From Podarcis cretensis (taxonomy: Eukaryota), in assembly GCA_951804945.1 (NCBI GenBank), contig OX638161.1, positions 36,456,001 through 36,520,000 on the forward strand: 64,000 nucleotides of DNA, given 5' to 3'. A program made the position numbers and the translations under genes. Numbering within the stretch: the stretch's first letter is position 1; each line of letters starts with the position of its first letter. Under the pieces are notes generated by a model. It worked only from the letters and a program-made list of their open reading frames with translations, searched no databases and had not been told where the DNA came from. Below are positions 1-64,000 of the stretch, one piece after another.

Positions 1-9
1 ATTCTTGTT

Positions 10-100
10 GCCTTGTAGCTCAGTCAGTAGAGCATGAGACTCTTAAATCTCAGGCTCATGGCTTCAAGCCCTACGTCAGGCAAAAGATTCCTGCATTGCA
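10..100 (+). mobile_element. tRNA-Lys(CTT)-derived SINE, 3'-truncated
   Basis: TAGCTCAGTCAGTAGAGCATGAGACTCTTAAATCTCAGG...TTCAAGCCC tRNA-Lys-like head followed by AAAAGATTCCTGCATTGCA, which is shared with other copies in the window. Confidence 0.8.
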
Positions 101-835
101 TAGTTGCTCCTCCTGTAACACGAGCAACACTGGCAAACCATTGATGCTTGGCTTTGTTTTCTGTTCAAACTAGGATTTATGGTTTGTTTTGCTATCCCTT
201 CTGCTAGCAAAGGAGCAAAGAGGGAGCATCTTCGCAATCAAGGTTCACCGTGATGTGTGAATGCAGCTACTACAATGCTATTTTTATCAAAAGAAAACAT
301 GTTGTTGTCTTGCCAAGATGTTTCCCCCCTGCCAATTACCCACTTCCAATCCGTTTTATAAAAATATCAAATACTGGGAAAATATTGCTTAAACAGAAGA
401 GTTTTCCAGTGCTGTAACACTATAACGCTAATTTTAAAACAATGAAAAGCTGTCATTACAAACATTTTCCTTCTAATTAAACACTTCCCATATGCACTTC
501 TGATCAAAAACAAACTTTTAAATATATATATATTTCTTGGGTAGCAATGCACAATCACACTTACATAAATGAGCTTTCAGCGCTAAATTAATCAGCGATA
601 TAAGTACCTATTTATATATAGCTTGAAATCACTCAGGCGAACTGAATCTTCTCTTTATTCACGCACAGCTGCTCTGTCACAATGCCCACTAGTGGTGGGG
701 ATGTAGCATAGCAGCAGAAACACACAGAAAACGATACTGTACCCATGGTAGTGTGGAAAGTCAGTTACAATTCTCCTTGTCGCTTCCGGGAGAAGAGTAA
801 TAGCTTATTCATGCTCAGGGCATCAGCCTGGAAGA

Positions 836-1240
836 GGGATGGGGGAGAAATCTGATTCAGTTCACATTTGAAGCCAAATCGGTCAAATCTGCCCTTTCTG
901 AAACAATATGAGAACTGAAACAGAGCCATCCTTTCAAAATTTCCATTTCTCCAAATGTTGTGATGCAACTCTCCCACCAAACAGTGTTTACAAAAAACGT
1001 ATGATAGGGGGAAACACACACACACACAACATATTCAGGTGCATTATATTTGGAAAAATGCTTACAGAAATGTGCACATGAATCAATACCACGTACAAAT
1101 AGGTGGTTATTTAGGAGACCTTTGCACTAAAATGCTGAATTATTTTCATGTGGATGTTTTGTTTTTCTAAACATTGCAAATGGCTGCAGAAATGTATAGA
1201 ACCGAATTTAAGACTGGAACAATGGGAAATTGAAAGAAGT
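836..1240. repeat. Interspersed repeat of unknown class; second diverged copy at about 12122-12590
   Basis: Both copies share gaaacaatatg..., aaatgctgaat/aaatgctaatgaattttcatg and gaatttaa...aaatggg blocks in the same order. Confidence 0.6.
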
Positions 1241-2358
1241 ATTCTGGAAGCAGCCCAGAATAAACACTGTCCTGAGTGTCTTGCACCAAATGACGGTTCC
1301 CTAAATAAATAAACAGAAAAATACTAGGGTCAGAGATAGTAATGAGGTTCCGGGGACAAATCTAGCCTCCCAAGAGATGCCAACCAGGCCCCTGTTGTGG
1401 ATGACTTGAGAAGCTGGTATAAGATTTATATGGCCCTACACTGGTTCCACCTGAGACAAGAGAACTTGCTGGCAGCCCATTGTAAGGGTTATGGGTGAAG
1501 TTGGTGCTAGGCTATGCTTCACCCTCTCCTCAAAGTGTTGCCGTTACCAGTGTTCTAGAGCACGAGTGAGGAAGTGGATGTGGCCACTGCCCCACCCTCC
1601 ACTGGCTATTTTTGGCCAGAGGGCTGGGCCGGCCAGCTGCCAGTCACCTGACATCATACCACATCAAGCAATTCTGCTTCAAAGGAAGAATCGGGAGTGC
1701 ATTAATCTTCCTTGGCACTCCTGGGTTGAATTCAAACTTCTGCTGCACTGGCTCGCCCCTTGTAAGCCCCAGCTCAAATTCAAGCCAAAGATTCCTGCCA
1801 AAAGCAGGGCTTGCCTTTGGGCTTTCAGCAGGAACCTTGGCAGCTGCAGGTTGAATTTGGCTCCTGGGTGGAAGTGATTCCGGTGAGGCTTGGCATTTGG
1901 TGACTACTTTAAAAGGTGCCCAACCCCACTTGCAGATGAACCACCAGAGCATCATAACTCTAAGGCTCCCTGTCGTTCCTTTGCAACCCTGGCTTTGCTT
2001 ACCTCACACCTGACACCAGATGATGTCAGGTGGAGGCTTGGGGAATAACAGACTGGCAGGCCACACAAGTATCCCTAGTTGGCCTCACTTGACCTGAGAT
2101 TCCCCATCCTTGCTGTGCAGCCTTAGGGAGGAAGGCCTTTATACTCTTCTTGGTCTCAAGAAAAGATCGTGCAATTGTTGAATGGTAACAGGACAGTGTC
2201 ACCAGTAAGGTAGCTGCTGCTAAGGAAACCATAAGCTTTGGTGATGATGGTAATAACAACAATATTTTTAATAAAATGTTCCTGGGAGCTAGAAGCACTA
2301 GAGTTGAAACCAACCCCTATCCTGCCACCACACAGACAGCTGCTTTCTCTCTCCTCAG

Positions 2359-2477
2359 GGGTACACAGTCACTACCGGGGCTTTTTCTCCTTGACTCACA
2401 AGGCCAACAAAGCCAAATTTGCCATTCACTATGGAAGCGGGAGTCTCAAAGGATTCTTGAGCGAGGATGTTCTGAGG
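2359..2477 (+). CDS. NAPSA: Napsin/cathepsin-D-like aspartic protease, exon 4 (flap region); exons 1-3 lie upstream of the window
   Basis: ctcctcag| acceptor and |gtgagt donor; 119 bp, the canonical family exon size; (W)[39 protein letters not shown] includes the flap YGSG motif. Confidence 0.9.
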
Positions 2478-3392
2478 GTGAGTACAGGGGGCTCAGATGC
2501 CTGGGTTCTTCTCCAAGAGGCAGAATAAGCTTAACCAGTGGGGGAGGGAAGGTTTCTGTACAATTTACCTTCAGAACGTGACTTCAGTGCCAGGTCAGCC
2601 CTGGAAGTTATCATGGGGAGGGGATGGAGGATGGGGGAAAGCACCCAAGCATGCAGGGTGTCTTTTCCTTCACACCGAATCACCAGCATCGGCCCACAAG
2701 TTCACACACCTCTGTGATAGCTTCTAAGAGAGAGAGGGAGTTGTGCCTGGGAAATTTGCACTCCTTTTTATTAAATGGTGGAGACCATGGCCCTTTGGTT
2801 GTGAAAGTGATGAAGAGACTAATGTTTTAAAATGTTATATACGGTACATATATGAAGGTTCCAGCAGTTGTGTTGTTGTTGTTGTTGTTGTTTGCCAGGG
2901 ACAGTTCTGGCCCTGTTCTGGCCCCTGATCCCAGTAAATCACTGCTTCTATTTTTGCCTTTTGACTATTGTGAATGACATTTTGAAAAAACACAAAAACC
3001 CACACAGCCTTTATCCTTTACCCCTGAATAACTGTGAGGCTGACACAACCAACTAGGTTTTCATAGCGTTCTTGAAAAGCTCACCATGGCTTAGGCCTCT
3101 GTGTACCTTCTGTGTGGTAAGTGCATTTTTGTGTGCCAGCAATGCCTCTTGAGTACCACGGGCATAACTGGGCTTCCGCCAAATCCTGTAGGCCTTCAGC
3201 TTTCCATAACTCTGGTACAGGGATTGCACCCTAAATCTCTGAGTGAGGCTGAAGGCATTTTGACTTTGCTGAGCATACATGTAAACAAAGGCTTAAGAAC
3301 TGGTTGTCTGTGGCCTACCGGGTGGAGTGGCCAGCTGCCAGGCCCCTTCACTACCTACTAAACATGCATCACTGTAAATGCAAGGGAACTTG

Positions 3393-3770
3393 GGAAGCTG
3401 CCTTATGCTGAGTCAGACCCACAGGCACAACCTTGCACCCGAGGTTGAGGGCGCCCAACACGTGGAACGTCATGTGTGTGTGATGCACGATGAACGCATG
3501 ACGTCACATCGTCAGGGGGAGACGAAGTGTGGAGCCAAGCGCAGCCTGGCTTCAGTGGCCAGTGGCTCCTCCTCTCTTGTGCTCAGGAGGACTCCCTGGC
3601 CCTATAGAGTTGGCGCACCTGGTCACACCATTGGCCCACCTAGCTCATTATTAGCTATGCTGACTGATAGTGGCTCTCTAGGGCTAATCTCAGATAATCT
3701 CAGGCCTACCTGGAGATGCCAGGGATCAAACCTGCATGCAATGCAGATGCTGTACCACCAAGCCATGGCT
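3393..3770 (-). mobile_element. tRNA-derived SINE (antisense) interrupted by a MITE; related copies at about 6140-6302 (+) and 16755-16945 (-)
   Basis: ggaagctgccttat.ctgagtcagacc..attgg.ccacctagctca...ggagatgccaggga.caaacct...atgctgtaccac pattern repeated elsewhere in the window. Confidence 0.65.
3420..3621. mobile_element. hAT-type non-autonomous element inserted in a SINE
   Basis: 8-bp TSD gtcagacc (3412-3419) / gtcacacc (3622-3629); degenerate CA...TG TIRs. Confidence 0.6.
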
Positions 3771-3875
3771 TTCTGAAGGCAGCCCTGTTTAGGGAAGTTT
3801 TTAATGTTTGAAGTTTTGTTCTGTTTTTAATGTTCTGTTGAAAGCCGCCCAGAGTTATAGGCAGGGTAGAAATAA

Positions 3876-3921
<46 letters not shown>
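3876..3921. repeat. (TTA)n microsatellite at the tail of an L2/SINE-like remnant
   Basis: Direct inspection. Confidence 0.95.
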
Positions 3922-3923
<2 letters not shown>

Positions 3924-4278
3924 ATTTATATTACTATGCCCAGGACAGCCCCGCTGAAGGCTGCTCATGACCAATGGGCTTTAGCTGATTCATTACTGAG
4001 GATGAGTCTGAAGTATTTGTGTTTACCTTTGGAAGGCATGAGAAAAGTGAGATAGGCTTTCCTTCCAGTGTAACCTCTGACAGCTTCTGTTTGTTAAACT
4101 GTAAATTGTCTAAGGCTTACTACTCCAACATCCTCCAGAAGGCACTTTGAGAGATGTTTTGAAAATAGGCAAACTTATTTAAATTATATTGATGGATTAC
4201 AACGTTACATGACTAATCAACTAAAAATCTTGCAGTGGCTATGAGCCTTAATTAAAATTATTCAGACATTCATCATGG

Positions 4279-4280
<2 letters not shown>

Positions 4281-4323
<43 letters not shown>
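4281..4323. repeat. (AT)n microsatellite
   Basis: Direct inspection. Confidence 0.95.
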
Positions 4324-4324
<1 letters not shown>

Positions 4325-4884
4325 GGCATCATTACATGAATGTAGCACTTTGCGATACTGCCTAAGCAAATCCTAAGAGCAGAGCATATTTCAAGATAGT
4401 TACCTCTGCATTTGGAGAGAGGAACTGTGGTTTGCTTAAACTATGTTTCGGAACATGCCAACATCTGAAACTGCAGTTTGATCCTGGCTTACCTTCACTA
4501 TAGTTTACCAGATTATAATTTCTGATCTCTTCCTCTGGTTCATGAAAGAGAAGGAGGGGGAGCACACAACCCAATGGCTTGCCATGATTCAGTCACATAG
4601 TGGGAAACTACTGTCTCCTGTTACATCTCAACCCAGCTACAGCTGAATCCCAGTTTCTCTTCTACTAGAAAGTAAGCACTGGATCTGAAGGAAGAAAGAC
4701 AGGTGGCACCACACAGGTATTCAGGGACAAGAGCTCCAGGCTTAAAGATGCAGCAAGATGATGCTGAAGCCTTGGTCCTTCAAAACTGAGCGTTGTAGTG
4801 GGTATCAGGTTTTTCTAATTCAGAGATATGTGAGTATCTGGTCGATGGAGCAGAAGACATGATGCTTACCTTCTCTCTCCTCAG

Positions 4885-5084
4885 ATTGGCAACTTGAGCA
4901 TTCAGAACCAGACATTTGCCGAGGCTACAGATCTGCCAGGTTTGGTTTTTGTAGCTGCAAAGTTTGATGGCATCATGGGGCTGGGGTATCCCAGCATCTC
5001 AGTCAACAATATCACCCCACCCTTTGATAACATGATGAAGAATAAGCTGCTTAAGAAGAACGTATTCTCCTTCCACCTCTGCAA
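4885..5084 (+). CDS. NAPSA: Aspartic protease exon 5
   Basis: tctcctcag| ... AA|gtagga; 200 bp; [66 protein letters not shown] includes the FDGILGL-type motif. Confidence 0.95.
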
Positions 5085-7111
5085 GTAGGAATCCTTCATG
5101 TTACCTCCTCCTTTCTCTCATCTCAGTCTTACCCTTCCCAAGTCCCAATGCATCCCTTTAGAGAAGCATCCAATGTTAGCCACAATCAGAGTAGACTCGT
5201 TGGAATTAATTGGCATGACTAATGTAGCTGTTAACGAAGCTCTGGCATAATAGGATCATACCATCGAGTCCCAATTAATCTTGCTGCCCTATTCTGGACC
5301 AACTGAAGTTTCCAAACCATCTCCAAGGGCAAAAATTTACAATGCATGAGAAACTATTTGCTTTTCCTTCTCAGCTGCTGTTAGCATTGACTCAATCTTT
5401 CCTACACTGAACATGCCCTCAAAAATATGCTCACATGTCATTGGATGTTAGGATTAGGCACACTCCATTCTCAATAGAAGAGAAGAACAAAGAGCTTCTC
5501 TTAGCAAGCACAGTGGTGTCCAATGTTGGTGCCTTTTCCACATTGATGGGGGGTGGGGAACATGCCTGCTCCTTTTTGCTCTTCTAAATGTGGCCACCAT
5601 TTTGTCTTACTTGACACACCCCATGGCAGCCATTTTGTGACTGGCACTGAATTATCAGAATTCCAAATGCATCCACTGGCCCGAAAAGGTTGGCAACCTC
5701 TAGCCTAAGTAAGCTATTAAGAGGTACTTTGAGCCGATGAGTCATCTTGTTGCAGCAGGGTAGCTCTGGGTGACATCTTTTTATGCAGGAATCTGGGCTG
5801 TCAGTTTTCCAGTTGGCATAACATTCTTCTTTTCAGTGACTCACAAAGACTGGTTTAGGATTCTGAAATGCCTCTGTGTATACAATACAATTAAAGAGAA
5901 TGTTGATTGCCAGGTGGAGTTCAGTACATCCTGCCATGTATATATTCTGGGTGGATACCATCACACATTATAGGTACATGAGTGGGATGATGCGGATATT
6001 TTCTGTGCATTCTCGGTTGTTCCTCATCTAATGGCAGGTGGTTCCATCACTCTGGTGTTTCATGTAACATGACAGCTTTACTGGGTCTGCTTCTTTTTGG
6101 TGACAGAGTACTGGAAAATAACATTGTTTTGGTAGTGTCCTTGCTATTGAACAATTGTTGAGCTCAAAAGGTCCCAAGTTCAATTGCTAGCATTTCCAGG
6201 CAGAGCTCTTGTTTGAAATTTTGGGTAGCTGCTCCCGGTTCCTAGAGACAATACTGAGCATGTTTAGCCTTTGCTCTGACTCAGTATGGCAGCTTCCTAT
6301 GTACCGTATTTACAGCTATACAGGTTCAGCAGGTGATGAACAATCACGCCAGGTGGCTACTCTACCCGGAGGCCATGGTCAATCATTCCTAGCCCCAAAG
6401 CAGTGTCTGCCCATACCATCATGATCTTAAACAACTATTTCTGCCAGCCAAGAGCCTCTCAGAAACCTTTCTCAGTCAGCACTAAAGCGCAAGCCACAAT
6501 TTGTTCAGATTCAAACTGTCCCTTTGAGACCCCACCCGGTGATGGATGTGACATGTTAGAGGAGCATGGAGCAGCCATTGCTCATCAGAGTCCATTATCC
6601 ATGAGGCAGGGTTGCCAACTGACCAGGGGCTGGGATGGCCTGACCTGCTCCTGTACCCTTTAACAGAAATTCAACATGCAGAAATTGGCAGGTGAAGCTT
6701 ATCAAAGGAACAAGATTAAAAGAACATCATGGATTTGAGTGACCGTTTGCAATTCCAAGTGTTCCCTTTGAACCACTCTGAGAACTGTAGCTGCAGGAAG
6801 GGAACAGGGGTCTCCTGGCAATCCTCAGCTCCCAGAATTCCTTGGCGGAAGCCATGACCGTTTCAGGTGGTATCATAGTGCTTTAAAGGTATGAATGTGG
6901 ACTTAGGTTGCCCAGAGGCAATCTATACATTTATGCCAATGTTTATTCAACCACTTACAGGTGTGAGGGTCCCTCCCCAGCCCTGTTAGGTGGCTCACAA
7001 GTTTTGTTAAGTAAATAAAATATCCTTTCCTCTTGCTTGCCTGCTCCACACACATACCCATTGTTGCTCCTCAAAAGAAGAGCTTTTTGACCCTTCTGAT
7101 TCTTCTCCTAG

Positions 7112-7240
7112 CACTGACAGCGGCTATGAAAACAACGGTGGCGAAGTGGTTTTCGGAGATATCAACCACGATGCCTATGAAGGGAAGCTCCACTACATCC
7201 CAGTGTCACGCAAGGCTTACTGGCAGATCAAGATAGACAA
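7112..7240 (+). CDS. NAPSA: Aspartic protease exon 6 (not in the ORF track as this frame)
   Basis: ttcttctcctag| ... AA|gtgagt; phase 2/2; (N)TDSGYENNGGEVVFGDINHDAYEGKLHYIPVSRKAYWQIKID; an in-frame alternative AG would start the exon at 7121. Confidence 0.9.
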
Positions 7241-7584
7241 GTGAGTGCCACCATTTATTTCCTGATCTGTTTCTGGGATAGATTTATGTACCGCTTAGTC
7301 ATTCACATTTCCAAGATGGCGCACATAAAAACAAAACAATTAAAAGCCGCCATAGAACTGAACGCTACCTCAGAACACATGCTGGAATAAGAAAGTCTTT
7401 TGTTGCGTGGGAAGACTGAGACTAAGAAGGAAGAAGTGGACAGGCAATGCTGCCACCACCTGCACTGGCGAGTGAAGGCTGGGTGAGGGCAGACTGAGGT
7501 TGCTGGGTAAAGTGCCACTCTTGCCCCAGTGGACCAGCCTCTGCTCTGCATTATTGAGCTGTCCAATTTTATAACTGGGTTTCC

Positions 7585-8520
7585 TCACAAGGTCAATTTA
7601 GCATGTGAAAGTGGATCAATTTTATTTTTATTAGACATTATATTCCATTTCTTTCTAACCAACTTAATTGTTTCAAGGGTCTCCCGCATTTTCAGATATT
7701 TTGATCCTAATATTGTCCAACCCACCAAAGATGATGTATATGTATATTCTAAAGTTGCCCAGGTTGGATAGTTAACACCAGATATAGGTTTCCAGGCTTT
7801 GGCACATTGCAATTAATAAGCACGATGGTATACCAAATCCGAATTTGGATTTATTTATTTTTGGCAGAGATATTCTTGGAGTTGCTGAACTCCAAAGACA
7901 TTTCCTAAACAAACAAACAAAATATTTTTTAGAAATATGTTCCAGATATATAAACTGGAAGTCCTCTCAGAATATAAATTCTTGCACGAAGGCAAGAGTT
8001 GAAGGTTTTTTTCTACCCACTTTTGATTGTAGCCACACAAACACACTCCCCCCCCCCATGCCATGCCTGCTGCTGGCAATATGGATTCCAGAAGACAAAT
8101 AAACCAGAAATCAACTCCTGCTTTATTTAAAACAACCAGTGTTTAAAAATTCAAACAACAAACCATTAATTTTTAAAAAATATTGACATCCTGAATATGC
8201 AGTGAACAAAACACTTTTGCTGATGGTACTTTGGTGTAGACCTAGAGAATAGCACTTCAAGTCATCAGTGAATAATAGTTATAATTGTCAAACATATTTC
8301 AACCTTACAGCCTTCCTCGGTGGCATCGGTGTCTAAAATGGCAGATTTAGCTGCTTGGGAGTTTGATAAGATAATTCAGGCTTGCATCCATCCAAATTAA
8401 TGTCCTAACAGTAAATATATAATTGCATTTCCATTACTCAGCATGATTGCAATACCCCCCACCTGAAAAAGATGTTCTAAGCAAGGCCACATATCTCTAT
8501 TTGCCATCTATGAGAAATGT
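7585..8520 (-). mobile_element. Decayed L1/Tx1-like LINE ORF2 (RT) fragment
   Basis: Minus-strand translation gives LLFTDDL (YADD-like, about 8255-8280), RIYILRGLPVYI and RKCLWSSATPRISLPKINKSKFGFGIP (compare L1 FIW..K.PRI....L..PK..GGLGLP), with stops and frameshifts. Confidence 0.7.
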
Positions 8521-8689
8521 TTGTGTTTAAAGAATAAATGTGAAGCCTAATGCAGGAAACACTCTACCCTCTTGGGTACAGCAGTCCTTTCCTCTCAGTG
8601 ATGCCAAGTTGCAGTTATCCTGGTGGAGTTTTCCGCCAGACCATCTGGGGAGTTCTGCTGGCGTGGCTTCATCTCTGCCAGTGGAGATA

Positions 8690-8815
8690 CACAGCCTTTG
8701 CCAACCTGGTGCCTGGCAGATGTTTTGGACTACAACTCCCATCAGCCAGTGCTGGTTGGAGCTGATGGGAGTTGTAGTCCTAAACTTTTTGCAGGCACCA
8801 ATTGGGGAAGGCTGC
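8690..8815. mobile_element. Palindromic hAT-type MITE; related copies at about 14000-14054, 34500-34637, 38232-38371 and 39170-39302
   Basis: cagcct..ccaacctggtgcc..cagatgttttggactacaactcccatcag ... ctgatgggagttgtagtcc ... ggcacc..ttggggaaggctg inverted repeat. Confidence 0.75.
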
Positions 8816-9079
8816 CTTAAGGATGCTGGGCTGGTGTAATTCAGATATAGGATTTTGCCCTAAACCTGAATCTCAGTCTGGCTTTTCCAGACAACCACTT
8901 TACAGAGCAGTGTTCTAATTAAGGATATGTTCACATTAGGGACTTGCGATGCAATGAGGTCATTTTCCCGCCCACTGCATTTCAAGTTGCATTAGCATGG
9001 TGTTGTTCACATCAGAGAGCAGGTGGGGATGTCTTCACCAGGTGTACATGGCCTTTTTGGTTTCCCCTGATGAGGTCAA

Positions 9080-9312
9080 AGCCACCATGGTGCAGCTATT
9101 AGAATGTCAGGCTAAGATCTCAGTGACCAGGGTTCGAATCCCCGCTTTAGTCATGAAGCTCATTGGATGGCTTTGGACCAGCCAGTCACTATCTCACAGC
9201 CTAGCCTGCCTTGCAGAGTTGCTGCAGTGGTAACATGTGTGTGTGAAGGGGAATCATCTGTACTGCCTGAGCTACCTGGAGGGAAGGTGGACTAGAAATC
9301 TAGCAATATAAA
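9080..9312 (+). mobile_element. tRNA-derived SINE family; copies at about 15590-15795 (+), 17225-17620 (+), 38580-38810 (-), 38920-39110 (+), 43320-43450 (-), 58205-58400 (-) and 58835-58970 (-)
   Basis: B-box ggttcgaatccc followed by catgaagctca.tgg.tg.c.ttgg.ccagtca...cagccta.cct.cct..cag.gttg.tg core and gagct.c.tggagg.aaggtgg tail. Confidence 0.75.
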
Positions 9313-9371
9313 GATTTGGTATTCTCACCATAGTAGAGTATGAGTATCTAGCAAAAGAGTTCACCCCACAT

Positions 9372-9410
<39 letters not shown>

Positions 9411-10093
9411 TTGTAAGCCATTGTTCTGATTTACATCCTCCCAAGGCAGCAAAAAAAAAAGCATAATATTACAATAAAATATAAAATTAAATTTCAAAAA
9501 TGCAAGAAATCAGCTATGCATTATTGAAATCTAACAACCATTATAAACCCATTTCCAGAGCCTCAGCTATAAAACCATGAGTTTTGAGTGCTTGTGTTAC
9601 ACCGGACTGGAGTTCCATATGCTACCAACATTACCGATGGTCCCGGTTGTTTTTTAAAGATATTCAATAGGTTGTTTGTTTTGCAAGAACAGCACTAACC
9701 ACAAGAGGGCAGTGCTGTTGCATTTTCAACCAACTTTCCGATATACAGTACTTGCTGCTCCTGTTTCCTGAGGTTTCTATTTTTGTACTTTGCGTGTTCT
9801 CTTGGATATTATTTCTGTTATTGTTGTGGAGGGTTTTTTTATTGTAAGTTGCCCTGGAGGCAAAAAAGCTGAAAGATGGGAAATTAAATGTTTTCAATGA
9901 ATAAATAAAAATAAAGATGTGCTGAGTGGAAGCGGAAAATCCCAATCAATCCACACAGCACCTTCCGGGAAAAGTCAATCGCTGGAAACCTGACATCAGG
10001 GACACTGCTAGGTCCAAAACAAACTCAGGACACAGGCCCATGACCCAGATTTTGCCGATGGGCAAATTAAAACTATGGGTGGTTGAGGTCTTA

Positions 10094-10262
10094 GGCCACA
10101 TCCATATCCTACATTTAAAGCACTCTTAGACCACTTTTAACAGTCATGAAGAACCTTGAGAACTGTAGTTTGTTAAGAGTGCTGGGAACTATAGCTGCGT
10201 GAGATCAGCTACAGTAGTTCCTAGGATGTTCCAGGCCTGTTAAAAGGTCTTTAACTGTAACA
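10094..10262. mobile_element. Palindromic MITE (catttaaagcact...ccacttt.aacagtcatg type); related copies at about 6770-6900, 15975-16160 and 44480-44660
   Basis: Shared terminal blocks and internal inverted repeat gaactgtagttt / ctacag..ttcc. Confidence 0.6.
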
Positions 10263-10649
10263 GTATAGAGAGAAACAGCCCATGCAATTTTTATGCAGGG
10301 GGCTCAGTGCAAAAAACAAAACCCAAGGGCTCAGGTCCCTAACAACACTTCCTGCCTGATATGCTAGTTTTCTTGGTGCGGAGGTTTATTTATTCAATTT
10401 GTGTGTGTAAAGAAGAAAGAGGAACAGCCCAGACACAGGTTCATCCACACCTTCTGCTGTTGATGAGAACTAGATCTTAAACCGCCAATCCCAAGCTCTT
10501 TCATCGGTGTGTATGCGTTTGGTGGTCAGAGTCCTCCTGCTCACTAGCTTCTGGTTGTCTGGCCACAGATGTGTCCTCTCAACTCTCATCAGGCCTCCAA
10601 AACACCATGAATAAAGGCTGCCAACCACTTTCGTTTCCCTTCTGTGTAG

Positions 10650-10845
10650 GATAACTGTGGAGAAGCAATCCAAGAGTGAAAAATGTTGGCCGTGGAGGCT
10701 GTTTGACAAGGACAATTCAACGAAGTTGTGCAAGGACAGTTGCCAAGGCATTGTGGACACTGGCACTTCTCTTATCACAGGGTCTAGTGATGAAATCAAA
10801 GAGTTGCAGAAGGCCATTGGGGCTGAACATATCATGGGAGGACAG
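10650..10845 (+). CDS. NAPSA: Aspartic protease exon 7 with the second catalytic Asp (DTGT)
   Basis: tctgtgtag| ... CAG|gtaag; (K)[65 protein letters not shown]; 196 bp. Confidence 0.92.
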
Positions 10846-11724
10846 GTAAGGAAGAGGCAACGTGTCTTGGATCCTTTAAATGACCCATCCAAAACAACAA
10901 CAACACCACCTCCATGCAGAGCCTTCCAAATTAACAAATCCACCCCTTGGTTCTGGTTTCATTGGCTTATTCTCTCTGCTGTCGATCTGTCGGTGTGATA
11001 TCCCATCATACTCGAATGTGACCAGGAAGCAGAACTCAGGCTAGGGTTGTGCACTTGAAGGAGTGAGTTTATGCAGCACCATTTTCAGTGACCAGAGTCA
11101 GCAGAGGCGGGAAGCAGACTTTGTTTCTATTCCAATGGTATACCCAACATTCTTTTGCTTTCTTCCATATGAATTGGAAATCTTACTACAGTATTTTCAC
11201 CTTAAAGTCCTGCACTTAAGAGGCCAGTTTTGCAGTGAGGCCAAAACCTGCCTTCCTTCCCCAACCCTGGGGCTCTTCCTGACCACCTGTTGTTTTTTTT
11301 ATCATTCATCCTGATTTGCTTGCACAAAACTTAGCATGGAGGTCAGACTATGCCTGGTGTTTGTTGAGCATTCTTTCTTGTTTTTTTGCGAGGAGGTTAT
11401 TTGACAAGGAACAGCATCAAACTGGGGTTCCCTCCTTTGCTCCACATCACTGACTGCCATTGGCAGGGAAGGTCGCCCTGTGATGATGCAACACACTGCA
11501 TTTGGCTAAGGAGAGAAGATGCAATCCCAAGGATGCCATTTTCAGAGACAGCTCCTCATCTGCCGTGGAGTCTAGTACCTTCAACTTCTGGCAAAACGCG
11601 GGGGTGGGAGTGAGTGGAGTTTGGGGTAAATGCCCTAGCATAGAAGAGGTGTGTTAAGAGAAGAATGGCTGTCCAGTCTCTTCCCCTTCCCTTCCTCATG
11701 GCACTCTCCCTTTCCCCACCACAG

Positions 11725-11823
11725 TATGCAATAGATTGCAGTAAACTTCCTGAGCTACCAAACGTGACTTTTCATCTTGGTGGAAAGCCCTTCGCTCTGA
11801 CACCAAAGGACTACGTTCTTCAG
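11725..11823 (+). CDS. NAPSA: Aspartic protease exon 8
   Basis: ccaccacag| ... CAG|gtaag; 99 bp canonical size; YAIDCSKLPELPNVTFHLGGKPFALTPKDYVLQ. Confidence 0.95.
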
Positions 11824-12698
11824 GTAAGAGAGGCCAACACAAGACCTTTGAGGAAATGGTGATGGCTTTAGCAGAAGGTTGGTTAAGATGATCCTTGGGA
11901 TCCAATCAAACTTTACAATTCTGTGATTCTATGACTCTAAAGTGGTATGATGGTGCATTAAGTGTATAATGCAGATGGGGCCTTAGACCCTAGGCAGTGA
12001 CAGTCAGTCTGACTGGACAATACTGACCAAGTGAACCCATGGGTCAGGCTCGGTATAAGGCAGCTTCCTATGTTCCTCTGAATTCCTGAGTGAGAGTGAG
12101 CCCACACCTTGTTCAGGAGTATAGGTGGGGGAGGAATTTGGTTAGCATTTTAATACACAACTCCCTAATTTGCACTTCTTGAAACAATATGCAGACCAAA
12201 CACAGCTGTCTTTCAAAATCTGCAATTCTCCATCCAAATAATACATACATAAATGTCTACATTTGGGGAAAGTGAGCATAAAAATGCACATGTTCATGAA
12301 AATAACATTTTAAAAAAATGCATTACAAGCTAAATTGCTTGCAAAAATGTGTATTTTGGGGAAATTTCCATGCAAAAATGAGAATAGCTGCACATTGCTG
12401 GGCACTGGACTAGATGATCCTCAGGGTCCCTTCCAAATCTACTATTCTACGATTCTATGAATATAGGGAGAAATTTCCACTAAATGCTAATGAATTTTCA
12501 TGAGGATCTTTCTTTAAATAATGCAGAGGTGTGGGGAATTGAATTTAATATAGAAAAATGGGGGAAAGGGGAAATATTCAAACTGACAATTACTCAGCGG
12601 AAAAGACTATAGTGGCATTGCCTAAAGTCTCTAGAAGCCTGTAAGCCTCCTGTGACGGCCTCTCATTGAACTGTGCTATTTCCCTCCCATCTTCACAG

Positions 12699-12953
12699 AT
12701 AACCCAAGGAGGAGTGACTGTCTGCCTCAGCGGCTTCATGAGTCTTGACATCCCTAAGCCCACCGGACCACTCTGGATCCTGGGTGACGTTTTCCTCCGG
12801 CGCTTTTACTCAGTCTTTGACCGAGATAATGACCAAGTTGGCTTAGCTGTCTCCAAACAAACCATATGCGGTGCAACTACAGCTGCAGTAGCAGCTACAC
12901 CGGCTCCACAGGGCACAACTCCAGCTGCAGCCACCACAACCGCAGGATGTTAG
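12699..12953 (+). CDS. NAPSA: Aspartic protease terminal exon 9 with C-terminal extension
   Basis: cttcacag|; [53 protein letters not shown] plus tail, TAG at 12951-12953; the six exons join in one open frame. Confidence 0.95.
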
Positions 12954-13874
12954 CTGTCCACTGTTCCAAGTGCTGAACTCAGGAACGCAGCAGGGTTGAG
13001 AAGTGGGGGGTGTGTATTTGCATAGCAGCAGGGGTGGGGTTCCACAGCATGGGATATGCAGTCACCCTATTTCTCAGAACAGCTCCTTTTTTAAAAAAAC
13101 AACAACACAAGTTTCTAATCCTCATGGTGGCAGAGGAAAAGATAATGCACCTTGGAAAGTCCCCTTTGAACTTCAAATACATTGCTGTGTATATCAAGTG
13201 TGCAGGGCTTCTCCCACTGAGTTCTCCTCTTCCATCCTCCTCCCCAGCTTGCTGATCCTATGCATGTCTACTCAGAAGTAATTCCGGTGAGGTCAGAGGG
13301 ACTTTCTTCCAAGGAAGTATGGCTGGGATTGCAGCTTTTAGAGTCCTGTTTGCTACAGCAAACAGGACAGCCTCAGACAATGGGATCAACAAGCTGGTGG
13401 GGGATAATGCTTTCTTCATGTGACTTGATAGCTCATGGCTTGATGAGTCACCCTTGGATATTTAAGGTGATGTAACATTCTGAGCCCATATCACAGGCTT
13501 TGTGCTTTGTGCTCAGAAGGTCCCAGATTCAGCCTCCGGCATGCCTAGCGAAAAAGAGATCTCGGTTATCAGGACTGTTACCAGATCTGCGAGTGCGTCT
13601 GTATGCATGCATGTGCAAACAAGTATCCTACATGCCTATTCACAGAAAATCTAATTTTGTGCAATTAGCAATGCTACCCTTGGGAACTGTACTGGAGACG
13701 ATTGTGTGTGTGTGCGCGCACACACACACAAAATTGCTTTGCTTTCTTTAGCACCGATTTAGCGGTGACCAATAAGGATTCAGTATTAGTGTTCTTGCTC
13801 CTGAAATATTAACATTTGTAATATGAGTAGTGCAAATATTGCAATGCTGCAACAGTAATATTTTTTCATAAAAG

Positions 13875-13880
13875 AATAAA
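13875..13880 (+). terminator. Candidate polyadenylation signal of the protease gene
   Basis: First canonical AATAAA I see after the stop codon; an AATACA variant at 13176 is an alternative. Confidence 0.35.
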
Positions 13881-16800
13881 GTCTGGAAGGAAATAACACA
13901 ATGATGTAAAAATGATTTTAAAAGCCACCATCGTTTCAGAAGCTTGAAATGCCACTACAGAGACTTACAGGACAGAAAGGGTTAATAATGCTGGTGGAGG
14001 CTGATGGGAGATGTAGCCCAAAACATCTGGATGGCATCACCTTGGGGAAGGCTGCTCTTGTGGGTAATGCCTTCCTTTCTCCTTCATGAGAATGGTTCAT
14101 AAGCCCTTGTGCATTTTGAAATTAATATGAAATGCTTATGCTTAGGATCAAAGCTCACCTAACATAGGAGGGTGCTTGGATTTGCTTTGCCAGGAGCAGC
14201 ACTAGGGACTGATGAGGGGAGGGAGAGAGGCTTTCACTCTCTCACTGAGTACTGCAGCACTCCTCCCAGGCCCCCACTTGCTGTGGCATGCCAGCCTATC
14301 CTGGCCGCAACATCCATCAGTATTTGCCCCCTGGATCTCAGCCGTTCCATTATAAAGTTCCCATGCTTCGCTTCCACAGCTGCTGGGAATGCGTGGACCA
14401 GGCCCATAAGTGGCACATAGCATGATGGAGAGGATGATCCATGTGGAGTTGGTGGCAAGTCCTTCTGGACATTACAGAAGGACAAGCAGGGTGGCTTGTT
14501 TCTCCATGATATCAGTGTGCCCTTCCCAAGGGGACTGATAATGTTCTTAAGAATTCTTGCAACTTTTAAGACTCTTGCCCTGACATAGCATCTCACGTCC
14601 CAAGCAAAGTCAGAGTTCTTCTAGCTAAGTTAGCCTACTAAGCTTTTGTGTTTGTTTCCTAATGTTTCTAGTTGTGTTCTTGTTCTGTTTCCCAGCCCCG
14701 CAAATAAACACCCTTTGTTTAAGAAGTCCTGTTTTGCCTTGGATTACTGAAAAGTCCTGGCTGGCAACTGTGTGTGTCCGTGTCTAATCCACATAATGCT
14801 ATACTATATTCAGACATACGCTCTTACAAGGGTGAATTGATATGCTCAGGGGCAGCCAAACTGCACAAACAACCTACACAGTAGCTTGGCGGAGGGGAGG
14901 GAGGTAACTGTTTTCCGGGACACCGATGAAGGGGGTGCAGCCATTCAGGAGGACAGCAGTACAATATTTAGGGCCAGCCCCTTGATCACGTGGCAGTTGC
15001 AGGAAGAAACATCATATGGGTCGCCTTTTGCAAAGTGGCAGTGGCTGCCTGTTATTCCTTGCGCAAAGAAAAGCAGCTGAAAAGCCCCCAAAGGCACAGC
15101 GAGAGATGATGAGGTAAAGAGAGAGATTTTTAAAACCCTGTCAGTTGGACGCACGCGCATACCAGCATGTTAAACAGCCTCGTTTGTTCTGTGAGACCCT
15201 GTTTGATCACCGGAAAGCATCTCTTCACTGCTGTCTTGTAATACCAGGTGGGTCCCTGCAGTGCCTGACAGCCGTACAAGACAGCTCTCCCCAGCGCTCC
15301 CAACAATTCACTCTGTGCACCAGACGCAGGGGCTCCCAAGTTTAATTAGAATAATTGACACTTGTTTTGGAAATTGGCTAAAAAATAACTGCACAGCACG
15401 CCAAGCTTAAAAGGAGGAAGACTGACATCAATGATGGGGGCAGGGACCATCCTTCGTATCACACAATTTTGTTTTTTGTTTTTGGTGGGGGGGAAGGGTG
15501 ATGGGAGTGGCAAAAGGGGATTGGGGAGCAAAATATACTCTGAAAGTTCGAGCAAAGAATGTGAATTCAAAGGTTGCAGATGTTGTATAGCTGACAAGCA
15601 AAAGCCAGAGTGCTGGACTAGGACCTGGGAGACCAGGGTTTATATCCCTGCTCAGCCATGAAGTCCACTGAGTGATATTGGGCCAGTCATTGTCTTTCTG
15701 CCTAACCTTCCAGAGAGGGAGAGTGAGGAAAGTGTTTGCGCCACCTTGAGCTCCTTGCAGAAAAAGGTGGGCTATAAATGCAGTGATAAAATAAAATGTT
15801 TTTTGATTTCTAAAAAAGGGGAAGCTTAACAGAGTGGGGTTAGTTTTAATAATGAGGACAGGAGGTGGATATTGGAGCACATTCTAAATAGTGGAGCAGT
15901 TCCTTCCACTATACTCACAGTTGGCTCCTGTGGTCCCAAAACAAAATATTTAGATCTCTGAACACCCCAGTAAGGGGTATACCTATACTACACTATCTTT
16001 TATTTTGGTTTTATGCCACAGCTTCCTCCCCCCAAAAACCATTGTAACTGTGGCTTGGTGAGCATGCCAAGAATTTTCCAGCGCCACAGAACTACATTTC
16101 CCATGATTCCTGGCAGAGAGGGAATTGCTACTTAAAACTAATTTAAACCAGTATCATAGATATTGCAAATTTTTAAGGGAGTTTGCAACCACAAGGCATG
16201 GTGCTGACCTCTGGCCTAGAAGCCCTTATAGAAGGAGGATTGCCTGCATGGAGTAAAGATAAAGGTGTTTCTGAGTGTGTGAATAAACTAGCCTGCTGTA
16301 CAAAGGCAGTTTTGCTCTGCCCAGTTTTGCCTCTTGCTCTGCCATGGCCAGCATGTGGCCCTTGGGAGGTTGCTCAGAAAGGAACTCAGTGTGGAAAAGG
16401 CTCCCCACCCTGAGGCTAAGAGATGCTGAGTGGCCCAGCCTCAGCCAATGGCTTCATCATGATGGAGAAGCGATTTGAACCTATGCATCTCTGCCTCAAG
16501 TCTACACTGGCTTTCACCACCTCCAAACACTATTTTAGAGTGCAGGGGCATATATATTAATAATTCTTTATTCAGGAAGCTGTGTGAAATCAGGAACCAA
16601 CTTCAGCACCATGTAGCACCATTTCCCTGTACAGTGCTGGTAAACTCTACAGCTCCCAGGTCTACAACCCCTGACACACTGGGTAAGATTCCCATTACTG
16701 TCTCTTCTGCATGCTCAGCAACAGAGGCGGAGCTGTTGTTATTTCAATAGCAGTAGGAACACAGGAAATTGCCATATGCTGAAACAAGACCATTGGTCCA

Positions 16801-17472
16801 TCCAGTGCTAACTACACAGATTGACAGAACCTCTCCAGGGTTCCAGGCAGAATACTTTTTTCCTGCCGTTACTGAAGATGCCAGGAATTAGAATTGGGAC
16901 CTTCTGCATGCAGGGCATGTTCTCTGCCAGAGAGCTGCAGCCATTTCCTGTAGTCTGTAGCTGTGGTCACAGAACATGACTAGTGGCCAGATATCTATGG
17001 CTCTTTAAAGACCCACAGATTACCACTCATCTGTCTCAGAGGCTTGGGGCAGATTGCAGTCATCTTTATCTCATTTTTATCCTCACAAAAGTGCCTGGAT
17101 TATTGTTGTGGGATGGGGATGACAGCTGATCGCAAACGGCAAGCCAATTTAGACTGTACATATCCTTGCGGTTCACTAATAAGGCAAAGCCACCCTATCA
17201 AATTATGCACCTGGCGTGTAGGAGAAGGTGCGCCATCTTGGCTAGAGTGTTGGACGAGGATGGCAGAGACCCAGGTTCAAATCCTGACTCTGCCACGTAT
17301 TTTTTTATTACATTAATATACCACCTTTTCCTCCAAGGAGCTCAAAGTGGTGCACTTGGTTCTCCGCTCTCCATCCATTTTATCCTCACAACAACCCTGT
17401 GAGGTAGGTCAGGCCAAGAGACAGTGACTGAAGAGACAGCCTGGAAGCTTGCTGGGTGGCCTTGGGCCAGTA

Positions 17473-17513
<41 letters not shown>

Positions 17514-17939
17514 TTAAGCTACCTCGCAAGGTTGTTGTGAGTGAGAGCAAAATTGGGAGGGGGGGCGCTAAGCATCACCTCAAGCTCCTTAGAGGAGGGG
17601 AGGGGTATAAACTTAATAAACAAGCCCGTCCATACATTTCACCCTGAGATCTAAGACACCAAGGGTGGTTCCTCTTTGGAGGCTCCACCTTTCCCAGCCA
17701 CAGCTCAGGGGGTGCCATGTCCTCTAAATATAGACTTATTTCGTGCCTCCCACACACTTGAGATTTCGCACATTCCAGGCTAAATTCAACTCTTCCCCAC
17801 TGCAGCTAAATCCCATCACATCCCCTTCAGCTGACTCAGGAATACCCCTCCCAAACTCACCTCAGCCTCTCAGCCCCACTTTTCTTTAAGGTGGCTGTAT
17901 TTATCTTTACCTGTCCTCCCCCCCCCCCCAGCCTTGGAA

Positions 17940-18420
17940 TTTCATACTGAGTTTTCAAGTGAGGGGTGGCGCATCTTTAAAAACACCCCTCTCTGCTCCC
18001 TGGGTCTCCACAGAGTCCAGGGTGGCTCGCTTTGTTTATGTGTGTCAGGGAAACACGTATATGGCCCCAAACGCACGACCCCGCTCCTTCATCGCCACTT
18101 GTTTACCTCCAATGCCGCGCACAGCGCTTGATGGGAAGCTGCCTCTTAGCAAGCAATTGAGCTGTGGCTGCTCTAATCCTGGACTAGATTTCTTTGCGTA
18201 TATTACTCCCCCCCCCCCAAAAAAAAAGGAAGGAAGGAAGAGCAACTGTTCCATGAGATGCCCCAAAATTCCACCTTAAGAGGCAGTGATGTCATCACGG
18301 GGTCCGCAGTACCAGAAGGCGCAGCCTGCATCCGGAGACCAGGGGTGGGGGGCGGGAGGCAGAGACGCACAAGGTGTGTGTGGGGGGACAGACGGACAGA
18401 CTGACTCCTATTCGTCGACA
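17940..18420 (+). promoter_or_regulatory. Probable distal KCNC3 promoter / TSS region
   Basis: Local CpG enrichment, CRE-like TGATGTCA at about 18287-18294, directly upstream of a consensus splice donor. Confidence 0.45.
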
Positions 18421-18692
18421 TCCTGCATCTTCCTTCCCCCCCACCAAAAAAAGCAAAAAGCTCCCCATCATCCTCTCCATTCTCCCTCTGCTCTCTGCTT
18501 CAAGGGGTTCTCTGTCCCCTCAAGGTGCTGGGGGAGCTTCTTATAGCCTCTGTCTTCGCCTCACTGGTTGATTTTTATTTTTTTTTAAGAATTTTGGTTG
18601 GGGGGAGGTTGGGGGTGAAGATTCCCCCCTCCATCTCTGCTCCTTCATCTCTCTCAAAAATATTATTAAGCCACAAGGGGTTGGTTTGGCAG
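18300..18692 (+). other. KCNC3: Probable non-coding first exon of KCNC3 (5' end uncertain)
   Basis: Consensus donor CAG|GTAAGT at 18692/18693; a strong acceptor upstream of the ATG (polypyrimidine tract plus gcag at 25145-25148) implies an upstream exon. Confidence 0.55.
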
Positions 18693-19138
18693 GTAAGTAT
18701 GGGCCTTCAGTGGCTACATTGTGTGTGTTTGTTTGTTTGTTTGTGTATGTGTGTGTACATCTATAGTGTGTGTTTGTGTGGTGTTTTGTTTTCCCCTGGG
18801 GCGGCAGTGGGGGGGAGGTGAGGGGGAATCATTGAGTGTCCCCTTTTACCTAACACTGAGACCATAGGACAGAAGGAGGGGGGGGGGGAGTTTCAGCACC
18901 TGTGAGGTGACCGGCTGCATGTTAACATTGGTGTGCTTGTATTTTGCTCATTAGTGCCAGCCTAGCTGAGAGAGAGAGAGAGAAAGAGACAGACAGACAG
19001 ACTTGCTTCTGATGGCTATTTGCCTGTCTGGGTGTATGTGTGTGTGTAAGAGAGAAAGATGACTGTCAGTTTGTGGATATTTGTGTGCTGCCCACTGCAG
19101 TGTGTGAATGAGTGAAGGATAGCTTTAAGTGTATATGA

Positions 19139-19184
19139 GGAAGGAAGGAAGGAAGGAAGGAAGGAAGGAAGGAAGGAAGGAAGG
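19139..19184. repeat. (GGAA)n microsatellite
   Basis: Direct inspection. Confidence 0.95.
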
Positions 19185-22100
19185 ACAGTCTGCATGTCTG
19201 GTGGACATATGAGACTGTCCACTAAGGTGTGTGAAAGAATGGTTCGAGTGTATGGGCAGTTTGTGTGTGCATGTGTATATATGTCTGGGACTGATAGATT
19301 ATGACTCAGGCGGTGTGCGGTTTGTGTGGTATGTGAGCTTGTACGATTTCAACTGGTGCATGAAAGAAATTAGCGCGCCTAAAGTATGCCGACAAGTACC
19401 AGTTATTAGGATGTGCTTGTTCTAAGGGTCTGAGCACATCTGTGTCCATGGATACAGGAGAAACAGGTGAGGATTTGTGTGCCGTTGCGTCTTTGTGTGG
19501 TGACTGTGTCTGTGGTGTCCCTTGGGCTTTTCTGTTGTGTGATGTCTGTGTTGGTGTGGTGCGCCAGTGAACTGGAGGGGGAGGGGTTTAGGAAGAGAGA
19601 AACATAACTCCCATGAGAAAACAAACACTGACACACTGACACACAACACTGAAGTAAAGCTCACATAGAACGTCATCTCACTTAGCCCTATGTACATACA
19701 GAGAGATCATAACAGAGACAACCAGAAAAAGCAGACACTGTACATGCCCCCCACCCTTATACACTCTCACGCATTGATTACTGTCATACACATGTGCTTA
19801 CACTTGCATAATAGCTCACCCACATTCACACAAGCCGGCACTCCAGGCGCCCTTGCCTTTTTACCCTCATATAGCAAAGGGCAAAGTGAAACATCTGAAA
19901 CAAATTTTGAGGTAGGAAAAAACCAAAAATCTTATATGGTTTGAATGCATGTGTAGAAAATAGATAGTGGAAGGTTTTTTTAACAAACAAAACAAAACCC
20001 AAACCAGCTCTTATATCAAAACTCATACTGACATTAATTATATTATATTATACTATATTTCCAAACAGCCTTTCAATCATAATGGCTCCCATAATGGTTT
20101 CAGATGAGCACAAACTTTAATGATTAACAATTCAAATAATTTTACAGTACCATCCAAAGCATGCTTACTTAGAAATAAGCACATGTGAGTTCAGCTGGAA
20201 CTTATGCTGAAGGAAGTTTAGATAGGGTTACAGTCTTTAATAATAAAACCAGACTGCAGTTCTCTGCCCACTTTCTGGGGAATAATCCCCCAGCAATGGA
20301 GCTTATTGTTTAGTAGACCTGTATAGCAGACCTGCTGTTAATTATCTGCAGATGAAGGCACTTCAAGTGGCTGCGTATGATGCTGTGTATCTGACCTAGA
20401 CCTCTGAATGTTCTGGCTGCTGCCTTAGCCCCTTCCTATCCCACCCTCCGCATTTGTACATTCTGATTTATAAATTTGAAATCTGGGGGGTGAATAATTC
20501 TGAGGTAAATGTGTAAACATGTTCAAAGTTGGGTGGCAATACTTCAAACACATGCACAGCACTCAATAAGTGGTTTTGAGACTAGACGTGCTTCGCTGAT
20601 TTTTAGCTCTGCGAGTCATCCTATCATGCAAATAAGTCTTATTCCAGAATCCGATCATGCAGGTGTGACTTACTCCAGAATATGGCCATATGCAGTCATT
20701 TTGCTTTCTGTAAGGTTGCTCTCACATGTAGAGGTCTACGCTTGAACACATGTAAACAGATACAAAATTGTCACATTTTTACTCTTAAGTTACCAGTAAC
20801 ATCTTCTGAAGCACACATAAAACGTTGCCTTAAAACGCACCATGCTGCGTTTGCGTAAACATGCCTGCCCTCATATTCAAACACACCACTTCATTCATAC
20901 ATGCACAAATACCTAAGTGCACACTCAAATCTGTGTACAGTCACCTCCACTCACAAAGAAACATACACAAGGGAATAGTGGGTATTGCAGTCCTCTCTTG
21001 TGCATTCACACACATCCTTAATTTGAACAAAAAAAAGATCACACCAGCATAAATATCACATACACACACTTGATTGCATATTCATTATTTTCATATAAGG
21101 CTGATTCACACATGCACACGTCAGTTGATTTCTTATCATTTGATGAGAAACAGGCAGCTGAATGTGTGAATGCTCCATTGAAAAATATTGCATTTGAGGT
21201 GGAGTCACCAAGTGATCAGTTGTGCATGAAGGAACCAGCTCTGAGATACCAACTGTCCATCTCTTAGGTGCCTTTTAGAATGCACAGCCAGAGCCAAGTA
21301 GACACACCATCAACATAGCTATGGCTGTGGTCCTTTGCATTCATCTGGGAGAAAGAGATACAAAACAGGGTGCAGTTTATTTCTGAGTAAACTGAGCACA
21401 GGATCATGTTGCCAGGCTTACAGCATAGTGTTCTCCACACAAAGAATACAAAATCATTTCAGAACACTCATGCTGCACTCACACACACACACACACACAC
21501 ACACTATGCATACCATGTCATCCCAACACAGAGATCCCTGCACACACTCACAACACATGGATCCATCCTCAATTACAGATTTCTTCATATACAAATTCTG
21601 CTCGCACCTATAGTTACTTACTACACCTTTACACACAATACATACATTTAAACCCACATACAGTACTCATTTCTGCACCCAAACTCATCACATGCATGTA
21701 TCACTGCAAACAGACACAGGCCATTTCCCTTACACACAAACCCACCGTATAAACCCATTTTAAGATAGGCAGAAATGCATTGCCCCGTATGTCACTTCCT
21801 ATCTAAACCAGCGTAATCCTACCTAAATAGACCCATTACTCTCTGTACATGCATCTCAATCTAAACAGTTTTCAATGAAGGAAGAACCCAAACGTCAACT
21901 TTTTAATTAAAACAAAAGCCCCTGAATCCAACTTTTCAAAACTTCCATTCTAACATTGATTTACTTGTTTGAGGGAGTTTTAAAGAACTAAACATTATGG
22001 TTCTGTAGATGCATTTTTAATGCAATAACATGTTCATTTGCTGAATTTAGAATGCATTACATATTAATTTTCAAAAATCACTAAATTCAAAAGTATCCAT

Positions 22101-22323
22101 AACAGTATTTAGTTATTGCATTGATTTCCTGACTCCCCTTCTTCCAAAGATTCCTGCACTGCAGGCAGTTGGACTAAATAACCCTCATGGTCCCTTCCAG
22201 CTACAATTCTACGATTCTATGATGAAACCTAAGGTGGTATACACACACAGGCTCCCACCCTGGCCTTGGCCCAAATCGAGATCAGTCTTCATTTCACCTG
22301 GGCAGGCTGCATTATGTGTCTAG

Positions 22324-22361
<38 letters not shown>

Positions 22362-25349
22362 GGTGGGTGTTTGTTTGTTTTTAAAAAGAATAATATGAAT
22401 TTAGAGGGCAAGGGAAATGCAGGCAAAATTAGGTCAGGAGAAATTGTTTGAGAATCTATTTTTTCCTCCACATGTATTTTAAGTCTCTATTATGCACTCA
22501 TGCAAACCCTCCCACATTCTTTCTCTCTCACTAGTTTCTCCTTCCCACTCCACTCCACTTTCCCTACTTCTTCATCTCACAGCCCAGGAAATTGGATGGT
22601 GCGGCAATAGTGCTGGAGAAGAGACATTTACCTCCTCACCTGCCTAAAGCCAAGCCAATTCTCTCTTTTGTACTGAGAAACATTGCACAGACACACAGAC
22701 ACACACAGTCCCCCTCTGCAACGACACAAGAGTACAGGAGAGGGGGGTGTTGGGACTGGGTGAGCTACAGGCCAAGGAGGTTCCTTAGAGATGGCCAAGG
22801 GTTGTAGCCAAAGCTGGTTCTTCTCAGTGCAGACCACTGAAACAAATAGGCATGATTAACTTAGGCCCACGAATTCTAGTAGGTCTGCTCTGAGTACAGC
22901 TAGCACTGGACATACTGGTAATCCCCAGTGTAAAACTTCATGTGCAGGAAAGGGGAGAAGGAAGAACTGGAGGGGAGGATGGATAGGTCAGGGGGGACTA
23001 TAGAGAGGGAAGCAGAGGCCATAAGGAGGAGGAAGTAGCCATGGGGGGAGGGCAAACAGTGGGGCACTGAAATTTCAAGGGATAGCAGGGGATAGAGGGT
23101 GAACTGGGGTGACCCACCAATGGGAGTATAGGAGAGCAACCACAGCTAGGAGGGAGAGAGGAGATTTGGAGGGAGGAACCCCACATGAAAAGTGTGGGTG
23201 CACAGGGGTCAAAAGTCATGTGGGAGAAAGTGGGGGCAAGGAGAAGACTGAAGGGGTCCTAAAGGTGGAGGAGAGCATAGAGGCTACCCAGCCCCTCAGC
23301 TTCAGGAAGATCATCATCAGGGTCCATATAGAAGTCAGCAAGGGAAGCCGGGTCCACTGCAGGAGGCAGGATCTGGCCGAAGATAGGAGGAGGAGCTGAG
23401 AAAGAACCAGAGTCAAGTGGGGCAAGAGTGGGGAGTCATGGGGCAGATAGGTTGCTACCTAGAAGAGAAAAAGGAATTGGTTCGTTAGTGTAAAGGGCGG
23501 GGGGGGGGGAGAGTTGGAGCCCAGCAGGTGCAGCAGTATGGGGAGAGGGCTGGGAGTCGGAAGTGGGGGAAGTGGAAACTGGAGGAGATAGCAAGGAAGG
23601 AGGGAGGGAGGGAGGAAGGGAGGAGGGGGTCAGTGGAGAAGGAAAACTGGCTGGTGGCCAAGAGAGGGAGAGATGAATTGGGAAGCGGTCAATGGCAGCG
23701 GAAGGACAGTGCAGAAGCAGTAGATTGAGCCTCCGTTCGAGAGGAAGGGGACGTTGAAGAAAGGGGGCGAAGTGAAGGAGAAGCAAAAAGAGGGGGGTCT
23801 GGGAAGATGGGGCAGGAGGCAAGGAAGGAGAGAGAGAGAGGGAAGGAAGGGTGGTAGATGGGTGGAACGAGTCGATATAAAAGTGAGCAGGGTGCTAAGA
23901 CTGGGTGGGTAGTTCTCCTGGTGAAAGAGATGGGGAGAGGGGACAGAAGAGGCCCCTGAATGAGAAGAAGTGGCATTTCTCCTACACGTGAAGCTCAGGC
24001 GAGCATCTATTTTGCCACCGTTACACTTTGAGTGTGGAGATTGCAGAGCTGCTTCCAAACTTAATGTGGTAAAGGGGCAAACTAGGTTTTGCCTGATTTC
24101 TGTGCAATGAGGGAGAAGGAGGCAAGTCTCCGTGCAGGAAAAGTGTTTGTGAAGTGACCCTAGGCTAAGCAGAGGATGGAGGGGGGAAAGGCAGAAGTTC
24201 CCAGGGAAAGAAGGACAGAGATAAGAGAGTAGAGAAGGGAGATGTGGCAACACATGGAAGCGGGGAAGGAGAGGAGACCATGAAGAAGGAAGAAAGGAGA
24301 AGAGGAAGAGGGTTGATGAGGAAGACAAAGTCAGCAGAAGAAAGGAAAGGGGTAGAAGGAGGGAAGGATGTGAGGCTGTGACAGAGAAGAAATGAATGAA
24401 GGGTGAGAATGAATGGAGGACAGAAAAGAGGAGAGAGAGGGAGGCCAGAGAGATGAATGGGTATCCTAGGACTTGGAGATAATGATGGCAGATCTGCATG
24501 GACAGGCACTTGGAGAGGATAATGGTGCGCCAGGGGTAATAGCATGAAGCCTGCAGTGAAGGACTGCCGTGATGGTCCACAGGGGTCGAAAAACGATGGT
24601 GGCAGAGGGCTAAGGAGGGAACTGAAAAAGAGAAGGGGATGCAGAGGGCAGGAGGGAGGGGGAGAGAGAGAGATTGGGGGGGGGGGTAGAAGGAGGGAAG
24701 GCTGTGTGTGAGGATGGAAGAGATGGAGTGGGAGTGACAGAAAGAGGAGAGAGTGATAATGGCAGAGGGATGCAGTGGCAATGCCGGTCATTACGAGAGG
24801 GATGGGAGGAAGGAGAGGAGAGTGGAGAAGCGTACATGGTGGGATGGGGAGGGCGAAGGCGTAACGCAGCAGGGAGCGCGAGTGGCCAAGAAGCGCCATG
24901 GAGGGAGCGAGAGGAAGAAGGGGTGAGGATGGCAGGGGCCACGGGGCGCGGACAATGGAAAGGACGGCGGTCCGAGCGGAGTGTCGGCGTGCGGATGGAT
25001 GGATGGTGGGACGGGAGCAATGGAGGGCAGCGAGCGGAGGGAGCGCGGCCGAGGCTGCGGAGGACTGTGGCGGAGCAGCCGTCCGCACTCACCTTCCCTG
25101 TCCCTTTCTCTCTCTCTCTCTCTCTCTTTCTGTCCCTCTCTTTCGCAGACCCCGGCGCCGCGCCGCGGGCTCTTTCTCTGCCAACTCCTGCCTCCTCCTC
25201 CTGCTGCTGCTGCTGCTGCTGCGCCCGCCCCGTCTAGAAAGAGCCTCGCCCCCCTTCCCTCTTGGCCGCGCTCCCTCCTGCCTTCTCCTTTCCCCGCGGC
25301 AGGAGGGGTGGGGGGAGAGGGGGTGGGCCGAGGAGGAGGAGGGGCCAGG

Positions 25350-25373
25350 ATGACGCCTCGCGCCCTGATTTGA
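25350..25373 (+). other. uORF MTPRALI* in the KCNC3 5'UTR
   Basis: ccaggATGA (A at -3); TGA at 25371-25373; ends 49 nt before the main ATG. Confidence 0.6.
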
Positions 25374-25422
25374 CACCTGCGCACCGTCGGGGGGCGGCCC
25401 CCCGCCTCGGCCCGCGCCGCCG

Positions 25423-26022
25423 ATGCTGAGCTCAGTGTGCGTCTCCTCTTTCCGCGGGCGCAAGTCTGGGAACAAGCCGCCGTCCAAGTCATGTTTGAAA
25501 GGGGAGATGGGCCGGAACGAAGACAACGACAAGATAGTCATCAACGTGGGCGGCATCCGGCATGAGACGTACCGCAGCACCCTCAAGACCCTGCCGGGCA
25601 CGCGGCTGTCGTGGCTCACCGAGCCCGACGCCTGCAGCAACTTCGACTACGACCCCAAGGCCGACGAGTTCTTCTTCGACCGGCACCCGCAGGTCTTCGC
25701 CTACGTGCTCAACTACTACCGCACGGGGAAGCTGCACTGCCCGGCCGACGTGTGCGGGCCCCTCTTCGAGGAGGAGCTGGCCTTCTGGGGCATCGACGAG
25801 ACCGACGTGGAAGCCTGCTGCTGGATGAACTACCGGCAGCACCGCGACGCCGAGGAGGCCCTCGACAGCTTCGAGGCGCCCGAGAGCCAGGACGATGAGG
25901 AGAGCGGAGACCTCAAGCGCCACTGCCTGCAGGAGGACGGGCGCAAGCTGGGCCGGTGGGCCGCCATGCAGCCCAAGGTGTGGGCGCTCTTCGAGGACCC
26001 CTACTCCTCCAGGATGGCCAGG
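25423..26022 (+). CDS. KCNC3: Kv3.3 coding exon 1: N-terminal inactivation peptide and T1/BTB domain (exon probably begins at 25149)
   Basis: [13 protein letters not shown] start; [20 protein letters not shown] and the Kv3 zinc motif HCPADVC...CC; 200 codons; AGG|gtgagt donor. Confidence 0.95.
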
Positions 26023-29000
26023 GTGAGTAGTGCGGGGCTGGGGGCTTGGGGCACCCACCCGCTCACCTAGATGCTTCCTCGGGCTCACCTCATGTGGGCA
26101 GCATGGAGGAGCAGGATAGAGATACCTATGGCTGCTGCTGCTGCTGCTATTGCTGTTAGCATCGTGACTACTAGCATTGACGCTCTTGTCCCCACTAGTG
26201 GCACAGGGGAAGGCAAGCAGGGGAGCGGGGAGGCAGGGTCCCTGCCCCAAGGAACTTACAGATCTAAATGTTGACAAGAGGAGTCAGGGGAGAGTAGCAG
26301 AATAGGGGCAAGCATAGTTAAGGCTGGCAGAAGTTAATCCCACTCTGTTCATTGGGGCTTATTGCCAAGGAAGTGCAGAAAGGTTTGAGGGCAGCCTTGG
26401 TTTGTGTAGGGGAGAGGAGAGGCGAGCATCCTAGCTTTTCTCTCCCTCCCTTACACTGAGTCAGGTCCCAGGTGCATTTAGCCCAGAATGACTACTCCGA
26501 CAGGAGATGGCTTTGCAAGGTCTCAGGCTGCTACTTTTCACTTGGAGAGGGAAAAATTAAAGCTGGGAACATCTGAGTCCAAAGCATGAACTCTGCCTCC
26601 CTGAACTGAGTTCATTCTCCCAGTCTCTGGTTATGGCTGGAGGTGGGACAGAGTAAGCAAGAGAAATTTCTCTTTAAATGTTCTTTTGCTTGTTTCGCAA
26701 TTGTCCCTTGGCTCTGTTCAACAGGAGGCCTTCTAGCCTTCTTCTTTGCTGTAAACCCTGACAACTTCCCAAAGAAACCTCCCCCCCCCAAAAAAAATGT
26801 ACTTTTAAGAGAAAGGGGTGCAAGGCAGGTGGAAAAGGTGAGATGTAAAAGGTCAAGAGTGGAGGTGCAGGCTAATGTTGGAGGTGCAGTTGAGATGTGC
26901 AAGACTTGTCCCAAGCGAAATGGGCAATGGCACAATGCGCAGACTAGCGCAGAGGGACTGGTGTGCAAGGGTCCATGTGCAATGCTTGGTAAGCATGGAT
27001 GGATGTGGAAATGTGGGGGGGGGAGAGAAGGATGTGTGAGTGGCACTGGGTGCTGGAGGTGAAGGCAGATTATGCAGTAGAAAAGATGAGGTTGCCAGTC
27101 TGAGTGTGCAAACAGAACAGACTGAGAAATGGAGATGTTCTGCAGGCAGGGATGTTTTTCAGGAGCTGATGGCACCAGTCACATCTTAGGCACACACAAG
27201 CGATGTGCACCGTACACTGAAGTGCCCTGTAGAGAGAACATATACAGTAATAAGTCAGATACTGCAAACAGACATCTAGAGGAAGGAATGGTTGGCTGGG
27301 AGAATACAGAATGTGGAGCGGAGAATGGTGCAGGTTTCAGAGGTGTCGCAAGGGCAATGGAAGAGGTGCACTCAGCCATGTCGAGGCATGCAAAATGTTA
27401 CAGAAAATAGGAGAAGTTAATGTGCAGGCTAAGAGGGGGTGACTGAATGAGCCTGAATGATAGAGAGGGGCAGTGATTCCGGTTCAGGGAAAGCGTGCAA
27501 GAGACCCAAGTGTGAGAAATGGAACTCTAAGGAGAAAGGAGCATGAGGAAAGGAAGGGGGATCATGCAAGGAATGCTGCTGGTGGAAGTGAAAACGGGGT
27601 GCAAGAAAAAAAAGTTGAGCTCAAGAGTTGAGCACCACGGGACACGAGCGTGCGAATGAGTGTAGTAGTGTGTAGCAGCAGGAGGATCCAGACACGCATG
27701 CGCTGGGCTTATGACTTGCTTATCGGTGTCAGGGTGAATGCCTTGATCTCCAGCAGGAGGTGCTGCTAAAACAGCTCCAAGTCCTTTCTTCACTGTCCCC
27801 CAAAATAAGGTCCCCTGTCCTCCTCCTCTCTGGTCTCCACCATCCCCTCCACACACAGTTTATCTCAGGTCTCACTTGTGCCCTTCCTGAATTTTGGAAT
27901 CCTCTGGTCTCACTGCAGTTTTGCGTAGTCCCCCCGCCCCCACTGCATGCCCCACTGCCAAATCTAGGGATCTTTCCTTTTCTCTCCATTCAGCCCAAAT
28001 CGACATCATCTATCCAGGGAGAAACTCCAGATCTCCTCCCCCAATCTTCAGCAATGCAGTTCTGAATTGGCTCCCCCCCCCCTTCCCAGTGTGCTTGAAT
28101 AATGCTGCTCAAAACTGCCCCCTTCCCAGACACTGCAGTTTAGAATCCCCCATCCTGCACTGCACCCCCAAATATCGCTCTCCTTACTGCATCCCCCCGT
28201 TCTTTTCCCCTTTTCTTTTTTTAGCCTATGCAGCTAAAGCCTTTCCTTAGGTAAAGCACTGTATAACTTCTTTTTGCAGAGCAGCTGAAAGGGGGGGGGG
28301 GTTAATGAAAGTCTGCTGCTTGTTCTCTCTCTCCTTCCCCCCCCCACCCCCGGCAACCCCTCCAGTATTACCTCTAGGACAATATTAGTGCTTTGCTATC
28401 TCTAGAACTGCAGAGCCAGCGGGTTGAGAAGGGGGGGAGGGGGCACCGCAGTGCAGTGTGGAAGCCCCAGAGTTTGCAGTGCAAAGCCGGCATTCTGCAA
28501 TCCATTCCCCCTCCCCTCGCCCCAGGCAGCTGCTCTCAAGGGTGCAAGGCCTGTCCGGTCCCTTTATTCAGCCCCCCCTTCCTCCCCCATGCAGTTGGGA
28601 ATGCAGCCAGAAAAAAGTTACAGCAGGGAGGAAGAGAGGGCAGGAGTGTTGGGGAGCAGGAAAGGGAGGGGGTTTGCTGGCAGTGGGAGCCAAGAAACCA
28701 ACGGGACTATGAGGCAATGCTGCATTCAGGTGGACAGCACGTCAGGGATTCCATAAACAGAGGAGCTGGTTGAGAACTGAAGCCAGCATCTCCCCACTAG
28801 CAGCCGATATAACGGTGGCTCCCCACTTTATGCATTTACAGAAATGGCATATGTATGCTATAACTACAGTAGCGCCCCCCCCCCCGCAACCTTCTCTCTT
28901 TGGGCATTTGTGTATGAATAAGAGAAAGACGCAAATCAGTACTGAAGTTTGCAAAGTTGGGGGGGGGAGTTGAGGTTCATGCCCCAAGCACAGTGTTTGA

Positions 29001-32000
29001 ATTACCTGCTTATGAAAAAGGATGCAAAGAGATTGGCCCCCATCCACCACTATCCTCACCAGACAGGCAGACAGAAGGAAAGAATATGGACTGGGGAAGA
29101 GGAGATAGAAAACCATATCGGTGGACAGCATAGTGAATAGATTGATGGGCCAAAATGCACTTCTGAATAATGCTTCTCCAATACGCAAAGACACATTTGC
29201 TTCGTTTTCGTTCACTCTGCACACACCAGCATGCATATTTTATAGTGATGCATAGGCAGGCTGGGGCTACAAAATCTGTACCAGAGCATATTTGATAGCT
29301 GCATCTAAGTCCCTACGTATCAGAGAGGGGTAAAGTTTGTGCGTTGAGAGAACAAATAGACAATGAATGAATAAAGACAAACACGGAGATCCTCTTCTTC
29401 CTCTCCTTCCCAGATCTTTTCACATCACAATTGTTCTTTTTAAGTTTGGCTTTTCTCTATCAGTTTGCACCTTCTTTTAAACTGGACTGTGTCCCAACTT
29501 TGATCCTGGAAGCACTTCAAGTCCCTTCATGGTATATAGACAAGGAAAAAGTTCCAGAGGGGCAGCTGCATTAATGTGGTGCACCAAATATAAACCAAGA
29601 GGCAACCTTAAAAGTTTTGTCACGGGCTCAATGGCAGTTCCTTGAGTAATTATGTATAATCATGTATATATTCCCATTTGTGTGGGTAGAGAAACATATT
29701 ATATAACATAATTTGATTAAATCCAATGTAATTCTAAGCATGTTTGCTTGGAAGTTCAGTGGGACTTTGCAGCTAGCAAATGTGCTCAGGGTTGCAGTCT
29801 CAAATTGCCATTTGTAGTGTACAAATGGCGCTTACTCATAAATTAAAGACAAAGTGCAGGTATGTATACATATGCCTGTATGCAAATGGAAAGCATAAAT
29901 ATATGTACTCAGGACTGTTATTTCCCTTTACATTTCTCCCAACACTACAATTTTGTACTTTAACCACGTTTGAAGTATGGCATGAAAGTTTATTTCTTCA
30001 TTAGCTGTGTGGACAGCAAACTCATACGTATGCTCACAGCTACATAACAATTAGGGAAAATATCACAGGCAAAGCAGCTTCATCTTTGTAATATTATATT
30101 ATATTAATGTATATATTTTTAGGTATACATGCACGAGGGAACAAAGTATGGCCACATAACTCAGACAAGCCTGTTTTCAGTACGCAAAGGGTTATATATG
30201 GAATAAATGGGGGATGCGTTCTTTCAGGGAGGATGTTTAAAATGATGAAAATCAGATAAGTATCATTTACCACTGCATGCATTTTTAACGCCCAGATCCT
30301 TGTTCAGGGCAAATCTGCACTTTTTAATCAAATCGGGAACTAGGAACCCCGACTTCAGCATCATATAAAATGGATGATTTTTTTCTTTTCCTGCCAGCCT
30401 TGCAAGGGAAGTTCTGAGTTAAAATCCAATATACCCCTTCACTGTAATCAGCTATAAAGTTGAACCTTGGACCAAAAAAGGTTGATGCATCCAAAGTATT
30501 TGTGTCTGTCCAGCAGACTGAGAGCCAGTACCAGCTTCTGTGCTAAGGGAATTTATTTTTAACCAAGTTCACCTCTGCCTCTCCATCCCATCCTCACCTG
30601 TGATGTGCAAACATTGCTTTTATTCTTGAGGCTGAAAGAGAAGGCAAAGTCTTTTTGTCCTATAGGAGGCACTAGAGAGACAGTGCCAACACTGCAACAG
30701 AGCCGAGTCTTTCTTTTATCCATTTAGCAAACTCTGCACAAATTTCCGTGTCCCTTTGCTGGAGATCCTTGCTGTGCCCCCTTCCCTTTCATATTAATCC
30801 TCTGGCTTTCGTCTTCCCTGCATGATTAGCAAGCCAGTGCAGAAATTCTGGTTCAGCTTCTTAGGGAATTCAAAGGAAAGTAGATATGTGGGGGAAAGGA
30901 GGGGGGAGAGAGGATTTTTTTTTTTTTAAGGCTTTTAATGACTCTTGTGAATAATGACTGCAGAAAGGGAACAGATTCCAGATGCTGGCAAGAGCCAGCT
31001 ACAAAGGGTGGCTTCTCTTATTTATTACAATGTGGGGCTCAAGCATCTCAATTCTCTAGTCTCCCCTTGTGTTAGTTTAAACACCTCCTCACTCAGAGAG
31101 TTCTGGCATTCAGCAGCCCAATTCAAATTTGCCAGCCTCCATTCTTGTCCCAAAGGCTACAGAAGTTCTGGTCCTGAACACCATCTTAACCCACAAGCCC
31201 ATCTCCTTCTCCAATGAATCCAGGAGACCTAGTTGCCAGCTCTCACTGTTTTAACCTCCTAGACTCAACACTCCTCTAATTCAACTACCCCTATTCCCAG
31301 TATATCCACTCCCCTGATTTAAAAAACCAGCAGTTCTAGAGCAGTTCTCATATTTTCCCCTGCAAATCCAACTTCTTTCATGGCAATTGGGGAACTGTCA
31401 TTGCCCTTGTCCCTCCTCATTTCACGCTCCTGCAGCCTTATCTGCTACCTACTCGGGGACCCAGTAAATCTCCCCTTGTATTCCCTAGAGTCACTCTTTG
31501 TCCCCCAAATCAAGAGTCCTGCCATGTAATTTTGCCTCTGCTCTTAAATCACTAAACTCAGTGGGTCAAAATTTCAGATATCCAGTTAATTGAATACGGA
31601 TTCATAGTGCAGGTTAGAGCGGTAGGTACTCTTAAAGCCTTCTGTCCACTCAATTTCCTTCCAAGACCAAGATGATCCTGGCTTTGCACGTACATACATA
31701 CGCACGCAAGCACACATTCCAACTCAGTAATTCCAGTCTTTCCACAGAAGCTCTTGCCTATTCTTTCAAACATGCATTCTCACACTCTTATCACTCTTGG
31801 TCCTGTGTGACCTCAGTGGTGCCATCTGTGCCCCACTCAGAATGAAAGGAAGCCCTCCTCCTGCCCCGCAAATGCAGCAGGACTGGCTTACTGCATTTCA
31901 AAGTGAGTGAATATATATACATTGCCATCTAAACAGGGACCCCATGTGGGACCGCACTGCCCACAATCTTAACTTACTTAACTGCACCGCCGTGTGGCTT

Positions 32001-32459
32001 TGCTCAATAACTCAGCAATCCGAGCATCCCATTCCTACCCTACTTTCTGTCAATCTGTATACTCACCCCCTGCTTTCAGTTCACAGAGCCCAAACATTTT
32101 TACTGTCCGTTTAGTCCTCTCTCCTCACTATCTGACCCCTCTACATACCCTTCACAGAAACCCCTGGAGTTTCGGAAAGCCCTCTTGCCAAATCGCACTT
32201 GACTCCTTTCCATCAACTTTTCCTCTGAAAATCATGGGTGCCTGGGGGTCCCCAAGCAATCCTTTACCCACAGCTCTCCAGAGGAAGCAAATCCCACCCC
32301 CACTTCCCTCCAGTATTGTGGAAAGATGCCCACTTTTACCCCAGGCGCTGAAGGACTATTGCAGTTTAATCCATTCCCTCCCCTTCATTCCTTGCCGCTC
32401 TCCATGGTACTGAATTGCAGTGTTACATCCAGTAATAGCGGCAGCAAAGGGAGAGAATT

Positions 32460-32465
32460 CACACA

Positions 32466-32522
<57 letters not shown>
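32460..32522. repeat. Compound (CA)n(GA)n microsatellite; other simple repeats near 9374, 17477, 22325, 35273, 35862, 36487, 36863, 46492 and 62644
   Basis: Direct inspection. Confidence 0.95.
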
Positions 32523-32525
<3 letters not shown>

Positions 32526-35270
32526 TCTCCCTGCCTGTAAGCATTGTTGATAGAGGTTATTCTATGATGCTATGTATAGAGAGAGGAAGAAAATGATAGA
32601 ACTGGAGAGAAAATTAATGAATTAGTACACAGTGTCAGGTGGGGGGCGGTGTTGACATGCATAATGTCCAGTTCAGCCATTAATACTCTGAAGAAAGGGC
32701 CAAAGCACTGCAGCCTTGGGTGCCCCCCTTTTTTTTTTAAAAAAAAGGCTGGCATTGAGGTGTGTGCATTTGAGAGCAAGGTCGTTTGAGCATCTTTACT
32801 TTGTTGCATAATAGTTTAATGTGACACAGATTTCACATGAGAGGGGCGAAGAGGGGGTGAGGGAGCTGAAAGATGGGGTGAGGAAGGATGACAGCCAAGG
32901 CCATATATATCGGGAAGTCTGCCTTGCTTTCTGAGCTCCTGGGCCCCTTATTGTGCCCAGGCAGAAGGATGTATGTGTGGTAGACTTTGGAAAGAGCAGC
33001 AAGACCATAATATGGGAATAGTGGGGAGACTGGAGAAGGGAGAGGCTGTCTTAGCCTTCTCCACAAAAATGCTGACTTCTGTTCAATAAATAAACTCCAG
33101 GACCCCAGACTTGAAACTGTTCTGCTAAATTCCCTCATCCTCCGCTGCCTCTCCAGTGGCCTTTACGACCCTCACCATTTTTCTCCCCTTCCAGAAGGGA
33201 GCTAAATCACAGCTTGTTTTCTATCTCTGGCCTGAAATCAACCTTAAGTCTTTCCCCTCTCAACACTCCTTCCTCAGTTTTTTCTCCATCCTTCAGCCTC
33301 TGACCCCTGCCCATAAACCCATGCCTTCCCCCCTCTCCTTTTTGCTGATAATGTATCTGCTAACCTTCACCTCAGATTTTTCTCAGCACCTTTTTCTTCA
33401 CCTCACAGTTCTTTCTTGACCTCCATTCCCCAGTTTTCTTCTTATCATGCTCCCTGCATTAAGCCAAACTTTGTTCCAAAACACCTTCTCCAAACCATTC
33501 CGCTCACTGTGTTCTCACTGCCAGCCCGCTCTGCTGCTCCCCACTTGTGAGACACTTGCAGCAGTCATCACCTTACTCTAGAGCTTCCTCGATGAGGGGG
33601 GAAAGAATGAAATGCATAACTCCGATGAAGCGGACTCTCTAGTCCAGAAAACCTTACGCCATGGAAAAAAAGAAGTGTTGATCTTTCAGGGGCCACACAA
33701 TGCACCAACAGACTGACATGGCGCCAGCCCCGTGAAACATGAAATCGAGAAACACTCCAAAATAATTTCAAAATCCACATTAGGGCAATACCTTTATTAG
33801 GTCAACCAAAATATTACAAACTGCATGCAAGCTTTCTCCAGAACCTTTCCTTTTCATGTGTCTCCAAAGTAAGTGATCTTATGAGGGTTGCAGCATAAGG
33901 CCCCTTCTGCACCCTTCATATGCATGCCGTTGTTTGAAGTTCAACTTATCTCTAAAACTACCCATCCCTTCTATATCTGCTTATTGTGCCTACCTCCACT
34001 TTCAAATATCTTTGCTGGAAACAGATCTGACACCAGTTATCCTCAGAACGTCATTGCAACCTGAATCACAGTCCTCTGCAATGACCTAACTCGTTACAAT
34101 GCCCCTTTATATAACTTCCATCCATACAATATTAAGTTAATACTATTAACCAATCCCCCCCCCTCTCTCTCTGTGTGTCTGTGTGTCTGTGTGCGTGCGT
34201 GCAAGAGGTAGGGAGGGGTTACTTGCTCTTCTTTGACATCTTTCGTCATATTTGCCCATCTCAAAGGTCTAAAATAAGCTTCCTGCCACTTCCCTCCACA
34301 AATCTCACTTTGTGCCACCAAGTACCCAGGAGTCTTGTGCTTCCAAAGCCCACCCTGTTCTAAACCTCAACCAATACTTCTATTGCTATTCCCAGAGGTC
34401 CCAGACATCCCGTCTGCTCCAGACCTTGACAGACTTGCCTCCTCCTCCGGGAACCCAGTTGTTCTAGATCCACAGCAGCCCTGGTAGCTACCAGGAGTAG
34501 CTACCATGGTGTGCTCCACATGATTTGGACCACAGCTCCCAACAGCTCCAGCCAGCATGGCCAGTGGTCAGGGATGATGCATGTTGTAGTAAAAACAAAC
34601 AAACCACATTTGGAGCGCATCACATTGGTTACCCTGCTTTAACTCAATAAATCCCATGCTTCTCCCCGAATAGCTAGAATTCTCCCTGAATAAGTAGCTC
34701 TTCCCTTCCCTGCCCACCTCTGGCAATCCTTTCCCCTTGTGAATGCAGAAGTCCTGCACCAAAGGACAGCTCTCTTGCAAGTTCCACATTCATAGGTAAC
34801 TTTGGCTTTGCAAGGAGTAGAAAGACCAGTGAGAGCTGACTTTCTCTTTTGCTGCTCACAAGGAGAGGTGGGTTGCTGATGTGGTGCAGTTAAGTAACTT
34901 TGGACTTAGGGGGAGAGTCCTCTTAAGGTGGCAATGTGACTTCACCTATTTCCAAATTTAGTCAGCCGGCTGTGCTGTGTTTGAGTCCCTGCTACTCATT
35001 CTGCTGAGTGGGCCCCTGGACTTCTGCCCCAAAGTCCAGCCACTGAAGGTGCCTTGCATAATGTCCAGGGAACACCTCGTAACATTTGCTGGATTTGTGA
35101 TAATAATTTGCCCCCATCAGCTGTCCAGTTTGTAGAGTAGAAGCTTTGAACAGCCAAGGGGGAGAGCCAAAGTCATCTCAGGGTAACAGTGGCGGCCAAA
35201 CCATGACTCTTCCAGGGACCAGAATAACATGTCCTCCTTTTTCTTTTTCTTGACTTTGTGCCCACCACCA

Positions 35271-35311
<41 letters not shown>

Positions 35312-35856
35312 TTCCTTTACTTCTCACCCCTACTGGATTCCCCATCTGCTACTTCAATATGCTCCCTCATTCATTTCAGGCAAAAGGGGCTATTTCTGTG
35401 CTGACGGAGGGACAGCTGGATCCCAACCCAGAGGGGTGGGGGCAGGATTGGGTTTGACAGGGTGGTGGTAAGAGGACAAAACCTCTATCTTTTCAAACAG
35501 GGTCCTAATAGGTTGGATGGAGAACCAGAGACTTAGGATTTGGGGGCTATTTAGAAGAAGAGAAGCTCAGAAGGTGGAAAGAAGGTGCTAGCAAGGTCTT
35601 CTCTTTCTGGTGTTTCCATTAATTCTCTGTGTCTGACCTTGCATCAATCCGTCCCACACCAAAAAATAATAATTAAAAAATGGTCCAGAATCAGATATAT
35701 GAATAATATTTCTTCTCTCTCCCATGTATTCTGCCCTGAACTCCATTTGCTGACACACACCATCTTTCCCAGGAGGCATAATTCATTATTTCTACCAAAA
35801 TGAATTGGGACTCCCAGAGCTGCTAAAATGGGGACCCATATAGCTGTCTTCCTCAT

Positions 35857-35899
<43 letters not shown>

Positions 35900-36859
35900 G
35901 GAGATAATGGCTGTAAAATGGTGCATGTGTGGGGAGGAGGAGGGTGTACAGAGAAGAAGGCATCACCAACCCAATATATCCAGCAGCTGGGAATATTATA
36001 TGAGAGAACAACTCAAGACTCTGGAAGTGAGTCACCAATGCTAGATGGTCCCCAGGAACGTTGCTTTCCTTTGGGATCTCAAAAGGCCTCCCTCCCTTCC
36101 CTCCCCACCTTGGAGAAAAATGATAGACCTAAAACACACACACAAAAAGCAAGATCAGAGCATCAGTTCCATCTATCCTCTATACTTTCTGTTTATTCAT
36201 CTATCCAATCACTGCTTTCTCTTTCTCTTCTTCTCCCTCCTCCCATGCCTTGTCCTGTGCTTCCTGGATCCCTTGGCTTGCCCATTCTTCTCCTCCTCCT
36301 TTCTCTCTCTCTCTCTCTCCCTCTCCCCCCCCCCACTTCCTGGGCACCGCACTGCGCTTCAAAAGAGATTCTAGGGTTTGTGTGCAGAAACTGCTGACGG
36401 GACGGGAATTCTGTGCAGTGCAGAGATCCAGCGAGTGGAAGAGAAAGCAGAGAGATTGCTTTGCAGAAGGAGATGGGGATATGGCGCGTGTGTGTGTGTG
36501 TGTGTGTGTGTGCGTGTGTGCGTGCATGCACACACACACACTCACACACATCCATAGTTAAATGTGTTAGTGTGGAGTGTGTGTACACATATGTGTGAGC
36601 AAGAAAGTGTTCCTGCATTGCACAAGGCTATATGATCTCTGTGTTGGGACATGCATGCTAAGTGTGTGCATAAAGATACATGGGGCTATCTGTATCTGTG
36701 TACAGCATGCCCAACTGCATGTACATGCATGGAAGTATGTGGGTATGTATGGGTGCAAGAAGTGTTGCCTGGGAAAGTCATGTTCCATGCAAGTGTAGAA
36801 GCATGTTTGGATGTGCTCAAATTGAACAGTCATTTGCTATGTGCATAATAACAAAGGAT

Positions 36860-36895
<36 letters not shown>

Positions 36896-39800
36896 TGTGT
36901 GCAGATCAGGGCTACCTCTATAAAGATCTACATATTTATGAAAAGTATATATAACATGATCTATAGAATATATGCCTATGTAAATCTGCACACAATGTAT
37001 ACTGAATGTCTTGTGTGCCTATTTGTGCGTATTTATGTTTGAATGTGCACACATGCTGAGTTTTGGTTGCAGATTAGTCTGCAACTAAACCAGCTTAAAT
37101 CTAATTGAAATCAGTAGATACGGCATAAGCTCATTAAGCAATGAGCTTGTTTAGGTGGACTTGCATGGTAGTATGTGTACAACCGCAGAGATGCATGTGC
37201 ATCCCTGATTGTGTGTTCAGGAAGGGATAGGAGTGCAGTGAAAGGAATGCATGAGGGTGTGTTACTTTGTGTGCAAACGCACATTAGGGTCTGTGTATCT
37301 ACAGGCCTGCAACAGAGCACAGCACTGAGTGTGCTCAGTTGGACTGCCTGCGGTTGGGAGAAAATGGATGGAAGTTGTGTGTGTGTACGTATGTGCAAGG
37401 CATGTATATGTGTGCAGGGTGAACACGCAAAGGAATGCCAGGTACAAAAGGGCAGGTAGCTTCTTGTATACACATGAGGAACAGCTCTTTGCTGTGTGCA
37501 TTGACACAAGGTCTATGGGAGAGCATGTGTAGGTCAGTGTAGGTGCACAGATGTTGCCCAGTTGTGGAGGAATGGCTGAGCAAATGGAGGGGCAGACATG
37601 CATGCCCTTATGTAAGGAATCTGTCTCTGAGGACAGCAGTTGGGTTGTGCTTCCAGTGACAAAGCATTTTGTGGTAATGTGGCAACTGTGTGTGTGTGTG
37701 TACCCAATGGGAAATGTGAATGAATTACAGAATTTTCTGTGGTAAGTCTATGTGCAGGAAAGCACATGACTGCTTGCATCATTGCTTCCCTTCACGGGTT
37801 TTAGCAAGGCACCGGAATGGGGGAACGGTGTAACAGAAGGTGTCTGGGTGCTGAGCATCCGGCACAATCCAGAAGCCTCAGCAGAAACCTCCTAGCGCTC
37901 TTTATTCATTAATCAGAATGCAGATGTTAAGACTGTTTAAAAGCTCACTGGTGGGAATATTGCATGAAATAAGTAAAAAACCCAAAAAAAACGAACAAAC
38001 GGGAGGAAGAAGGGGAAAGGGTTTCCCCTCCCCTTCTCGCATCAAAGTTTTGCTGTGAAAATTGGAAAGAGAATGGCAATCAAGCCCCCTACTCAGTCCC
38101 AAAGTTTCGGAGACACTTACAGACAGGGTTATTTTTTTTCTTTTCTTTTTCTCATCTATAATTTCTCATCTGTAAAAAAACAATGATGATGATCTGCCCT
38201 AATAGGGCTGTGAGAGGCTCAAGGGTAACACCAGGGAAGCGGAACCTGGTGCCCTCCACATTTCGTTAATTCCAATCTTCCATCAGTCCCAGCCAGAATA
38301 GACGGGGATCAGGAATGGTGGGAGTTGGAGTCCGAAAAGCATGTGGGAAGGCCACACATTTCCCATCCCTGCCTTATCTTCACCAAAGGCAACTCAAATC
38401 TTACCCTGAGGAAAAACAGTTTTTGCAGCCTACGTACTTCATGCTAATCAGGGAATAACTGCAGTCATAAGGTCCACAGAGTTGCTTTCTTAAAATTCAG
38501 GATGAGAATCTTAGGGTATTGAATGAACACTATGCCGGTTTTCAAATCCTGTGCTTCTAAGGTACAACTGCAGTCATATGGAATATTTATTTGATTGCAA
38601 TAATATGTTATTTTTTTCCTCCAAGGAGCACAGGGAAGCATGCATGCACCTCACCACCACAAACTATGTATTCTCTCAGGGAACCTATGAAATAGATTAG
38701 GCTGAGAGGTAGCAATGGACCCAAAGTCACCCAGTGGGTTTCTTGGCTGAGGAGGGATTTGAATCCAGGTCCCCCTTTATTTCAAGTCCAAACTTTGGCC
38801 TTATGCCACATTGAGAATGTATATGTGCCACACTCTGATGCATCCTTGCATACAGACCCAATTAAGAGTTACGGTAATAGCAGTAGCAATTTTATATATA
38901 AAATCTCATTGGCCGAGAGAGCCAGTGTGGAACAGTGTATTGTGTGATTAGGGAGACCTGGGTTCAAATTCCTGCTCAACCATGAATTTCAGTAGGCCAT
39001 CTTGCTACCTAATCTACCATACAGGGTTGTTGTGGATAAAGCATGAAGGAAGAGAAAGAGATGTGTCGCCCAAAGCCCTTTGGAAGAAGGACAGGATAAA
39101 AATGTAATAAGCAGCTGCTCCTGAAGAACAGTAATAGATGTGGCGGTTGCTGGTATTTTGTACGGCTTTAAGACAGCGTCAGCTCTCAAGATGTTTCTGG
39201 ACTTCAGCTCCTGTCATCCCTGATTATTGGCCAATGGTGGCTGGAGCTGATGGTGGCCGGAAGTCACAGCAAAATCTGGAGTGCCAGGTTTCCCCACTCC
39301 TGATTTAAAAGGTGGTTAGACAAATTCATGGAGGATAAGGCTAGCAATGCCTACTAGTAATGATAGGCCAGTGGAACTTCCATTGAGTATGCCACTGAAC
39401 ATCAGGTGCTGGGGAGCCCATGGTGTTGTGTTCATAAAGGACAGCCCATACTTCAGTGGTGGAGGTATGGCAAAAGTCCCAGGTTCAATCAAATTGACAA
39501 ATGTCTCAGCTGGCAGGTGCTGGGAAAGAGTTTCTGCCTGAGACCTTGGAGGGCCATGGACAGTAAGGGCAGTCAGTAATGGACTAAAGATCAATAGCCC
39601 TGACGGACCTGGTGTAAGTTACCTTTATAGGCTGCAGAAATGTAAGTCGATAATTGTTTATCATTTATGATTTGTCACTTTCCCTACTCTAACTGTCTTA
39701 AGCCTATTCTACTCATACAGTACAATGAGGTGCCAGAAAGGACTGCAAGGGGTGTAGGGGATGGAATACTATTTTTAAATGCTCCAGTTTTGCCGCCCCC

Positions 39801-40237
39801 CTTTAAAAAAAAAAAAAAACGTCTTGCAAGCAGGCAACTAGATCATCAGAAGCTGGACTACTTTTCTACTTGCAAGGATTTAAAAAAACAAACTCAAGGG
39901 GAACATTCAAAAATGTGACCGTAATCTCTCACACTAGTGAAATCCAGTCCAGCCTACAACCCCCAAGTCTTAGCTTTGCCTGCATGCCTTTCCACTTTAG
40001 GCATAGAGAATGAGAAAAGGAAAGGGGATATCTGCCTTCTGCCAGGAGCATACTCTGTTTTCGTTTGCCATGTGGGTGGGTAGGGATGGATGCTTAAGCA
40101 CAAATGTGTTCCTTCAGTAGGGGATGCTGTTCCTTCTCTGTCTAGTCTTTTCTAAGAATGCATGAGCACTAATGGCTTTCTTCCCCATCCTCCCCTGTTA
40201 CACACCCTCTTTCCCCACGCCCTGCCTCTCTCTCCAG

Positions 40238-41171
40238 TATGTGGCCTTTGCCTCGCTCTTCTTCATCCTCATCTCCATCACCACCTTCTGCCTGGAGACC
40301 CACGAGGCTTTCAACCACATCACAAACAAGACAGAGGTCATACAGTCAGAGAACGGCACCACCGTAAAGGTGGACTTTGAGATGGAGACGGAGCCATTCC
40401 TCACCTACGTGGAAGGGATGTGTGTCATCTGGTTTACCTTTGAGTTCCTCATGCGTGTCATCTTTTGCCCAGACAAGTTGGAGTTCATCAAGAGCACCCT
40501 CAACATCATCGACTTTGTGGCCATCCTGCCCTTCTACCTGGAAGTGGGCCTCAGTGGCCTCTCGTCCAAAGCGGCCAAGGATGTGCTGGGCTTCCTGAGG
40601 GTGGTAAGATTTGTCCGGATCCTAAGGATCTTCAAGCTGACAAGGCATTTCGTAGGGCTGAGAGTCCTAGGCCACACATTGAGAGCCAGTACCAATGAGT
40701 TCTTGCTCCTCATCATCTTCCTGGCCCTGGGGGTCTTGATCTTTGCCACCATGATCTACTACGCCGAAAGGATCGGGGCTGACCCAGACGACATCACAGG
40801 CAGCAAGCACACCACCTTCAAGAACATCCCTATTGGGTTCTGGTGGGCGGTGGTCACCATGACGACTTTGGGCTACGGTGACATGTACCCCGAGACCTGG
40901 TCAGGCATGTTGGTGGGAGCACTGTGCGCCTTGGCTGGCGTGCTGACCATTGCCATGCCCGTGCCCGTCATCGTCAACAACTTTGGCATGTATTATTCGC
41001 TGGCCATGGCCAAGCAGAAACTACCAAAGAAAAAGAACAAGCACATCCCACGAGCCCCTCAGCCTGGGTCGCCCAACTACTGCAAACCGGACATGCAGTC
41101 CCCACATCGCAGCAACCAGGGTGACTCATGCCCCCTTGCTCAAGAGGAGATCATCGAGATCAACAGGGCAG
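40238..41171 (+). CDS. KCNC3: Kv3.3 coding exon 2: S1-S6, pore and proximal C-terminus
   Basis: tctccag|TAT; S4 [20 protein letters not shown], selectivity filter [14 protein letters not shown] gate; GCA G|gtaag phase-1 donor. Confidence 0.97.
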
Positions 41172-41736
41172 GTAAGGTGGGGGTGGGAAACACCCTGAGG
41201 GCAGAAATGGCTAAAAATGCAAACTGTTTGCATAAACAGTCTCCTAATCTGGCAGCTTTCCTAAACTTTCTTCCATCTGGGTTCCTCTTTCCACACTGAG
41301 TTACATGCTGAGGAACTGCTGTTAGGAGGTTGCCCCAGAGCCTATGCACACTGAAGAGGATTCTTGGGCATCTTAGAGAGTGCGGTCTCATTGTTCCCCT
41401 CCATGTGAAACTGAGAGTTACCCTTAGAATGCATCCTGTACACCTCTTTGCACTGCAGAGGAAGGTTGGTAGTCTTGGGCAAGCTGTCCTTCAGGAAAGC
41501 TTGTCCATAGCTCATTTGCTTAATTATTATTTTTTTTTAAAAAAATAAACTGTTCTGCTGTAAGCCACTTGTGTAAAAAAGGACAAACAAATTTAAGTAA
41601 TAAAAAAAATAATAATAAAATGAATAAAATACTTCCAGGCCTCCTTTCCAGGTCTTGCTGAACCTCAATTTCCTTGCCCTATGCATCCCACAGCTGTCTC
41701 CATATGGTAGGTTAGGATTCCAGCACCCTCCCTGAG

Positions 41737-41860
41737 ATCAGAAGATCAGAGTTGGAAGGGACTGTGAGAGTCATCTCCAACCCCCTGCAATGCAGGAATC
41801 TTTTGCCCAATGTGGGGCTTGAACCTCAATCCTGAGTCTTATCCTCTACTGACTGAGTCA
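41737..41860 (-). mobile_element. Same tRNA-Lys-derived SINE with CR1-like tail, antisense copy
   Basis: Reverse complement of the head at 10-100 plus a GGTCCCTTCCAACTCT-type tail; tail-only copies near 11880-11932, 12400-12460, 22147-22222, 60815-60885 and 62012-62055. Confidence 0.75.
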
Positions 41861-41924
41861 TGTTAGTTGAGTTTTGTCAGTGCTCAGTATACTCTCTTTG
41901 AGGTTAAACCCTGATGAACCCTAG

Positions 41925-42294
41925 ACATGTAAGAAGAGCCCTGCTGGATCAAACCAAAATCCATCTAGTACAGAATCCTGTTTCCCAGAGTGGTCAGCCA
42001 GATGGCTTCAGGAGGCTATAACCAGGACATGCAGGCAAGAGACTTCCCCCAGTTTAACCTCTTCCACAACACAGTGTGTGGTATCCAATGGGATACTGCA
42101 TCGAACACAGCACTTTTAAATTCTTCTGTCATTGCCAATAGGCCATTGATAGAAACATCATCCTCCATGAATTTGTCCTATCGTCTTGTGCACATCTTGT
42201 GGCAGCATATTTCATAAAGTGATCTTACATTTTGTAAATAAACAGTTTGCTTTCTCTGTCCCTGAATCAACTGCTAATCGATTTCAGGTCTCGG

Positions 42295-42339
<45 letters not shown>

Positions 42340-42400
42340 GCTCAAGTTCTAGTAATATGGGAGAAGGAGAAAAGAGATCTCTGTAGATAATTTCACCACA
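41925..42400 (-). mobile_element. CR1-like LINE 3' end; a sense-strand piece lies at about 39305-39420
   Basis: taagaagagccctgctggatca.accaa..ccatctagt.cag.atcctg and cctccatgaatttgtc (reverse of gacaaattcatggagg at 39319). Confidence 0.6.
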
Positions 42401-45400
42401 TTATTCTGTGGAACATAGTTTGAAAACTGCTATTCTAATTCAACCTGAACCTTGGAATAATTCTTCAACCAACTCATCCCTGCTGCTTCTGACAGCAGCT
42501 AATACAATCAGTAGCATGGGAAACAGCAATTTTAAATTCAAATAATAGTCTCCTAGAAACGTGGAGGATATTATTGTGTCACATTCTTTTCCTTGTCTGA
42601 TGCTTTGCTGCATCGGGTGCTTGTCCCTCCATGCCTTACAGTCTCTATAGCGCAGTTTCTGCCCTTGTGAGAGATGTAATATAAGAGAAAGGCTAGAGGA
42701 AAGTGAAGCACGTTCCCTCTAAACAAGCTGGTTGACTGTTATCTGGTATAGTTTCAGTGGAGTCAGTTTATACATTGCTCTGCCAGCCATTCCAGTGTAC
42801 AACAATCAAGAGCAGACAGCTTGTGCCATATACACATGTGTGTGAACTAGCACTGTGATTCCAGTTTATGATGTGCACCGCTCAAGTGCCACACATATGC
42901 AGAAACCTAAACTCAGTGAGGAATTCAGCATCCAGGGAATCTCTGCTTTATTTCTCTAAGCAGGTTTCCAGCCCTTAACAATTACAGAGAGATGCGAAAA
43001 AAATGCTTTGAAATTTCAGAAGTCTTTCTAGCATCCCAAAGAGGGGTCCTGTGCTCCCTTTCTTGCTCTTTGCCTTTCCCAATAAGCAGAAGAGGAAGCA
43101 GAGTAAATTTCATTAAACAAAATAGATAAGGAAAGATCTATAGCTCATACTTGGTTGATGATATGAAAAAATAGTACAGACTAAACACAGCTCTACTGTT
43201 ACTTATTCTTAAATAATATTAAACCCACCTTATCTAATGAACCCAGTAGTGCTGCTTATGACTGATACAGATCTTGCAGTTAAAATAATAAGCTGCAGTA
43301 TTCCCCCGCCCCCCTTTATGATGAACCTTTAGGGTAGGAATTTCTTTTTCCCATTTTACACATAGCTGAGCCTAAGCCATAGCAGCCTGCCCAAGGCCAC
43401 ACAAATCTCTGAGCAGGACAGAATCACAGGGCTCCTAGAATCAAAACCAGTTATTGATTCACTGATTGGCCAAAGTTCACTGGTGTGACTGTGGATGAGC
43501 AGACTCCCTTGGCCATTAGATATGGGGGGAAAGCCAGAAATGTGAGTCAATACATTTTGTAGCTAAAATATTTTGATATTTTGCAATCTGAACAAGCAGT
43601 CTTTCTAGTGGGTTGTATCCCATGGGTCAGATCTGTCAGTCTTCCAAGCTGCCACTCTTAATGGCACCAAAATCGGCTGTCCTGAGACCGCCACCTCTCT
43701 TTACCTCATAGTACGCCTGTGTCAGAAATGAGCCAAGATTACGCCACATCACCTGACATAAAAAGCAGGAGGAGAGTTAGTAGGGCCAAGTTTTGACTGG
43801 AGATGAGGAAGCTCCCACTGGATTGATATAATGGATCTTGGACAGGAGATTGGTTATATTAAGAGGCAGAATTTTACTAAGGCAAAGGCTGTAATGTTGG
43901 CAAATGAAACTCTTTCTCCTGTCTTCCACTCTTTGCTTTGTATACAGCCCTGCACTTTACCTTTTGATAGAAGGGAGGTAGTAAGCTAACAATATCACAG
44001 AGGCAAGGAATGCTCCACGGGTATTTTTAGGAGACCTGGGCTCAAATCTTTGCTCAGCATCGAAGTCACCAAGGGGATGGGGCCAAGTCATTAAGTTTCT
44101 GTCTCAGTTCTTCTAACTGTCAAATGAGAATGCCAATTAAAATGAGGATTTTAAGTGCTATGTTGCAATTATCTTGATAGTGCGGTGGTTTTCAAACTCT
44201 CTTCACAGAAACATGGGCATTTCTCAGAAGCTTATTGGTAAGAAGCTTTGGAAACTTGTCCACCGTTAGCAGTCCTCCTCTGCAGTGTGTGGCTGAAGGA
44301 GAGTTTGTGTGTGTTTTGACTGGTTCTCCAGACATTGATGAGGTCAGGCATTTTGCAGAGACCTCAGGGCTCATTTCATTTATTTATTTCATTTACTGTA
44401 TATCCCACCTTTTTCCATTATGAAACCCAAGGCAGCATCCATGGAATGCCAGATGGATTTCCCAGCAGACCTAGATCTATTGAGACCCAGAGCTGGTTTA
44501 AACAATCATTTCCTCTCCCCATTTGCTCTGTGAGGGCAATAGGGGCCTCTTAACAACTCTTAGTACCCTTAACAAATTACAGCCCCCAGGATTCTTTGGA
44601 GGAAACCATGACTGTTTAAAATGGTTACGATACTTCTTTAAATGTATACTGCAGATGAGGCCTCAGCTGACCCCCTCACTTAACAGCATTTTGCTATATA
44701 ACAAAAACCTTTTAGGTTTTTTATATTGGTATTTTTATTTTTTGCTTTCCAATGCTTTTGTTTTATCAGCTACATATCTCTGGTTGTATGTATTTGACTG
44801 TATCCAATGCTCAGAGTACACTCACTGCAATTAATGACCATTTCTTACTTAGGTCCATCCATTTCAATAGGTCTGCTTTGAGTAGAGCTAGCATTGGATA
44901 CAACCTATTGTATTTCCTAGAACATTAATATTTTATAGTGGATTTCAATTGTTGTTAGCTGTCCTAAGTAGTATGTAAGTGCTAGAAGGGCAAGATCTAA
45001 ATGTTCAAGGCAAATCACAACCCTTGTAGCGTTCTGAAAAGCTAAGGGTGCCATCCCAAAAGCAAAGGAGAGAAGCCCCCTCCTTCTTTAATCTAAGCAC
45101 TACAGGGCCCAAATACTAAGAAAGGTACCACTTCGCTTTTCTTGGAGCACCCAAGAAGACCAGAGACTACACAATAACATTCTCAAATCACCTCTTCCAG
45201 ATTAAGGGGGACCAACTAAGGGTGCCTTGTGCAAACTCCCCCCAGAATCCCGAAGCTGGAACTGCATCCTAAAGTGCATTCTCAGTTCATCTGGACCAAT
45301 GCCTAATCCCTGTGAGGGTAACCAGCATCCTTCACAAACCATGCATGCCCCCTAGAATGCATCCCAGAATCCTTTGCAATGCAGAGGGGTTTGGCAGCAG

Positions 45401-46489
45401 ACCAACGGATGCTGCTGCCAGGGTTCTCTGGGGTCAGCAAGTTTGAAAGCCAGTGGCCTTAATCTCTCTTTCTTCATCCCAGTTTCCTCCCTTGGGTTTT
45501 TAGCTGCTGATTCTTTGTTGTGGTGCAAAAGCTGCTTCTCCCTTTGCATGAAAAGACCTGATCTAGCTGTTTTTCAGGGTAAGGATGTCTAGGGTAGCCC
45601 ATCTCTGGCTGTGGATTAACTTTCTCCTTCCAAAATGACTCATATGCCTACATCGAAGGGCCTGTTTTGGCAACTTAAGCCACATTTGATCAAGAATTAT
45701 TATTTTTTCTTCTACGGAGGGATGGGGGTGGAGAGGAGGAGGAGGAGGCAAGCTTGGCAGCTATGCTAGGATTTAGATGATTTAGAAGTACTGGAACATT
45801 TCATTTTGATTTACATATAAAATTGATCCACTAGCCGTTTGTCGGAAAAGGCACTGAGAATCAGGACTGAAGGGCGTTTGCCAATACATATGTTGCCCTC
45901 CTATTTCCTCTCCTCTTTGAGCGGAGTAGAGCATCTGTGATGATACCCTGGCATTGCTTGCTCTTGCAGAGTTAAGGAGGTGACTCTTGCCTGCATTTCT
46001 GCATGTGGAAAGAGCATCCTAAATACCCAAGATACACTGGGGCTCAAGTAGCAGATGGGTCCTCCTATGAGCTGGCAAGGACAATCAAGTTGTTGGCAGG
46101 GAATCCCACAAGGGAGACAGTCATGCACATCCCCAGCAAAGGCTGAGAGCCAGGATGACTGGGTTCCCTAGGAATCAGTGGGTCCATCTATGAAGATTTC
46201 TGGGTTCTTTCAGAGAGCAGTTGGGGGGATGAAGAATGTAGGAGCAAGACCTCATGAGATCTTTTAGAATGATAGAGACAAGGAAAGTGCTTGTGGCAGG
46301 AAATGATAGGGAAGGCTAATACCTTTGAGCAGAGAAGGCTTGAAAAAGCAGGATGCCTAGTTGACCGGGGATAGTTCATAAGGGGTGCGGCTGAGGAATG
46401 GGAATGCAGACAGGCGAGAATTGGACTACAGTCTGAAAAGTATATCACAGTGAAAGCAGCTGACCACTACCCCTTTCTGTGCATGCATA

Positions 46490-46525
<36 letters not shown>

Positions 46526-47824
46526 TTCTCCTGCTCTTTGGTGGCCATTCACCCAGCAAATCTTCAAAGACAGGCAACAAGGCGGAGGTGGGGGAAGGTT
46601 GCATGCTGTAGGGTCCCCAGGGCTCGCGGCCAGTTCCTGCCATCCTCTCCCAAGCGCTCCAGTTGCCCTGGGCCAGAAAGGCCATTTGCAGCAAGTGCAG
46701 TGGAGGAGCAAGGATTCACTTAATTGGACAGGATCTTGGCTATGCATCGAACATGGCAGAGGGAGAAAAGGGGGAGGCCCAGGGGGATGTGGTTGCTAGA
46801 ACATCTCCTAATGCTATCAGGGAGACACATCAGCCTCTGTCTCACTGCATCCCACCCCCCATCACCCGGTGCACTGTTTTATATCTCTGCTCCTTGGTAG
46901 GAACTTCACATTTTCCACCTCAGTTCCTCACATCCAAGTGTAAGTGCCTTTCTGTTCCCATGGCAACAACTTCCCCGCAACTTCATCAACTAGGTTTATG
47001 CCCTCACTTCCGTGCACCACGCTGGTAAGGGTCTTCCCTCCTGCTGTTCCACCAGTCATATTTCCACAACACTGCCCTTCCCAGGGCTGGTCAAATACAT
47101 TTTTCTACCTGAGGCAAAAGGCAAGATGGTGTCCCACCCAAATTGCATATTCGGAAGCTGAGTGGGCCAGCAGCTGAAACTTGCTTCAACACTGATGAGG
47201 GCAGCCTAGTGGGTGCATGACAGGTAATGTGGCACACACATACCTATTTTAGAGTATAGGAGAACAACCAAAGGTTTCAGGAAGAACAGATGAGCTGGTT
47301 CCACAGCATCTGCTGGGGTGATTTTGATCTCTGGGCTAGGAAAAGCTTCTTAGGTATTTTCTGTATATAAACAATAGCCCTACCATGAGGCAGTGGTGGA
47401 CCTTAAGAAGACCTTAAGAAGGGTAGTGTGCCTTGATATAGGGTATGCTCTTCAGGTGCCAAATTGTCCAACCAGCCCCAGTTCTGTTTGTCAGGCTGCT
47501 TTCAAAGGCACAGGAGGAGAGCCAATAAAAAAAAATCTGGCAATCCTTCGGATAGGTTTTCTGTGAAGTAAGCAATCCATTTGATTTATTTTAAGGCAAA
47601 GAAGAGAAGTATACTTCAGTTTGGAAAAGGGAGTACATAAATCTTTTATATAAAAAAAAGATGGGAAGGTTCAGGAAGTGGCTGAGCCATGTGGAGAAGC
47701 TGCTAATTTTGTTCATTGTACTGGTCACTTTTTATTTTTATTATATTATTTCAGCATTTATACCCCACTGTCTATGACAGTCATACCCAAAGTGGCTTAC
47801 AAAAGAAAATGTAATGCTACTTAT

Positions 47825-48262
47825 TTCATTTGGGCCTAGTTAGACCACATTTAGAGTACTTAGTTTAGCTCTGGGCACAAGAGTTTAATAAAGAAGGATG
47901 TTGACAACAGATTCTGAGGAGAGCTAGAAAGACGCGAAAGGGTCGAGAAGACAAATCATGCCAGGAAAGGCTAAAGGAACGGAGTATGTTTAGCCTAGAG
48001 CTGTGGTTTTCAAACTGTTCCTAGAAATCTTTTGCGACATGCGGGGATTCCACGGAGATGTGCAACGTTTACTCAGCCAACAAATCAGTGCGGAAAAAGT
48101 CCCTGAGGGCAGCAATATGAAATTCACTAACCTAGGGGAAAAGTTCGGGGGGAGAAGAGTATATGCAACAATTGCCAAGTATTAAAAAATGTCAGAAAGA
48201 GCAGGAGCAGTTGTTCATCCCATTTGCTAGAAAAGAGGCTAAGAAGCAATGGGATTAAATTT
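47825..48262 (+). mobile_element. CR1 LINE ORF2 3' fragment split by a MITE
   Basis: ctagttagaccacatttagagtac encodes LVRPHLEY; gaaaggctaaaggaac.gagtatgtttagcctagag resembles ERLKELGMFSLE; resumes after 48140 with agaagcaatgggattaaa resembling RSNGFKL. Confidence 0.8.
48001..48129. mobile_element. hAT/Charlie-type MITE nested in the CR1 fragment
   Basis: Begins ctgtggttttcaaact; degenerate 8-bp TSD gcctagag / acctaggg. Confidence 0.5.
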
Positions 48263-50013
48263 AGGAGCTTATCAGATGACTGGGTTTGGGGTGGATGAAC
48301 TGTGTTCAATACACATGCAGGTGTTGATTATTAGTTGCACAGGATTCTTCCAGAAATCTTTAAAAAAACCCCAAAACATTATTTGTTTCAGCACATGATT
48401 TTGCCAGCACTCAAACACCATTATTGTGATATTGGGAACATGCGATTTTTCCATCTATAGTGTGTGAAATTTGATTGTGCAGTGTAATAGGAACCTGATG
48501 GATAAGTTTGCCTGTGACACCACTAGTGTGAAAGACACATCACCTTCAATAGTTTCCCATGACCTTTCTGAAATTTTGTTTTTAATGTCATTTTTTTGAA
48601 ATTAAAGGCTGCACCATGCCAGCAAGGGAGTGTTTCGGTCCTTTACTTTGTATGCAGTAAAGCTCCCTCCGGTCTGCAATATTGTTCCACAATTTCATGA
48701 AGCCTTTTTCTCTCAGAAAAACTGTTCTCTGCAGGGGCAACCCTGTCCCCCTTTCTAGAATAATTGCCTCACAAGATAAGATATAATTATCTATGTTAAC
48801 CTACAACAACGTCACCAATTCTACTGATCAAATGATAGGCGTCGTTATCAGAGGGGGAGAACTTCCCTTCTCAAAGTTGTTTGATCAAAACTGAGAGGCT
48901 TGATATGGAGCATTATCTTAAATGAGGACAACAAAGATGCTTTTATTAAGGGATAGCAGCTCTTGATATTCACATATCAAAAGGCCATCACAAAATGGAT
49001 ATTATTTCAGACTATTGTAGCTCTAGGAATGAAAACCTAAAAAAAACCCCTCCAAACCCAAATGTTCTTTATCTGTACATTTTTACTTGGTAGCCACAAC
49101 AAGTGTATGAGCTACTTACTATGTTTTCAGTTTGATTAATGAACTGTGCTAAAAATAAATAATGCCATTTTGTAGCTGCTTTCTTTCAGAACACTTCTGC
49201 ACTTCGCATTTATTTAATCTATGATTTTCTTCACAGAACCTGAGAAATGTTTTGTAAGAGGTTCCTAGTTCTTCCACATAATACAACTCTCAAGTTTCCC
49301 TTAAGGAGGGAATCACTACTCCTATCACAAGCGACACTCCACATATTACAAGAATCCTCATAATCACATGTTAACATAGACAACAGTTTCTTCTTTTTAC
49401 CCATTTGCTTGAGCAAATCTTAATGTGAGTACAAAAGGGTAGCGAAATAGGTAATCAATTTACATCAACTGATAATATAATAATAGCAAGTGGAGGAAAG
49501 TCCAAAGTTCATTTTCTCAGAAAGGTTTAGCTGACCCGAAGTTTTCAAAACAGTTTAAATCTAGCAAGATTTTTTGAAATTTTATTTCTACACTTTGGAC
49601 ATTGATCATCATTTATATATTTTAAGGCAATTATGCAAAGCATCAACTTGCTCAATTCAGTAATGTACATCTGATTTGCAGAGTACATATTTTAAAAACT
49701 TACAGCAGCATTCATTAAGATTAAATGGTGTAAAGTATTCCTGCTAGAAGAATATTGATTTGATTACAGACAGGCAAATTTGTGTTTGCCTAAGAATTTG
49801 CTCCACCCACCTACACTCCCAAAAAATATTTGTTGTATCTCAGGATGGGAAAGGTAGCTAGGTGGTTGTTTTGTTTTTTGTCTGTTTTTTGAGCTGGGAA
49901 TTCTGAGGAAGGTGCAATGGTACTATTGAAAAGCCAGGAGTCTGAGGTTTCTTCTTACTTCTGCATCACTTCTCTTTTTTCCAATCTCACCCCTTTCCCT
50001 TATCCGTTCACAG

Positions 50014-50208
50014 ATTCCAAGCAGAATGGTGATGCAGCAAATGCAGCGTTGGCTAATGAGGACTGCCCCACCATAGACCAGGCCCTGTCACCTGAGGAGA
50101 AGTCACCTGTCACACCTGGCGGTCGGGAACGCTACAACCGTGACCGAGCCTGCTTTCTCCTCTCCACAGGTGACTTTGGTCAGTCACCTGATGGGAACAT
50201 CCGAAAAG
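50014..50208 (+). CDS. KCNC3: Kv3.3 coding exon 3
   Basis: ttcacag| ... G|gtacat; [65 protein letters not shown] matches the Kv3.3-type C-terminus. Confidence 0.95.
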
Positions 50209-50519
50209 GTACATACATGTGCATAATTTTTGCCCTGCCTCTTTCTCAAGACAATCTAAACAAGTAGTCCAAGTACAACATCTCCCTTCCCCACATCACC
50301 ACCACCTCCATAACCCTTGTCATAGCAAAACCTCAAATTGTCACATTTCTGAGGTAAAAAAAGGCAACTGCTAATGTGTACTTTGTTTAAATATAACCCT
50401 GTCATGAGGGTTAAAAGGTCATGACAAATTAAAATGAGGCAGATGATGCCCTAGCAACTGGAAGGCCTCAACTTGCCCATCTTTGCTACCATAGCAACAG
50501 CATCCATTGTTCCAAGAAC

Positions 50520-50534
50520 AGCGCCCTCTAGTGC
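50520..50534 (-). promoter_or_regulatory. Candidate CTCF site
   Basis: Minus strand reads GCACTAGAGGGCGCT, close to the CCACYAGRKGGCRCT consensus. Confidence 0.45.
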
Positions 50535-53500
50535 TTCTTTTCAATTGGCAACCCGCCAGCACAATTGATCTTGAGCAATTTGGGTTCAAATTGGGGAGGG
50601 AGAAGTAGGTCCTCCCCTTCCAGCGTTCCCAGTTGCTTCCTGTGATTTTCATGACCTCCAAGATTACCAGCTCAGCCCTGTGTTATGTTCCCTGCACACA
50701 CACCCAGCTCCATTATCACATCCACTCAACAAATAGATGCTTTTTTGGTCAGCCCTTGCTTTGTGTCAGTCCCCCATCTCCTTCCATGTTTTCTCCCTTA
50801 CTTGTATCATTCTGTCCCACAGTGACTGTAGGTGCTCTTCACATTCCTGACGCTACCATTTTGAAGGAAACAACAGCAGCAAAGAGTAGACTACCTTATT
50901 TTCAGTGACTAGTTGTAATGAAAATCCTACCAGTATTCTCCCTCCTACCCACCCTTGCCCTGCTGTTGTTGTCCTTTGAATAGGAAAAAACAAACCAGAC
51001 TTTAACCCAACTGACCTGGTATTAAATCCTTACTTAAACATGGACCCCATAAACTCCACTCCCCATCTATAAAATGGGAATAGTAATAATAAGCTACCTC
51101 TCAGGAGCGCAGTCAAGAAAGATTATGTTTGCTGTGAGCCTTAGGTAGGATGTAAACCTAAGTGAATAATGAGTCAAAAATAAATAAGCTGGGATGTGTT
51201 TTCCATTCATTCATTTTGGGGCCATTTCTTGTTTTAAAGCTGCCTGTGCAAACTCTCGAAGTTCAAAATGTGGTTTGACAATTCTGGGCAATAGTAGTTT
51301 CATGAGAAATTGCCACCAATGCAGTTAGTGCTTCTACCACTGCTCCTCAATTTCTCTTAAAGTGTTCTCATGACAAATCCCCAAACTATTTCAGGACTCA
51401 GGTGAAGCTAAAGAGAGGTTTGTTGGGGGACCAGCTTCAGAATATGAAACTATGCATTTAGAGCTTGATGGGAAATATTTATGTCCCTATAGAACTCAAC
51501 CTAGAATTTCAGTCTCTCTGCTGAAAAAACACAAATTATGTACTTTAAATAGGATCATTTATAATTTTGAATATTGTGAAAGTTGGCTATAATTGGATAA
51601 GGAAGCCAATGCAAGGGGGAGTCAGTACAGGATACAGGGATGAGGAACATGGATAGGATGTGGATAAGATTTCTTCCCTTTGTTGAAAGTCTCTGGACCT
51701 GCCCCTATTAGGCTTTGAGAGTTTGTCCTTCTGCACTTTTCTTCCAGAAAGAGGCTTATGAACTTGTATTTTTTTTACAAAAAGGAGGCTAAAAGGAGAT
51801 CAATTTCAGATTTCTGAAAAGTGGTACTACCAATATATTTGTTACAAATTAATCAGTTTAATAGGTTCTCATGGTCATTTATACATATTAGGATTCCCCC
51901 TTTTTTAAAAAAAACCAACAACCTTTACAACCACATTTCAGTCATCTGCATAGACAGAAAAGCTAGTTAGGGCAGGGCAGTTAGCTATTAACATTGGAAG
52001 GCATCATTACAATTTAGAATTTACAATTTAAACACTGGACTGCTGTCACTGATCAATCTGATTTCAGTACTGCTGGAAAACCTACCAATAGTTCTTATGA
52101 GACCTCTTCCATTTGCAGTCCTCCATCCTAAATTAGGCGAGAGCCAATCTTAGTTTTGCCCATCTCACTGTGGAAAGGTATGGGAGAACATTGCCCCTCT
52201 GGAGAGGAATCAGCAGCAACGTGTATTGAGTGTTTTATAACTGCTGGTCTAGCATCTGTCAGAAGCTGATCTTAGCAGCAGGCAGCCTCTCGAACAGGGA
52301 CAAGGTTGTGCCTGTCACAGCAGGGGAACAAGAGGAGGCAGCAAATGAAAGCTGACGAGGTATTTACTTCCACCGAGGGAGAGAACACGACAGATGTTTG
52401 AGGTGTTACACAGCAGGGAGAATCGGCAAGGAGCTGGCAAGGAGCAACTACAGAGAGCTCAAGGGAGCAGCGACTTGTCGGCTTGCCACTTGTCATTAGG
52501 TCCAAATCTTGACAATTATCTTTCTGGTCCACAGCTTTTGAGACATAAAATAGGTTTTGGTATAGGTATGATATTTTATTGGGAAGACTTCATTTGGCAT
52601 AACAGCATGCAGACCTTTGAATTGCACAGAATTCTTCATCAAGCAGAATTAAGGTTATTGCTTAGTTGAAGAAATTGTAGTCTATCAAGCAACTGAGTTT
52701 TAATCAGTCAGCTTGGCATATGATGACTAAAACAATAGCTTTGAAGAAAGGAAGTGTACTTCCTTTGGGTTTTGGTGGTGCGTGTATATGTTACAGCAGG
52801 CACTGGCGAATGGTTTTTCTCAAATGGTGTTGGTTGTGCACCATTTCAAATTATTATTATTTTAAGAAAACAGTTGTCTTACTAACTGGCAGTGTCTTTT
52901 TAGTCAACTAAAAAGGTTTTTAATTACTTAACCAATTAATCAATTTGCGGTTTCAGTCTTGGGCAGTCAGTGTCAGGAAAAGGAAGCAAAGGGACCACAG
53001 GTGCACAACAGAGTTCTTCTTGTCTTACAAGTCACATGGCTCATATAAATTGATGCAACAGTCAGTTTCCAGCAAAGGGCAGAGTCTCCCAGCTTTCCTG
53101 ACTAGCAAAACAAGCCTAAGGGCTGATCCACACTTACTTTTTGCCCTGTGCCTTCTTGGGCATGGATCTGCACTTTCCCTGTCTAAGAGCTCCCCCCCCC
53201 CCACTTTCCTCAGGAAAACCTGCTCCTTAATGCTGAACCAGAACAAACAGCAATTCAGGTTTTCCACAGGACTGTTTTCAGTGGTAAAGAGTGGGTTTTC
53301 GCAGGCAAAGTGCTGGGACAAAAAAAAAAGCACTCAGACATGGAGATTTAAAGCACAGACCTGTGCCTAGAAACGTGACACAAAAGGAAGTATGGATGAA
53401 CTTTGAGTTTCACCTGGTCCCCAACGCTTATTGGTGAAAATACCAGGACTGTCACCAAGATTAAAGGAAACTCTGATGATTAACTATATGAGTTTTAGCC

Positions 53501-54288
53501 AATTAATAAATTTAGATTTGCACAAATTTGAATATAGGTAAAGCAGTATCTCTGAAGGGGATTTTTTTATATACATCAGATAGGTTTGTATCACAGCAGG
53601 TATTTTAGAAGAGAGATTTTCACATGCATACTATGTGACTATGTGCAATAAAAGTGGAAATGCCTCTTTCAAGTGTGTTTGCAATATGCAGTTGTTAAGG
53701 ATGCCTGCATTAAAACTAATACCTTTTTGGGGGGATGGGATCTGCTATCTGATTAATCAAAGCACCTTTTTAAACCAAGCAGAGATTTTTATTAAATGAT
53801 TAATGTAATTGTTTATTGATTAAACATTGTAGTGCTTAGGAAGAAATTCATTGCTAATGTGACTGATCTGCCTACAGTTCCCTCCATTTATCTGAAATAG
53901 GTAGCAGGGCATATTTTGAATCCATCCCTGATATCCTTGCAATTCAATGCATATCTACCTAGAAGCAAGTCTCACTTAGTTCAATGAATGCTGGTTAGTG
54001 TTGTCCGTTTTTCAGCCAAACCTGCATAGGTGCCCCTTTAACTGCTGTTTGTTCTGCAACCATTAGCAATTGATCATGCATCGCTGTTTGCCAAAAAAGC
54101 TTCACCTGCTGTTTTCTATTTATAAAATTTCTGTTAATGGGCCAGAAGGGTCCTTCTACACCCACCTCACCTCCGCTGATACTCAATTCTAGCTACTAAT
54201 GTAAGATTGCTGAGGAATAGGGTCATGAGAGACTGAGAGAAAGTTATTCCTGAAGTTCAGGAGTAGCCTACTCAAAAATATTTTCAAG

Positions 54289-54390
54289 GAGTCTTGTGAC
54301 ATCTTAAAGACTAACAAATGTCACTGAGCTCGAGTCCATGAAAGCTTATGCCATAATAAATTTGTTGGAATTTAAGGGACTACAAGACTC
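54289..54390. repeat. Penelope-like palindromic repeat; related pieces at about 33630-33840, 52480-52640 and 55890-56040
   Basis: gagtcttgtg.catcttaaagactaacaaat ... atttgtt....ttaagg..ctacaagactc inverted ends, with ccatgaaagcttatgcc. Confidence 0.6.
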
Positions 54391-57300
54391 TTAAATTGTT
54401 TTTGCTTCAAGAGATAATATAGCTACCCCTCTGGAATTTATAACAAAATACTTCGGCACTTCAAACACAATCCATCAGTAAAGGTTATGTTTACTGTACT
54501 CACAATTACAATGCAAGAACCCAAGTGCGCTGTTCAGCTAAATGTATTTTGTGTTTAACAAGGTAGCAAATTGTAATTCCCAACCTCTATTGAGTCTTTT
54601 GTCCTCTCATAGTCAGTGTTAGGCTTCAATCAGCTAAACAAACAAACGTACCCCAAAACTTTGTTCTTCTGATTTTTTTCAGGTCTTAATTAGAGCCTCA
54701 GGCTTTACTCAGTTAATCAACTAAATGCTTGGTTGATTAATATGGGGACTAGTATTAATTGGTGGAGTTGACAGTGAAGTGCATAATCATATTTTGATCC
54801 CGATTAGCTACTGTAATAGTGAGTAAAAAACAAAACACTCCTTTTGTTCTACCAAAATGTGTAACAGAGGGAGTTTTAGCAGAATTAGCTGCTTGTATTC
54901 TTGCAAGGGAAACTGTCCCTGGCGGATTTTTTTTATTTAATATCTGCCATCTGATTAAAATAAATCTTTGTTATTATTCATAGGAGTTTTAGTTCATTAA
55001 TCCATCAATCAAATATTTACATGTAGGAAAACCAACAGAGGCATACTTGTCACAGGAGGTATCACCTTGGAAAAGGCATTTCCTCTTTCTCATAAAGGAG
55101 GGAATGCACATGCTAAAATGGTGCTTACTTTTGGCAGTCTCTCTCTAGATTTACATTAAAGCTAATTTCTAAAAAATTAAAATCTGATGCTTAATAGAAC
55201 AGTGCATTTGATCAACAAATATTTGCACCTGATTACCATAGGTGGAATTCAGGGTGTCATAGTGGACAATTTTTGTTTTAATTGGGTAAAGGTCTACCTA
55301 GCCGTGTGTGTGCACTAAAGAAAATATCTACCTCTGTTCACTGTATTTGACCCCATTTTCCTTTCTTGGTCCTCCAAGCAAACATGGAGAAGCAGACAAT
55401 GTTGTCCCCTCCCCACGCTTGGCACACTTAAGCCAGTCTCAGTGGTCCCAGATATGCCAGAGTGCATTCTGGGATATCACCTAGGAGCACATGTGTGGGC
55501 GGAAATGTCCTTGGCAAAGAGCCACAGCAATTTTACCACCAGATTAAAAAGATGTCTGGACAAGCATGAATAAAGCGATGGTGTTATTGAAATACCACTT
55601 GGTAATTTATCACATCACAGCCTCAGGATAAACACGATGCATGAAAAGCAGACTTAAGGCCGCAATCCATTAACCAGGCACTGTGGAGAGAGATCACCTG
55701 TTCACTTATATGAGGCTCCTTTTTGGAGTTAAATGGGTTTTGGATTGCTGGATAAGAGAGAGAAGCAAAGGGCCAGAGGGGAGAAAGCCTATTGTTCATA
55801 AGCAATTGCTAATTAATCCCAGTGTATGTAAATTAAAAAAGGAAGGGAAACCATTGCTCTGATGTTCTTGCTTACTAGCTGAAGTATAAAGAGTGCTATG
55901 GCACCCTAGAGCCTAACAGCACAATCCTAACCACATTCACTCAGAATTAAGTCCTGTTGAGGACTTGGGCTTACTTCCAAGAAAGTGGAGTTAGAATTGG
56001 AGCACAACTAGTTTACTGTGGCGATAGCCTTTTTCATCAGCAGGCTGGTAGTTTTCCGATGTCTTGCCCTGAAGTAGCCCTTTCCATGTCACCTGTTTCC
56101 CCCTAGAAGTTCCTGTGCATTGGCCAGAGAACCTCTCTGTGTCGCAGATGGTTCTGGGGGATATCCAAGAACTCCGTATGCTCCAACTGCTTCTGTTTAT
56201 GATGGACAGCCCCTATTTTGGGTTAACTGGCCTTGGTAAATCAGTGTCCCTATTTTTGCCTTGTGTGCAGTGCACAACCTACCATATCACTCACTGCAGG
56301 TGCTGAGGTATACTTTGGGTTGTGATCCATTACTAGACAGTTTTGTGGTTTCAAATATATCTTTAATCAAAATAACAACCGCCTTGTGAAGGTCAAGCTA
56401 TTGCAGACTAAAGAAATAAAGCATGCAATGGACAGAGTAGAGTCTTCATTAACATGCAGTGGAGGGCTCTTCTGAATGAGGAGTATGACAAGCATGTTCC
56501 TGTTTTCATCTGTGAAATGCTTGGCACCCAATCAGTTCAAACTGGACATCAGCTGGGGCTGTTAAGCCAATCTGTTGCCCCATGCAAATGGAGAGTACCC
56601 TTCTAGAGTGCTTACAGCATCTTTCGTATGTTTGCAGTTAAGAGATTAGACCAGCTGTTCATCTGGGATTTTAATCTACAAACACGTTTTTAAAAATACT
56701 CAGTGTACTGTTCATTTGCATACACTTATTAAGCCCTAAGTATGTGAATATTCACTGACATATGCTTTTAAATCAAATATAATACTTAGGGCAAGACCAC
56801 TGCTGATTTACTTATAGACATTAATAAATCTCAATGCGCGCAAACTGTAACAAAATGTTGGAGGTGAGGTTTTAGTCAAGGCACACAGCTACAGAATCTG
56901 GTTTCAGTAGCAGGGCTCATTCCCGGAATACATTACAGTAAAATAAATAGAATGTCTGAGCATGTGCAGAGCATCAGTTCCACTGAATAGCTGCACAGTG
57001 TTATGCCAGATTTAATATTGGGGAGCAGAATTTTTAGGGCAGATAGTAGGGGGTGATTTGTGCCCTCATACCTCTTAGAGATTAAGTGCTCTTTGCATCC
57101 TAATCCAAATGTATGCAAATTAACAGGGGGAAATAGGCCACTGCTTTGTGCATCATTGTTAATCCAGATGTCTGCAAATGGAAATTTTCTTATTGCATAG
57201 CACTAAGGCTGAGCATGTGCGTGCGCACACACACAATAAAATAAAATTAAAACTTGATATGGACAGGGAGAGAGATCAAGCCGAGGACTGCTGGGTTAAA

Positions 57301-58619
57301 CATTATGCTAAGTAAACGAGGGAGTGGGTCTTCTGTTCAGCATAGTAATCATGTTTCCAATGGGGTGGTGTAGTCCATCCTGTGCCTTGCACTAGTCGCC
57401 TATCATATTCCCTGTAGCTCAGAATATAATGGATGTTCCTTCATGGGAGGGTAGGGGGAGAGAGAGAGCTGTGTTCCCAGCTGGTGGAAAATTTAGGACA
57501 TTGGTAGCCTGGCCAGCATGAGGAGACTGCTGAATACCATCTGCACCACAGAAAAATTCTTAGGCAAGACAGGATGGGGCTGATGGGAGTGAGTCACAGA
57601 ATCATAGGGTTTTATTTTGTTTTAAGCTCGTGTGCTGCTGTTTCCTCAGTGCTGCACACCATTATTTTCTGGGTCAGTGCAGCGGTGGAGCATATGCCCG
57701 CGCTGCCCAGGACGGGCGAGCTCCCAAGGGGTGTGTGGCATGGAGGGTGCCCTCCCAGGTGCGGGATAGCCACTCGGGTGCCCAGAGTGAGCCGCCCATG
57801 GCGGACATTTAGCACGCTGCCCACCCGCGACTCCCAAGCCTCCCCCAAGCTGTCAAAATGAGGGGGAATGGTACCGGCAAAGCGGCACAGCTCCCCCCCT
57901 TACCCGTGGGTGGCATGCTGAATGTTACCCCCCTCAGTGAGGGCACCCAGGGCGGTCTGCCCCCACTGCCCCCCCTTCCTACACCCCATGTTCTTGATGT
58001 GTCACAAGGGAGGCCTGTTTGATTCCTGACCAATGCTTTGGCCATTTTAGGGAAGGTGCTACAGCTAAGTGGTAGAGCTCACAATTTGCACACATAGCCC
58101 AGGTTCAGTTGCTAGGATCTCCTGTTAAAAGCACAGCTTTTCTCTTCTTATTTAACCATTATTTCTAGATTGCCTCCAAACAAAAACATCTACAAGATGC
58201 TGTATGTTACTGGCTTTTATTATATTCCACCTTTCCTCTAAGGTGGTCAAGGCAGCAGACAAGCCACCCTTATTTTCTTCATCACCACCATCATCATCAC
58301 AAAGTAGGGCTGTGCTGACTAATAGTCACTGGCTCAAGGTGAACTCATTCTTCAACTGGGATTTGAGGCTTCCCCAATGCCAAGTCCCAACAATAGTACC
58401 TTACTGAGGACATTGCTAAATAATTTTGTAGCTCGTTCAGATGGACTGGGAATAAAGCAAGCCAGCAAGCAGCAGTGAAAATGACGTGACAGAGATAAGC
58501 ACTGCTGGAGTCTACTGTCCCAAATCAGGATAAGCGTAGCAGGAGATCACCTGCCTGTTTTAACAAGAAATTAATTACAAGCCAAGTAATAATAAATAAA
58601 ATATGCAAGCAGCCTTGTT

Positions 58620-58650
<31 letters not shown>

Positions 58651-59308
58651 GCCACATTTATTAAACAACAGCACCATCCAGTCATAATTAAGTAATAATA
58701 AAGCAATGAAAATTATAGCTGTAGTTTAAAAACAGCTTAGAATGATTGAGGCAGAAGCCTGCTCTGTCATTAAAAATGACATATTAATGGCCCTCCACTT
58801 CCTCTCTGAAGCCTGCACAGAGAATTATTCCCCACCACTTTTATCCTCATAAACCACACAGTCAGTTAGGTTAGGCACAGAGATAGTACCGCCTAATGAA
58901 TTCCGTGGTTAAGTGGGGATTTGAACCCAGGTCTCTCTCATCTACGGCAAGCGTCCTAACCATGACATCATGCAGATTTACCTCTTAGTGGTAGTGCGTT
59001 AGAAGCTAAAAGCTAAAAAAGCAGGACTCCTGAGGGAGGGAAACCCAATGTATCAGGACAGGTGAGTCTGGGCACCAGGAGTCCTGAGCTCAGGTTGGGA
59101 GATGGGCAATAGAGGGGTGAGGGGTGGGAGAGGGAGAGGGGTGTTTCACAGCTGTGCCTTCCTCTACTTCATCACATGCCCATCTTCAGTGCCTCCTCCT
59201 CACACATCCTCTGTCTGTTTCTCCTATCCCCTTTTCATTTCCATCCATTGCTCCTACCCCCTATCCTTCCCCCTCTACCCCACTGCCCACCAAACCCGGG
59301 CCCCATAG

Positions 59309-59406
59309 GCGCCCGCCGCCTGCCGCAGCCAGCATCAGACTCCTCTGCCACCTCCTGGTACCTGCATGACTACAATGCCAACGCGGCCCCCTGGAAGCAT
59401 GAGTAG
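59309..59406 (+). CDS. KCNC3: Kv3.3 coding exon 4 with stop (exon continues to a donor after 59429)
   Basis: Long pyrimidine tract plus ccccatag|; phase-compatible GARRLPQPASDSSATSWYLHDYNANAAPWKHE*, resembling the mammalian Kv3.3 ending DLNANAAAWISP; TTG|gtgagt donor. Confidence 0.8.
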
Positions 59407-60610
59407 GATGCCTGGAATGCAGGGAATTGGTGAGTAGGCTCCCTACATCACCCCACTCCCCACCCCATTACTCACTCTTGCAATTTAGTCCTCCTTGTCG
59501 CTTGCCTTCCCTGCAAAACTCGCCACCATTGACCACTTTGCAGCTCCCCTCCTCCAGCACCTAGAGTTACCAGCTGCATTTCTAGTAGGGCTCAGATGAA
59601 GAATAAAGCAGTTGAAGTGAGGAACCAAAATGTTCCACCCATAGTTGCATGGAGAGGAAAGCAAAAATGAAAAATGCCAAGAAAGAAACGGAAGCAGCCA
59701 TTTTGGGGCTCATTGGAGAATGCAGGAGAATGAGGTCATACTAGAACCTGCTGGATCACTACTAACCTATGTAGCATCTAGCTGGATCCTCAGGATTTCC
59801 CTGGAGGAAGAGGACTGGGCTTTATTGGTTCCCCCTGGTGTGGTGGGCATAGTAATGTCAAAATAAGGCCCCTAAAAGCATGCATAAATAAACAAATTAA
59901 ATAAATTTGCACATTTATATAGGTTGCAGGTTTCAATCCACCCCCCAGTTAGTGTTGCTGCATTGAAGCTTCTTGGCACAGAATGCTGCTCTCCATTTTT
60001 ACTGCAGACTACACATAACGCTGAGTCTCTGAGGCAATTCCACCAATGCTACCTGTAGGGTTTAAGGGAAGCCCTGTTAGATCTTCCCAAATATGGTTTT
60101 CCTTCTCCTTCTTTTTCTTGTGCTACTGCTGCCATTCAACTCTTCTTTCTGAAGGAGTTCCAGGTGGTCGTTCAACACCATCAAAAACGGATCAGAATTC
60201 TAGTCAACGATTTCTAAGCTGCTGATCCTCTTTTGTCTGTCCTGATCCTGAATCAACAGCCAATTTCACTGAACGATTTCTAAACTCCAGTATTAGGAGA
60301 GAAACTTCTCACATGGCATGACTTTGTTACCTGGCATAGGGCGGAGGCAACTGGCTGGTTCTGCCCCCAGCACCCTGCTTCACTTTGGTTCCTGGCAGTG
60401 GCACTAGCCTCGTATACCATGCTCACTTGCTGACTGGCATATCTGACGGCAGGAATCCTGCTGGGGAAGTGAGTGAGGGCATATGAGGGGGACGCCCCTT
60501 TAGCTCTTGTTGCCTTATAAGTGCACATGCTGGTGAACACCATGGAGAGGAGGGGGGCCACCCACCAGCCTCTCTCTGGCACTTGCTTGCAGGGGTGTTA
60601 CACTCTTGGG

Positions 60611-60746
60611 CAGGCATAGGCAAACTCCGGCCCTCCAGATGTTTGGAACTACAATTCCCATAATCCCTGACCACTGGTCCTGTTAGCTAGGGATCATGGG
60701 AATTGTAGTCCCAAACATCTGGAGGGCCAGAGTTTGCCTGTGCCTG
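60611..60746. mobile_element. Young palindromic hAT-type MITE
   Basis: Near-perfect long TIRs (caggcataggcaaact... / ...agtttgcctgtgcctg) and perfect 8-bp TSD ctcttggg at 60603-60610 and 60747-60754. Confidence 0.9.
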
Positions 60747-62639
60747 CTCTTGGGCTTACCTGTTGGTGACATAACAAGCCACTGTCATCAGGCAAACCTG
60801 TTCACATGCAGGCACAAATCACAGAACCATAGAACTGTAGAGTTGGAAGGGACCCTGAGGGTCATCTAGTCCAGCCCCTTGCAATCTCTCAAGTGAGGGT
60901 AGGCACTAGAAGGCATTCAGAAGAGCCTGCTCAGGCAGCCCCTAAAACCTGGATCCAGCCCCACTTCTCTTGAACCACTTTCTCCACCTCATGCATCAAT
61001 TTATAAACCCGTATTACTTCAAATTTCCATGGAAGGAGGGAGGGCTCTGCCTGTGTGATTTGTGCAAAGCTGTTTAGCCCTGCCTTTCTCAAAATCCAAA
61101 ATGACATGGTGATTGGAATGAACTGAAACCTGTCCTTGAACAGACACTGCACACAGCTCCCCAGAGGCCCTGCATATGTGTGAAATGCATTTAGCATACA
61201 GTTACACAAAAAACACCCCCTTCACTGAGCTGTGAGAAATTCTGGAGGCAGCACCAGTGGGCTTAATTTCCTTTGGATAGGAAAGCACTGGTATAGGTTC
61301 ACTAAGAGTGCCTTGGTAATATTTGTTTGACAAATATACCAGCAGAATATAAGTGGAAGCGAGCAGGCACTGCTACAGGGAGAGCATCTTGGGCAACCCC
61401 CAGGCTCCATCACTCATTTCAATGAACTCCACATAGAAACCATTTGCTCTGAGCCTTCTGGACTGCTACTTTGTGGTCGCTCGCTCTTTTTACACACACA
61501 CACACCAGTCCCACTGTTCACCAGAAAAAGCATTACTTTCTTCAAGTTCTGATAGGTATCTCAGAGCGCTTCCAAACTGTCACCATTTTGGGGTAGGATT
61601 CAGTCACATACTGGCTAATTCAGGCTGTGCAATTATAGTTGCTTGGGAAGTCTTGCACAACAAACCTGCTGCCCCACCCCGCCCACCCCCAAAAACGGAA
61701 AGTGACAGAAAATTACACTGGAAACTTAGGGATAACACTTGCTTGACACAGCACTATCTATTCTCCCCAAAAACAAATCAGGGGGTAAGTGCTGATAGAG
61801 TCTAATCTCTCAACAAACAAATCAGAATAAATGGTCATTAAACAGGTAGTGTAGAAGTAACCTTGTTCAAAGGACCAGAGAGATTCCTCTCCTATCTAGT
61901 GGCCTTCTCCTGACTAGTAGCGTCTGTTGATCAGCCAGCCATTGACCAGTCATCCTAGACTATTAATGAGAAGTACATTACAATGAAATGCTGATAGGTT
62001 GGCAGACCCTGTCATAGTATTGTCGAGTTGGAAGGGACTCCAAGAGTCATCTAGACCCCTAGATCCTTTTCACATGTACTACTGGCAAGCCAGGTCTATT
62101 ATTTTTAAAATCACAAATCAAGCTTAACAAAGTAAAAAAACAAAAAACGAAGAGCCCCTACCCCAAGGAGCTTACAATCTCAATTTTGACAGTGAGAAGG
62201 ACAAAGGGGAGAGGCAAGGCAAGAAAATATGAATGCGAGTATATGCAGTTATGTGTTCTTAGTCCCACCACTCAATGGGAACATTCTGTATAAGTGTGTA
62301 CCGGACTGCAGCTTAAGTTTCAGGTAGGGATGAGGTCCCTAAACCAGGCCCATCATGAAACAGCTCTGAATTCTGTTTGCTTTGAGGGGGGAGCTCTATA
62401 TTTCTACCCTTTTCCCCACCTTTCATAACTATAGGCACTCAGATGTCTTTACAACCCACCCACCCCTGTATCCCATGTGCTTGTGGCTTATTTCATATTA
62501 TCTGTTTTCATTTTCAGGGCAAATATTGCGCCTGTCCACAGAAGGGAACACGATTGGGGGGCCCCATAGCTCTGGATTTGAGGATGCCCATAGAGACACA
62601 ACAGGGTGGGGATGAGTGCAGGAGCTGTACTCCACAGCA

Positions 62640-62680
<41 letters not shown>

Positions 62681-63217
62681 AAGAATCATGCTCAGAAGAT
62701 GAAACTGAGAAATGGGTGTTGCTGGAGGAGTCAGCAGGGATGGTGAGGAAGGGGGATGGGGGGAATGAAGTGCACTTGGGAGTGTGGGCTTGATTTGGTG
62801 TAAGGCTAGAAGCATAAAAGGAAATAGGGATAGGTTAGCACAAAGGATAAGTATATTTGAACTGCACAAGGACCTATAAAGATGCTGGGCTCCCCTCGTG
62901 TTCTCCCCAAAGATGGGCTGCACCAATATTTGATTCCAATTAATGCCCCATTTCATACGTCTTGTAGGGTCCACCCTGTATTCTCGTAACGCCCCGACCG
63001 CGTGAGCCAGGTACGTAACTCGCTCCACACACCTTAGCCTGCTTGTTTTTTGCACCCAGGGGGAATATTTTCCATTTTCCACAGGGAGCCGTTTGGGTGA
63101 GGCTGACACCTCTTGCAGCCTCACCCCAGCGTCCAGTGCATGGGGGTGGGGTGGGAAAGTGGAGGAGAGCATCAGAAAGAATGCCTTCTTACACCAGACT
63201 TGTGAAAAAGACCATTC

Positions 63218-63497
63218 TAGGGTCTCCATACGTCCAGAATTTCCCAGACATATCCGGAATGCTGCAGTTGGAAGCAGTGTTCGGGCATAATCTGCTAAAA
63301 AAAAAAATGTGCCGGGAAAATCCAGACATATGGCAACCTATGTTGGCACAATGTTGTTTTTTGGTAATTTTCCTTTAAAAATAGCTCAAAAACATCCTTT
63401 CTTTTGTGAATTTGCCAAATGAAAATTATTCAAAAATAAAAATAAATAAATAAAGCACAACAACTGGATTTTCACTGTTTGAAATATGGCAACCCTA
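63218..63497. mobile_element. hAT (Tip100-like) non-autonomous element
   Basis: TAGGGTCTCCATA... / ...TATGGCAACCCTA terminal inverted repeats; no clear TSD. Confidence 0.6.
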
Positions 63498-64000
63498 GTT
63501 GTTTGCCTGTCTAATCTCCTTTTCTTATCCATTTGTGGTGTTAAAGAAACAAAAGCATCAATTTAGGTGAAGGTTGTATGCATGGTTGCTTGGATGCAGT
63601 TCTTAACTCACCCCAGATGACCAGGTGAATGACTAATTCTGCCTGCCCTTGAGGTTTCCTAGGATTAGCTACACACTCCCCCATCCCCAGCACCTTGGCC
63701 CTTCCTAAACTGCTGCCCAACGGGGCTGGTACCAAAAAGCCATTATTGCAAATCCTGTGGCTGCACTCCTCTCCCCATCTGTAGACAATCTCCACTATCC
63801 TGTTTCCTGGTGCAGATTGCCATGCATATGGAATTGAGACCTATGTGCAAAATCCTATTTAAAAGTGTGAAGGAGATAAAGGTGCACCTTTGTTGTGGTT
63901 GTAAAATCAAATTTTGTGTGTGTGTGTGTGTGTGTAAGTGAAGAAGAGGTAAGTGTGAAACTGGGCACCTGGTGAACATGTTCAAAAAGTGCTGCATGCC

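Follow-up and report, generated by a model that had tools for sequence, protein, structure and literature searches.

Kv3.3 (KCNC3) is translated from two start codons. This alternative initiation was described by Fernandez et al. (2003), as cited in PMC2151556, PMC9110028, and PMC11480015. The first AUG is weak, a second in-frame methionine follows the N-terminal inactivation ball, and a channel deprived of the ball no longer inactivates fast. In zebrafish Kv3.3, mutation of the first ATG (M1) abolishes fast inactivation, and mixed channels inactivate with intermediate kinetics (PMC2933717). These four sources agree with an earlier note on the DNA analysed here, which took two-start translation of Kv3.3 as established. 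A similar arrangement is seen in mouse Kv1.7, a channel of another subfamily, where two starts give long and short isoforms with different inactivation (PMC2151556). The paralogue KCNC4 in humans has a weak Met1 and a strong second start 84 nt later, a truncation start predicted in silico (PMC4299517, Table S4). Inactivation of Kv3.3 and Kv3.4 differs between cells and expression systems (PMC6710402), and native Kv3.3 currents are often non-inactivating (PMC9110028).

The window, a stretch of 64,000 nucleotides from Podarcis cretensis, shares several of these features. Like the described Kv3.3, it has a weak first AUG and an in-frame second Met after the ball. The core of the arrangement is not new, since a weak Met1 and a strong second Met have already been published for Kv3.3. 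The second Met is M29 here and M77 in the mammalian accounts, whose accessible text describes no upstream open reading frame (uORF), G-quadruplex (G4), stress input, or intervening out-of-frame AUG. Nor is an intervening AUG mentioned in the accessible part of the KCNC4 prediction. As in the delayed reinitiation of ATF4 and GCN4 (PMC5972666), a short uORF is followed by an out-of-frame ORF that overlaps the downstream start. Unlike these systems, the window has just 16 nt from the inhibitory ATG to the inducible start, so little late ternary-complex loading would be expected between the out-of-frame ATG at 25491 and Met29.

With confidence slightly better than even, we lean towards the view that the known alternative starts Met1 and Met29 are joined here by a stronger out-of-frame ATG, which catches leaked ribosomes, and that most subunits keep the ball.

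Gene identity and exon layout

Judged by the encoded protein, the window carries the 5' part of a KCNC3 (Kv3.3) gene, as the earlier note had proposed, and this gene is of squamate type. In a tree of the T1 region (51 rows and 231 columns, with P0097 excluded because its anchor motif is missing), the window clusters among squamate proteins (96/96), and these lie within a clade of 25 rows (99/99). This clade also takes in named KCNC3 proteins of turtle, alligator, bichir, and teleosts, and it stands apart from KCNC1, KCNC2, and KCNC4. The nearest squamate proteins are labelled KCNC1-like or KCNC4 in databases; the identities that these names suggest are ruled out by the tree.

The gene lies on the forward strand, as do all stranded features described below. 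Coding exon 1 (25423..26022) encodes the ball and the T1 domain, and is followed by a GTGAGT donor at 26023. Coding exon 2 (40238..41227), which has an acceptor and encodes S1-S6, was located by tblastn with 91% identity to squamate orthologues; its end coordinate is the end of the alignment and runs past the true donor. Coding exon 3, for the proximal C-terminus, was placed by tblastn at approximately 50013..50210. Upstream of KCNC3, on the same strand, there is an aspartic-protease exon. The upstream neighbour of human KCNC3 is the napsin gene, and the protease exon may be its counterpart, though its best matches are cathepsins D and E.

The inactivation ball and the second methionine

Codons 1-28 (25423..25506) probably encode an N-type inactivation ball. 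The first 29 residues align with the Kv3.4 gate, whose structure is solved (PDB 1b4g, 1b4i, and 1ztn), at an E value of 8e-13, and the Pfam family PF11601 is recognized. The likeness thus favours the earlier proposal that residues 1-28 are a ball, and the alignment agrees that Met29 corresponds to the start of Kv3.1-type proteins. A single ball per tetramer is enough for inactivation.

The second Met is well conserved. Among 223 proteins retrieved, 134 bear a ball, and 132 of these keep a second Met (Met29 in 130, Met30 in one, and Met75 in one). The two that lack it are from a lamprey and a hagfish. When the N-termini are reduced to 68 distinct ones, Met29 is kept in 66, while at the flanking positions 25-28 and 30-34 the commonest residue reaches only 35-62%. 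The residue preceding the second Met is Glu, Asp, or Ala in all 132 proteins. Because the codons for these residues begin with G, position -3 of the second Met is always G. Position +4 is G in 91 of the 132. In mammalian KCNC3 the second Met falls at 75-77 and the lizard geometry is absent, a point against the gatekeeper proposed below.

Start-codon contexts

All the motifs reported earlier, namely the G-run, the uORF, Met1, the out-of-frame ATG, and Met29, lie exactly where they had been placed. Their contexts were scored with the dinucleotide matrix in Table S2 of PMC4299517, which was fitted to mammalian-cell reporter data, and the host here is a squamate. The uORF (25350..25373) has seven codons, encodes MTPRALI, and carries A at -3 and at +4 in a strong context of 104. 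Its stop lies 49 nt before Met1. Met1 (25423..25425, ccgATGc) has C at both -3 and +4 and a weak context of 64. Met29, the second in-frame start (25507..25509, gagATGg), has a strong context of 98, which bears out the earlier contrast between a weak Met1 and a strong Met29. Between the two, an out-of-frame ATG (gtcATGt, context 111) opens a 24-codon ORF at 25491..25565. The earlier note stated that this ATG overlaps Met29; its ORF does so, but the ATG codon itself lies 16 nt upstream.

The Met1 context is weak in all four genes for which DNA was available: 64 in the window, 66 in human KCNC3, 40 in human KCNC4, and 46 in L001, a metagenome-contig locus with a KCNC4-like exon. The human KCNC3 context was read from a primer in PMC11595341 and likewise has C at -3. 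L001 was found by a motif scan with the Met1 peptide. A second metagenome-contig match (L002) stops short of channel sequence and was dropped, and the same scan of viral and genome contigs gave no loci.

An out-of-frame ATG between the two starts

The out-of-frame ATG outscores Met29 (111 vs 98) and is predicted to act as a gatekeeper. In a scanning model with k = 0.86, taken from PMC4299517, it leaves Met29 with a share of 3%, against 41% in its absence. Met1, in its weak context, and Met29, in its strong one, likely serve as the two published alternative starts, which yield Kv3.3 with or without the ball. Ribosomes leaking past Met1 would mostly be captured at 25491, 16 nt before Met29, and most subunits would retain the ball. 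Should the mRNA include the uORF, its main effect would be a lower total output. This gatekeeper role and the partitioning of ribosomes are inferred from the model. Among the matches listed in our literature search, judged by title and the opening of the abstract, papers on the start codons of Kv3.4/KCNC4 contained nothing on an out-of-frame AUG. The gatekeeper would be a modest addition to the known two-start arrangement.

L001, the KCNC4-like paralogue, shares this ATG: it lies at +69, has a purine at -3, and opens an ORF of 24 codons. The direct view of the ATG is limited to these two DNA sequences, both of which carry it, and so small a sample weighs against the gatekeeper. An indication also comes from human KCNC4, for which Table S4 of PMC4299517 gives a predicted truncation-start ratio of 0.58. 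The two-site formula reproduces all four control rows of that table, but for KCNC4 it yields 1.91 instead of 0.58. One intervening AUG of about 81 would close the gap, and this value falls in the 72-109 range of 24 candidate contexts that were looked up. The table may thus imply an intervening AUG in human KCNC4, with its position not given; the accessible text of the paper presents a two-site model. In yeast, AUGs that lie within about 17 nt of each other compete, which counts against the gatekeeper. The second start of Kv3.3 is reported to be used substantially in some cell lines, so leak-through may be large (PMC9110028).

It is possible, though rather unlikely, that the known Met1/Met29 pair alone matters. 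The uORF, the G-run, and the out-of-frame ATG would then have arisen as side effects of protein constraint and of a leader rich in GC, and phosphorylation and subunit mixing would tune inactivation in vivo. Protein constraint can indeed account for much of the ATG. Cys24 is found in 67 and Lys22 in 66 of the 68 distinct N-termini, and because both are conserved, the TG and the purine at -3 arise without any need for selection at the RNA level. Cys6 and Cys24 of Kv3.4 are redox-sensitive, a protein reason for the conservation of Cys24. The gatekeeper ATG requires nothing more than an A preceding the Cys24 codon. Four-fold codons ending in A are uncommon, with 2 of 16 in codons 1-28 and 1 of 73 in codons 29-200 of the window, and 3 of 13 and 7 of 81 over the corresponding stretches of L001; yet codon 23 ends in A in both paralogues. 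Moreover, an ATG in such a context would still intercept ribosomes even if it were unselected.

The leader gives this alternative further weight. One upstream ATG is at chance level: at least one occurs in 599 of 1000 dinucleotide shuffles of a leader starting at 25149, and in 810 of 1000 for a leader starting at 25303. For the G4 pattern the corresponding counts are 55 and 272 of 1000, and the fold of the leader is not unusually stable (z = -0.81). On average, uORFs, which are common, have a modest repressive effect (PMC4890304). Another reason given for missing inactivation is phosphorylation by PKC (PMC9110028). We still prefer the reading in which the out-of-frame ATG catches the ribosomes that leak past Met1.

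Possible alternative RNA processing of the leader

RNA processing could decide which elements enter the mRNA. Alternative promoters, or acceptors with exon starts at 25149, 25303, or 25465, would then set the presence of the leader motifs and even of Met1, and the G-run would be a splicing element. We regard this as improbable. A strong acceptor-like site, one of three (25088..25148), has a branch-like CTCAC motif at -58, a long pyrimidine tract, and a terminal CAG. Its AG-free zone is 68 nt, compared with 69 nt at the real exon-2 acceptor of the gene. A candidate upstream non-coding exon (18290..18691, the start coordinate being a guess) is closed by a consensus donor, cag/GTAAGTA, at 18692, and it has no ATG where 4.0 would be expected in 402 nt. 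A weaker candidate is the C/T-rich tract that ends in CAG at 25245..25302. The G-run begins 2 nt after this site and is predicted to pair with its pyrimidine tract, and G4 motifs are reported to be enriched near splice junctions (PMC9065059). Fish gene models have about 20 in-frame codons before Met1 in common and diverge farther upstream, the pattern expected of a splice junction.

Several points speak against this reading. At the 25303 candidate, the nearest 60 nt contain no A that could act as a branch point, and a YTNAY motif is missing. The 25465 site ends in AAG, has an AG-free zone of 27 nt, and lies in conserved coding sequence within the ball codons. A CpG island covers the leader and the first coding exon (24501..26000), with a CpG observed/expected ratio of 0.76-0.94 and a GC content of 0.60-0.69. 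Its three 500-nt bins are the only ones above 0.55 in the window, and it is a possible promoter. The island and the single-exon leader of human KCNC3, 295 nt long (PMC11595341), fit a local start site. With either upstream acceptor, at 25149 or 25303, the uORF would fall inside the candidate exon and remain in the leader.

The uORF, the G-run, and the proposed reinitiation

The earlier note had proposed a switch from inactivating to non-inactivating Kv3.3. Ribosomes that have translated the uORF would bypass Met1 at times of scarce ternary complex, stress would give largely non-inactivating Kv3.3, and the G-quadruplex would help. Comparable reinitiation logic is known from the LAP and LIP isoforms of C/EBP. 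The uORF suits such a role in being short, in stopping 49 nt before Met1, and in having a context of 104, with which most scanning ribosomes would translate it. Reinitiation is governed by distance and ternary complex (PMC5972666).

For the uORF, the model assumed that 20-90% of ribosomes reinitiate and that ternary complex is reloaded with a half-distance of 10-300 nt. Under strict scanning, the Met29 share ranged over 3-21%, rising from 3% to 17-21% as ternary complex became limiting. It was 27-52% when the out-of-frame decoy was half relieved and 42-65% with no decoy. With random assembly, tetramers lacking any ball made up at most 0.2%, 7%, and 18% in the three cases, and in-frame output dropped by about half as ternary-complex reloading slowed. 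At the assumed rates, the spacing of the uORF did not change the class of output under low ternary complex. The proposed direction, in which low ternary complex favours Met29, therefore holds in the model, but its size is that of a dimmer, with at most 7% ball-less tetramers unless the decoy is absent. The model speaks against the switch itself, as the decoy would absorb most of the bypassing ribosomes and ball-less tetramers would be rare. Any stress effect is inferred from the model: eIF2 stress would shift the Met29 share by a few-fold at most, and inactivation would be slowed somewhat rather than abolished.

Comparison with fish gene models, the KCNC4-like paralogue, and one account of the human gene gives no sign that the uORF is conserved. 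Among 11 fish-type KCNC3 gene models with an in-frame extension, 10 reach -73, where the uORF of the window starts. Seven of these 10 leave no room for an out-of-frame ATG at -50 to -90, two of them ending at -78 and -87, and three allow one; being gene models, they provide a partial test. Five of the 11 have an upstream ATG that is in frame, between -66 and -87, without a stop. The 371-nt leader of L001 holds neither an ATG nor a G4 pattern. In human KCNC3, two upstream ORFs lie outside the transcript and leave reporter output unchanged, and none is reported in the leader, whose ATG-free status is not stated in the accessible text (PMC11595341). Predicted eIF2-alpha-responsive genes include KCNC2 and KCNC4, and the main text of that study does not mention KCNC3 (PMC12303066). 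Our literature search, which had most subscription papers outside its scope, found no account in which a uORF, stress, or an out-of-frame AUG controls the starts of Kv3.3; Fernandez et al. (2003) may cover native leaders or out-of-frame AUGs.

The G-quadruplex-compatible run, GGGG-T-GGGGGG-AGA-GGGGG-T-GGG (25305..25327), has four G-tracts and short loops. Its G4Hunter-type score of 2.88, reached in one place only, is the highest on the forward strand, which makes it the top G4 candidate there. Each strand of the window holds 10 occurrences of the G4 pattern. For all three leader models, however, ViennaRNA predicts that the G-run pairs with C-rich tracts, which lie either upstream or immediately before Met1. 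The hairpins beat the G4 by 10, 24, and 30 kcal/mol, and the G4 is predicted to win only in a 51-nt fragment. Watson-Crick hairpins would thus outcompete the G-quadruplex that had been suggested as a leader element. The G-run is likely to be incidental, or to act on splicing or structure.

A uORF/G4 stress switch would matter more if true, but it is unlikely.

Implications for Kv3.3 and Kv3.4

A broader proposal can be made for the family, although we consider it doubtful. An ancient out-of-frame AUG in codons 23-24 of vertebrate KCNC3 and KCNC4 may have been selected to guard the ball. How many ribosomes slip through to Met29 would depend on the stringency of start-codon choice and, in squamates, on stress-dependent reinitiation after the uORF, in what would be a translational rheostat of N-type inactivation. 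If true, this rheostat could explain why Kv3.3 and Kv3.4 kinetics vary between cells. One silent change would remove the out-of-frame AUG that is predicted to control the amount of ball-less subunits, and codon-optimised cDNAs could lose it unnoticed.

Possible origin of the inactivation ball

Source databases call the KCNC3 orthologues of squamates, amphibians and shark KCNC1-like or KCNC4. Among the retrieved proteins, a shark protein labelled KCNC1-like, which clusters weakly with KCNC1 (85/75), retains a ball-like N-terminus including Met29, and TCLSDAM precedes the start of one KCNC1-type ORF. Inactivation balls are also present in lamprey and hagfish. Together, these protein sequences hint at an ancestral ball, with Kv3.1 derived through fixation of the second start.

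Sequence upstream of KCNC3

Upstream of KCNC3 and on the same (+) strand, an aspartic-protease exon resembling cathepsin D/E lies at 10615-10998; the gene is probably napsin. The region at 18240-18698 is a candidate non-coding exon or promoter. It contains the TGATGTCA motif, 402 nt without any ATG (4.0 expected) and a consensus donor, cag|GTAAGTA, with the strong acceptor-like site at 25149 lying 6.5 kb downstream. In the 2 kb preceding the leader (23001-25000), the + strand is strongly purine-skewed, with a GC skew of 0.53-0.57 and an AT skew of about 0.4.

Additional elements around the two starts

Directly 5' of the uATG, GGA repeats (25328-25347) are predicted in ViennaRNA folds to form a two-tier G4, distinct from the G-run of the earlier note. 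The His47 codon is CAT both in the window and in L001, the KCNC4-like paralogue locus. It thereby creates ATGA (25562-25565 in the window), in which the stop of the out-of-frame ORF overlaps another out-of-frame ATG; in the window, this ATG opens an 88-codon ORF. Between Met1 and Met29, the ball codons V7-F10 provide a pyrimidine tract that is followed by AAG, forming an acceptor-like site (25437-25465). If splicing used this site within the ball codons, Met1 would be lost from the mRNA.
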